64,000 bases of DNA, taken from Anolis carolinensis (lineage: Eukaryota). Location: positions 24,473,636 to 24,537,635 of the forward strand of contig NC_085841.1 in assembly GCF_035594765.1 (NCBI RefSeq). The letters are read 5' to 3'. Shown piece after piece: positions 1 through 64,000 of this stretch; within the stretch, counting starts at the first letter, position 1; each line of letters starts with the position of its first letter. Both the position numbers and the translations under genes were made by a program. Under the pieces are notes generated by a model that was not told the DNA's origin, searched no databases, and was given only the letters and a program-made list of their open reading frames with translations.

Positions 1-1
1 G

Positions 2-337
2 TGGAGAGGCTTGGTCGAACAGTGCCGTCGCCCAGTTGGCCGCTGGCCCGTCTAGAAGACTGTAAACCCATGCCACCTTGATGTCTTCTTGGGGAAATTC
101 GGCAGCACGGGCCTCTAGATAAGCTTGGCATTGGCGACGGAAAACATGAACCTTAGAAGCTTCTCCAGTAAACTTGGTTGGCAACGCCATGGCCGGTAGA
201 CGGATTCCGCGTTCCTTCAAACCTTTTATTTCTCCATCCTGGGCATTGAGCTTATCACGGATTCGGTCCACCTCATCCTTGTCGATGGTGTAGGTAATCG
301 GCTGGCCGCTCGGCCCAGGTACGACTCCGGTAGACAT
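2..337 (-). CDS. gag: Ty3/Gypsy (Tf1/sushi, RTL1/PEG10-like) Gag, N-terminal 112 codons, runs off the left edge
   Basis: Hand translation from ATG at 337: MSTGVVPGPSGQPITYTIDKDEVDRIRDKLNAQDGEIKGLKERGIRLPAMALPTKFTGEASKVHVFRRQCQAYLEARAAEFPQEDIKVAWVYSLLDGPAANWATALFDQASP. No stops. The P.KF.G...F..QC..Y...F.....KV.....LL.G.A..W pattern is the sushi-type capsid signature. Starts 42 nt downstream of the LTR. Confidence 0.9.
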   Translation of the reverse strand, partial: MSTGVVPGPSGQPITYTIDKDEVDRIRDKLNAQDGEIKGLKERGIRLPAMALPTKFTGEASKVHVFRRQCQAYLEARAAEFPQEDIKVAWVYSLLDGPAANWATALFDQASP

Positions 338-367
338 ACTGGCCTTGGTTAATTGGTGCTTAGGGTG

Positions 368-377
368 GCGGAGTCAA
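368..377 (-). promoter_or_regulatory. Primer-binding site, self-priming type
   Basis: Minus-strand TTGACTCCGC 2 nt after the LTR end. Perfectly complementary to the predicted transcript 5' end (922-913) and lacks the TGG of a tRNA PBS. Confidence 0.75.
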
Positions 378-379
378 AC

Positions 380-1351
380 TGTCACGACCCAGGCTACAGA
401 GCACCAATAACCATACGCAGAGGCCAGATTCTATCTAATATCTTTATTAAGGAATTATATAAAGTTAGTAAAAGCAAATGTAAAAGTTAGTCCAGAAGTA
501 GACCTTTCAGGGAAGGTCAAAATTAGTCCAAAGAAGCAATGTCCAATATGAAATATTAAGGTCCAAAGTTGTAATCCAATAACCGAAACACTCACTTTGC
601 CAGGCAAAGTGAGGGGAGATGACAAGGTCCTTTAGTCCATAAACTTGAGTAAGGCTAGGAAATAACTTGATACTTGAACAAGGCTTAAAACGTGGAACAA
701 GGTAACTAGGAACAAGAACAAGGTCCGTGGAATAACTTGGTAAAATCCGTGGAACAAGGCAAGGATTGGTCCTGGGAAACAAGGCAAAGTCCGTGGATAA
801 ACAAAGGCTGGGAAGCAAGGCGAAGGCTGGAAAGCAGGGCTAGGCTTGAGCAGGAGCGAGGCTTGAATCGGAGCGCGCTGTCCAGACACAACTCGCTCCG
901 TAGGCTGACGAATTGACTCCGCGAAGTTACTACGCGGGCAAAACACCTATATAGAGTCTAACTTTCCCACCGATGCAGTTCTCTGGGAATCAGAAACGAA
1001 AGCCAAACTCTGAGACCAGATGTTAACCTCCTTAAAGATTCTCACGAGAAACAGTCTTAATTGGCTACATTCTTAGCTGCAATTCTTGCACTCCTGCGCG
1101 AAGTTGAATCCAAACTTCTCTGTTGTTTACAAAACTCCCGGCGCAAGAACACGGGAGAAATAGGCTCTGGGGTTGTTTGACATACTTCTGGGAGACAACT
1201 TTCTTGCAGGTGCAAGGTTCCCAGATCGGCCTGGGAAAGATCTGGCTGAGAGGAATCCAGTTCAGACTGGGAAGGTAAAAAACCCAAGTTTTCATCTTCA
1301 TCAGGAATTACAGTGTCCTGAGCAGGACTACAAGGCCCATGGGTCATCACA
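380..1351 (-). mobile_element. Gypsy 5' LTR (972 bp)
   Basis: TG...CA termini (tgtcacgacc...gtcatcaca), minus-strand TATATA at 953-948, AATAAA at 448-443, abuts PBS and gag, homologous to the solo LTR at 45752. Confidence 0.92.
1057..1347 (-). CDS. U3-encoded reading frame (96 aa), probably the Pol C-terminal tail extending into the LTR
   Basis: MTHGPCSP...DEDENLGF...RRSARIAAKNVAN; homologous open frame in the second LTR with synonymous substitutions and an in-frame indel. Confidence 0.6.
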   Translation of the reverse strand: MTHGPCSPAQDTVIPDEDENLGFLPSQSELDSSQPDLSQADLGTLHLQESCLPEVCQTTPEPISPVFLRREFCKQQRSLDSTSRRSARIAAKNVAN

Positions 1352-1829
1352 GCGATGCTCCTACGCCATCAACTCCGCTGGACTGGCCACGTTGTCCGAA
1401 TGCCCGATCACCGTCTCCCAAAGCAGTTATTCTACTCCGAACTCAAGAATGGGAAACGGAATGTTGGTGGGCAGGAAAAGAGATTTAAAGATGGGCTCAA
1501 AGCCAACCTTAAAAACTGTGGCATAGACACTGAGAACTGGGAAGCCCTGGCCCTTGATCGCTCTAATTGGAGGTCAGCTGTAACCAGCAGTGCTGCGGAG
1601 TTCGAAGAGGCACGAATGGAGGGTTTAAGGGAGAAACGTGCCAAGAGGAAGGAACGTCAAGCTAACCCCGACCGGGACCGCCTTCCACCTGGAAACCGAT
1701 GTCCTCACTGCGGGAGAATATGCGGGTCAAGAATAGGTCTCTTCAGCCACCTAAGAACCCACCCCCAAGACACCAAGGATGGAAGACAATCGTCCTCGAG
1801 CTATGAGGGGTCGCCTAAGTAAGTAAGTA
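1352..1829 (+). mobile_element. RTE-clade LINE 3' end, the target of the Gypsy insertion
   Basis: ORF 1355-1822 LRWTGHVVRMPDHRLPKQLFYSEL...GGQEKRFKD with a C-terminal CPHC..H..H zinc finger and a (TAAG)n tail. Confidence 0.9.
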
Positions 1830-3580
1830 TAGTCAAAATATAGCTCTTGCTATGATCCATGAGAGTCTTGGAATACATCCTCTATGGATACAGATACAAT
1901 ACTTAATATGCAAATAAAGGTATTTTAAAATCTGAAAAAAATTAAAATTGAAAACACTTTTGGTCATAAGCACTTTGGATACTCATCCTGCATAGAAATG
2001 TTTTATCTTGCTTACATCAGTTCAGTTGAACTGGTTATTAAAATTACTAAAAGATGCTGAGACGGGAAATTAAAAGAGATGCTAGAAATAGCTAAGAGAA
2101 GAGGAAGAAGAGACTTGGGCAAGAAAGTTGGAGAAGAGGGAAGACTGGATCCTCCAGGGCTTTGAAAAGGGCCCTTGATGCTCTCTTCTTCAAAGCTGAA
2201 GACTAGCTGGTAATATGGATACTCAAGTCTTTCTTTCCAGGCTTAATAACAGAACTACCACTGTGTTTCCTTAATATCGAGAAAGAAAATAATTAATTCT
2301 TCTCAAATGTGATGTAGCCAGCAAGGCGCAACATCCCCAGCTGAAGAGGCCTGAACGTTTTAGTGAAAACATTTCTTTGAAGAGATGTTTTATGTGAAGA
2401 TTGATGAGGTCAGAGGAGCTTGAGCAGGGAGAGATTTGGAGCAATAAAACAGGGAGAAATCTCAAATATAAAAGCCAACTCTTTTTGGGGCTAAGCGGTT
2501 TCCTCCCCTCCATACCTTTTGATTAATTGCTTGGCACCAGAACTTGGACATTAATGGGGCAAAGTCCATTGCGGAAATGAACTCACTGGGAATCACTGAG
2601 GCAAAGCAAAAAAAGATTTAAAGTGTGAGCCAAAGGAGACAGCCTTGTTTTAGTATTTGTGGGATGGGGGCAGGGAAAGGGGAATGAGCCATAATGAGAG
2701 CTCTCCAATTGACACCTTCCTAGCATGCAGCCTGCACCTTTATCTTAAATCAAGCGCAGGGCATGGTGTAATAATGGGTGGATAAGTACTATAACACATT
2801 TTATGTAATGTAAATCTACACTGTTGTGGTAGAACTGAACAGATATGAATTCTTGCTATAGGAAGTGGTAATTCAAAATAGAATTGCCCACAATGCTACT
2901 TTCAAATAGCTCCCCAGTGGAAGAAAGAAACAAGACCTAATGACAAATGCAGAACTGCTCCTGACCACATGTCATTCCCTTTTTTTGGTCTCATGCCTTG
3001 TCCAGCTAGTAGGCTTCCCGTAAGCAACTGGTGAGCCACTGTAAATGCCTTTTGGTCTGACCCAGCCTGGCAGTTCTTATGTGTTTATCATCAGCCAGCA
3101 ACAATAGTTTAGGCCATGGAGTGAGAACATGTGGAGGCTTCATGACATTCATCTTCATACCTACCCATGTTGAGAATTTCTATAACTGCATATGGAAAAA
3201 TATAAAATGTGTTGCACTGTATGTTTCTGTTGAGTGATGTTGTCATATTGTGAGTTAGTGTGAGAATGATTGCTTGGTGATAGATTCTGAAGAGAGAGAA
3301 GGGATGATCGCTTTAACATTCTTAGACAGGGAGTAGAAAACCAAGTAAGTTCATTCTGATTGGTCTGGGAAACCTTAAATATGACTAGTTTCTATATATC
3401 CCCACCCTCCTAGAGACAATGACTTAGAACTATAAATAGATATGACCTGGGAACATGTTCACCATTAGTTCCACAAAGTTGAAAAATAATAATTCAGCTC
3501 TGTTTTGTGAAATTTTCTACAAGGTTAAAATTGAGAGATGTGGTACTATGTCATGAAGTATTTTTGGTAAATAAATAAAT

Positions 3581-3613
<33 letters not shown>

Positions 3614-3615
<2 letters not shown>

Positions 3616-3891
3616 CTGCAAGACTCTGGCATAAACCAGTACAAGTGGTCCCAGTGGTAATTGGTGCACTGGGTCCTGTGCCAAAAGATCTCAGCTGTCA
3701 TTTGGAAACAATCAACATTGACAAAATTATGATCTGTCATCTGCAAAAGGCCACCTTACTGGGATCTGCACGCATCATCCGAAAATACATCACACGGTCC
3801 TAAACACTTGGGAAGTGTTGGACTTGTGATTTTGTGATACAAAATCCAGCATATCTATCTCTTTTGCTGTGTTATACTATGTCTTTGTGTC

Positions 3892-3927
<36 letters not shown>

Positions 3928-3941
3928 AATAATAATAATAA
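3614..3941 (+). mobile_element. R4/Dong-clade non-LTR retrotransposon 3' fragment
   Basis: LQRLWHKPVQVVPVVIGALG...LQKATLLGSARII, the same family as 52758-53262; flanked by (CAA)n and (GAT)n/(AAT)n. Confidence 0.8.
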
Positions 3942-4385
3942 TCGTTATTTATACCCCATCCCCTCTTCAAATAGGACTTGGGGCAGTTTACAGAAAATAG
4001 TTTACAGAAAATAAAACACAATACAAAAAAAAGCAAAAATAAAAGATAATACATAAACAACAATCTCAAAAACCTAACAGAAAATAAAACACAATACAAA
4101 AACCAAGGAAAAATAAAAACGTAATACAGTACATCAACGGCAATCTCAAAACCTAACAGACTAACATAACAATAAAACAGTAGAAAATAACAACAGTAAA
4201 AACATTTTTGCCGGATTTAAAACATATTGTCCACCAGAGGCAAAACTAGTTCAAGTCAGTTGATATTGGTACTGCTATAAAACCACCATCACAATAGATT
4301 ATAAATTAACAATTTTTGAATGCCTTCTTCCACGTCCATGTTTTTAATTCTTTCCTAAAGGAAGCTAGGGAGGGAGCCTGTCTAA
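3942..4385 (-). mobile_element. L2-clade LINE 3' fragment
   Basis: Minus strand reads RQAPSLASFRKELKTW..KAF followed by a T-rich 3' UTR and an L2-type tail. Confidence 0.65.
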
Positions 4386-6993
4386 AGAACACTCAACATG
4401 AGGTTGATAGTGGCATTCTTAATGGCAAACCTGTGTTTGCCATAACATCTACTTCTGTCCCACGATCTGGGCCTAAGTCCAATTGTTAATTCCAGGTTGA
4501 GTTCACCCATTGAATCAGTGGGAATTTGGAGGTCATCACTTATGAAAGTTCATTTGATTCAATTGATGTATTCTAGTTAGGAATAGCAATTGGATTTCAC
4601 CCCAGTCTGGGCATCTCACTTATCATAAAGATTGCAATGGTTCTTGTTTTGGAAGCATTGTACGGGGAGTCCCATGAATGCCATTGATCTAGCTTGAGGA
4701 CAGAAAGATGCATCATTAAGTTTTACTAAACAATCAGGGCTTTCTGTTCTGGACCTACACTAGCCTGTCTCAAATATTGTGAGACACAATCCCAGTATCT
4801 ATATTCAAGAAAGGGTTAACTCTTAGTTTAGATGGTTTTGTACATAGAAAAGGGAATGGCTGCTATCTAACCTTTCATCTCAGGCAGCAAAATTTCTTGG
4901 GCCAGGCCTGTAAATAAAATGGAAGAATGTGAAAGTTCTAATATATGTTTGTGTGCAATTGACCAAGGAGATGTTTAGCTCATCAAGGTGGTGATAATTC
5001 TTCAGGCTGTCACTGGAATGTTTGTAATGCTGCTGATCAATCCATATGGGCATTAACAAATGGACTCATGTCAGGGTGATAGGACTACAAATTGGTGAAA
5101 TCATCCAGATAATTGCTGAGTATGGAGCATGAGAAGTGGTTCTGGGCGCTGTGAATGTCTGAATTATAAATGTTAGAGAGATGCTCAATAGGGGCATGAA
5201 CTGTTTTCCTCAATCAGTTTTCCCCAACTTGATGCCACCCATCTCTTTTTAATTATGGCTCCTATCAGTCTCAAATAGGATAACCAAAGCTCATGTGAAG
5301 ATGGGAGCTGTAGTCCAAGTCACCTAGAAGTTTCTTGGGAAGTTACTGGGTGGTAAACAAATCATTTTTGTATGAATCAGAGCTTGAGCATGCTGAAGAA
5401 AATGGGTGAGCATCCTTTATCTGGAAATCTGAAACACTATAAAATCTGAAATTGTCGACATAATTGACATCTTTGCTTTCTGATTATCAATATACACAGA
5501 TTTGTTTCATGCCAAAAACCATTAAAAATCTTGTGTATAGAACTACCTTCAGGCTATGCATACAAAGCGTATAATAACATAAATGCATTTCATGTCTGCA
5601 CCTGGGTCCTGGGATACAACCATTCATAGTTTGGAGAAAAAAATTAAAAAGTGAACGCTGATTTTGCAATTTTATATAAGAGACACTATTTTATCATAGT
5701 ATTGTATATAATGGGACTTGAGCATCCAAAGATTTTGGTATTAATGGAGAGTCTTGGAACAAAACTCTAACAGATACAAAGGGTACATTTTATAAATATT
5801 TCAAAAAAAATCCCAAACATTTCTGGTGCTAAGCATTTCAGATGATGGATACTCAACTTGTGTGATACATTTCTATATATTTAAAAGGACTTACAGCTAA
5901 TATCCCCTTGGCATCATTAAACCCTATATAGGTTATGTCTATGTGAAAAGTAGAAATATCGTAAAAACTATCAAAATAAAACAAATAAGTAGATTCAAAA
6001 TTAAGATTCTAGCCTATGAAAGATATAGCTTTCCTATTTAATGCATATTTTATTACTATGGTTTGTTTGGATTTTTTTTTCATTTTTAACAGCTGAAACA
6101 ATTGATCTCTTGTGAGACAACTGATAGCCAAGTATTGATAAAAAAGAGCAAGTTCCAGATGAATTAACCTGCCATATACTAATTCCAACCTCATAAAGTG
6201 CTTGGGAAAGGCAATTTAAAATGTTTGTAAAGTCAATGAAAGTTGAGATCCTTCATGCCAATATGCCTCCACTAATTAACTTGACTTTGTGAATGTGTAA
6301 TAGGTGTTCATGTTTAGCAAAAAAAAGTGAAGACTGAATATTCGAGAGCTTATTCATGCAAGGTTGGACCCAGGTTTAAAGCATACCTATTGTCATCAGT
6401 AGAATATTCATTATTACTTGATTCAACAAAATAAGCTTATACTGTCAATTTATTTCTCTCAGTTAGGTTCAAAGTAAGGTCCCTTTACATATTAATCCAG
6501 ACTAACAGCTATTTTGTTCAATCAAGTAATAACTAAAGTTCGTAAGTACACAAAGGTTTGCTTTATCAGATGTGTGCTGTGAATTTTCTAGGAACAGGCC
6601 TTGATAGTTATAAGTGAGCAGACTAGGGACTTCATCAGACTGTTGGGGGAGAACTGGAGAGGAATATCTTATCCTGTTCCCTCACGTCTTTCCCTATCAT
6701 CTGGGATGGCCATCCATCCCATGTCCTTTCACTGTCTTCCCCCCCCCCTCAAATCTTTCTTCCACTTTACCCCGTCTTTCTCTATCAGTAGTCGATTGAC
6801 ACTCGACTCCTGATAGAGGTATTTGGTCTCCATTTCCATACGCTTGGGAAATGGAGTGTCATGGAGTTCCATCAGAAGTGCTCTTACGTCGTTTGATGGC
6901 CTCCGTGGGATTCCCGTGAGGCTCCGTTTCCCAAGTGCATGGAAACTGAGCCTGAAAACTGTCTGATGGTCTCTGAATAGCAATAGATACATG

Positions 6994-7270
6994 CAGAGCC
7001 AGCCCTAGGTATTTTTCAAGTGTAGGCGAACAGAATTTTGGCGCCCCCCCCCCAAAAAAAACAATCACTGAAAAATAAAAGCGTTGGATAAGCAAAAATG
7101 TTGGATAATAAGGAGGGATTAAGGAAAAGCCTATTAAACATCAAATTACATTAAGATTTTACAAATTAAGCACTAGAACATCATGTTTTACAACAAATCA
7201 ACAGAAAAAGCAGTCTCGACTGCGCCCCCGTATGTTTGGCGCCCGAAGCCTCATTGTTGGACCAGCTCTG
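6994..7270. mobile_element. Non-autonomous hAT element, composite, short form
   Basis: CAGAGC...GCTCTG termini, perfect 8-bp TSD GATACATG; near-identical copy at 49457-49743. Confidence 0.88.
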
Positions 7271-8259
7271 GATACATGTCAGTGTGGTGATGAAATGGCA
7301 AGTTTAAACTATTGTTGTTATAATGAAATAAGGGGAACAACCTTGTCATGTTCTTGTTCTTGGTGTTGCGAATCAAGAATCCCTTTTAATATAGAAGTCA
7401 TTATTTTGGAGGTTGAATTTCTTTACTACAATTGGAATTGGACTCAAGACTTTACGCAGCTCCAGTACTAATATGGGCATGGTTGTATCCACATGCTTCT
7501 CTTTATGTCTATTACTTACTCCTTGAACATTATACCCTTTGTTGGATTATGATATGAGATTTGTACCTTTACGTTTGATACTTTGGAAGTAATTTCATTA
7601 TAAATAATACAGTTTGAAGTAACTTACTTTCAGGCAGAGTTGTAGGAAGTATATCCTTGTTACATTTCTTACAAGTAATATAATAGTGTATATGCACATA
7701 CATTATTGTTTTATGTTGTTATAGATATCTGTGCATTACCCACAGTAGGGTAAATGTTGCCCAAAGCCAAGGTGAAGAGATAGCCATATGTATTGTGGAA
7801 TGAATTATTGGGATGTAGTGTGATGCTGGCTTGGAACCAGAAATAGGATGTATAAAAGAGTGTTGTAATATGTGTTGTGTACCAGAAACCATTCCCTTTA
7901 TTCAATCCACAGTTAATGGACTGGAATGCCACTTAATTATGTATGTGTAACTAAGTAATATCTCCTAGCCCAACCTCCCAAGTGCACCTTAACAGCCAGG
8001 AGAAACACTGTTAAACTGAACAGTTTTTAATAGCTTTTAATCTTTTTAATAGTATCTTGTCCGTCTAAACATAGATTTGAAGGATTTTAATACTGTGAAT
8101 AATTTAATTCCATTTTACTGTTCGCCTTCTACATTTTGGTTGGTATTCTTTTTAAAATTGTAAGCTATCCTGAACTCCAATTTTGGGGGAAATAAAGAAT
8201 GCTACTAACAACAACAGAGGGCTGGCTACACCGTGACAGAAATATACTAAAAATGAGTT

Positions 8260-8675
8260 CTATGTTCAGTTCTGGGTGCCTTGTTTAAAGAAGAGTACTG
8301 ACAAGTTAGAGCAAGTTCAGAGAAGGATAATAAGAGGTATGGAGCACAAAACATAAGAGGAAAGGAGGTGGGCAAGTTCAGCTTGCTGAAGGATAGACTG
8401 AGGTGAATCTTAAGGGCTTTCAAATTGTCTGCTGCTACAATAGGGTTTGAAGCTACAGGGGAGTAAATTTGGATTGAACATTAGAAAGAACTTCTTGAAG
8501 GTAAGAACAGTTCAGCAATGGAATAAACTGCCAAGAGAAGGAATGGTGTTTCCTCTTCTGGATATCTTCAAATAGAGGCTGGGCAGCTGCTTTCTTGGGA
8601 TGATATAGTTGGAGACCCTAAATTGAGCAGGAGGATGGATATGTGACCTTGAGATCCCTTCTAATTCTATCACTG
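8260..8675 (+). mobile_element. Degraded CR1 LINE 3' end
   Basis: YVQFW...DKLEQVQRR...IRKNFL.VR.V.QWN remnants; boundaries approximate. Confidence 0.7.
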
Positions 8676-8814
8676 AGTCATTCTTCTTGAGCTCCTATCA
8701 GCAGTTGCCCAATATGGCTGCTGGCTGTTAAGGTGGGCTGAGAAGAATTTATATGCTTGACTGAATATAGAGTTGTTACAGATCCATAACTGTAGCTGCT
8801 ATAAACAATGCCAG

Positions 8815-8916
8815 CCACACAACCTCTGAGGATGCCTGCCATAGATGTGGGCGAAACGTCAAGAGAGAATACTTCTGGAACATGGCCATACAGCCCGGAA
8901 AACATACAACAACCCA
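8815..8916 (+). mobile_element. Penelope-like element pseudo-LTR fragment with minimal hammerhead motif
   Basis: cctCTGAGGAtgcc...gggcGAAACGTC at 8823-8863; same family as 37031-37168 and 48480-48545. Confidence 0.75.
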
Positions 8917-9462
8917 ATGCCAGCCAATATTGTTGTTAGAGAGAAGCAAGCAAGGCGGATTTAAGAAGGCATGCACTCTATTCCCCGGAATGAAATATTC
9001 TGTTCTGTTTGTGAAAGCTTGCTTGTCACTGAAGCTTGGGGCGGAAATGGATGCATTTTCCTCTATGCCTAGATGTGCAGGTTGTCATGGCACCAATTGG
9101 CACATCCTGTGTATAGTAACTGGAGTAGGCGCATGGTTATTATTGGTTAAATAAATACAGCCAGCTGAATGCAGGGGTTTCTGTCTATCCAGCGGTTACC
9201 TTTCCTTTAGAGTGGCCGAAAGTGTTCTAGGTTTCTGAAGTAGTTTTACACAGAGAAGTCGAGGACAGCTATAGCTCTGCACCATTCCTTCCGTCCATCC
9301 TTGAGCCTTTTTGCCTCAGCTGGTGGGGATTTATATTCTTTCTTCCTACCTAGGGATGCAACACTCTTGAAAAAGATGTCCTACAAAATCCTATATTTGG
9401 AAGATGGGATTTTTTACATGATGAAAAGGCCCCCATACATCTTTTGTTAAACCAAGGGCAGT

Positions 9463-10352
9463 AGAGTCATAGAAGAGACCAGAAGGACCATCCACTAGAG
9501 ACAAGGACCAGCCCCTGCCATGTAGGAATACCCAATTAAAACACTCCCGATAGATGGTCATCCAGCCACTGTTTAAAAGCCTCCAGAGGCAACTCCATAA
9601 CTTTTTAAGGCAGTGTATTCTATAGTCAAACAGCTCTTGCCACCAGGAAGTTCTAAATGTTTAGGTGAACTATATTTTCCTGCAGCTTGAGTCCACTATT
9701 CCATTTCCTAGTCTCTAAAGGTAAAGGTAAAGGTAAAGGTTTTCCCTAACTTTATGTCCAGTCGTGTCCGACTCTGGGTGTTGGTGCTCATCTCCATTTC
9801 TAAGCCGAAGAGCCGGCGTTGTCCGTAGACACCTCCAAGGTCATGTGGCCGGCATGATTGCATGGAATGCCGTTACCTTCTCGTCGAAGCAGTACCTATT
9901 GATCTACTCACATTTGCATGTTTTCGAACTGCTAGGTTGGCAGAAGCTGGAGCTAACAGCGGGTGCTCACGCCGCTCCTGGGATTTGACCCTGGGACCTT
10001 TCAGTCTGCAAGTTCAGCAGCTCAGCGCTTTAACACACTGAGCCACCGGAGGCTCCTAGTCTCTAGAGTAACAGAAAATAAGTTTGTCCCTTCCCCAATA
10101 TGACATTCTTTTCTATTTCAACATACCTATCAAGTCCCTTCTCAACCTTCTCTTCTCCAAGCTCTTCTCCCCATGCTGCTCCACATAGGGCTTGGCTTCC
10201 AGACTGTTGACCACTTCAGTTGCCCTTCTCTGAACATTTTCCAGCTTATTAATATCCTTATTGAATTGTCTGAAACTGGGCATGGTCTTCCAGGTGAGGT
10301 CTAACCAAAGCAGAATAAGGTGGCACTATGACTTCCCTTGATCTAGACACAA
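9463..10352 (-). mobile_element. Degraded CR1 3' end interrupted by a Sauria SINE
   Basis: Similar to the younger CR1 copies at 41897 and 45309; boundaries approximate. Confidence 0.75.
9718..10055 (-). mobile_element. Sauria SINE
   Basis: tRNA-like head GAGCCTCCGGTGGCTCAG, (ACCTTT)n tail, 10-bp TSD CTAGTCTCTA. Confidence 0.9.
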
Positions 10353-11419
10353 TATTCCTAAAGAAAGAAAAAGTGTATGTGTATATGTGAGGGGTGCGGG
10401 GAGAAAGAGAGGTTACAAAATGCCCTTTGGCTGCTCTTTACTGTGTGGTGAAATTTCACAATATCTCACCTCATATACTATATGGGCCCTGAAGGCAGCT
10501 GGAAAGATTTAGAAGAGAATGCCTCTTTTGGTATGAGATTGCCTCTGTGTTATAACCAATAGTGTTGTGGGGATGGAGAAATTGGCTGAAATGAAAAGCC
10601 CAGACCAATGTGTGGAATGGAAATGGAGCTCAAGGCAAAACGGCATCTTATTCGGGGACTTCTGCTAAAAGAATCAGCCACCTGACTGCTCATTAAGTAA
10701 CAGTAAATACAGGAAGGAGCCCAGATTTGCAGATGGCTCCAAATGATTATTTTGCGTTCTAATGAGATCACTGGTAGTGTCATAAGGTAAAAATACACCC
10801 CAGCCCACTTCCCTCTGAAGTATCAAAGCTTAAAGGTTTTTAAAAGAATGCTTTCATTTTGAGTCATCTTTTTCCAAGAGGATAAAGAAGAGTGCCATTA
10901 CAGAAGGAATATGACACTGGCTGTGTATGTATCCCATTTGCTCACATTTGGCACACAGGAGATATTAAGCGAGGGGTGAGTAATTGCATTTATTGTCCTA
11001 GCCTTTGGCTCCCTCTCTGTGACAACTATTTGATAACATCAAAACCAAGACAAGTACCAAAAAAGGAAAATGAACAACTTCAGATCTATTTAATAAATTG
11101 ATTCAAAATGTATCTCTCTCTGTTCAGGAAAGTCTCACATCAGGAAAGTAGTTTTTAAAGATTTTTTCTTCCTAGTTATTTTAAATTCCATCCCATATAG
11201 AGCCTGAACAAGACACTTTACCTGAGACAAAGGATGAGATGCCCAATGCTATTTTACCTGTGGTGTTGTTTACACATAAATAAATAAATGCGCCGACTTG
11301 TAATTTCCTGGTCTGCCATGATTGTGTTAACATCACACACATCCATATTAAATGGAAGTGAGAGGATTGTAAAGTCTCATACCAGACGCATGAAAGGATG
11401 ACCCTGCAATGATTGTGTG

Positions 11420-12183
11420 TGTTGCACTCCAGGCCTGGAAACACCTATGACCACTGCACCACACAAGAATCCGGAATATAAGCAAACTATTTATTGTAAA
11501 AACAGATAAAAAGCATATGAATATCAGGAATAAGGAAGGAATAATAATCCAATAATCCAAATGTCTCATAAAGTTCCAAAGGTGACAAAGTCCAAAGAAC
11601 AGCCAGGAATTGCAAATACAGTATAAATCCACAATCAGGAAGATATAATTAGTGAGACTTGAGCAGGAGCACATGAACAGGAACATAGAAAACTTCCAGG
11701 ATATATTAAATCCAAAATCAAGGCTTGACTTGAACCATGAACAAGAGAATTCAGGTTTAGCTTCTCACTCTAACACAGCATTGTCTGAACTGTTCTTAGA
11801 GTAAACAACTAGTTGTTTAATAGACACCTATGAAAGCATTACATCTCCCATGTATTTTCTCCCCAACTTTCCCACATAATCTCTCAGCCCAGCATACTCT
11901 AGTTTCAGATATGATTTGTAAACAGATACTTTTGTTGATCTCCATAGCTACAGGCGGCTTCTCCTGGGAACCTTCCTTATCACTCAGCTCTTCACTGGAA
12001 TCCTTATCTACTATTGACTCCTCAGACTGGCCTTGAGGCCCTGCACTTTCTGAGCCAGCTTTCTCACAGAGAGAAGCATCATTTCCCAGACCTGAATTTC
12101 TCAGACTTGAAAGCCCATCACTTTTTGCTACAGGAAAGCCTACAATCCTCAGTTAAACCATCAGCCTCTGGCTATCTACAACA
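11420..12183 (-). mobile_element. Older Gypsy solo LTR (764 bp)
   Basis: TGTTG...CAACA termini, near-TSD GTGTG/ATGTG, minus-strand AATAAA near 11490, same layout as the other LTRs. Confidence 0.7.
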
Positions 12184-15100
12184 ATGTGTGCCATACATCA
12201 GATTTTTTTTCTAGCCATATGGCTGTGGCCACTCTGAATTCCTTTCTCCTATGGGGGTGCTGTGGTTTTTAACTTTGAATTTGTTTTAATGGTTTTTAAC
12301 TGGGATTTTAAAAATACTGCTTATATTTAATCCTGTTTTAATGTTCACAAATTGTATATTTTAAATGGTTATGCTGATGTGTTTAGGTTACGCCACTTTG
12401 AGTTTCCTTCGGGGGAGATAAAGCGAGGTATAAATATAATAATAATCATCATAATCATATAATCATACATATGTCCACATTTTATATGAATGCCTTGATA
12501 GGGCATTTGTAATCCATGGACTAAGCAGAATATACAAACCACAACAAAAAAGAAAACCTACTATAACTATTAGATACTTTTAATGAATTGTTAAAGTGAG
12601 AACATTAAGTTTTTTTATGTGACTCTTAAATCGAACAGGATTGATTTAGATGTGAGATGATGATTTCTGATCACTTCTACAGTTATCCACATCTACACTC
12701 ATCCACATTCATGGCATAGGAGCACAGGAGCCCTGTAAAAGTGAAACACATATTACAAAATTGCGAATTTTTATTTGAGAGAACATATTTCTTTGTAATT
12801 CCAGGTGTTTCAGCATGACTCTGTGGTCATCTTCTCTTGGAAACTGACCATAGAATCACACTTGAAGACCTAGAGAATTTTAGGGCCCTTCCATACAGCC
12901 ATATAAATCAGAATATCAAGGCAAATAACCCACAATATCTGCTTTGAACTGGATTATCTGAGTCCACACTGCCATATAATCTAGTGTAATGTGGACTTTA
13001 TAGAGCTGCGTGGAAAGGACCTTTGAAAGAACACTTGTCATCAAATACTGAAATAATCAAATCTGCTAAAGTCAAAACTACAAATATGGAGAGAGTGTAG
13101 ATTTTAAAGGTCTCCCTTATTAATCTAGTGATGGAATCTAAATCTGAACATTTTGTAAAGCATTAAAAACCAAGATATATTTCAATTAAAATATTTATTT
13201 CTATTTTTATAGAACTAATTGCTTCTTTAGATAAACTGCCAGTGGCTTACACAGTAAATGAACCATGGTGCAACATTTAGCAAGATAACCCAGAATATTT
13301 ACTGCAAAATTCCTAAACTTACTAGATATCAAGATTTGATCTTCCCAATTTAGGTTTATTCTGCATTTCCCAGCGTGAAAATGATGACTCTGAGAGAGCT
13401 ATTGGCAGCATTTTGGTTTATTGACATCTGGAAAGGCTCATGCCACAATAAATATGTTAGTCTTTAAGGTGCCAGAAGACTGTTATTTTAGCTACTAAAG
13501 CTAAGCCCATGAATGCAATAACAACAGCTGAAAGTCTTTAGAGTTTGCAGGTAATCTTTTCAAGTATCTTCAAAGGGGGAAACAAATTATGAATTAGGGG
13601 AAAATTATATGGCAGATGATTCACAAGGACAGCTTCAGCCAAGCCAAGCAAGGGCGCATCTACAAGCAGGAACAAGAGCACAAGCATCTATTTGGAGGTG
13701 CAAAGATGCTTCTTGGGAAGGGAAAAGAGAGTGGGTGGGGTTAGGAAAAGCAAAGGAGGAAAGTCCAAAGAAAGTGATTGTGGTAGTGAATGGATCTGAA
13801 CAATATAAATAAAGAAGCCATGGTACAAGAGACTAGCTATTATGTCTTCCACCCCACCTCCAAGGAGACACCTGTACATGTGCTTTTGTTGAGGGATGTC
13901 TGGTATGAGACTAAGCCATTCACATCAAAGTAACCTAAACAGAGCAATAAGTGATGTGAGGTGATGAGCCAGGATGACATAAGTCATTTGATATCCAGGG
14001 AGAAGGGATGGAAACATACCTGTGCAACAGGTAATTGGCTGGGACACAAACACACTTCGCCAGGAAGGGTCAAGGAGAAAGTGATAAGATTTAATGTGCT
14101 CAGATGGATTTTTTGTGTGTGGTTTATGCCCTGCAAGAATAGAATTTTTTTTATTTATTTTCGCCATAGAGCAATGAATGGAAGTAAATTAGGCACTAGA
14201 ATCAGAACATCATCTGCACATCATTTTTATAAGAATTTGCCTTCAAACTGTCAAACAGTTTACACTTTAAACTTTTTGTCCAAACTCTCTCCGATGGATC
14301 TATCTGTCACTAAGATTATGTGCCCATTTTTATCATATGCTCTTTAATCTATTCATCTTCCATTTCCATTCCCGACAACATTTTAACAATCAGATGGCCA
14401 TCATGAGAACAAAGCTGGACTTCAAATTCAGCTTTCAGGATTTTGAAACCATAAAATGGGCAAAACTAAAAAAAAAAAATCTGAAAAAATCCAGGTTTCC
14501 TAAAGCCAGAATAACAAACTGCTTTGAAACTTGCAAGAATGAGGAAGAATGTGGAATAATGGGTTCATTAGTTATTTTTTGGGACCACAACTTCCAGAAT
14601 GCTCTATCCATCATGACCTTTTGTGGGAAAATGTTGCTGTTTGTAAAGTTCCAGACTGTGAAAAATCATCCAAAATCATTCTTAAAAACTCTCTAATCTT
14701 GCCTAAGGAAAAAACCACATGGGCCATCTAATCCAACCCCCTGCCATGCAGGAAAAGTACCCCAACCAATGACCTGACAGATCATTTATTTTTGCATGAG
14801 AGGACAAAAAAGTGAAGACTTCCACCACCATTCAGCAGTATCAGCCATGGCAGTCACATGTACTTACGTATTCTGTGGTATGTGAACAATTTTCTGTTAC
14901 CTATGATTGCAGTTATAGATCAGAAGATCCTCTTCCTCAGACCTTTCAAGCAGAAAATGGAGCTATTTAGGATGCAAGAATAAGTAGGGATGGAATTTGC
15001 ATCTCTCTACAGAAATAGCAATTTTGTACCTTTCATTACTGGCAAATGGACAAAGTGCACATTATGCTGGAAATCAGATGCCTGCAATGAATCTTGGAGA

Positions 15101-15390
15101 AAATATCTACAATTTTTGGAATAGTGTAAAATATACCGTAGTGAATGGTGTACAAAATGTATACTTCATTGAAAACATGTAAGGAAAAGTGTTTATTTTC
15201 AGGGGAAACTTGCATCGATATCCATGAGGGAAGGCGAAAAAGCTCCCTTGCAGAATGATGTAAACATGGGATGCAGGAGAATGCTTGTGCAATACTGGGA
15301 AAGGAAATGAGAATTAGACTTTTGGATATTACACTTTCATCTTTTTGAGGAATGGGGGAACCATTTATTTCTGTACACAATGTCTTAACA

Positions 15391-15525
15391 CAGTGGTTCT
15401 CAACCTGTGGGTCCCCAGGTGTTTTGGCTTACAACTCCCAGAAATCCCAACCAGTTTACCAACTGTTAGGATTTGTGGGAGTTGAAGGCCAACACATCTG
15501 GGGACTCACAGGTTGGGAACCACTG
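15391..15525. mobile_element. ~135-bp hAT MITE
   Basis: CAGTGGTT...AACCACTG TIRs, TSD TCTTAACA/TTTTAACA; further copies near 18114-18248, 23794-23890 and 24926-25060. Confidence 0.8.
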
Positions 15526-15563
15526 TTTTAACAGTTTTATCCTTTTACAAGGAGTGCTGTGTA

Positions 15564-16099
15564 CCGGCCTGAGGAAATTTAAAGGGGAACGCAAAAAGTT
15601 TTTTTGCGCCCCCTCCCCCGTGCCACGGGAGTCGTGGCCAGGACGGGCCCCACCTCCCGCACCCTAACCCCGCCTCTTGCGCCGGGCGGCCACGCCTCCT
15701 ATGGCTCGGGCGGCGCGGGAGGCAGGGCCAGGGCGCGGGCGGTGTGGGAGGCGGGGCCAGACATGGCCCCACCTCCCATGGTACGCGTCCTGGCTCAGCC
15801 AGGCTGCGGCGGGAGTTCTTCCAGGCCGCAGCCTGAAAGGACTCCTGCCGCAGCAGGCACGCGTTGTGGGAGGCGTGGCCGGTCCCGCCTCCCATGGGGC
15901 GCGCCCTGCTCGGGCGGCCAGGCTGCGTGCAGCGGGTGTCCTTCCAGGCCGCAGCCTTCGTCACGGCCTGGAAGGACGGCCACCACATGCAGCCTGGCTG
16001 CGCCAGGGCACGCCCCTGGGAAGGTGGCTCAATAGCACCCCTGGGAAGGTGGCGCCCAACGCGGGGGCGTGGTCAGCGTGCTGTGTTGGGCCGGGCCTG
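15564..16099. mobile_element. GC/CpG-rich non-autonomous hAT-like insertion
   Basis: Flanked by the direct repeat GCTGTGTA(C), ends in GGCCTG, abrupt change in composition, internal direct and inverted repeats. Confidence 0.7.
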
Positions 16100-17534
16100 G
16101 CTGTGTACCTAGAGAAGCAGTACATACACAATGCCTAAAACTTCCCGCCTGATTGTGGAGGAAGCTAGCTTGATTTCTGTTGCTCCAGAGGCTAAGAGCG
16201 ATGAAAAGAGATGATGATGATGATGATAATAATAATATACAAATTTATTTTTATTTCACCCTATCTCTACCTAAACATTGTGAAGAACTTACAGACAATA
16301 TGAACTGTATGACAGTGCAATATGCTGCCTCGAAGTGTGGGGGAGCCTCCTTTCCTACAGTTTAAAAACAGAAGCTGGATAGCCATCTGTTGGGAGTGCT
16401 TTGACTGTATTCTTGCATGGGGGCTTGGACTCTTGTGGTCTGTTCAAATTCTATGATTCTATGATAAAAAAAATTGAGAACTGAATCAATGTGCTACTCA
16501 GCAGACCTGAGTCTTCCCAAGCAGAGGGAGAGCTTTGCTTGTAAGAAGAGCCACCTGCTAGCCTTACATTGAAGCCAATGTGGAAAATCCACTGGCAAAG
16601 AGGTTTTGAGTGCATCTTCAACCCACTTACTTGGCTCTCTGGCTTGTTGAGGTGATTGTGTTCTCAAAATCAATGTGGGAGATGGTTACAAAATATCTCT
16701 GTGTGGCTGAATGCCCAAGTATCTATGGCATCTCAGTATGATATGAAAGCAAGATGCCAGAAGGTCAGCATTTGTCATGTGCTAAAGAGATAAGAGCTTT
16801 ATTACTTTTTTATCTCTTGCACCCCAATTAACATGCAAATACTTTGTCCCCAAAGAAACCAGGGCCATCATCAAACCTCTAACTGCATAATTATCCCTGT
16901 TTCTAATTTCACATTATCTGGCTGGGATGGTAGGAATTTGGGCAGGGAGCCAAATCTTTTCTCTTTTATATCCTCCCCGTGTCAGTTGCCTAAGGTGCCT
17001 TGCTGTCTCAATTCTAAACATAATGGAGGCGTGGGGTCTCCAGTATCATATATTTGGAATTTATTTTCTCAGATGCTATGTGTCTGAATATAATCCTTTG
17101 GCAAGAAAGCTGGATCCTGTGTGTGGTGCTAGTGTGTGGCACTGAGTCTCTGATCATTTAGTTTCAGGCAAGGCACACAGGGTGACAATGCTTTGAGCTG
17201 AGTTCCTGTATTGTCATATCTAAATCGCGAAGGTCACCTCAGGGATTGCCAGCATGTTAATTATGTCAAAAGAAGGAAGCTGTTGACTGATTTCATATTG
17301 TCAACAGAGATGAAAATATGTGCTAGTTAGACAGTGACAAATGGAAGGACAACCCTGCACAGTGCTGCTCATTTCATGAAATGATGCGAAAATAAGACCT
17401 TATCAAGGATGTCATGATGGTATGGGTTAGCTCTTGCTCTCTATAATAATCTCTTCTACCCTCATATTAGTTTTTATGTACCGGATATTCAAAGCCCAAA
17501 TCAAGGGGTAGTAGTGAATTTCCACTTGAATAGT

Positions 17535-17742
17535 CTACCACTGTGGATATCAGACATAAATTTAGTCTGGATATCATGTGCGATTTGACAGGTGTAGAGG
17601 GCATCGTCTTTGAAGAAATATAAAGTGCGATGGTGGTGGGAGTGTGGAGGGATGGGTGTGTTGTTTTGTGATGTGTGCTAGGGAAAGCATTCAATTTCGT
17701 TGTACAGTGTACAATGACAATAACGTTATTCTATTATATTCT
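17535..17742 (+). mobile_element. Rex1/Babar-like LINE 3' end
   Basis: Terminal AATTTCGTTGTAC...AATGACAATAA..(TATTC)n motif. Confidence 0.5.
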
Positions 17743-19778
17743 TACCCCAGCGATGACATTGAAAACTAAGATTTTATATCAGAGGCAATCCAGATCAAGC
17801 TTCTGAATGAGGTGTAGATTCTACAAGCTGTTTAGATTATGATCAGTGTATATCTTGAGGATAAATGAGAGCGGGGGGGGGGGGGGGGAGGTAGAGGAAT
17901 AAATAGGTGTGTGAAAAGTTGTCTTATATAATAAAGGACCTTATTGTTGCCATGCAATTTACATAGAACTGGAATAAATATTGGAGATCAGGTAAACCAA
18001 TTATCTAACACTGGTCTACCTGGTGTTTTGGACTTCAGCTCCCAGAATCCCTGATCAATGGCCAAGGCTGAAGTTTCTAGGAGTTGAAGTCCAAAACAAC
18101 TGGAGGACAAGAGCAGTGGTTCTCAGCCTGGGGTCCCCAGATGTTTTTGGCCTTCAACTCCCAGAAATCCTAACAGCTGGTAAACTGGCTGGGATTTCTG
18201 GGAGTTGTAAGCCAAAAAGATCTGGGGACTCCAGGTTGAGAACTACTGGACTAGAATTTAGAAATACACCCAAAGATCAGTGGGTGTGTGACCACCTAGA
18301 ACTTGTTCTCTTTGGCAAAGGAGTTGAGGCATTTCCACTGATCTAATCCCCTCACAGCTCTTTTATCTAAGTTTTGATAGTGCAGGGATGGGCAGGAAAC
18401 TATTATAGGGGCATCACTTCAGTTTTCCCCTTCAATTTTGTTAGCAGAAAGATCTCATTGCATTTCACCCTCATATCAGCTTGTGGAATATGTGCCTCAA
18501 ACACAGAACAGAAACATTAAAAAATAAATAGATAAATCTTGATCTACAAAGGATAGATATATTGAGAATCCTGCTGTTGTTGTGTGCCTTCAGATAATTT
18601 CTAATTTATGATGACTTTAAGGCAAACCTATCATGGGTTTCTCTGGGTTTGAAAGTGTGTGACTCACCTAAGTTCATCACTGGCTTTTCATAGCCAAGTG
18701 GGGAATCAGACACTAGTCTCCAGAATTATAGTCCAACACTCAAAGCACTATGCCATGCTGGTTTTCAAGAATTCGTTGAAAATTCAAGTTGTGTACCTTC
18801 AAGTCATTTCCAACTTATGGTGACCCTAAGGTGAACCTATCACAGGATTTTCTGGGGCAGGAAGTGTGTGACTTCTCCAGAATCACTCAATAGGATTCCA
18901 TGGCTGAGTGTGGAATTGAATCCTGGTCTCCACACTTGTCATCCAAGATTCAAACTACTACACCTTGATGGGCTTCTTGAGAATTGAAATATGTGAATAT
19001 ACTTGGCTATGTGGAGTCTGAAGTTGCCAATACTGCTTTTATGTGAATAACATTTTGCCCGTGTCTTTTGGCTGAAGATAGACTTGAGGAATGTCCTGTA
19101 GCTGTCTGAAATACAATACTGTACTTCCTTCCTGACAGGATTAGAGTCATATTGTCAATATCATGTCAATGTGAAATGGAAACAGCCTTGTTTACAAAAT
19201 TAACAAATGGACTTCAAGTTAAACATTGGGCAATTTGTGAGACTGTGTTGACCACTCTCAGGGGATTGCTTGGAGGTGGAAGCTCTGTTTTTCTTTCTGG
19301 ATTGACTTACATTAACACCGTGTCATTTTAAATTGTTTTTCTTGAGAAAATATACCAGCATCATCATTTCATTACACTGAGTGCTCTTTTTGCCATCCAC
19401 ACACGCATGCTTTCATTTAAACAGAGGAAAAATACAGTTAATATATTAAGAATCATAGGCAACACACAATACATTTCAAAAATGTTTTTGGAATTTTAAA
19501 AATAAGGAAGAACAGCAACACAGCATTAATATCTTGTGTCGCAGTCAGCAGGTAACCCAGGAACCAGGTACTGACTAGTTCATATAGGGCATCTAGCAGG
19601 TTGAAGGCAGGAACAGCAGAGTGGTTGCTGACCAGTCCAGAAGTTTTCAGCAAAAAGAAACAAAGTTTTTATAATTGATATTTTAACTATTTGCTTTTAA
19701 CTGTAATTGTTTTATAATTGTTGTGTTTGGCATCTAATGATTGCCGGTTGTGAGGCCACTCTGAAACCCTCCCCTCCT

Positions 19779-19819
<41 letters not shown>

Positions 19820-20444
19820 AAGGACGGGATACAAATTTATGAAATGAATAAAGAAATAAATAGGCAAAATGTTTTGGAATACCTTTCAAAGGATGTAAGT
19901 GTACACTTATGTTTGCTCAGGTACTTAAAATTGAAGGTGTATATCAGTTACACATGTATAAATTGACCTCTTTATATGTCAAGGGCAGGTATTGGGACCA
20001 AAATTAAGAATTTTTATATGACCCAAGGGTAAGTTGAGAGAAAGGGAAAGCGCCAATGTCAACTCAGGACCCAGCCAACCCTGGCCACTGATGCTGTTTC
20101 CCCACCAAAAAGTCAGAAGCCGGTGCCACAGCAGAACAGCAGAGAGGGTTGGTGCTTCTTTTACGTTCTTCCGGGATGGACTAAGCTCTTGCCTATTGCC
20201 ACTTTACTCAGAGAAGGGGATGGTTACTTGAAAAAAAAGAGTTAAGGTATAGTACTCATATTGGCTCATGGATAAATTAACACAGATTTTGGGGTTAATT
20301 TTTTGACTGAAATTTCTACTTATACATGAGTATAACAAAGAAATGTAGCTCAAGAATGAGAACAGTCTTCCTTTAAGGCACAGGTATGAAGAAGCATCAG
20401 TTAGGTCTACATTTCAGCCTATATGGAAAAAAGGCAGCCTCTCA

Positions 20445-20594
20445 GGCTCCTTCCACACAGCTGAATAAAATCCTACATTATCTGCTTTGAACTGGAATAT
20501 ATGGCAGTGTAGGCGCAGATAACCCAGTTCAAAGCAGATATTGTGGGATTTTCTGCCTTGATATTCTGGGTTATATGGCTGTGTGGAAGGGCCC
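20445..20594. mobile_element. PIF/Harbinger-type MITE
   Basis: CCTTCCACACAG TIRs with 3-bp TCA flanks; related copies near 12883-13021 and 28214-28462 (TAA flanks). Confidence 0.65.
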
Positions 20595-21744
20595 TCAGAG
20601 AACCTGATCAATCTGAGCAGTGGAGATCTTTATAAGCTGAAAATGTGATTTATTCAAGAACAGTTTTACATATTTTTATTTATTTATTTACAGTATTTAT
20701 ATTCCGCCCTTCTCACCCCGAAGGGGACTCACATTGCACATATAAGGCAAACATTCAATGCCATAACATAGAACAGAGACGGAGACAGACGCAGGCACGG
20801 GCGGGCCTCAAACTCATGACCTCTTGGTCAGAGTGATTTGTTGCAGTTGACTGCTAATCAGCCTGCGCCACAGCCCACCAACTGTCCTGATTTGGCAGGA
20901 TAGTTCAAGTCATTGCTCCCTTTTTCCAGTTGCTTTTTGTATGTCCCAGTTTCTTTCCCACCCTCCTCTTATTCCTTCAGTTCCTGCTAACTGAGTAAAA
21001 AGTGCAAGAGTAGTTCATACTCAATTAACCCAGTAGGGGAGAGGGGAAAGGGGCTGAAGTAAGTTGAGGAAAAGGGGGAAAGTGGTAGTAGGAGAAAGAA
21101 ACTGGGACATTCCTGTTTAATGGAGACAGTTGGGAAACTGTGTATTCTGCTAGTTTTTGTCACTCATCTTCCACTCTTTTATGTCTGCATCACACGTTTT
21201 TAAGCAGCAATCTATCAGCATCTTGAGAGAGTTTCTGTGAAAGATCATGTAGTGTCTAGAAAACAGATCTGTCAGACAGGCTTGTCTTGTACACATATTT
21301 TGTTATTAACTATGTTCAGGCATGACTTTTGGCAGGGTTGATTCACAGCTCTCTTGAACTTTACTTGACACCTTTAGTGGCACGTAATATATCTGAGATG
21401 CAATCCTTCCAAAGGATTTAATTTTTTTCTTTCTTTTATTATGAGCTCAAGCTTCCCCTTTGTAAAGGACTTTGCTGCTTAATTATTATAGCAAATGGAG
21501 AAAATGTTCTGGGCTGTAGGAGTTCTGGCCTCGCCTGCGGTTTTAGTTAACTGTACAATGTTGGCAAGTTTGGAATGTGTTGCTGTAGAGTTATGGCAAG
21601 TGATGCCATGCCTCTGAAACAGGAAATACCTTGAGGTCCAGCTTTGTTGTATGGTTGCCAACCAGCCAAGAAAATACTGGATGGGCTAGTGGTAAAAAGA
21701 AAAGAGTGTGATGCTGTTTTTGTATCACATTATATAATATACTC

Positions 21745-22225
21745 ATAAGAATTGTATTCAAGCATGAACAGAGCCTGGTTAAAAGGTCAGTGTCCAGATA
21801 GAAGGAAGTCATAGTATCACTTTATTCTGCTTTGGTCAGAACTGATCTGGAAAACTGTGTTTAGGTCTGGCCACCAGAGTTCACGAAGGATATTGATAAA
21901 CTGGAACTTGTCCAGAGGAAGACTACCAAGATAGTAAAAGTCTGGGAATGAAGATCTATGAGGAGAACCTTAGGGAACTGTGTGTGTTGAGCTTGAAAAA
22001 GAGAAGACAGAGAGGTGAGATGATAGTCATCTTCATATATATCTGAATAGATGATGAGGCGAGCTGCTGCAGACACAAGTTGAGCCAATGAATTCAGACT
22101 GAAAGAAGAGATTGCATCTAAACATTAGAAAGAACTTCCTGACATTAAGAACTCTTTGACAGTATACTAGACTTCCTTGGAAAGTGGTGTACTCTTTTTC
22201 ATTGAGATCTTTAAACATTCAGTAG
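21745..22225 (+). mobile_element. Degraded CR1 3' region
   Basis: EVIVSLYSALVR..LE.CV..W...DIDKLE.VQR remnants. Confidence 0.75.
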
Positions 22226-24925
22226 CCATTGCACTATTGAGAGAAAACTGGTACATAAGTTGGTATTGGATACCCATTGAAACACTGGAAAAAATTGTTT
22301 TGCTACAGTGAACTCCAGTAACACTTGCATAAGCCAGAAGAGCATCCCAGTCTGTAATTCTGCCTGGGAAGGTTGGGTTTGGGATTAGTCTTGGGCCCGG
22401 ATCAGTTTAACCAAAAGTGATTTGTAATATTTGGTAGTCCATTTCATGTAATTTCCCAAAAACAGAACAGGGAGGAGGGAACTTGCTTACCCAGCATCAC
22501 TTGCATGGGATGGGTATTAAAAAGTCTGAGTTCCTGTCACAGCATGATGGGAGTTGAAGTTTTTTTAAAAATAAATAAATAACTTTATTTATATTCCACC
22601 CTATCTCCCCGAGGGGACTTTTTCTCTCAGTTTCTCAGCCAATAAAAGGCCTGGTTGTGTCCATGCTCTGACTGGCTAAGAATGGACACAACCGGTGACT
22701 ACAATTCCCAGAACCGTCTCTTGCGGTTTGTCTTACTTTAAAAAATGTTGAGGTAAAAACTTCTAGAAAATCAGCAGAATGATGAATTGTTCTGAAATTT
22801 GGCAGGCCCACAGTTGTAAATGGGGTCTAAAACCGAGGTAGGTTTCATGCAGATAGGCCTTAAAATTATTGAGAATTGAGCCTTTAAAATTTCCTATTGT
22901 GACCAAAGGGGCAAATCTTTGCCAAATTAAAATGGCAATGCTCCTCCCGATTTGAGTAATTTCCCGGTAAGCAGAAGTGGTTAGTCAAAAATGGACCCTG
23001 AAATAGCACGCCTTTTGGCTGATTTGCACAAGCCTATTTGGGATGTATATGTATGTGTTTGTGTACACATCTGAAAACAGCAAAGAGAAATAGAATCTCA
23101 CCTGACTTGAAACAATTTTCAGGATTAGTAAATGGAATATGTGAATTCTGTGGGTTATCAGAATCACATCTGTGTTTTCTGAGTACAACCTGGATTTATT
23201 AGCATTGCATATTATCAAGAATACAGGTTTTAACCCTCTGCCACCATAATGGCTTCCTGAGATTATGAAGGATTTGCCTCTTAAGACCTTAGACCAGATG
23301 TCACTTAACATCTATCTAGGCCTGATCTTGTAAAGGCTTACCTTCTTGGCCCAAAGTCAACAAAGGCTAGATGTTGCCTGACTAATATAGGTAAAAATAT
23401 CATATATTTTTACATATGCATACCACAAATTGGTATCATAAAATTTTATTTCAGTGGCTTAGAACTAAAATGACATATAAGCTAATACATTCTGCTTATA
23501 TATTTATGAGAGAGAGGATATGAATGAATATGAATGTCAGTGATTCAAATACATATTGCCCAAACTGTGTGGGATTCTTCTTTATATCCCACCAAGAGAA
23601 GTAATACAGATAGTTGCTCATGGTGAGCCCCATGTTAATGGCATGGGGAATATATCCATGGATTCATAGAGTTGGTTGAATGGCTGGATGGCCATCTGTC
23701 AGGCGTGCTTTAATTGTGTGTTCCTAAGCAGCATGGAGTGACACTGGATAGCCCTTGGAATTTCTTCCTACACTATAATTCAATATTGGCTAGTGCAGTC
23801 CTCCTCAACCTGTGGGCCCCCAGATGTTTTGGCCTTCAACTCCCAGAAATCCTAACAGCTGATAAATTAGCTGGGATTTTTGAGAGTTATAGTGAGTAGA
23901 TCTTAGTAGATGCTAACTATTTGAGCCCTTGGCTGTTGTGTCTGTTGCTGTTGTTATTACTGCCTAAGGTTAAAGCAATACAGTCTTGTCTCATCTTACA
24001 AGAAAAATGCATACATCTCTGTCCCAAAATACATGACTAGTGTAGTGAGTATGCAGTTCTGCAAAACAGACATTTGTTAGGTGCTTTGAAATAGTACATT
24101 TGATGAGAAGACTGTCATCACATGCCTATAAAAACAGACAGTGCTGAAAGTTGCAGAACTTTTTATTTCTTTAAATCAAAGAAGTTTATTTGCCCAAAGT
24201 GATGTAGCTTTGGCCATGTGCATAATTGAAAGATTATTGCTCAGTTCTGCCAAGCTGCGCCAACTGCCGCTCACTAACATTTCTTTCAGACAAGCAAATT
24301 TCCCTCCCTTCTGTTTCATCCCCCTTCCTTTCCTTGTTTGTTCAGCCATATCAGCCTTCACTCCCTGTTTAATCCCCCCACTCCAAACAAGTACAAATGG
24401 TGAGAGGTGATAAGAGACGTGGGGTCCCCTTCAGGTTCTACAGCTGAGAAGTTTATTGATAGATTTATTATGAGGTACTTTGTGCACCTTTGGAAATAAT
24501 ATTTAAACAAACTGCCAGCTTTCTTTTTGAAACTGAAACAGAAAGTTTGGGAATTTATTGAGAGATCCTCCAAGCTCTCTCTCGGTTGAAAAGTACAAGC
24601 TGGCAAAGAGGTGTTCAGTCCCTATCAATATCAAGCTGGCAACCCCAACCTCATTTCATATGGCCCTCCTTGTCATCTGGTGTTTGAGTTGCAGCAGTTG
24701 CCTCTTGACTTCCATCCCACACCCTTGAAACCTTCTTCTACTTCATGTAGATATGTGGAAGAGATGAAGAATAGCAAAACAAAAGAGGTGATGGAGAATG
24801 AAGGCCATGCTATCTTGCAGTGCTGAACCTTAATTCATTTGTAAAATTTATAGCTCATTTTTCCTGCAATGAGGGCAAGGTGGAGTATATGGCTTTCTCC
24901 CCCCCCCCCCATTTGCTACTTAGAA

Positions 24926-25060
24926 CAGTGGTTCTCAATCTGTGGGTCTCCAGGTGTTTTGGCCTACTACTCCCAGAAACCCCAGCCAGTTTACCAGCTG
25001 TTAGGATTTCTAGGAGTTGAAGGCCAAAACATCTGGGGACCTACAGGATGAGAACCACTG
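24926..25060. mobile_element. hAT MITE
   Basis: CAGTGGTTCTCA TIRs, perfect 8-bp TSD ACTTAGAA. Confidence 0.88.
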
Positions 25061-28000
25061 ACTTAGAACAATCCTCTGAGGTATGTCAGTTTGACAGAAA
25101 ACTATCACTGAGCATCATGGCTCATAGAATCATGGAGTGGGAAGAGACCACATGGGCCATCTAGTTCAACCTCTGCCATGCAGGAAAAGCACCATCAAAG
25201 TAGCCCTTCAAAGTAATTGAAGCTGGATCTCTGAAATCCCATTCCAATATTCTAACCAATACATGACCTTGGTCAATGGAAAAACAGCCCTGGATTTCTG
25301 TGATTCTGGAGTGCACAGAGCAATTTCTTTTACTCGCAATCTCTTATTCCATAACTCGTCCAAATTTTAAAACAAATGGGGGGGAATTACTTTGATTAAT
25401 ATGAATATTTTCACTTGCAATGGGACTTAGTGGCCATGGAGGCTAAGTGTTTGCAAAAATATCTTTTTTGGAACATAATATTTCCAAACAATAATGACAA
25501 AACTTATGGGTTTTTCATAAGGATGACTAGGAGCTTGTACAGAAACAGAAAGTGAATGTGGCTCTAATCCAGTGCTGGCTGTTTCCTCATTGTACAGCGA
25601 CTTTGGTTGAGTATGTTGGGTTTTCTAACTTTAACCCAACTTTGCTCACCTTTATGCAAAGTTGGGGTATATTCTACAGCAGGCCTGCATAAGCTGTGAC
25701 CCTCCAGATGTTTGGGCCTCCAACTTCCCAGAGGCCCTGATCACCTTGTCCAATAGCCAGGAATTGACTTCCAGAACACTTGGAGGGCCACAGACTTGCT
25801 CTAGAGTTTACAAGTTTGATTCAGTCCAAACCCCTGCCCAGATGGAGAACATACTGCCTCCTTTTGCCTGTGTTAACCAGGACTGGACAAATATCCCAAA
25901 TGCATATTGAAAGGCACAGCTGGTAGTTGTACTTGGGAGTTCATTGCTAATTTTTTCAAAAGCTAACCTTAGGCACATGAGCGCAAGTCTGATGAGATAT
26001 TGTAGTTGTGGCTGTTCAGGAACTTCTAGGCATATCAGTCTATCAGACAATCCAACAGATTTCAGTGAGAAGATTTTTTAAAATCACATAGTAGTGCAGT
26101 GTGATTGTACTAATACTTTAAATAGGTTAGGCATTGTTCTTTAAGAAAATTATCCAAACTGCTGGAATGTCGTATCCTGATCATAAGCATCAATTAAGGC
26201 AACTGGGGAGTCACCATAAGTGGGAAATGATTTGAAGGCACACAATAAAATTTTATATTTGTTGTTGATATGGAATCGAAAGGCTGCTCTGAGTCCCCTC
26301 CGGGTCAGAAAGGCGGGATATAAATACTGTAAATAACGAAATAAACAACAACAAATCAATGTAAAAGGATGACATTAAATTGATGTGATTTTTGGGGTAA
26401 TACTTTTTAAAATCCATGTCTAAAATACAACAGAGATGATTACACCAAATTTTATATCAGCTTATTAGAAGTGCATAATAGTGAATAGATAATTTTGAGA
26501 TGGGCTAATCTTGGCGCTTAAAACAGATTATTTTCAGCTTTTGTTTCAAAACCATGGCTTTGTCTGAAAATTTTGTTGCATTTGCATTACACAACTTTTA
26601 AAACCTACTCTTTTTATTTACAAAATGTACGTCTTTCCCCAGTGCCCTAATGGGAGGCACAGAAAGGTAAGTCTTTTCTATTTGTCTAAGTATAAACACA
26701 GCAATACATTACTTTTTGTCATTATTTAAAATGACTGATGATCTGCTAGCCTTTTAGGATGTAATTTAAAAATCATTTGTCTTTGTGTGAATAACTAAAA
26801 GTGTACTTCCTCTTGAAATAAAGCACAGCTAAAAAAGAAAAAGAAAGAAGGAAGGAAATAAAGAAAGAAAGACATTAACTATGGATATTTTATAATACTC
26901 AGTGGAGCCTGAGATAGATATAATATATCACTACTTATTTGGTATATTTGCGTTAAATGGAGTTTTGCAAATGGTCAGATTGCATAAATAGCATGAAACT
27001 GGTTCAGGTTCGTATCCATAGGTTTTCTAAAATCTACATATTAGGTTTGGGCAATCCGGGTAAACCTTGACCCGTTTTGTGTCCTGGCATTTGCTGCGGG
27101 CCTTGATTTGTTGTTTGGGAGCCTCTCAAAATCAGAAGGGCAAATATGTGTTTTTGCTCTGAGGTGCCGAAAGATCCATTTATAGATATGGAATTCATTT
27201 CCCTCCTATCCAAAATGTTGAACCCTACTCTTCATATAGGATTTGATACTTCGGATAGCTATTTTAAAAGTGCAGACTGCATCCCAGAATGGACCAACTG
27301 CTCAAATGACATTGCAGCTACTCAGTTTCCCAAATGAGAGCTACTGTTTTTTTAGGGCGTGGATGAGCTTTTTTGACTTTAAAATTGAATTCCGCTCAGA
27401 TGAGGAATCTATAAACAAACATATAGAATTTTAAAACATTTATGCTCAAAGAAAGGGGCCATCTTGCCAGCCACAGCTGAACTATGGAAACTTGACTAAG
27501 ATACACAGGGGACTGGGATTTAGAAGGGGAGGCTTTTGTCATTAGATGTGTCATTTACCTGAGAAAAACATAATGTCCACCTGAAACCTGGGGTGTTTCA
27601 GAACCTGTGGCTATTCAAACTGTTTAAGAACACCAAGCTCCATAACAATATAATTAGGAAATAAGACATTACAACCAGGCATTTCTTGCTTATTATTGCA
27701 TACCAAAGGTGGCTATATGTAGAAGGTTGCAGAGAAAGGGACTTTAATTACCCAGTAAGTGCAATAATCCCTTTGAAACGTGCTGTCTGGAGAGCCTGGT
27801 TGAAATGGAATTTAGAAATAATGTTCAGGAAAACAGACAGACTGGTACGTTTTCTGTGCATTAATGCTGTCAAAGTAGTGTCAGGTATAGAACAAGTTCC
27901 ATTTGGGTCAAGTTTCCATAAGCAAAAATGGGCCCCAAGATTGGCTTTTTAAACAAGAAGATAGAAGCAATGGTTACTTCCAAGTTTTTTTAAAAAAAAA

Positions 28001-29127
28001 CATTACAATAATAATTATGTTGCTAGTGCTGTTCATAATGGGCAGAAAGATCATTGGAACTATTATTTAAAAGTTCTTGCTGCTTGTTAAAATTTTGATC
28101 AATTGAATTTAGATTCAATTCACTTTAACTAAAAGTGCTTTTATTAAAACTTTTTGCCTAAAGGATTTTGTTATTTTTGACCAGAGTAGGAGCATTAAAT
28201 ATGCTAAATTTAAAGGTCCTTCCAGACAGGGCCCAAAATGTCAGACCCTGTTGGACTTTTACCTGAGATGTCCAAACAATGCCTCAGGTATATGATGATT
28301 AATTCGCCACAAACAGGAAAACTCTGCTTTGTCTCAAATCAATCAAATACCCATTAGAACTGGGCCTTCCTAAAAGGCCTGGATTTAATGAGGTATGGTC
28401 TAATGGGGTATGGTTTTTTAAACCCACTTTGGTGCGAATTTCAGACATGTCTGGAAGTGCCCTAAGTTGTTTCCATCTTATGGAAACTCAGTGGTTTGAA
28501 CTTTGAGTTAGGATTCTGGAGATCGCTTGGTCATGGAAACCCACTGGGTGACATTGAGCGAGTCATACACTCTCAACACAAGAAAACTATGTGATAAGAT
28601 TTTATTGGCCATATTTGTTAAGAGGAGGGTTGTCTTTGTTCTGCTTTGAGGCCGAGAGTGTATGACTTGCCCAAGTTCACCCAGAGTGTTCCCATAACTG
28701 AGGAGGGATTTGAACCTTGGTTTTTAAAGTTATATTCCAACCCTCAAAACACAACTCCATACTGGTTGGCAGCCTTTTTCTTTGGATGCCTAAAATCTAT
28801 AAATAATCAACCCAGTTTCAAAAGCTTAAATGCATAGCTGGTTTCATATGGTTTTTTTTAAAAGAGGTAGCCATTGCATATTTTATTATATTGGTTTTAG
28901 ATTATTTTCTATATGCTGCCCTGTATGGGTTTTTTTTTTAAAAAAGAAAGGAGTGGTTTATAAATATTTAAAACACAAATAAATATTAAATCCATGTGGG
29001 TATATGATAAAGTAAATAGATATTCTTAAATCAACACAGAATCGATATATGTAGTGAATCTGCTGTCATATTACACATATGAATCAACTTAGTGATACTC
29101 AGTTGTTTCCATTCCATCCAACTATTA

Positions 29128-29262
29128 GCCTCCCACAAGGATGGTAAAAACATCAAAACATCCGGGCGTCCCCTGGGCAACGTCCTTGCAGACAGCCAAT
29201 TCTCTCACTCCAGAATCAACTCCGGTTGCTCCTGACACGAAAAAAAAAACCAAAAAAAAAAA
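29128..29262 (+). mobile_element. 5'-truncated A-tailed SINE, family of 37447 and 57213
   Basis: Reverse complement of the 57213 copy's 3' part, ending in poly(A). Confidence 0.75.
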
Positions 29263-30042
29263 ACCCCTTGGTGAATACTAAGTTGGGTTATTGTTTCTAC
29301 ACGGGGATATCAGCATTTAACACTGCATTGTGTTAACAGAAAGCAACAGAAATATTTAGAAAAGGAAATTTTGATTTATACAGTCAAAACATTTCACAGA
29401 CATTATTCCATGGACTACAGTTGATCTCAGAGTTTATTACTGTTTGATCTTTTTTTTTTTTTTTGCTTGACTCTTGGCCTTTTCACTTCTGGAAATCTAT
29501 GTCCTCAATGTGAAATATCATGTGGATCCAGGATAGGTCTTCACAGTCATCTATGGATCCATCACCAAGACTCTTCCACTAGAGGAAAATCATATTTGGC
29601 CACAAGTGATCGATCCTGAATATTGTTGTTGTTTAACTTTTTTTGTTTTGTTTGTTTGTCTCTTGGTCTTCACACTTCAGGTTGAACAACGGTCCATGGG
29701 TTTTCATTTAATGTGGTGGATTGAATAAGATTTCAGACAAAGTGTAAGCTAGCAATTGTGTTGCAAGTTATATTTAGAAAGGAGAGAAAATGTTCCTGTC
29801 ACACTATTCAGAATAAGGTAGAACAAGTGAAACAATCTTTTTATCAGTTTTAATCCTGCTCCTGGGATGCATTTGCACTGTGGATTTAATGCAGTTTGAC
29901 ACCACTTTGACTGCTATGGCTCAATGCTATGGACTGCTGGGATTTGTAACTTGATGAAGTATCAACAATCTTTGACAGCGAAAGCAAAGGTCTCTAAAAC
30001 CCATAATTTCGTAGCATTGAGCCATGGCAGCTAAAGTGGCAT

Positions 30043-30792
30043 TGTCATGTGACTCTAAAATTATGGGTTCGGAGCCTGGACCACCAAGTTTCCAAAAGAC
30101 CAGATAATACACAGATGGACTGAAAGCAAAATCGGAGGCTTTATTCTTAATGTCCAGAGAAGATGTCAGTAGAGACAGTACTCCTAAGAACTGACATACT
30201 TCCATGCAAACATGCAGAAATATTAAGAGCACTTTGACAGCAGTTTGAAACAAAGGACTTCTGCTGTCCTGAGTATCGATTGGTTCAGATTGTGGCAGGA
30301 TAGGATCTACAGGCTGGTTGGCTGGGATGCTCTGTCTGTCGTTGCCTTCAGGTTTGGAGGGAAATTTAATAAATTGTCATTACTCAGTTTGAAGTTTTGT
30401 GGCTGTTGCTTGTTCCAACTCTCTTGAGTGTGGGAAGGGAAAGAATATAGGTAGGTTTGAGGTAACAATGGTAGTTTCTCCAACCTGGGTGAGGACAGTG
30501 GTCTGTACTGGTAAAACTGGGTTACAATGAGTGTTAGCCAGCCTGAATGGGTTCCCAGGAGAAGAACAGAAGAGGCTGTTGGGCAATTTCTGTGACCTTT
30601 TGTTTGGCTCCATTGTTAGGGGATCATGGTAATTGTGGGACTACCTCCTGAAGTCCTAGGTGTGGTGGAACAACAGTCCAATGAAATTCATGAAAAGTTA
30701 TTACAGGAAAAAATGCAAAAGGTAACGTCCTGTATGTCCCAATGGAGCCACATCTAATAATTCATAATCTAGGGGTCTGATAGTCAACAACA
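30043..30792 (-). mobile_element. Probable solo LTR inserted in a Harbinger-like MITE
   Basis: About 750-bp TG...CAACA insert splitting a MITE (29865-30041 and 30794-30830; intact relatives near 31940-32150 and 54609-54795); minus-strand AATAAA near 30140; TSD ambiguous. Confidence 0.45.
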
Positions 30793-33190
30793 ATGTCAAA
30801 CTGCATTAATTATACAGTGTAGATACAGCTTTGGTGGAACATCCCAGCCAATGGTGGAAGACATGGCATCTGGCGAAATGGCCTCTAGTCTACGGAAGCA
30901 TCACCCACAATTTGTGCTATAGTAATTTAAGATGCCATGAAGAACTTTTTATTTTTTCTTGCAACAATGTATCACAACCAGTCTACTCAGAATATCTCAC
31001 TTCCCAGCATGCATGTTTATACCATTTTACCTGTTTTACATTGGTTTAATTATGCAGTATTTTATTGTATGTTGAATCTGGGCTTGTCCCCATGTGAGTT
31101 GCCCCGAGTCCCCTCTGGGGAGATGGGAGCGGGATATAAAAATAAAGTTATTATTATTATATTATTATTATGTGGCATTGTCAAGGAAAACAATATGAAA
31201 GCCAATAAATCTATCCCTTCTTGGCAGTGGAGAATAAGGTTTGGTACTTCGTGGCATGAAGGGTCTTGTGGTCTTCATTCCTCTCTTTAACCACCAGAAC
31301 CAGGAATTTAAGAATGATCTTTGGGACCAAGAAGACATCGCTTCTGCCAGAATACTATTCCGCTTCAGTAAAATATTCGGTAACTATTAGTAAAATATTT
31401 TCATTTGTATTCAAAGGAAGGCATGTTGCTTTCTTGGTAAATAGTTTATGGGGAGAACTGACTTGAAAAGCAATGGGAATTTTTTTAGTTTTCCTTTACA
31501 CTGGTGCAGTTTTATACCACATGCTGTGTTGCCAATACAATTTTTTGCAGCTTTCTTCATATAGTGTACAACAAAAACATCTTTGTTCAGTTCTCTTTTT
31601 TTTCTACTGAGCTCCCACTCAAGGAGAATGTGAACAAATAAAGAAGTAGATAAATAAATAATGGCTTGCATCTTCCTAAAATTTTGAACTTCTTACATTT
31701 CTGTATTTGGCTTCAACCTATGGGACTGAGCATTCAGCCACAAACTTGTTTTGCTTCACATTTTTTGTTTTGAAAGTCAGCCCTTTCTACTTTTAAAGAA
31801 GAAGGTTACAACAGAAGATATCAGCTTCCATATGTCTTTTCATGTCATGAGATATTTGGGGCCAAAACCAGAGGTTTGCGCTGTGTTTTTTTTAAAAAAA
31901 AGAAAAGCAGAAGTGGTGTTTCAATATATATATGAATGAGGTTACATAGTAGAATTAATGCAGTTTGACACCACTTTAACCGCCATGACTCAATGTTATA
32001 GCTTCCTCCAAGTTGTAGTTTGGAAAGGCACCAGAACTCTTTGGCAGAGAAGACTAAAGACCTTGTAAAACTACAAGTGCCATGAATCGATAGCATTGAG
32101 CCATGGTGGTTAAAGGGATGTTTAACTGCATTAATTCTACAATGTAAATCCACAGAAAGAGAGAGGGGTTTTTCAGTAGTTTGAAACTTCACCAAAATAA
32201 AATAAATTAGTCTCCTGCCTCTCCTCTTTGATGAAAGACGTTCAAGAAGCAAAATGAAATTCCTAAAAGGGCAGGTTAGTTCATTTTTAGGGAGAGAAGT
32301 CATTGTTATGAGAGTAACAGGATATGCCTTTTTCTACCACAACAATGACCTTACTCCCACACAGCGTGAAACTATTTTGCTCTTGAGTTCTATTATTATT
32401 TTTCATATAGCAGGTAGCTGTGACTGATCTCTAAACCTGTTTAGCCTGACGGACATGGTCTGAAAGTATTGTTGCTTCCAAAATAAACAGAGTCTGTAAC
32501 AAGCGGATGGCACCATGGAATCCTGCACACCTTTTATTCATACAAGCAACCCCTGAGTTATAAACATCTGACTTACAAACAACTCATAATTAAGAATGGG
32601 GGCAAGAGAACAGGAAGCGATAGAAATATACTCCTAACCCCTGAAAGTGTTATCATGAAAAAAAGGTGTCTCCATTGAAGCTTTCTCACCAATCCTTGTT
32701 TCCACAACAAGCCAATTTCTTCAAAATCCAATTATCACAGGGACAGAAAGTGAGATGAAATCTTCTGAATAGGGGCACAGACAGCAAAACAAGCACCCCA
32801 TATATTTGGCTGGAGTTACACTTAAAATGTACCTGTTCTACTTACATACAAATTCAACTTAAGAACAAACCTATGTTTGTTCATAACTTGGGGACTGCCT
32901 GCACTGCAAACTATATATTTTTATAAGTGTTACTTTTGCACCTAGGCTTCCACCCCATTCTATTTCTACCTGGGTTACTTTTAAAAGTACGCCTCTCTAA
33001 ATTTAGTTAAATGATTTTCTCCTTTGAATATTTTAAGTTTATATTTTGTTACAATGACATCACAGAGGACAGCTCACTGTTTTCAGAGATATTCAGATTG
33101 CAGTGACTAGCTATTTGTGAGTCACACATTGGGTCATACCAATAAATAAAATAACAAATAAACTTTGGATGGTCAGTTAAGAACCATATA

Positions 33191-33967
33191 CAGTAGAGTC
33201 TTGCTTGGGGCTGGGCTGTGGCGCAGGCTGGTGAGCAGCCTGCTGCAAGAAATCACTCTGACCATGAGGTCATGAGTTCGAGGCCAGCCCATGGCGGGGT
33301 GAGCACCCGTCAATTAAAAAATAAAAAATAGCCCCTGCTCGTTGCTGACCTAGCAACCCAAAAGATGGTTGCATCTATCAAGTAGGAAATAAGGTACCAC
33401 TTATAAAGTGAGGAGGCAAATTTAACTAATTTACGACGTTGGAATGAGGAAGTGCTGTCACAGTGGATGATGAAGCAGCTGCTCCCCCTGTGGCCATCCC
33501 CTCAGGAGAAGGTTAAATTGCCTCTGCGTCTGGCTCTGTCTCGGTTTTATGTGTATATGGGCATTGAATGTTTGCCCTATATGTATATAATGTGATCCAC
33601 CCTGAGTGAGAAGGGCGGAATATAAATAAATAAATAAATATCCAACATAAATAGGCTGGCAGAACATTGGATAAGCGAAAATGTTGGATAATAAGGAGGG
33701 ATTAAGGAAAAGCCTATTAAACATCAAATTATGTTATGATTTTAGAAATTAAGCACCAAAACATCATGCTTTACAACAAATTGATAGAAAAACCAGTTCA
33801 ATGCACAGTAATGTTATGTAGTAATTACCGTATTTATGAATTTAGCATCAAAACATCACAATGTATTGAAAACATTCACTACAAAAACACTGACTACTAA
33901 AAGACAAACTGTGTTGGATAATACAGAATGTTGGATAAGTGAAGGTTGGATAAGTGAGACTCTACTG
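33191..33967. mobile_element. Tc1/mariner (Tigger-like) MITE with a nested SINE
   Basis: TA|CAGTAGAGTC...GACTCTACTG|TA. Confidence 0.8.
33207..33640 (+). mobile_element. tRNA-headed SINE with L2-like (TAAA)n tail
   Basis: A box TGGCGCAGGCTGG, B box GAGTTCGAGGCC; internally deleted minus-strand copy at about 20672-20878. Confidence 0.7.
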
Positions 33968-34868
33968 TAATGCAGTTTGAAGTGCATTGAATTGCATTAT
34001 ATGCTTCTACACTAACCATATAATGAAGTTCAAATTGCCTATTTGGCAGTATAAAACCAGCCTTATTCCTCCATTCTCAATCCTTATAGGAGTCAGTCTA
34101 GCTGTAGATTACGGTCATCGAAATCTGTCAGAACCACTTTTGTTTCCAGTATCCCCTTTGGATATAGGTTTCATATTGTATGTCAGGTTTTTAGTCACAT
34201 ATATACATATTTCCGATGCACATTATGGCTTCATAGATGTTTTTTCAACAAAAAATGCATGACAAGTTTTATTTATTTATCGTATCAGAAGTGAAACCGA
34301 GGGTACAGTTGTAATGTACAAGGAAACACAAACACAAAGTTTAATCAAGGACAGTGTTTATCAATTCGAGTCACAAGTATGTGTGTATAAGGCAATTCTT
34401 GCTAACAAATCAACACTGTTGGCATGTACCCGAATGTGGCTGAACACACATTTTACAAAAAATATCTCAACAGTATATTGCACATTAAGGGAATGCTTAT
34501 ATAACAAACAAAAACAGAATAATGCCAGGAAAAAATTGCAGAATTACAAGATAACTTTTTTTAAAGTAGGCGAATGAGCAAAAAATGGCAATGCAGCCAG
34601 AAGTCCTCTCCATGTATTTGCCAGAAGCTGAATGCCCTCAGTTTGAGTACAGGGAGGTGTAGTGGAGAAAAATTACACACACATCACACAGCTGCAGCAT
34701 CAACATTAGTTACTTATTGTACATGTTTCGATGCTGAAACAAAGCACTTCCAGGAGTCTACTCATGAATTAAAAAGTAAGGCCAAACAATGGAGAGTAAG
34801 ACTGGAATTCCACTGATATGACACCAATTTGTGTGATAAGCAGTGTGATTATGTGCTTTTAAGCATTA

Positions 34869-35205
34869 GGTAAAGGTAAAGGTAAAGATTTTCCCCTGAC
34901 ATTAAGTCTAGTCCTGTCCGACTCTGGGGATTGGTGTTCATCTCCCTTTCTAAGCTGAAAAGCCGGCGTTGTCCGTAGACACCTCCAAGGTCACGTGGCC
35001 AGCATGACTGCATGGAGCGCTGTTACCTTCCTACTGGAGTGGTACCTATTGATCTACTTACATTTGCATGTTTTTGAATTGCTGGGTTGGCGGAAGCTGG
35101 GGCTAACAGTGGGAGCTCAACCCACTCCCCGGACTTGAACCGCTGACCTTTTGGTCAGCAAGCTCAGCAGCTCAGCGGTTTAATCCACTGCACCTCCGGG
35201 GGCTC
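34869..35205 (-). mobile_element. Sauria SINE
   Basis: Homologous to 9718-10055; TSD TAAGCATTA. Confidence 0.9.
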
Positions 35206-36795
35206 TAAGCATTATCAATGGGAAATAGAAAAGCCCAATGCATTTCTTTTCCACCCCTAGCTGTAGGTGTAGCTTTCTGTCTTAAGCTCATATACAAAAT
35301 ACTTTCCTGGAGAAAAAGAGAAAGGGGGAAAAGGAAGGAAATTAGTGTTTCACCTTTGCAAAACTTCCATTTGTTAATGAAGATAAAGTTCCTGAGGAGG
35401 AAAAAAAGTGAAGTGAGCTCTGCCTATGAAAATTCCACAGTCTGGGAGATTAAAAGGTTTTAGGGGAAAATAATACTTTTCTTGTCACTGGTATTCGGTG
35501 GTAGAATGAGGGCAACAGCTGGAAGGCATATGCACAGTGTTTACTGCAGCAATTCTTACACTTTCAGACAGAAGGAAATCCTGTGTGGGATTGAAAAGTG
35601 CAGAGAACTGTCACCAGGGAATAGCCGGTCTGCGTGTGTCTGTGAAAGGAAAACTGTGCGGACCACAGACTCGGCAGCGGGCATTTCCTGCCCAGTTTTC
35701 TGAAGCAGATCAACATTCCCTTCTCTGTCTCCTTGCCTTCCACCCTGCTTTTTGTGATGTATGCGTGAATTTCAAATCTATTGACAGTCAACTCTAAAGA
35801 TGCTATGGAGGTTTCAGGATTTACTTTGCACCAGCCATCCTAATATACACTCCAAACTAAAATATTAATCCTGCATTTCTTGGCAGAGAATGATCCTATA
35901 AGGTCTGCCATCTCTCAGGGCTCACAGACTGATCTTTCCGGGCTAATAAGACATTTGATAGTGCTCAGGGTCTTTGGGGGCTTGGTTTTTTGTTTTTTGT
36001 TTTGGTGGCGGCAGGGATGGTGAAAACAGTTTGGATTTCTCCCTGCTGCATACTTTGATTAGGGAAATATCCAGCAAAGAAAATGGTAAACTGCGGTGCT
36101 GTTGTTGAGTGACCTCTTTACAGCACTGTTTAACATTCATATCTAACTGTTAATAAAGAACATGCTCATTATCCAAATCTGTGTTAAATATACAAACACA
36201 ACGGGGTATTTTGCCCAAGATACACGGGCGAGGTTTCAAATCTAATCACCGTCAATCTAGCCATAGCCAAAATAAATTCTATAGGAAGCAAAACAAACTG
36301 TTGAATAGACAAAGTGGGCTTTAGGGGGCTTCTTTTAAAAAATCCATCCCACCCCCTGCTTTCTTATGTTACTGTGTATTCAATTTCTCCCCCTGTTCTA
36401 TAACAGATAGAATCTTCATATGTATAGCATGCTTGCTGAAATGGAGAAGGGTTGGCATTTTCCACTGCCAGAAAAACAGGCGGGGAGGTAAGGAGAAGGA
36501 AAGGTTATGTAAACTATTAGTTTTTTAATTTCAAGCAAACAAATTGTGCCCTGGAGTACTGGTTTAAGCGATTCCCAGTGTGATGAAGTGGTTTGACTGT
36601 TGGACTACAACCCTGGACACCCGAGTTAGATTCCTTTCTTGCTCATGGGTGAGTCACACCTGAAAATGTGATAGGTTTGCCATGGATATCAGTCAGAAAC
36701 AATATGAAGGCATATACAACAACAACAACAACCATGGCCTTTAAATGGGAAAAAACAATGGTATCCCCCTACTCGTTGACTATTGACTTGTTCAA

Positions 36796-37168
36796 TGTGT
36801 TGGCGAAGGCTTTCATGGCTGGAATCACTGGGTTGTGCACGGGCTTTGTATGAAGCTGGAGAAAGAAGAAAGGGAACAGATATCAACTGCTTTATCAGCA
36901 TCCTCACTACAAGAAGTCCCAACCATCTCCGCAGTGTTTTTCAGAAATATACCAAGTATAGCAAGCATGACATGAACAAGGTTCTGGACCTGGAATTGAA
37001 AGGAGACATTGAAAACTGCCTGACTGCTTCTGGCCATGTTCCAGAAGCATTCTCTCCTGATGTTTCGCCCTCACAACCTCTGAGGATTCCTGCCATAGAT
37101 GTGGGTGAAACGTCAGGAGAGAATGCTTCTGGAACATGGCTATACAGCCTGGAAAACACACAATAACC
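36796..37168. mobile_element. Penelope-like inverted pseudo-LTR structure carrying a host cDNA fragment
   Basis: PLE terminal sequence at 36796-36835 and 37031-37070, then an inverted copy at 37070-37168 with a hammerhead motif. Confidence 0.75.
36836..37028 (+). pseudogene. ANXA1: Processed annexin A1 fragment (193 bp)
   Basis: [64 protein letters not shown] closely matches the ANXA1 repeat 3 region; no introns, no stops, no other annexin exons seen in the window. Confidence 0.9.
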
Positions 37169-37446
37169 TACTGACTTGTTGATTTAGCTCACTTTGTAGT
37201 TGAATCAGTGTTTTTGAGGTGTGTCAGCAAGTATGGAAAAACATGTCTTTTTAAATGAGAATTCTTTCTTGGCTTGAAATGTTGGTACAAGTGCTCTGAG
37301 CTTTCTTATGCGCATACAATATTTCATTTCTGGGAAATTATTCAACTGAAGTTCCAATAAATGTCTATCCTGCCATATTATGCAGATACTTGCAGGTTTT
37401 GAAGATTAACTGTAATAGAAATAGGACTATCTAGAAATAGGCAGCT

Positions 37447-37734
37447 TTTTCATGTCAGGAGCAACTTGAGAAACTGCAAGTCACTTCTGGTGTGAGAGAA
37501 TTGTCTGTCTGCAAGGACGTTGCCCACAGGATGCCCAGATATTTTTGATGGTTTACCATCTTTGTGGGAGGCTTCTCTCATGTCCCCGCATGGGGAGCTG
37601 GAGCTGACAGAGGGAGCTCATCCGTGCTGTCCCCAGGTTGGATATGAACCGGCAACCTTCAGGTCAGCAACCCAACCTTCAAATCAGCAGTCTGCTGGCA
37701 CAAGGGTTTAACCCATAGTGCCACCGGGAGCTCT
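37447..37734 (-). mobile_element. A-tailed tRNA-headed SINE
   Basis: 11-bp TSD AATAGGCAGCT; homologous to 57213-57472. Confidence 0.85.
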
Positions 37735-39418
37735 AATAGGCAGCTCATACTTGGTAATAGTGAGAAGATAACTATTTTCTTGAAGTTAATGTCTTTAGGG
37801 CAGTAGTTAAGAAGTGAATTCTAAGTGCCCTTTTCTTATTTTATCAGTTATTTTATAGGTAATTGTAATAATAATTATGTAGGGGGATATGGTTTAGAGG
37901 AAAATTATAATTTGATAACTTAAGCAGTCAAGAGATACTAAGATTAATTGGAAATGTATGATATGTATGTTGATGCTTCTATTACAATAAAAAATACATT
38001 TTAAAAGGATTCTTCCACTGTTTTCCTTTCACCCATTCAGTTTGCAAATATCTGTGTGCCGAGCCTGTCATTCAAAGAGAGGAAAACCTTTTGACACTGA
38101 AAACAAATCCTAGCTGAGCCATCTGAGATAGTCTCTCTTCTCCCAGGCCTGCCGCCTTTCCCGATGAGACATGCCTGCTCTTACCATTTCATGGTTTCAT
38201 AATCAGATAAGGCCCGTTTTGTGTTCAGTTTTAAGTTAAATATGCTAGACTCCCACCCAACAAAAACATAATCCATCCTCTGGATTGCCAAGTATCCTAG
38301 GTTTTAAAATATATGCAAGCAGCATGATGATATTAATAGGGAAGTTAGTATCTAGTTTCAGGCTACAAAGCCAATTGTAAAGCGGAAGAGGAGAAGTGCC
38401 AACCTCTGAATAAATGTAAGACAAGCAGCACTTGTATATACAAGTAAGATAAATATTACCTGGATTAGTGCAATGAGCCTGGAGCAAAGCTTTATGGTCC
38501 AAATCTGGGATCTATAGCTACTAAAAACACTATTGTTAATACTGCTGAGAGCTGGAAGGTGTCATGCTTTCTCATCAGTCAGTCAGTTAGTCAGTCTGTC
38601 AATCAATTGATCCATCTAATCAACTGATCAATCAATCAATCAATCAATCAATCACCCAGCTGCCTATCTCCTCCTCTATTTCCTTGTGGTAATACGCTCT
38701 TTGGGATATAATAAACTTTATTAACCAACCATAATGATTTCATGGCCAACCCAGGGCAGAATCAGTCTAAGATGTAGGAAGGAAGACACTAAAAGTGCTA
38801 ATTTCTGCCCTCCATTCATGCCTTCCCGGCTAGGACTCAATGAGTAAACTGGTCTTCTAATTGTTCAAATATGGATAAAAGCTTTACCCACCTGGTAAGT
38901 AAATTGCATAATGAAATCCCCAGGGATATTTGACCCAGCAAGGAAATAATAATAGTCAACTTCCAGAAGAATAAATATGGGAATGTTTAAAAAAATACTT
39001 TGGCTTCATTTTCAAGTGGTATTCTTACCATGCAAGGTCTTGGGTGATGAAAATTAGAGACAACATAGAAATGGACATAGTTAAGAAAAGTGAAATTTTT
39101 CAGAAGGTTAGAGTCACAGGTGTGGATGTGTTTAAAGACTGTGTTTAAATTCTGGATCGCGATGCTATGAAAATTGCACTGTGCCATAGAGCTACCCTTA
39201 GGCAAGATACTTGAGAAATGGTAAGATAGATGAGAGGATCAGGAAATTATGGTGAATGAAGAACAGTTCAAGATTTCTTCCTGATCAATGGGCACCAAAT
39301 TTATACGTTATCCCGGGTATATAGATATATAAAACAGGTATAGGTCAAACATTTACTCATAACAAATTAACATTTGCAAAGCTCACTAAAAAGCCTTGCA
39401 AATGTTTCTTATGAAGTA

Positions 39419-39854
39419 CTAGCTGTACCCAGCCATGTGTTGCTGTGGCCCAGTCTAGTTCAATAGGAAAGAAAGGTTAGAGAACCGTGTTATTTTCCTG
39501 CTGGGAGAGGCCATAGGCCCCTCCCAGGGAGCAACCCCAGTGCCCCCTCCTCCCTATTATTGAAAATCTGGCTAACAGTATTTTAAAAACTCTAAAATTT
39601 GGACAGTAAATGAGGAACACCACTCAGAAAACAGAGGAATGAAACAATCAGGGCCAGCTAACACCTCCCAACAAAGGATTTCCCTAGGCAGGAAGAAGCC
39701 AGGCTTTAAAGCTACAAGGCTATTCAATGCTAATCAAGCTGGCCAATTGCAACATTCACACTTGCCTCAAGAAGAAAAGAGATCTTTCTCCCACCCTGGA
39801 CCTTCCACAGATCTTATATAATTATACTATAATAGAGTTATATATGGTATTATA

Positions 39855-39898
<44 letters not shown>

Positions 39899-40410
39899 TG
39901 ATACAATCATAACAATATAATAAGTAGTGGTATCTCTCGCTCACCTCACTGGGGTCCACAATAAGAATTTTCACTCTCAGTATCCCTCCTTTCCATGGCT
40001 AGTCCACACAGCCTCGGCTTCGTGTAACTTGCCAAGCCAAACTGAGTGGTGAGGAGGCAGGCCTAACCTTTTCTTGCGGCCCGACCTACGTTGGTTGCTA
40101 AAGGGAGGAGACTGCCTTGGCTGTTGCTAGCATTGTTGGTAAGTGGAGGAGCCATCTGCTACGATAGTTTCTAAGGAAGGAGAGGACTGCTTGGCTGTTG
40201 CTAAGGGAGGAGGAGAGTGATTGGCTGTTGCTAAGGGGCATGGTTTTACCTGTCTCAGGTGTGACAGGTTTATGATAGTAGGTATTTGAATACCTTAAAA
40301 CACTCACCAGTTTGAATGTTATCTTGTGCCCAAATTTAGTCGCAATCGGGGAAGTTGTTTGGGAGATATGAGGTCCCCACAAACTGACATTACATTTTTA
40401 TTTATATAGA
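39419..40410 (-). mobile_element. Non-autonomous Helitron with captured sequence
   Basis: Minus strand A|TCTATATAAATAAAA...GCCACAGCAACACATGGCTGGGTACAGCTAG|T: 5' TC, subterminal hairpin, 3' CTAG, AT target, no TSD. Confidence 0.8.
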
Positions 40411-40488
40411 TAGCTGAAGCATCTTCTGCACAGACCACAGTAAACACTGTACAACAGCTTCTTGTAAATGTCTAAAATGGCTACTAGG

Positions 40489-41202
40489 CAGAGCCGGCCC
40501 TGGGTATTTTTCAAGAGTAGGCGAACAGAATTTTGGCGCCCCCCAAACCAATCACTGCAAAATAAAAGCATTGGATAAGCAAAAATGTTGGATAATAAGG
40601 AGGGATTAAGGAAAAGCCTATTAAACATCAAATTACATTAAGATTTTACAAATTAAGCATCAAAACATCATGTTTTACAACAAATCAACAGAAAAAGCAG
40701 TTTAATACATGGTAATGTTATGTAGGAATTACTATATTTGCTAATTTAGCACCAAACATTGAACAGGGATATAGGGCAGTGTGGACTTAGATAACCCAGA
40801 TAGCCCCCGGTATTAAAAAAAACCCTCTAAAATCAGGACAATAAATAAAGAACAACACTCTGAAAACAGGAGAAATCCAGACATTCGTTCTCACCAGGAA
40901 GGCGTTTGGGGCTTTGGGAAAACCGCCGAACGCCTTCCTGGCGAGGCCTTCCTAGTGAGGCCTCGCCAGGAAGGCCTCGCCAGGAAGGTGTTCGGCAGCT
41001 TCTCTGCTCTGCAAAGCCCCGAACACCTTCCTGTTGAGAAGGAAGGTGTTCGGGGCTTTGTGGCGACCTCGGCTCCTTCCTTGCGGAGGGAGGCGTGGCA
41101 GTGGAGGCAGGCCGCAGGAGACAGGAGTTGCCTCGATGGCGCCCCCAACAAGATGGTGCCACAGGCAACTGCCTAGTTGGCCTGGTGGTTGAACCGCCTC
41201 TG
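40489..41202. mobile_element. Composite non-autonomous hAT element, long form
   Basis: CAGAG...CTCTG termini, perfect 8-bp TSD CTACTAGG; left part shared with 6994 and 49457. Confidence 0.88.
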
Positions 41203-41896
41203 CTACTAGGTGAAGTTCAGAAAACATTTACTGTTGTCAAATTTTTGAGACCCCTGCATTAAGCTAAATGAGTTGATCCCATTTGACATAGAGAAGAAGA
41301 AGTGCACTGCATGAATCTGACAGTCCCTTCCAACTCTCTGTTTCCTGGGTAGTTGTGGATATTGGCGACATCCCGCTTGATAACTACAATAGTGACAATA
41401 AACTCTGCATTGGGCAACAAAAGGTCACAACTTTATTTGGTTATAGTTTATCAGGATTGGCTCACCAAATGGGTCAAGGATCTCCACCTGCTGGCCTGCT
41501 TGCCCATTGGGAATGGTACAATTTACCCTTAGACAACTGCGGTGACATTCCAGCTTCAGTCTTTCCCAGGGTATACCCAGATATTATGCAGTGTGACTAC
41601 ACTGGCAGGGTGAAACTGGCTGCACTGCATCTGTTGGCCGGGGTTCCCTCATTTGGGATCCGTTTTCAACTTTCAGTGTCCATTTTCACTGGTGAATCAT
41701 GCCAACTGCTTTGAAGTTGGGTGCAGCTGCAGCCATTTCTATGAAAATTGGTCTACTGAAGATCACTGCTTAAATTTGGCTTTCTTGTGAATCAGCCCAA
41801 ACTGGCCTGTGTTGGTTTTGGATGAAGGATTCGTTCAAATCCAAATCTTCCTCCTCCCCAAGATCTCTGCTTAGCCTGCAATAAAGCACCCCAAAT

Positions 41897-42525
41897 GAAT
41901 CATAGAATCATAAAATCGTAGAGTTGGAAGAGACCTCGCGGGCCATCCAGTCCAACCCCCTGCAAGAAACAGGAAAATCTTTCAAAGCACCCCCGACAGG
42001 TGGCCATTCAGCCTCTGCTTAAAAGCCTCCAAAGAAGGAGCCTCCACCACTGTCCAGGGGAGAGAGTTCCACTGCCGAACAGCCCTCACAGTGAGGAAGT
42101 TTTTCTTGATTTTCAGGTGGAATCTCCTTTCTTTTAGTTTGAAGCCATTGTTCCGCATCCTAGTCTGCAGGGCAACAGCAAACAAGCTTGCTCCCTCCTC
42201 CCTATGACTTCCTTTCACATATTTGTACATGGCTGTCACGTCTCCTTTCAGCCTTCTCTTCTGCAGGCTAACCATGCCCAGCTCTTTAAGCCACTCCTCA
42301 TAGGGCTTGTTCTCCAGACCCTTGATCAGTTTAGTCACCCTCCTCTGGACACTTTCCAGCTTGTCAACATCTCCCTTCAACTGTGGTGCCCAGAATTGGA
42401 CACAGTATTCCAGGTGTGGTCTGACCAAGGCAGAATAGAGGGGTAGCATGACTTCCCTGGATCTAGATGCTATACCCCTATTTATGCAAGCCAAAATCCC
42501 ATTGGCTTTTTTCACTGCCGCATCG
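41897..42525 (-). mobile_element. Young 5'-truncated CR1 LINE
   Basis: ORF 41982-42545 [13 protein letters not shown]...[19 protein letters not shown]...; (ATTCTATG)n tail. Confidence 0.93.
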
Positions 42526-44014
42526 TTTCTTGGATCATGTAACACATCGAAAAATCTAATTGATTAATCTAGTAACTGTCGCTCTCATCACAGACATCTA
42601 TAGATATCTTTGATAGGGATGGATGGGTATTAACTGCAGGAAAGCCAGTCTGATGAGTCACAAACTTAGGTATCATTAGCTTAACTTTGTACTAAGAAAA
42701 CGAAGGCTCATTTTACCTTGGCATTATATCTGTGGTGCCTTTTCCATTGATCTGTTGGGCCCTGTGCCTGGGAAAGGAGAGAGCGAGAGCTTTTGCCAGC
42801 CAATTCATCTTCTCTTTGGTCTTAGCTACCTTTGGAGAGCTTCCAGCTATTTATTTCCCAAATGGGGGTAGGGGTATGCGTGCTGCTGTTGCGAGCCTGG
42901 AAAAACTCTTGCTTTAAATAGGATCACATCATTAGCATCCTTATAATATACCTGTATGGCAGCCAGTTCTTATGAGAATTACTTTTTGGACTACAGTTCC
43001 CAGGCTACAGGACTCTGGAGCACTGCAATCCAACAAATAACTTTATTTCAAGCTCTCACAATAGCAATGAACATAGAAAGTAAAGGATTTGCTCTAAAGT
43101 TTAAGGGCACTGTGCAAATCTTCATTAATGTCCTTCCTTCCATTTCATATTTGCTTTGCATCAGCAAACGTAACACATGCCCATGCTTTTTCAGTGCCAT
43201 GCTGATTTTTGAGTGAAAGAAGGACACACACTTTGGCAGTTTTAATAATATCATAGTAAATTGTGAATCCAGCAATGTTTGATTTAATGTGTAATTGCGC
43301 GAAGGACAGAACAACCCTCGGGGAAGCAGTCAGCCTGGGACATTTCCACCGAATAGAGTTCAGCCATTTCTTGGTAGTTTTAAATGTCCTTTTTTAAAAT
43401 AAAAAAAAAATGATGGTACACAGACAATATAAAATCAAACTCAAATACAGGAGTCAGGGGAAAACTTTTAATAAAACTTAGACTTCACAAAAGTTTAGAA
43501 GGAGAAAAGCAGTATTTTTTTCTAAGATCGAGAATATTATGCCAAGCTCTAGTCTTGACAAGGACAAAAGTTGATGGATCTTTCTTCCTTTTCTTTTTTC
43601 TTTTCTTTTCTTTTCTTTCGCCCACCAGTTTCATTAAGTCTTCAGTATAGCTAACCAATTGGTTGGATTTAGGATGGGCAACTTGTGCCCCATCAGGTGT
43701 TGTTTGAGGTCTTCTCTCATCAGTCCTAATCCAGGTAGATAATGGTTAAGCATGATAGGAACTGTAGTGCCGCAACATTGGAAGGGCCAGCGGTTCCCCA
43801 GTCTTAGCCTAGCCAGATTAAAATATTTAGCATGACTAAAAGGTATCCCTGATTTATCTGGCAACAGACTTCATCTTTTAAAAAAGTTTTAAAAAACTAA
43901 AAGCCAAATGGATGAATGATTTTGTAAGGAACATTTATTCCAATGTGAGACTAGAAGGTATCTCATCTGAGTCCTCCCTTGGGGATGAGAAGGGTGGGAT
44001 ATAAATGCTTGTAA

Positions 44015-44061
<47 letters not shown>

Positions 44062-44721
44062 ATCTAAAAAGAAGACTCCTGTAAGACATATATGCTTCAT
44101 GCAAAATAAAAAAGGTGCTTTACCCTTTAGCCCTCTATTTGTAATGTGAAATTGCATTGACTGATTGTTCAATTACTCCACAGGAACTTAGCAATTAATC
44201 AACCAAGGTTACAACCATGAATTCAGCAACATATACTCCTGTTAACAAAGCCTTCCTGCAAAGTCCTTTTATAACCACCAAGCCCTGCTTTTCCTTCTAG
44301 CCCTTTGTCTAGCAGGAAGTTTTTTTTAGCAGCATCAGCATCTAGAGGATAGTGGAGGAGAAAGGATGGAAAAATACATAATTTTGGTGTCACACTGCAG
44401 CAATATATCTGTGATAAGTCCTGCAATAAAGCTGTGAAAGAATGGGATTCTACTCTAACTGATCCCACTGTAGTTGTGTGCCTGCTTACAATAGACAAGA
44501 TAAATAGCAGTAGCCTCCAGAATCCCTTAGGAGCATGTACAGACATCAAAAGAGAGAGAAAGGGGGAGAGCAGATAAACCTGCCTCACCAGCTACTCCCA
44601 TCAAGTAAAAGAACAAAACAAAAAACAAAACATTTATTAGATCTATACACTTGGCCACCAAAATTGAAATCATACGTCATGCCTAGATACGTTTTGGAAG
44701 AAGTTCTCAATTTGTATCTAG

Positions 44722-44753
<32 letters not shown>

Positions 44754-44796
44754 AAACAACAACAACAACAACAACAACAAAAACAACAACAACAAC
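44722..44796. repeat. (CAA)n microsatellite
   Basis: Direct observation; others: (GT)n 19781-19817, (AAAT)n 44014-44063, (ATT)n 50966-51009, (AG)n 52073-52112. Confidence 0.95.
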
Positions 44797-45751
44797 GTGA
44801 TCGTCATCCTCTTACTCTCCTCTTCCCACGGATCAAAATGCTTTTGTATACTTATGCAAGGTTTACTTGATCTGGTTGTTTCATTTCTCATGTGCATAGA
44901 AGGCCCCCATATTACAATGAGAGATTCATTCCAGGATCCTTAGTACAATATGATTTTCACAAATCTGGAACCCTATTTTTCTTAACTGAAATGAATAATG
45001 CTTAGGCATTGCTAAGTCCTCCTAATTCTATGGGATTCGTAGGTCTTCTTGTATAAATGAAACCATGTTCAATGAGCTCACATAACTAGCCCTACTGTAT
45101 TGTTAATTTTGGATAAAGCCCTGTTTCCCCCAAAATAAGACAGTGTCTTATATTATTTTTTGCTCCAAAAGATGCTTTAGAGCTTGTTTTCTGGGGCTGT
45201 CTTATTTTTCCAAATTGACTTTTAAATGAACTATAGGGCTCATTTTTGAAATAGGGCTTATATTTCGAGCATCCTCAGAAATGCTGAAAAATCTTCTTTT
45301 CGGGGTAGAATCATAGATCATAGAATCAGAGAGTTGGAAGACACCTCATGGGCCAGCCAGTCCAACCCCCTGCCAAGAAGCAGGAGGATGACATTAAAAG
45401 CACCCCCGACAGATGGCCATTCAGCCTCTGCTTAGAAACCTCCAAAGAAGGAGCCTCAACCACACTCTGGGGCAGAGAGTTCCACTGCCGAACAGCTCTC
45501 ACAGTGAGGAAGTTCTTCCTAATGTTCAGGTGGAATCTCCTTTCATGTAGTTTGAAGCCATTGTTCCACGTCTTATTCTCCAGGGCAGCAGAAAACAAGC
45601 TTGCTCCCTCCTCCCTATGACTTCCCCTCACATATTTGTACATGGCTATCATGTCTCCTCTCAGCCTTTTCTTCTGCAGGCTAAACATGCCCAGCTCTTT
45701 AAGCCACTCCTCGTAGGGCCTGTTCTCCAGACCCTTGATCATTTTAGTTGC

Positions 45752-46609
45752 TGTCAGGACCCAGGCTGCAGAGCACCAATAACCATGCGCAGAGACCAGA
45801 TTCTATCTAATATCTTTATTAAAGAATTATATAAAGTCAATAAAAACAAGTGAAGAATATAGTTCAGAAGCAGACCTTTCAGGAAAGGCCAAATATAGTC
45901 CAGGAAAATATTGTCCAATATAAGATATTAGAGTTCAAAGTTATAATCCATTAACCGAAACACACACTTTGCCAAGCAATAGTGTGGGGAGATGACAAGG
46001 TCTTTTAGTCCATTGAAGCTTGACAACAAGGCTGGATCATGAGCTTGATTCTTGGCTGGATCAAAGACTTGAAACGTGGCAACTTGAAGCATGAAACAAG
46101 GTCCGTGGCAAAACGTGAGACAAGGCAAGACTTGAAACTAGATCCGGGAAGCAGGGAACAAGGAGTACGAAGTCCACACACGATCTCTCTCTCCAGCTGA
46201 TCAATTGACTCCGCAAGGTTCCCCTTGCGGCAAAACCCCTATATAGGGTCTTGTTTTCCCGCCAACAGAACACTTTCCCTGGAGAACAAGAAGCGAAACC
46301 CAACTCTGTCCAGATGCATGACTCCTTAGAATTTCCCAAGGGAAGCAGACTTAATCAGCTAGTTGTTTGGCAGCGATTCTGAGACTCCGGCGATTAGCCT
46401 CCCTGACTCCTCTATCTCTATTATAATTGTCCTTTCGGGAAAACGGGGGAGAATTCTGCTCAAAGCTTGTTTGGGTAACTTCCTGAGGACAAACATCCTC
46501 CAGGTGGAGAGGCTCCGTTTCAAACTGAACCGGTGGAAATCCCATGTTTTCCTCCTCGTCTGCCACAATAGCACTAGGAACGGGACTACAAGGCCCATGA
46601 GACATCACA
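45752..46609 (-). mobile_element. Gypsy solo LTR (858 bp)
   Basis: TG...CA termini, perfect 5-bp TSD GTTGC (45747-45751 and 46610-46614), homologous to the LTR at 380-1351. Confidence 0.93.
46351..46605 (-). CDS. U3-encoded reading frame (84 aa), homologous to 1057-1347
   Basis: MSHGPCSP...DEEENMGF...[13 protein letters not shown]. Confidence 0.6.
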
Positions 46610-48626
46610 GTTGCCCTCCTCTGGACACTTTCCAGCTTATCAACATCTCCCTTCAATTGCGGTGCCCAAAATTGGACACAGTATTCCAGGTGTGGTCTGA
46701 CCAAGGCAGAATAGAGGGGGAGCCTGATTTCCCTGGATCTAGATGCTATACTCCTATTTATGCAGGCCAGAATCCCATTGGCCTTTTTAGCTGCCGCATC
46801 ACATTGTTGGCTCATGTTTAACTTATTGTCCATGAGGACTCCAAGATCTTTTTCACACATACTGCTGTTGAGCCAGGCGTCCCCCATTCTTTATCTTTGT
46901 ATTTCATTTTTTCTGCCTAAGTGAAATATCTTGCATTTGTCCCTGTTGAACTTCATTTTGTTAGTTTTGACCCATCTCTCGAATCTGTTAAGATTGTTTT
47001 GGATTCTGCTCCTGTCTTCTGGAGTATTGGTTATCCCTCCCAGTTTGGTGTCATCTGCAAACTTGATGATCGTGTCTTCTTGCCCTTCATCTAAGTCATT
47101 AATAAAGATGTTGAACAGAACTGGGCCCAGGACGGAACCCTGCGGAACTGGGCCCAGGACGGAACCTTTCTAGGATGAAGAAGACTCATTGATGAGCACT
47201 CTTTGGGTTCGTTCACTTAGCCAATTACAGATCCACCTAACTGTAGTTTTGCCTAGCCCATATTTGACTAGCTTGTTTGCAAGGTCATGCGGGACCTTGT
47301 CAAATCCAGATACGCTACATCCACGGCATTCCCCGTATCTACCCAGCTTGTAACTCTATTAGTCTGGTATGATTTGTTTTTTTATAAATCCATGTTGACT
47401 ATTAGAGATGACAGCATTTGTTTCTAAGTGTTTGCAGATCACTTCCTTAATTATCTTTTCCAGAATTTTGCCTGGTATTGATGTGAGGCTGACTGGACGG
47501 TAATTGTTTGGGTCATTCTTTTTTCCCTTCTTGAAGATAGGGACCACATTTGCCCTCCTCCAATCTGCTGGGACTTCTCCCGTTCTCCAAGAACTCTCAA
47601 AGATGATTGCCAGTCATTCCAAAATAACTTCTAGTTCCTTCAATACTCTTGGATGTAGTGGATCCGACCCTGGGGACTTGAATTTGTTTAGAGCGACCAG
47701 GTGTTTCTGGGTAGGTTTTATTTTGGGGAAAACAGGGATGGTTTATTGAAACATGTTGGACTGCTCTTTTTTGTGGTGACAGAACCTATCTCTATTCTTT
47801 TTATGTATTTTTACCTCTGAACTTTCTGTTAAAGGGTTAATGCCCAGAAACACATCTTCTTCAATGAGTCAGGTACAATGAATACAGTAGGGTTTTGTCC
47901 AAGTAAACATGTATAGCAGTGCATAGGTCAAGCCATTCTTCTGTTACTGAATTACTTTACTGAGTTACTTTCATTTTTTAAAAGTTATAGTTTGCTTTAA
48001 GAACATCTAGACATGAGCGAAGTAATCTAAGCATCAAGAGCATACCTTCTGTCCTTCTGTGCTTTGGAAGATGATGATTTATTTTATTTTTTTTAGAAGT
48101 AGGACTATATATACTGGAATTCCTGAGTAGCAGAATTTATGCTTTAGAAAAACAATAAAGATATTAAAGGAATTGGTGGTCTGGATTTCCAGGAATCCTC
48201 TCAAACTATATATGCAAAGGAGAAATCATTGTGGTTGAGATGCCTTGGTTATTGATGTTGGCAAAGAAAGATATTCTTATCTCCTCTATTTCACCTTGGT
48301 TGGTTCAGTTTTTAGTGAAATTGCCTGAAGTGGATTTTGTATTTTTTAATGAAAAACAATGAAAAGCAGTTCATCATCATATTTTAATTTATTAAACTAA
48401 GGCTGAAATCCTGTGCACAGTTTCCTGAGATCATGTGCCACGGAACTCAATGAGACATTTGCAGGGGATAGTTCCAGTTAATCCTTCATTGGATTGCCGT
48501 GAGTTTTCCAGGCTGTATGGCCATGTTCCAGAAGCATTCTCTCCAACGGCAAGACCAGATCTCCCAATTTAGGAGGGACAAACCTGATAAATCTATGTGA
48601 TCCCACTTTAAAAATGTCCTCGTTTC

Positions 48627-48881
48627 GGACTCCAGAGAAACGAAATGAAACAAGGAAAAGATTGAAGAATGAAAAGGAAGGGAATCTCCAGGAAGATGCC
48701 CAGAAGTCCAATTTATTTTATATATATTCTCTATTCTCTTTTTTCTTTCTTTTTTCTTTCTTTTTTCTTTTTTTTTCTTCTTTCTTCTTTTTCCTATTCT
48801 ATCTCACTATTAATCATGCTTATTATCTTATATCTATATTTTAATATGTAAATGGAAAATTTAATAAAGATTATTTTAAAA
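48627..48881 (+). mobile_element. L1-type retroposed 3' end
   Basis: 17-bp TSD AAAAATGTCCTCGTTTC, TT|AAAA target, AATAAA plus A-tail. Confidence 0.75.
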
Positions 48882-49279
48882 AAAAATGTCCTCGTTTCTC
48901 TTTACTCCTCTCCCACTTCCCCTCTTTGCCCTGAGCTTGCTTCAGTTGCTGCAAACTGATTTCAAATTGCAAAAGTAGCAGGGCAAAATCCTTCTCTTCC
49001 CAGTAGCCTCAAGCAAAAGCAAACCACTACAACCTCTCCTTGCTTACTTGTCCTTCTTCACAAATAACTTTTTCCATCTTGGGAATTCTCTGACATTGCT
49101 TGGAGACAAGTGTGTTGGTTTTCATTTGTGAAATATTGGAATTTATGAAACTATAGTGATTCTTCCAAAACAGGCAACCTTTCCACATGTATTTTGAGGT
49201 GATACAATCCTATGACTGCAGTATATTCTAATGAGACCAAAAATCTTTCATTTGCTTTGAGTCCACGTCTCCTTCTATG

Positions 49280-50075
49280 AACCTGTGCGGGCCCTGGGAT
49301 CTGTTGGGGAGGCCCTTCTCTCACCTCCACCACTGTCACAGGTAGAGTTGGTGGGGACAAGAGAGAGGACCTTCTTGGTGGTGGCTCCCCGGCTCTGGAA
49401 TGCCCTCTCTAGAGAGATTAGGTTAGCCCCAACTCTCCAAGCCTTTTGGTCTAGTCCAGAGCCGGCCCTAGGTATTTTTCAAGTGTAGGCGAACAGAATT
49501 TTGGCGCCCCCCCCCAAACCAATCACTGAAAAATAAAAGCGTTGGATAAGCAAAAATGTTGTATAATAAGGAGGGATTAAGGAAAAGCCTATTAAACATC
49601 AAATTACTTTAAGATTTTACAAATTAAGCACCAAAACATAATGTTTTACAACAAATCAACAGAAAAAGCAGTCTCGACTGCACCCCCGTATGTTTTGCAC
49701 CCGAAGCGACCACTTAATTTGCCTCATTGTTGGACTGGCTCTGGTCTAGCCTAAAAACATGGCTTTTTAAATAGTCCTTTGACCTAGAGTAGTCCACTAT
49801 GGTTATATGTGACAATGACCATTTGTTACTTCAGCACTTTATTTCATTACTTGAAGAAGCCTAGTTACCCTCGGGTATTACTGCTTTTTATACATTTAAT
49901 TTTTATCATTTGATGTGGTCCTTTGTTTTGTATTCAGTCAATTTTTCATATTGTTTTTATGCTATGTAATTCTATTTTGTGTGTGGCACCTTGGAGTACT
50001 TTTGTGAGCCACCACAAATCCCTTCAGGGAGATGGTGGCGGGGTATAAATAAAGTTTATTATTATTTATTATTGT
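49280..50075 (+). mobile_element. L2 LINE 3' end with a nested hAT element
   Basis: TRERTFLVVAPRLWNALSREIRLAPTLQAF...LKTWLF, L2 tail. Confidence 0.8.
49457..49743. mobile_element. Non-autonomous hAT element, short form
   Basis: TSD GTCTAGTC/GTCTAGCC; near-identical to 6994-7270. Confidence 0.88.
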
Positions 50076-50357
50076 TATCAATATTCTTTTATATAGAAAG
50101 TAAATGCTTTATATGTAACTACAGTTTTAAACAGCATAGAATGATGTTTAGTTTCTTATTAAATGGTATCTAATTAAAATAATGACATTTTTGGGCTAAA
50201 GTTTTAATTGCTGTTTTCATATGTGGGGTTTTTCTGGGATTCTATGTTGGTATTTGTCAGTTTTTGTGAAGGCATTGAATGTTTCCATTATATGCCCTGA
50301 GTCCCTTTGGGGAGATAGGACAGAATAGAAATAAAGTTTATTATTATTATTTTATTT

Positions 50358-50650
50358 TATGACACAGCAAACAAGATAGATATGCTGGATTTCCTATCAC
50401 AAAATCACAAGTCAAACACTTCCCAAGTGTCTAGGACTGTGTGATGTATTTTCGGATGATGTGCGCAGATCCCAGCAGGGTGGCCTTTTGCAGTTGGCAG
50501 ATCATAATTTTGTCAATGTCTGTTGTTTCCAAATGCCGGCTGAGATCTTTTGGCATGGCACCCAATGTGCCAATCACCACCTGCACTGGTTTCTGCCAGA
50601 GTCTTTGAAGTTCAATCTTGAGGTCCTGATAGCGGCTGAATTTTTCCTTG
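50358..50650 (-). mobile_element. R4/Dong 3' fragment
   Basis: Reverse complement of the 52970-53262 region; 3' end abuts (TAA)n. Confidence 0.8.
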
Positions 50651-50964
50651 CCATGGTGGTGGTGGGGGGCTTAACCATTCCGATGACGCTGAGAGCTGTG
50701 TTGGTGGTAGTGTAACTACCAGCAGGTCCAACCAAGCCAGAGAGGTCTCAGCTGAGGAATGGAACCAAGAGCACCTAACCCATTAGCATTATGGAGAATC
50801 AAACCAAAACAAAGTCTATACTGGCTCAGTCGTTGCCCAGGATAAAAAGGACCACAGTGGATGCTGCTGATTCTGGACATCTATCGACATGTGGGCTACG
50901 GAATCAAAATACAAATGAACAGTCACAGAAGTGACAGAAATATACAATGCCAGAAAACCACACA

Positions 50965-51009
<45 letters not shown>

Positions 51010-52069
51010 TACTATTAAGTTCTTACGTATGCTGACTTTCTTCAAGAAGTTAAGAAAGAAGACCTCAAGTCGAAACAAAAAGTCCAGCACTCTGTTAATA
51101 AAATGAAGACAGATTTAAACATCATGGGAAAACAATCCTCCATACATAACAGCAGCGGACACAAAAGTTTTGAACAGTTGAAAAGAAATGTTTCTTCAAA
51201 TGCAGCCATAGGTTGGAAGAGCACATGTGTAAAGCATCCTGCTCAATCTGTAATTGTCATTATGTGTTATAGTTGCCGTTGTAAATCTTTGCTTTAGAAT
51301 TCAGACTTCTTGATCCACGGGTGTTAAAAAAAAGCAGAGAACGGGATTAAAAGCCAACACAAAAATAAAGAGAAAACACAAGGATGGCAACTGCAATCTT
51401 TTTCTTTAAAAAGTTGTAGAAACAGAACAGCTTCTGTTTGCTGCATGCCCTTCGAAGCTCTGTTTTTCATCCCAGACATTGAAGAATTAAAATTATAAGA
51501 TCACTTAAAATATTCTAGATACTTTGGACAGGAAAAAAAGATCCTAGCTTTATTCAAGTATTTTGTTTATTCTGTTTCTCCATCAAGCCACTATTATTCC
51601 TTTTTATTAATATGTAGGTATTAAAAAGTTCATTTGGACAACCGATGATCTATGGTTCCAGATGTGGGTGTTTTTTTTAAATAATAAAAAACTTATTTCT
51701 GTTCAAGGTTTTCCTCTAAAGAATTTCTTGAGCCTCTGATATGATCAATGAATACAACTAAAAGGCCTAGGATTGGGTGTATGAGAGATGCCTTTGACAC
51801 AATAGGGTCAGGAATGTTAAAGACACATTGTTTGATGGCAATTTGGCAGAACGGCTAAAACACAATGCAGGAACTGCAGGGCTTACGTCTTTCGAAAGAA
51901 ATAGGAAAGCATTGCTTTGGTAAAATATGACTTGATGTCAGGTATATGAGTTAGTTGCCTTAACATGGCAGATAATGAATCTTGCCATTCCACTGAAATT
52001 TGGAAAGGGTTTCCTTGGCCCACTTGCAGCCCTATTTGAAATGTGGGAGGCATTCTTTCACTACTTTCT

Positions 52070-52118
<49 letters not shown>

Positions 52119-52757
52119 AGGGTGAGACTCCAGTTACCAGTGGAATAGTTCCCTTTTTAAGTGTGTGATTTCAGGTATTTTTTCTGAAATTTTGTACTGA
52201 TAATATTGCTGAAGCATTCAAATACTACTGTTGTGTGAAATGCTTGGATTTAAATTCCTTGATCCCAACAATGCAAAAAGATATGAATGCAGGGAAAAAC
52301 CTATGTAAGCTCAAACCCAAGGCCTGCCTCAACCAGCTGTCTACTCCAACTGTGGTTGATTTGATGCCTTTGACAAACTGGTAGCAAGGACATGAATGTA
52401 ATAGCACCTCTATATGCATTTCTACTCTCTTTCTGATTGCCACTTTAGGATCACTTCAGGTCCTAAAGTTTCTAAACCAAAACCTGAGCCCTAAATATGA
52501 TATCTAGTGATGTCATTCAGCATAGCTTTCAGTATCAACCACAGCTGCTCACAATTTGCCATTCACATAAATGCAGAAAGAACATAGAAATAACACATTT
52601 TTGGTCAAATCTTATCCAAAGAGATGGTTCCCAGTTCAAAATGAGGGTATTATTTTTTTCTCACTTAGGGCCCATCCCCACAGCCATATAATGTGAGTGA
52701 AACAGGCATAAATACTAGTTCTGAGCAGCATGGGAGAAAAAGCAGGGCATAACCTCA

Positions 52758-53262
52758 AGTACCACCACCCAGCAGCAAAGAACTGGTGGGATCACAAACC
52801 TGCAAAAGTATTGGAAAATGAGCACGCAAAGATACTGTGGGACTTCCGAATCCAGACTGACAAAGTTCTGGAACATAACACACCAGACATCACAGTTGTG
52901 GAAAAGAAAAAGGTTTGGATCATTGATGTTGTCATCCCAGGTGACAGTCGCATTGACGAAAAACAACAGGAAAAACTCAGCCGCTATCAGGACCTCAAGA
53001 TTGAACTTCAAAGACTCTGGCAGAAACCAGTGCAGGTGGTCCCGGTGGTGATGGGCACATTGGGTGCCATGCCAAAAGATCTCAGCCGGCATTTGGAAAT
53101 AATAGACATTGACAAAATTACGATCTGCCAACTGCAAAAGGCCACCTGACTGGGATCTGCGCGCATCATCCGAAAATACATCACACAGTCCGACACTTGG
53201 GAAGTGTTCGACTTGTGATTTTGTGATATGAAATCCAGCATATCTATCTTGTTTCCTGTGTC
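52758..53262 (+). mobile_element. R4/Dong-clade non-LTR 3' fragment with restriction-like endonuclease
   Basis: ILWDFRIQTD...HNTPDITVV...IIDV.IP...EKL.RYQDL (PD..D/E..K..Y REL motif). Confidence 0.88.
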
Positions 53263-53513
53263 AGTAGGTAGTATTTCATCAGCCAAAAGCAGGCCCACAT
53301 TTCTAATTGAAATACTGATAAGTTTATATTGGTTAAAAATGTTCTTCATTTTAAATATTGTATTTTTCTTTCATTTTATTTGCACTACAAGTAAGATATG
53401 TGCAGTGCTCATAGGAATTCATTCATCCCCCCCCCAAACTATAGTTCACTCCCTCACCCAAAGTCTGAGGGACAGTGACCTGAATCTCTGTTTAAAAGGT
53501 TTGAGGACCCCTG
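53263..53513 (-). mobile_element. hAT/Charlie terminal fragment, OposCharlie1-like
   Basis: Minus strand begins CAGGGGTCCTCAAAC.TTTTAAACAG...TCACTGTCCCTCAGAC; shorter relic at about 58760-58817. Family assignment is from memory. Confidence 0.55.
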
Positions 53514-56500
53514 CTCTACAGCACAGTAAGGAGGATTTCCCATCATTTTGGAGGTAAATCTAGGTGCATGGAGGATAGGAAGACACTGCCATCCTACATC
53601 CTCAGGTTGCCTTAGCCTGGGAAATCAAGATGGCTGTGATCCCCACATGTGGTGATCCATGATGGCAGTTTCCACTGCCAAAGCACCGGCAAAGGTCCAG
53701 ATCTTAACACAAGGTCAAGCTGGATTAAATGGCTTACCCTGGGTGAAATCACATTTGCCTGTGTGCATCGTTTGTACACACCAGGCTAATGTGTTTCTTA
53801 CACTGGATTTTATGGTGGTGTAGGTGCAGTCTTACTTAGAGAAAATAGGAAAAGAAATATTTAATCTAGGCTACTTAGTTCTAGCCAGAAGGTAGATGCA
53901 CAACCGAGCAGAGGGTGAGACCTGGTGCCTCTATATGTGGGAGGCAAGGAGGAAGCTTAAGTAAATGCTTTACACCACTTCCCTAAGAATCTTTGTTAAT
54001 TGCAGCAGCATATTCCTTAATCCTTGCATATTGTAGCAAGCTGTTGCTGTCTTATCTGAGACTGAGGTTTGCACTTCTCTTTTGTCTTGTATGGAGCTAA
54101 GGCTACCAAAACCGGAGATTCAGGGTCAGACCCTGAGATCTGACAACCCTAAGATCCTGAAGATAAACTATATTCTTTCTGACTATTAATGCTTTACAGC
54201 TTTATATCAAGTGCATTTCTATTATTCTTTGCTGCTGTTCAATTATCGCTTTTACTACATATTTGGTAGTTCATACTATATATCTTATGAAATTCACCTA
54301 TTGACAAAATTGGGCTGTACAGAGATAAAGTAAATAACTGAATAGTTGATAACGCTGAAAGAAAACATAGCCACTTTCTCACACATTCTGATCTTTTTAA
54401 TGCTCACAAATATTCCCACTTGTAGGAGTATAATAAACATTCCCTAAATGAAAGAGATTGAGAAGTCTTGTCCATCATGCAGAGTTGGATCCTAGGATAA
54501 TTCTCTATCACCCACATGTCCAGTTTTTTCATAAAAGAAAAATGTCTAATCAGTTTATAATCACGCAGTGTATCTGACTGACTAAACAATGGATCTCAAA
54601 TATTTATAGTTTGACACCACTTTAAATGCCATGGCTTAATGTTATGGAATCCTGGGAATTATAGTTTGATGAGGCATTGGCACCCTTTATCAGAGAAATG
54701 TAAAGACTTCACAAAAGGACAATTCCCATGATTCCATAGTATTGAATAATGTCAGTAAAAATGGTGTCAAATTAATCCTACAGTGTAGATGCACTATTAA
54801 ACTTCTGAGAGCAGTTTTCCCCAGCAAAACACCCTACAAATGTGCTGCATCACAGCTCCCATCATCCTCAATTAGCATATTCTTGATGTCTGGGGTTGAT
54901 AAAACGTCTGGTAGTCAGTCAGTTGATAAGAGTTCTGTGGATCTGGTGGTGGTCACTAGGTTTGGAAAGGTTGGCTAGCCACCAGCAACCCAGAAACAGC
55001 TCTTTCATTTGAGAGACAATGACTTGTCCAGTGAATGTTCTTAACCAAGCAGGTGTGGAGTTTTCCAGCCCTAGCAATCTTTTCACCCTCCATTTTGCAC
55101 TATGAATAAAGTAATCAGAGTTTCTCTTCAGCTCTAGTTTCAAAAATCTTTCAGTAGGGGGAGAAAAAGCCTTTGTTCCGGGTGCCATCTTCAAATAAAG
55201 CAAGTGTGGTGAGATAGAAAAGGCGAGTGCCCCGGAGATGTGGCTGAGAGTTAGCAGCCCTCCAGACAATTGAGAATGAAGCAAATGTGAACTGCAGAAC
55301 AATTTAAGCGAAAGGAATTAGTGTCATTTCTTCCTCAGTGGAGGAATTGCTTATGTAACACCACCTCCCTGTGGGAGCATCATCCAGTTGTCCCCAAGCA
55401 AGGGTGCCATCTTCTGAGTAGCAGTTCTCATAACAACGGGAGTCATAGGATTAGAAGCATGCCAAGGTATATTCAAAAAGAAAAAGGAGAAGAAGAATCC
55501 CTAATCTATCATGACTATCAAGTCTGGACAAATAGCCTTCTCATACAGAGTTGGCTTCCTTCCTTCCAAGATACGGTAGTAACCTGGTTTGTTTTCTCAA
55601 GGGTCTTTATGAACCATAGCAAAAGAAAACACAACCAGTATTGGGAGGAAGATAAACTTGTAAACCTACCATTCTGAGTACAGGTTGTCAACCATATCTC
55701 AGCATGGCATGTGGTTTTTATTTTTGTTTTTTGCAGATCAGCTAAAATCTACCAACTCTCTGTTTGGCTACCCATATATGGTTTGTGATTGGGGTTGGCT
55801 TTGGTAGAGGGGTTCTTAAAATATGCAGGAGCCAGTTTGGCATAACTATTTGAATGTTGGACTATGACTCTGAAGTGGATTTCAAAACCTACTGGGTGAC
55901 CCTGGGCAAGTCACACACTCTCAGCTCCAGAAAACCATGTGATAGGTTTGTCTTGTGTTTGCAGTAAGTTGGAAAGGATTTGAAGGCACACAACAACAAT
56001 AGTGAATTACTTCAGAAGTGGAAACCAAGAGATTTTGCTAGGTGGAACTTACCTCTCTCCTAAGATACTTTATTTTGAATTGTTTGGCAGCATAGGGAAA
56101 GGCTAGTTGAATAATCAGTTAGCAAATCCCACAGAACATACAGTTAACATATCATTGATGTTGATGGCTTATAACCTGGCAGATAATCGGGGTTGCCAGA
56201 GTTAAAATCTTTAGTACTTGTATAGGAGGAGGAATTGCAGCAGGTGTTGCTTTTTATTCTAGTTGCATGACAAGCAACGGGTTACTGAAATTCCCTTTTC
56301 TAGACAACCATTAAAGGTACAGGCCATGGAAGAGAACCAAGATTGCTTTCACTCAAGCCCACACAAATAACATTATTATAAAGCTAATGCCTAAAAGAAA
56401 TAGCAATAACAATTGCTATTGATAGCTCATTTCTACTATCTTGGGAGGGAAAAAGCACAAAGAAGAGACTTCTTATTAGATGGAACATGTACTCCAGCTT

Positions 56501-57212
56501 GCTGCTTGATCAGATATGCTACAACCTTTCCTTCATAGTAGATTTTAAGCCTCTGAAATTGTACAGAGAGTGGATTTCATTTTTTAAAGCCTAATCTTTT
56601 CCTTTAGAAATGAGTTTGACTAGATCAGAATCTGCTGCTAGAATGGGTTTAGGATTTTCAGGTTTAGATAGTACATTGGAGTATTTCATCTTCAAGCAGA
56701 GCAGAGATGGCACTTATCATGGGTTTTGTGAGCATTTCTGGCGGAACTCTCTTTATTGTATACCTCCAGCAAAGCAGAATTTATCACTTCCTAAGTTGTT
56801 ATGGCAACTCTATGGAGGACCTATCAAGGGGTTTTCTAGGGCTGAGAGGTGTGATTCATCCAGTGTATTTCCATAGCCGAGCAGGGATTTGAACCTTGGT
56901 CCAAACCTAAATCCATTATACCACTGATCATGTTTGGTAGACCTATTATTAAAAACTAACATCATGCATACATGAAATGAAACAGGCCAGGTAAGTCTTG
57001 CATAAGTTAACAGACATTTTGAAGCTTCTTGACATCACTTGAAAGTTTCTTCCAAAATCGGAGTACATTTTTCTTTCAACAGTTTCTTTTTTCTTTTGAT
57101 TTCCAATTTGGTGATGAAACTTCCATATTTATGCTTTTTCAACCTGTCAGAGTAGCTAGTAAGGCAATCTAACTCACTTTCCCCCTTTCTTTCTACTTTG
57201 CTTGCCACATAT

Positions 57213-57472
57213 TTTGTGTCAGGAGCAACCAGAGTTGCTTCTGGAGTGAGAGAATTGGCTGTCTGCAAGGACACTGCCCAGGGGACGCCCGGATGTTTTG
57301 ATGTTTTACCATCCTTGTGGGAGGCTTCTCTCATGTCCCCGTATGGAGCTGGAGCTGATAGAGGGAGCTCATCCGTGCTCTCCCCAGGTGGGATTCGAAC
57401 CTGGCAGCCTTCAGGTCAGCAACCCAACCTTCAAGTCACAAGACTTTTATCCCCTAGGCCACCGGAGGCTCC
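57213..57472 (-). mobile_element. A-tailed tRNA-headed SINE
   Basis: 13-bp TSD GCTTGCCACATAT; B box GGTTCGAATCC on the minus strand. Confidence 0.88.
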
Positions 57473-59249
57473 GCTTGCCACATATGGTACGTAGTGATTG
57501 GAAGCCTTTAAACAGAGGCTGGATGTCCATCTGTTGGGGGTGCTTTGACTGTGTAGTCCAGAAGGGCAGGGGGTTGAACTGATGGCCCTTAGGGTCTCTT
57601 CTAGCTTTATGATGCTATGGAAGCAGCTGTTTACCTTGCCTTTTGAACATAAGTGCACACAAATACAGAAGGGTCATCTAGAGTAAAATCCCATTCTCTA
57701 TCAGGTCAGGCATTGTTTACTGCAAACACAATGCTACAATTCAACACCGAAAGTCTGTTTTTCTCCAGCCGCATTTGGTCATCTTTCCAATGCCAATGCA
57801 GCAAATAAACTTCTAGCTGGGGCTGGGCAGAAGGCAAGAAAAGGAGAACTGAGCTGAGCTCCCATAAAAACATTTTGTAAAGAGGAGCTTCTTTGTCAGG
57901 GGCTTTCTTAGCTGTACTTCTAACAGTTTGTGACTGGCCATGGAAAGTTACAGAAAGTGATATGACCAAGAGGGGAAATGCTCATGTGAATCTGCAGTAA
58001 AGATTCTAACTGACTTTAGCACTCTCTGGAGCTACTGGATAGGCACGTAGAGTTTATTTTTCTTTATATTACTTTGTTTAAAAGTCTTTTCTGCTCTGAT
58101 GGTTCTTTCTGCCCTTCAGTAATGTTGCTTTCTTGCTCTGTTCTTTATTTTACTTGAGATGGTTTGTATTGTCTGTCTTCATCTAGATCATCTTGTTCCT
58201 GGTTTTCTGCCTTCTTAATCCCTGTTAGCACAAATCCTGCCTTTCCTGCCAGAGTTTAATACACACAGGGAGATACATTAGGCACAGAAACAAAGGAAAG
58301 GCAATTCTTTGCTGTATGTTTGTAAACATATTCCCAAGTTTTGAAGGCAGCTATTGATAGCAGAACATCCACTCACTGGGCATCCTCCAGAGACAAGGCC
58401 GGCCAGTTCAAAGCAGATAATCTGGAATCAGATCCTGGGATATAGGAGCAGTGTGGAAGAGGAATCAGGCTAAACCTACACTGCCCTATATCCCAGGATC
58501 TGATCCCAGATTATCTGATTTAAACTGGATTATAAGAGTCCCCACTGCCATATAATCTGGGATAAAAAGACAATCTGGGATTAGATCCTGGGATATAGGG
58601 CAGTGTAGATCCAGCCTCAGATTTAAGTTTTGAACAAAGGAAATTAATTTTAAAATGTGACTGGAAGTGTGAAAAGCCAGTTAAAGTCCAAAAAGAGTTG
58701 AGGAGGGAGTTTCAAGGAGACTTGCCAGAGTCGAATTAGTGATTCGTTGGAATCCCTCGCTCCAAGGTCTGAGGGACAGTGAACTAGCCCCCTGTTGAAA
58801 AAGTCTGGGGACCACTGGTGTATACAGACGGGGATTGGGGGTGATTGCCCTGGGGATCTGGGAGTTGTAGTTCACTCCTATCCAGAGAACATTGAACTCA
58901 GATGATAACGTATCTCGACCAAACTTGACATATAGACCCAACATGGCCAACTGTGCATACTGGCAGGGTTTGGGGAGTGATTGCCCTGGAAATCTGGGAG
59001 TTGGAGTTCACTCTTATCCAGAGAACACTGAACCCAGATGAAAACGTATCTGGACCAAACTTGGCACACAGACCCAGCATGGCCAGCCTGGGGCTAATAG
59101 CAGGAGCTCACTCTGCTCCCCGGATTCAAACTGCCAACCTTTTGGTCAGCAAGTTCAGCCGCTCTGTGGTTTAATCCACTGCGCCAGCAGGGGCTTCACC
59201 CAAGGAATACCCTAGTAATAATAATGAACCCTGAAGGCCAAATACAAAT

Positions 59250-60140
<891 letters not shown>

Positions 60141-62632
60141 TCCAGAGATAAGGTTTTTCTCATTTTAATTCCACCAGGCTGAAAATGAGGTTTATTTCAA
60201 AACTCATTTATAGAGAAAAGCACATGCCTTAATTTGGCAAGGACAGTCCAAATTAATCCTCGGTCACCACATTATTGTAGCTATTTCAAAAAGTCCTGGT
60301 TTCTCCCTCCTCCTTCCACTTTCCCCCTTTGTCCTTAACTTTCTTCAATTGCTGCAAACTAATTCAAAGTGCAAAGGAGTTTGCACTGAGCAGGTGAGAG
60401 AAGAAGGAAACAATCTTGCCCTTCCCAAGAGATTCAGGCAAAACCAAACTACCGCAATGTGTTCTAGCTTGCCCATTCTTTTTCACTGATAATTTTTGTC
60501 ATCTTGACCGCACTCTGATGTTGCTTGACCACAGATTTTTCTATTCTTATCTGTAAATGTTTTAGGATACTAGTATATTCATCTGAAGAACCACTGAAAT
60601 ATTGCAGTGTATTTTATAAATGCCCAATGAAGTCCTCAAGTATGACTATGCCTCCAAAATTAAGCAGAAGCCATTGTGTTCTTGCACAGCAGAGAGAGAA
60701 AATGTAGAACTTATTTGTCCTACCGGCTGGATAGTATATAAATGAAATTTTACAACTTGATTTAAGTTGAATGGACCAATATTTTAGTTACTATTCATAC
60801 AGAAAGGCACAAGAGAAGATAAAATTGAACACACTCACAGCAGCACAAAGTCTTAGATCATTCCTGCTTCAAAGAGTCTAATCCAACCCATCCTTTGTCT
60901 TACTTGGTGTTCATCTTGCTTTTGGAATGTGTCTTTATTGTCTTATGTTTTTCTCAAGCATGGATATGTCAGTAATTTATGTATTTTCACGGTAGTCCCA
61001 CAACATAAATGCCTCCGTTCATCGTTGCCTTCCTGCCCTTTTATGTATTTGGGTGGCTTCCAGAATCTCTGTGTCAATGATGTCTCTCCCTCATTGTTCC
61101 ATCTCTTAACATGCTATCACTTGAAATACAACCGGTGTTTTCAGAAGCTCTGTATTCAGCATACCCTTTGGGGCATGGAGAAACCCTATGGCTTCTTACA
61201 GAACTGTTAGAAATGCTGTAAATTTATTGCTATGCTCCAATCAGCTATGAATCAGACATATGAATATTTCACAGAAGGTCATCCTGGTTAATGAACAAGT
61301 GTTCCATCCTGAAAATGCAGAAGCAGAAAAGAAATGTTTCTCATTTTCATGGCGGAGTTGTCTGACATAGAACTGTGAAAATATGGCCTCTTCAAATTCT
61401 CCATTCCCCATGTTGGCTAAGAAAGGGAAATTTATCAATGGGATTGGGAAATTATCCAATAGTTTCTCATGTGATGCCACTTCTGTTGGCAGCCTGGCCA
61501 TCATTTTGTATCTGTACACTGTTCGCAAATGGCTTTAATATCCCAAAAGAACCAGATCCTGGCTAATCCTGGAAGTTCCATAAGATCAGCCCTGGTTGGT
61601 ATTTGGATGGGAGACAGCCAACAATCACTAAGTGATGCAGGCTATACCTGAAAAAAGGAATAAGCAAAAACACCTTTGACTGTTCCTTGCCCAAAAAGAT
61701 TTGTGGGGCTGCCATAAGATGACAGGTAACGCACACACTGACCTGAACCTTATGCCACTGTGGCACATTTTGTTTGTCTGGTTTGTGTTGTGTTGCTCAG
61801 GGGGAGAAGTGAGGACACAGGGATGGAGAATATATATTTATAATTCAGCAAAATGGCATTAGCTGTTCTGACTTTTTTTCATGTTCTCTTTTTGTGCTGC
61901 TGAGCATCTCCAGATCCAGCAATGGAGGCACATGATGTAGAGAAAGTCTTGGCAGCCACACCTAGACTGCAGTCCAACATTTCCTCGATGGAGTATATCC
62001 AACGGATGGAGAAATGCTGTGTGAGCACCACGCAATGCCCATGCAGAATAGCAAAATTGTGCAACACATACAAATGCCTCCTTGCTGATGTATCATGCTC
62101 AATATAGCAAGCACATATGTGCAACACCATTTCTACCACTGTGATAGTGATTTTTTGGTCTCACATATCTAGCATGATTTACGCATACAAATGTTTCTAA
62201 CTGGATGCCTGTCATAATTTCCAAGATCACAACATAAAGCAATGTCATACTAGACACTATGAAGGGAGGGATTAAACATGAGACAAGGCTGCCATATTTG
62301 GCAGCAGCAGCATTGTGTCAACTAATCTCTGTCACTAGAATTCATGGGCTACAATTCTTGGACTACAAAATGGTATTAAATTAAAAGGGTTTTACAGTGA
62401 TTTTAGCATTGGACTGTGACTTTGGAGACCAGGGTTCGAGTCTTTGCTTGAGCATAAAACTGAACGGGGAGGTCACACTCTCTCAGCCTCTGATGAAGGC
62501 AATGGCAAACCTATTCTGAACAATCTTTGCCAAACTGATAGTTTCACTTTAGGATAGCCATAAGTCAGACACAACTTGAAGGCACACAAAAATTTGACAC
62601 AACCACAAACAAAACAATAGAGCCAATAACAG

Positions 62633-63005
62633 AATGATAGAATCATAGTATCATAGAGCTGGAAGAGAGTGCAAAGGCCATCAAGTCCAACTCCATTCTG
62701 CCATGCAGGAATACACACTGAAAATACTCCCGACATATGTCCATCCAAACTTTGCTTAAAAATCTCCAAAGAAGATGACTCCACAACAGATCAATACAAC
62801 CTCTTCAACTGTCAAACAGCTCTTGCCATCAGGAAGTTCTTCCTAATGTTTAGGTGGAATCAGTTTTCCTGTAGTTTAAATCCATTGTTCCATTGTGTCC
62901 TTAGTCTCTAGAGCAATAGAAAACAAGTGTGCCTGCTCGTCAATATGGCTACCCTTCAAATATTTAACCATGGCTGTCATGTCCCCGCTTAACCTTTGCT
63001 CTCCA
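62633..63005 (-). mobile_element. Degraded CR1 3' end
   Basis: FHLNIRKNFL..RAV.Q remnants and CR1 tail. Confidence 0.8.
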
Positions 63006-63030
63006 ATGTAAGAACACATTAGTATATTTA

Positions 63031-63805
63031 TGAGGTTGAATGAAAAGTAATGCTTCCACCTTCGTAACTCCTCAACAGATGGCAGTACTGGTATGCAGCA
63101 GGTACTGGCTTGTTCAGTAGACTCTCCTCTACAGTTCCATTTGGCAGGAAGCCTTAGCATTGAACGGCTGTGCTGTTAAAGTGTGAAGTATGGAACCCTG
63201 CGCAGACGGTCAGTCAAAGTGCCTTAAGCAATGTGCAATAATTAAATTCTTGAAAGCAGAAGGTGTCATCTCAAAGGAGATTCATCAGAGAATGCAAGCT
63301 GTTTATGATGATTGTGTTGATGTGAGTGCTGTGCGACGTTGGGTGAGTAAGTTTAAAGATGTTGAGGTGGGAACATCTGACTTGCGTGACAAACAGAGTT
63401 GGGCGTCCTATGATAGCAACCACAGAGGTTCACAAGCAAAAGTTTGACAGATTGATTCAGGATGACGGTTGTATCACTCAGAGAGAAATTTCAAGCATAA
63501 TCGGCATTTCACAAGAACGTGTGGGTCACATCATTACTTTGCTTGGCTATTGGAAGATCCATGCATGACGAGTACTGTGAGATGCTAGTTGCAGAAACAG
63601 AGTGTCGACTTCTTCCGTGACAGCTTCAGAAATCTTGTTCATCATTGGCAGAAATGTATCCAATTGTCTGGTGATTATGCGGAAAAGTGAATAGTGGTAG
63701 TTAAAGAGAGCATTCTAAGGATTATTTCTGTGTTTAATTTATTAAAATATTCCCATCCAAACCCAAATAACGAAGATGGAGGCATTACTTTTCATTCAAA
63801 CCTCG
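63031..63805 (+). mobile_element. Internally deleted mariner transposon
   Basis: TA-flanked ~35-bp TIRs; frameshifted HTH N-terminus (EIHQRMQAVY...VRRWVSKFK...ITQREIS..IGIS) joined to the C-terminal LVHHWQKCIQLSGDYAEK; catalytic DDD domain missing. Confidence 0.9.
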
Positions 63806-64000
63806 TAGATTTGAATCCCACTTTAACCATAACGCTCACTAAATATCTTAATCCAATCGCTATCTCTAAGACAAATGTTCTCTTTCAAAGTTGTTGTCAG
63901 GACATAAATGGGATGCTTCACATGCCACCTTTGAGTTCTTCAGAGAAAGAATTGCATATGCATACAAATCAAATTAGCATTTGTTTCTGCTTAGTCATGA

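What the first reader, a model, noticed from the sequence alone, without database searches (positions are those of the whole stretch)
1057..1350. Gypsy LTR U3 carries a conserved reading frame ending in an HMGN-like RRSxRI motif
Seen: two diverged LTRs (380-1351, 45752-46609) both have an open frame from LTR base 2 (T|GTG ATG) to an aligned TAA. Conserved blocks: HGPCSP, DE.EN.GF.P.Q.E, LHL...C..EV.QT..E..SP.F.R and RRS(A/L)RIAAK. The 12-codon length difference is in frame. In the terminal motif most identical residues use different codons (agg/cgg, att/atc, gca/gct, gct/gcc, aag/aaa, gcc/gct), which is what protein-level purifying selection looks like in a normally non-coding region. Established: RRSARL is the core nucleosome-binding motif of HMGN proteins, an arginine anchor for the H2A-H2B acidic patch, and some retroelement pol ORFs overlap the 3' LTR. 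Inference: this is either an integrase C-terminal tail (acidic linker plus arginine anchor) read through the PPT into U3 that tethers the intasome to nucleosomes, or a separate LTR microprotein. It could be an undescribed chromatin-tethering module of squamate sushi-type elements, with copies spread by solo LTRs.
Basis: partly seen in the sequence, partly recalled or inferred. Interest (0 to 1): 0.82.

Follow-up and report, generated by a model that had tools for sequence, protein, structure and literature searches.

The report
LTR-encoded integrase tail, HMGN-like end
The open frame at the start of these two lizard retrotransposon LTRs is a silent copy of the last 85-97 codons of the element's own integrase, which reads past the polypurine tract into the LTR; this tail ends in the RRSAR peptide that HMGN, Dsup and yeast Dot5 use to grip nucleosomes, but binding by the tail itself is untested.

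Summary
Two diverged minus-strand LTRs (380-1351, a 5' LTR followed by gag; 45752-46609, a solo LTR with GTTGC target duplication) each carry an open frame from LTR base 2 to an aligned TAA.

Evidence for a selected reading frame:
- dN/dS is 0.24-0.39 in this frame and 0.7-1.2 in the other two.
- The only indel is 36 nt, so it stays in frame.
- The RRSxRIAAK block differs almost only at synonymous sites.

Evidence that it is an integrase tail, not a microprotein:
- A full-length relative in the green anole (L001) shows one continuous frame: integrase SH3 domain, chromodomain, PPT-encoded linker, then this tail.
- Anolis protein P0011 shows the same continuous frame.

Wider context:
- Pol ORFs running into the 3' LTR are known in plant CRM/Bingo chromoviruses.
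- The terminal motif matches HMGN (RRSARLSA) and yeast Dot5 (RRSARIAT), both shown by experiment to bind the nucleosome acidic patch.
- New here: related elements with tails of only 18-22 LTR codons also end in RRSARIAARV or RRSQRLATRDSL.

Nucleosome binding by the tail remains an inference. This scan has already reported the same tail on other DNA of this genome (s1-519628, s1-519684, s1-539920, s1-574257). My tests agree with those reports.

The parts
380..1351 (-). LTR_A, the 5' LTR of a chromovirus-type Ty3/gypsy element whose body runs leftward off the window
   Evidence: TGTGATG...GTCGTGACA termini. It is followed on the minus strand by a PBS-like region and the gag ATG at 337. It is homologous to LTR_B and to both L001 LTRs.
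1057..1350 (-). Silent U3 copy of the integrase tail reading frame (97 codons plus TAA), starting at LTR base 2
   Evidence: Translation. dN/dS 0.30-0.39 against copies B and C. Homologous tails sit at the C-terminus of integrase-chromodomain ORFs.
1072..1098 (-). RRSARIAAK, the HMGN-like motif (codons 85-93 of the tail)
   Evidence: RRSAR is identical to the HMGN core resolved on the acidic patch (PMC12487698). 7 of 8 residues match the Dot5 motif RRSARIAT (PMC13347269).
1279..1302 (-). DEDENLGF, a conserved acidic block ending in GF (codons 17-24)
   Evidence: Conserved as DE[DE]EN[LMF]GF in all copies, with synonymous differences between copies.
943..957 (-). Conserved TATA-like box (CTATATAGG) about 100 bp downstream of the tail's stop codon. 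This places the tail frame in U3 (inferred).
   Evidence: Invariant block in the LTR_A/LTR_B alignment. No transcript data.
2..337 (-). N-terminal 112 codons of gag, cut off by the window edge
   Evidence: Open frame with a sub-threshold Pfam DUF4939 (PEG10/RTL-type gag) match, E 5e-6, 26.7 bits against a cut-off of 29.
45752..46609 (-). LTR_B, a solo LTR of a sister subfamily, flanked by the 5-bp target duplication GTTGC (45747-45751 and 46610-46614)
46351..46608 (-). Silent U3 copy of the integrase tail frame (85 codons plus TAA)
   Evidence: By my count from the sequences returned, it differs at 9 of 85 residues (about 89% identical) from the tail at the C-terminus of Anolis integrase-chromodomain protein P0011.
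46366..46392 (-). RRSLRIAAK, the same motif with Leu at the variable fourth position
   Evidence: P0011 of the same subfamily has RRSARIAAK.

Best explanation
The frame is the 3' end of the element's gag-pol ORF. In this group of vertebrate chromoviruses the integrase does not stop after its chromodomain. It reads through the polypurine tract, which encodes a Gly/Arg/Glu linker, and enters U3 of the 3' LTR at base 2. This adds an 83-97-residue tail that is probably disordered. Reverse transcription copies U3 to the 5' LTR, and LTR-LTR recombination leaves solo LTRs. Every LTR therefore carries an untranslated copy of the tail codons, and that is what the window shows. The tail has an acidic N-terminal half with a conserved DE[DE]EN[LMF]GF block, and a basic end, RRS[A/L]RIAAK. 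The proposed mechanism is inferred, not shown. The terminal RRSxR[IL] would act as an arginine-anchor motif for the H2A-H2B acidic patch. Together with the chromodomain, which presumably reads a methylated H3 tail, it would give the intasome a two-point hold on a target nucleosome. [quoted passage not shown]
For: Shown by tool results:
- Frame continuity from integrase SH3 and chromodomain through the PPT into the LTR in L001. That element has a CTTAA target duplication, LTRs 98.7% identical and the order gag-PR-RT-RH-IN.
- The same continuity in Anolis proteins P0011 and P0004, in the Rhineura element L002 and in metagenome-derived elements L003 and L004.
- Purifying selection specific to this frame.
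- A profile search of 1.84 billion proteins found the tail only in Anolis. Its three strongest matches (P0001-P0003) are solo-LTR copies read into host or LINE gene models, and a fourth (P0004) follows a chromodomain.
- The motif recurs at the extreme C-terminus in distant relatives whose LTR-encoded tails are only 18-22 codons, ending RRSARIAARV in L003 and RRSQRLATRDSL in L004. P0071 ends RRSLRIQRRMNA.

From the literature:
- Cryo-EM resolves HMGN2 RRSAR on the acidic patch, with R23 and R26 as contacts (PMC12487698).
- Dot5 RRSARIAT binds the acidic patch, and its three arginines are required (PMC13347269).
- Plant CRM/Bingo gag-pol ORFs extend into the 3' LTR (PMC3605345).
Against: - The 3' LTR of the window's own element is outside the window, so continuity is inferred from relatives. 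No LTR_A-type copy with integrase context was found.
- L001's pol is broken by frameshifts upstream, so it is not itself an active copy.
- No binding data exist.
- The resemblance to HMGN is a 9-residue motif with no wider homology: Pfam gave nothing for the tail and the PDB sequence search gave nothing.
- The related Rhineura element has a different tail end (KRGRP...), so the motif is not universal.
- Only three independent DNA copies were available for dN/dS, and the alignment is protein-guided.
- A basic C-terminal peptide could equally be a nuclear localisation signal or a nucleic-acid contact.
Confidence: 0.8

Rival explanations
1. The tail is a real integrase extension, but the RRSxRIAAK end does something other than bind the acidic patch. 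Candidates are a nuclear or nucleolar localisation signal, a DNA/RNA contact in the intasome, or a kinase-regulated switch.
For: The last 25 residues carry net charge +3 to +5. Related fish and Rhineura integrases carry AT-hook-like RGRP motifs instead, which suggests that generic basic chromatin or DNA contacts are interchangeable here. No wider HMGN homology was found.
Against: The exact spacing R-R-S-x-R-[IL] is kept across lineages that share little else in the tail. The near-identical Dot5 peptide is shown by experiment to need these arginines for acidic-patch binding (PMC13347269).
Confidence: 0.3
2. The U3 frame is also, or mainly, expressed on a spliced Gag. A pol-excising intron would join the end of gag to the PPT linker, giving Gag the same tail, analogous to the foamy-virus Gag chromatin-binding sequence.
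For: In L001 a GT sits just before the gag stop codon (..CGG|GTGTAG). A pyrimidine-rich AG acceptor (..CCCTTCCAAG|CCG) lies at the chromodomain end. Both are in phase 0, so a Gag-tail fusion would be in frame. Earlier scan notes report such an intron in other anole Gypsy families (s1-517347, s1-552479).
Against: The donor is weak and is absent at that place in Rhineura L002. In L004 the best donor/acceptor pair would shift out of the tail frame after a few codons. No RNA evidence was available. The window itself does not contain these sites.
Confidence: 0.12
3. A separate LTR-encoded microprotein is translated from the ATG at codon 2, with solo LTRs as extra gene copies.
For: An ATG is present at codon 2 in all copies. 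Some solo-LTR copies are included in predicted host transcripts (P0001, P0003).
Against: GTGATG is part of the conserved LTR terminus, so the ATG is explained without a start-codon role. The frame lies upstream of the LTR's TATA box, so a 5' or solo LTR does not transcribe it from its own promoter. In every copy with upstream element sequence, the frame is continuous with integrase. The gene models that contain it are chimeras with LINE or host exons.
Confidence: 0.05
4. It is a chance open frame in non-coding U3, conserved for cis-regulatory reasons.
For: U3 holds enhancer and promoter elements. Only a few copies were compared.
Against: The constraint is frame-specific: dN/dS is 0.24-0.39 in frame against about 1 in the other frames. 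The only indel is in frame. Synonymous sites in the terminal motif are saturated. The ORF region is the least conserved part of the LTR at DNA level (61% against 86% at the 3' end), yet it stays open in all 4 DNA copies examined; 3 database proteins (P0001, P0002, P0011) also carry a full-length tail.
Confidence: 0.03

Closest known systems
Plant CRM and Bingo chromoviruses (gag-pol ORF extends into the 3' LTR; CR motif downstream of the PPT), PMC3605345 and PMC3059260
   Same: Same clade-level kind of element (chromovirus). Same architecture: the integrase C-terminal targeting region is encoded beyond the PPT inside the LTR.
   Different: In CRM the LTR-encoded part is a modified chromodomain (the CR motif). 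Here the canonical chromodomain lies upstream of the PPT, and the LTR encodes an extra acidic tail ending in an HMGN-like peptide. The host is a vertebrate, not a plant.
HMGN nucleosome-binding motif RRSARLSA and HMGN-like motifs of tardigrade Dsup (RRSSRLTS) and yeast Dot5 (RRSARIAT), PMC12487698 and PMC13347269
   Same: RRSAR is identical, and there are 7/8 matches to Dot5. The three arginines that contact the acidic patch are present and conserved. The motif sits in a region likely to be disordered.
   Different: There is no homology outside the motif, so this is a shared motif and not family membership. The motif sits at the extreme C-terminus of a retroelement integrase. Binding is untested.
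MLV integrase C-terminal tail peptide that binds the BET ET domain (PMC4027182)
   Same: A short unstructured peptide at the very end of integrase acts as the chromatin tether that biases integration.
   Different: MLV tethers through a host reader protein. Here the proposed contact is directly with the histone surface, and the tail is encoded in the LTR.
Prototype foamy virus Gag chromatin-binding sequence and KSHV LANA (arginine-anchor binding to the H2A-H2B acidic patch), PMC6282019 and PMC12125541
   Same: A retroelement-encoded arginine-anchor peptide proposed to dock on the acidic patch and influence integration.
   Different: In PFV the peptide is in Gag, not integrase, and its sequence is unrelated to RRSxR[IL].
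LEDGF/p75 IBD-binding motif (E/D-x-E-x-F-x-G-F; consensus quoted from my own knowledge of Tesina et al. 2015, not re-read here)
   Same: An acidic run followed by x-G-F: DE[DE]EN[LMF]GF. A Podarcis relative (P0017) has the full EEEEFIGF.
   Different: In this family the first Phe of the consensus is Asn, so a defining residue is missing.

Membership tests
Chromovirus (Ty3/gypsy LTR retrotransposon with chromodomain integrase) | LTRs with TG...CA ends and a short target-site duplication | tested here: met
   LTR_B has a GTTGC duplication. L001 has a CTTAA duplication and 98.7% identical LTRs.
Chromovirus (Ty3/gypsy LTR retrotransposon with chromodomain integrase) | Gene order gag, PR, RT, RNase H, IN, with a chromodomain at the integrase C-terminus | tested here: met
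   Met in relatives L001 and L004. The window holds only the gag N-terminus (sub-threshold DUF4939 match), so membership of the window's own element is by LTR and tail homology.
pol ORF extending into the 3' LTR (as in plant CRM/Bingo) | Uninterrupted frame from integrase across the PPT into the LTR | tested here: met
   L001 9767-10588, with the LTR starting at 10336. Also P0011, L002 and L003/L004. Not testable for the window's own element.
HMGN protein family (Pfam HMG14_17) | Sequence homology to the nucleosome-binding domain beyond the core peptide | tested here: not met
   No Pfam family at E up to 1. No PDB chain at E up to 10.
HMGN-like acidic-patch motif (HMGN, Dsup, Dot5) | R-R-S-x-R-[L/I], with arginines at positions 1, 2 and 5 | tested here: met
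   RRSARIAAK (A, L001, P0001, P0011) and RRSLRIAAK (B). Compared with the motifs quoted in PMC12487698 and PMC13347269.
HMGN-like acidic-patch motif (HMGN, Dsup, Dot5) | Binding to nucleosomes that depends on the H2A-H2B acidic patch | not testable with these tools
   No histone sequence was available by reference for the complex tool. PMC12487698 reports that AlphaFold 3 models of HMGN2-nucleosome are low-confidence and mis-oriented.
LEDGF IBD-binding motif | Both phenylalanines of F-x-G-F, preceded by acidic residues | tested here: not met
   The block is DE[DE]EN[LMF]GF, so the first Phe is Asn in all copies of this family. The acidic run and the G-F are present.
Separate LTR-encoded accessory gene (MMTV sag / HIV nef type) | Own start codon and a transcript independent of pol | tested here: inconclusive
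   An ATG exists, but it is part of the conserved LTR terminus. The frame is continuous with integrase wherever upstream element sequence is present. No RNA data.

The most novel reading that the evidence does not exclude
RRSxR[IL] is an old, recurrent acidic-patch tether of vertebrate chromovirus integrases. It would work alongside the chromodomain as a two-point nucleosome reader. The stretch around the PPT/U3 boundary would then be a hot spot where lineages swap short chromatin-binding peptides: HMGN-like in anoles and in two metagenome-derived elements whose nearest named relatives are from frogs, AT-hook-like RGRP in many fishes and in Rhineura, and a LEDGF-motif-like FxGF in other lizards. 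This would be the first integrase known to dock directly on the histone acidic patch through a linear motif.
Probability: 0.35. Interest if true: 0.75.

Novelty: new variant of a known kind. Interest (0 to 1): 0.6.

Why it matters
How LTR retroelements choose integration sites is known for only a few systems: Ty1, Ty3 and Ty5, Tf1, MLV-BET, HIV-LEDGF and PFV Gag. A chromodomain integrase that also carries a peptide matching one with proven acidic-patch binding would be a compact, directly testable example of bivalent nucleosome targeting. It also shows that the 'non-coding' U3 of a vertebrate LTR is under protein-coding constraint. This matters for annotating LTRs, for reading selection signals in them, and for interpreting host gene models that have absorbed solo-LTR copies of the tail (P0001, P0003). 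The short-tail relatives narrow the functional element to about 10 residues, which makes peptide experiments simple.

Tried and rejected
- AlphaFold2 of the integrase C-terminus plus tail with a 5-sequence alignment gave mean pLDDT 39 and did not even fold the chromodomain. It says nothing about disorder or helicity of the tail.
- Pfam on the tails found no family. A PDB sequence search with the last 30 residues found no match.
- The look-up of encoding contigs had no record for P0004. For P0001 the gene range was too long to return DNA. Those copies therefore gave protein-level evidence only.
- The window holds no further copies of these LTRs or of the tail (blastn and tblastn).
- The LEDGF-motif reading of the acidic block was considered and rejected as a membership claim, because the first Phe is missing.
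- One LEDGF paper I opened did not state the consensus, so that consensus is quoted from memory.
- The chance-ORF and microprotein readings were rejected on frame-specific selection and on continuity with integrase.

Full report
WHAT IS IN THE WINDOW

LTR_A (380-1351) starts TGTGATG and ends GTCGTGACA. On the minus strand it is followed by a PBS-like stretch and an ATG at 337 that opens a gag frame. This frame has 112 codons before the window edge and gives a sub-threshold Pfam DUF4939 match, E 5e-6. LTR_A is therefore the 5' LTR of an element whose body and 3' LTR lie left of the window.

LTR_B (45752-46609) is a solo LTR flanked by a 5-bp GTTGC duplication. The window holds no other copies of these LTRs.

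A conserved CTATATAGG box lies about 100 bp downstream of the frame's stop codon, and an AATAAA lies near the far end. The frame therefore sits in U3. This placement is inferred from sequence; there are no transcript data.

CHECKING THE OBSERVATION

- The frame from LTR base 2 is open for 97 codons in A and 85 in B, and ends at an aligned TAA.
- A frame of this length stays open in fewer than 1% of shuffles of either sequence.
- In the MAFFT DNA alignment, which takes no account of frame, the ORF has a single 36-nt gap. The remaining two thirds of the LTR have nine indels, seven of them not multiples of three.
- The ORF region is the least conserved part of the LTR at DNA level (61% identity, against 86% at the R/U5 end), yet it stays open.
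- With a third independent copy from locus L001, pairwise Nei-Gojobori dN/dS is 0.24-0.39 in this frame and 0.69-1.21 in the other two. No bootstrap replicate reached 1.
- In the nine codons RRSxRIAAK, 5-6 of about 7 synonymous sites differ, but only 0-2 of about 20 non-synonymous sites do. This block was picked after seeing the data.

The limits are three DNA copies and a protein-guided codon alignment.

WHAT THE FRAME IS

A profile of the two peptides searched against 1.84 billion representative proteins gave six hits. Every hit that matched the tail itself was from Anolis carolinensis.

- Three are solo-LTR copies read into chimeric gene models: one with a LINE reverse transcriptase, one with a C19orf12-like gene, and one uncharacterised locus.
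- The fourth, P0004, is a chromodomain followed by a Gly/Glu-rich linker and then the start of the LTR_B-type tail.

Searching with P0004 led to P0008, whose genomic locus L001 holds a full-length relative:

- 5' LTR at 4938-5843 and 3' LTR at 10336-11241.
- CTTAA target duplication, and LTRs 98.7% identical.
- Gene order gag (zinc knuckle), protease, RT, RNase H, integrase.
- Its pol is broken by frameshifts further upstream. The last piece, 9767-10588, is one open frame containing SH3_Tf2-1, Chromo, the linker encoded by the polypurine tract (...GEGLEGGDS) and then the tail. The tail starts VMPHGFCSP, contains DEDENMGF and ends RRSARIAAKQETD.
- The codon AGT spans the junction, with AG from the PPT and T as LTR base 1.

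Anolis protein P0011 (316 aa) shows the same uninterrupted run for the LTR_B subfamily. By my count from the returned sequences, its tail differs from LTR_B's at 9 of 85 residues (about 89% identical) and ends [13 protein letters not shown].

The frame in the window is thus a silent copy of the last 85-97 codons of integrase. Every LTR carries it, because U3 is duplicated at reverse transcription.

Continuity could not be tested for the window's own element. I also found no LTR_A-type copy with integrase context.

HOW WIDESPREAD THE ARCHITECTURE IS

- A Rhineura floridana relative (L002, LTRs 97.9% identical) also reads 88 codons into its LTR. Its tail differs: it is acidic and Ser/Asp-rich and ends KRGRPVSLRPKR, which looks like an AT hook.
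- Among the stored integrase-chromodomain relatives, many fish proteins carry PRGRGRPRR directly after the chromodomain, then a Gly run and a tail of about 22 residues ending SPEY.
- Two metagenome-derived elements have the PPT AGAAAGGGGGGTAC followed by an LTR starting TGTCATG or TGTCACG. Their LTR-encoded tails are only 18 and 22 codons and end RRSARIAARV and RRSQRLATRDSL. In L004 the contig wraps around, so both LTR ends can be seen. The nearest named relatives of these two elements are from frogs.
- A more distant protein, P0071, ends RRSLRIQRRMNA.

So RRSxR[IL] at the extreme C-terminus recurs in lineages that share almost nothing else in the tail. The shortest tails consist of little more than this motif. 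By rough composition arithmetic of my own, chance would give about 0.1 such occurrences in this set. This estimate is not a tool result.

LIKELY MECHANISM

Literature evidence on the motif:

- Cryo-EM resolves HMGN2 residues RRSAR on the H2A-H2B acidic patch. R23 contacts H2A E56 and H2B E113, and R26 acts as the arginine anchor. Phosphorylation of the serine is modelled to repel the patch (PMC12487698).
- Yeast Dot5 carries RRSARIAT. Its three arginines are needed for nucleosome binding, and acidic-patch mutations abolish that binding (PMC13347269).

The tail's RRSARIAA matches Dot5 at 7 of 8 positions and has the HMGN RRSAR core.

The chromodomain upstream keeps aromatic residues at the three cage positions of HP1-type chromodomains (F, W and Y/F, seen). 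The cage assignment is from my own knowledge.

I therefore propose a two-point hold on the target nucleosome: the chromodomain on a methylated H3 tail, and the C-terminal arginine anchor on the acidic patch, joined by an acidic linker. This is an inference. I put it at about 0.45, against about 0.9 for the anatomy.

The second conserved block, DE[DE]EN[LMF]GF, resembles the LEDGF IBD-binding motif that earlier notes of this scan report in other anole Gypsy families. A Podarcis relative has the full EEEEFIGF. In this family the first Phe is Asn, so I do not file it under that motif.

RIVAL READINGS

- Separate microprotein: disfavoured. The ATG belongs to the conserved LTR terminus, the frame is upstream of the TATA box, and it is continuous with integrase wherever upstream element sequence exists.
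- Spliced Gag carrying the same tail: possible in L001, where a GT just before the gag stop and an AG acceptor at the chromodomain end are both in phase 0. However, the donor is weak and is absent at that place in L002, and in L004 the best sites would leave the tail frame. No RNA data were available.
- Basic end as a localisation signal or nucleic-acid contact: this cannot be excluded.

COMPARISON WITH WHAT IS KNOWN

Chromatin tethers on retroviral proteins are also known:

- the MLV integrase tail binding BET proteins (PMC4027182);
- the PFV Gag chromatin-binding sequence on the acidic patch (PMC6282019 and PMC12125541).

A full-text search found no paper linking an HMGN-like motif to a retrotransposon integrase; the papers that hold both terms are the Dsup and Dot5 studies.

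The tail is not an HMGN family member. There is no homology beyond the motif.

I rate it a new variant of a known kind.

EARLIER NOTES OF THIS SCAN

The same tail has been reported repeatedly on other DNA of this genome, with the same conclusion (s1-519628, s1-519684, s1-539920, s1-574257). My tests were run independently and agree. What this report adds is the check on these two particular LTRs and the short-tail relatives ending in the same motif.

WHAT DID NOT WORK

- The AlphaFold2 model was uninformative, with mean pLDDT 39.
- The PDB and Pfam searches of the tail were blank.
- No complex prediction was run, because no histone sequence was available by reference, and the cited cryo-EM paper reports that such models are unreliable for this motif.

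Noticed in passing
L003:500-567 and L004:4700-4788: Two metagenome-derived chromoviruses (ENA ERZ27260165 and ERZ27260041; nearest named relatives in frogs) have LTR-encoded integrase tails of only 18 and 22 codons, ending RRSARIAARV and RRSQRLATRDSL. The HMGN-like motif is therefore older and wider than the anole families, and about 10 residues may be the functional unit.
   Followed up: partly
L002:10579-10843 (Rhineura floridana): A related amphisbaenian chromovirus reads 88 codons into its 575-bp LTR. Its tail is Ser/Asp-rich and ends KRGRPVSLRPKR, an AT-hook-like peptide rather than RRSxR.
   Followed up: partly
Proteins P0034, P0045, P0088, P0094, P0106 and about 25 others: Fish chromovirus integrases carry a canonical-looking AT hook (PRGRGRPRR) directly after the chromodomain. 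This is followed by a Gly run and a short tail of about 22 residues ending SPEY, which probably also crosses into the LTR.
   Followed up: no
P0017 (Podarcis lilfordi), residues about 240-260: This lacertid integrase tail has DSEEEEFIGF, a full match to the LEDGF IBD-binding consensus. The anole family studied here has DE[DE]EN[LMF]GF at the corresponding place.
   Followed up: partly
L001:6866-6874 and L001:10262-10275: A GT just before the gag stop codon and a pyrimidine-rich AG acceptor at the end of the chromodomain are both in phase 0. A pol-excising splice would fuse Gag to the PPT linker and the U3 tail. The donor is not conserved in L002, and the equivalent sites in L004 would leave the tail frame.
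   Followed up: partly
It has an open minus-strand frame of about 110 codons that is Ser/Glu-rich. A PRRSRL peptide followed by a stop appears only in a different frame. It was not detected as homologous to LTR_A or LTR_B by blastn or tblastn.
   Followed up: partly
window 1355-1822 (+): A 155-codon ORF lies immediately beside LTR_A. By eye it resembles the C-terminal end of a LINE ORF2, with a Cys/His-containing end. The Gypsy element appears to have inserted into or next to an older LINE copy.
   Followed up: no
window 46351-46887 (-), and protein P0002: The tail frame of solo LTR_B happens to stay open upstream into the flanking repeat, giving a 178-codon ORF. P0002 is a database protein built the same way, a LINE RT read into a solo LTR. 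Such chimeras explain why the tail appears in predicted host proteins.
   Followed up: partly
P0003 (Anolis A0A803TQ79): Part of an LTR_A-type tail is annotated as the N-terminal exon of a C19orf12-like protein model. This may be exonisation of a solo LTR or an annotation artefact.
   Followed up: no
window 338-379 (-) and L001:5844-5880: The stretch just downstream of the 5' LTR (GTTTGACTCCGCCACCC...) is nearly identical between the window's element and L001, although their LTRs have diverged.
   Followed up: no
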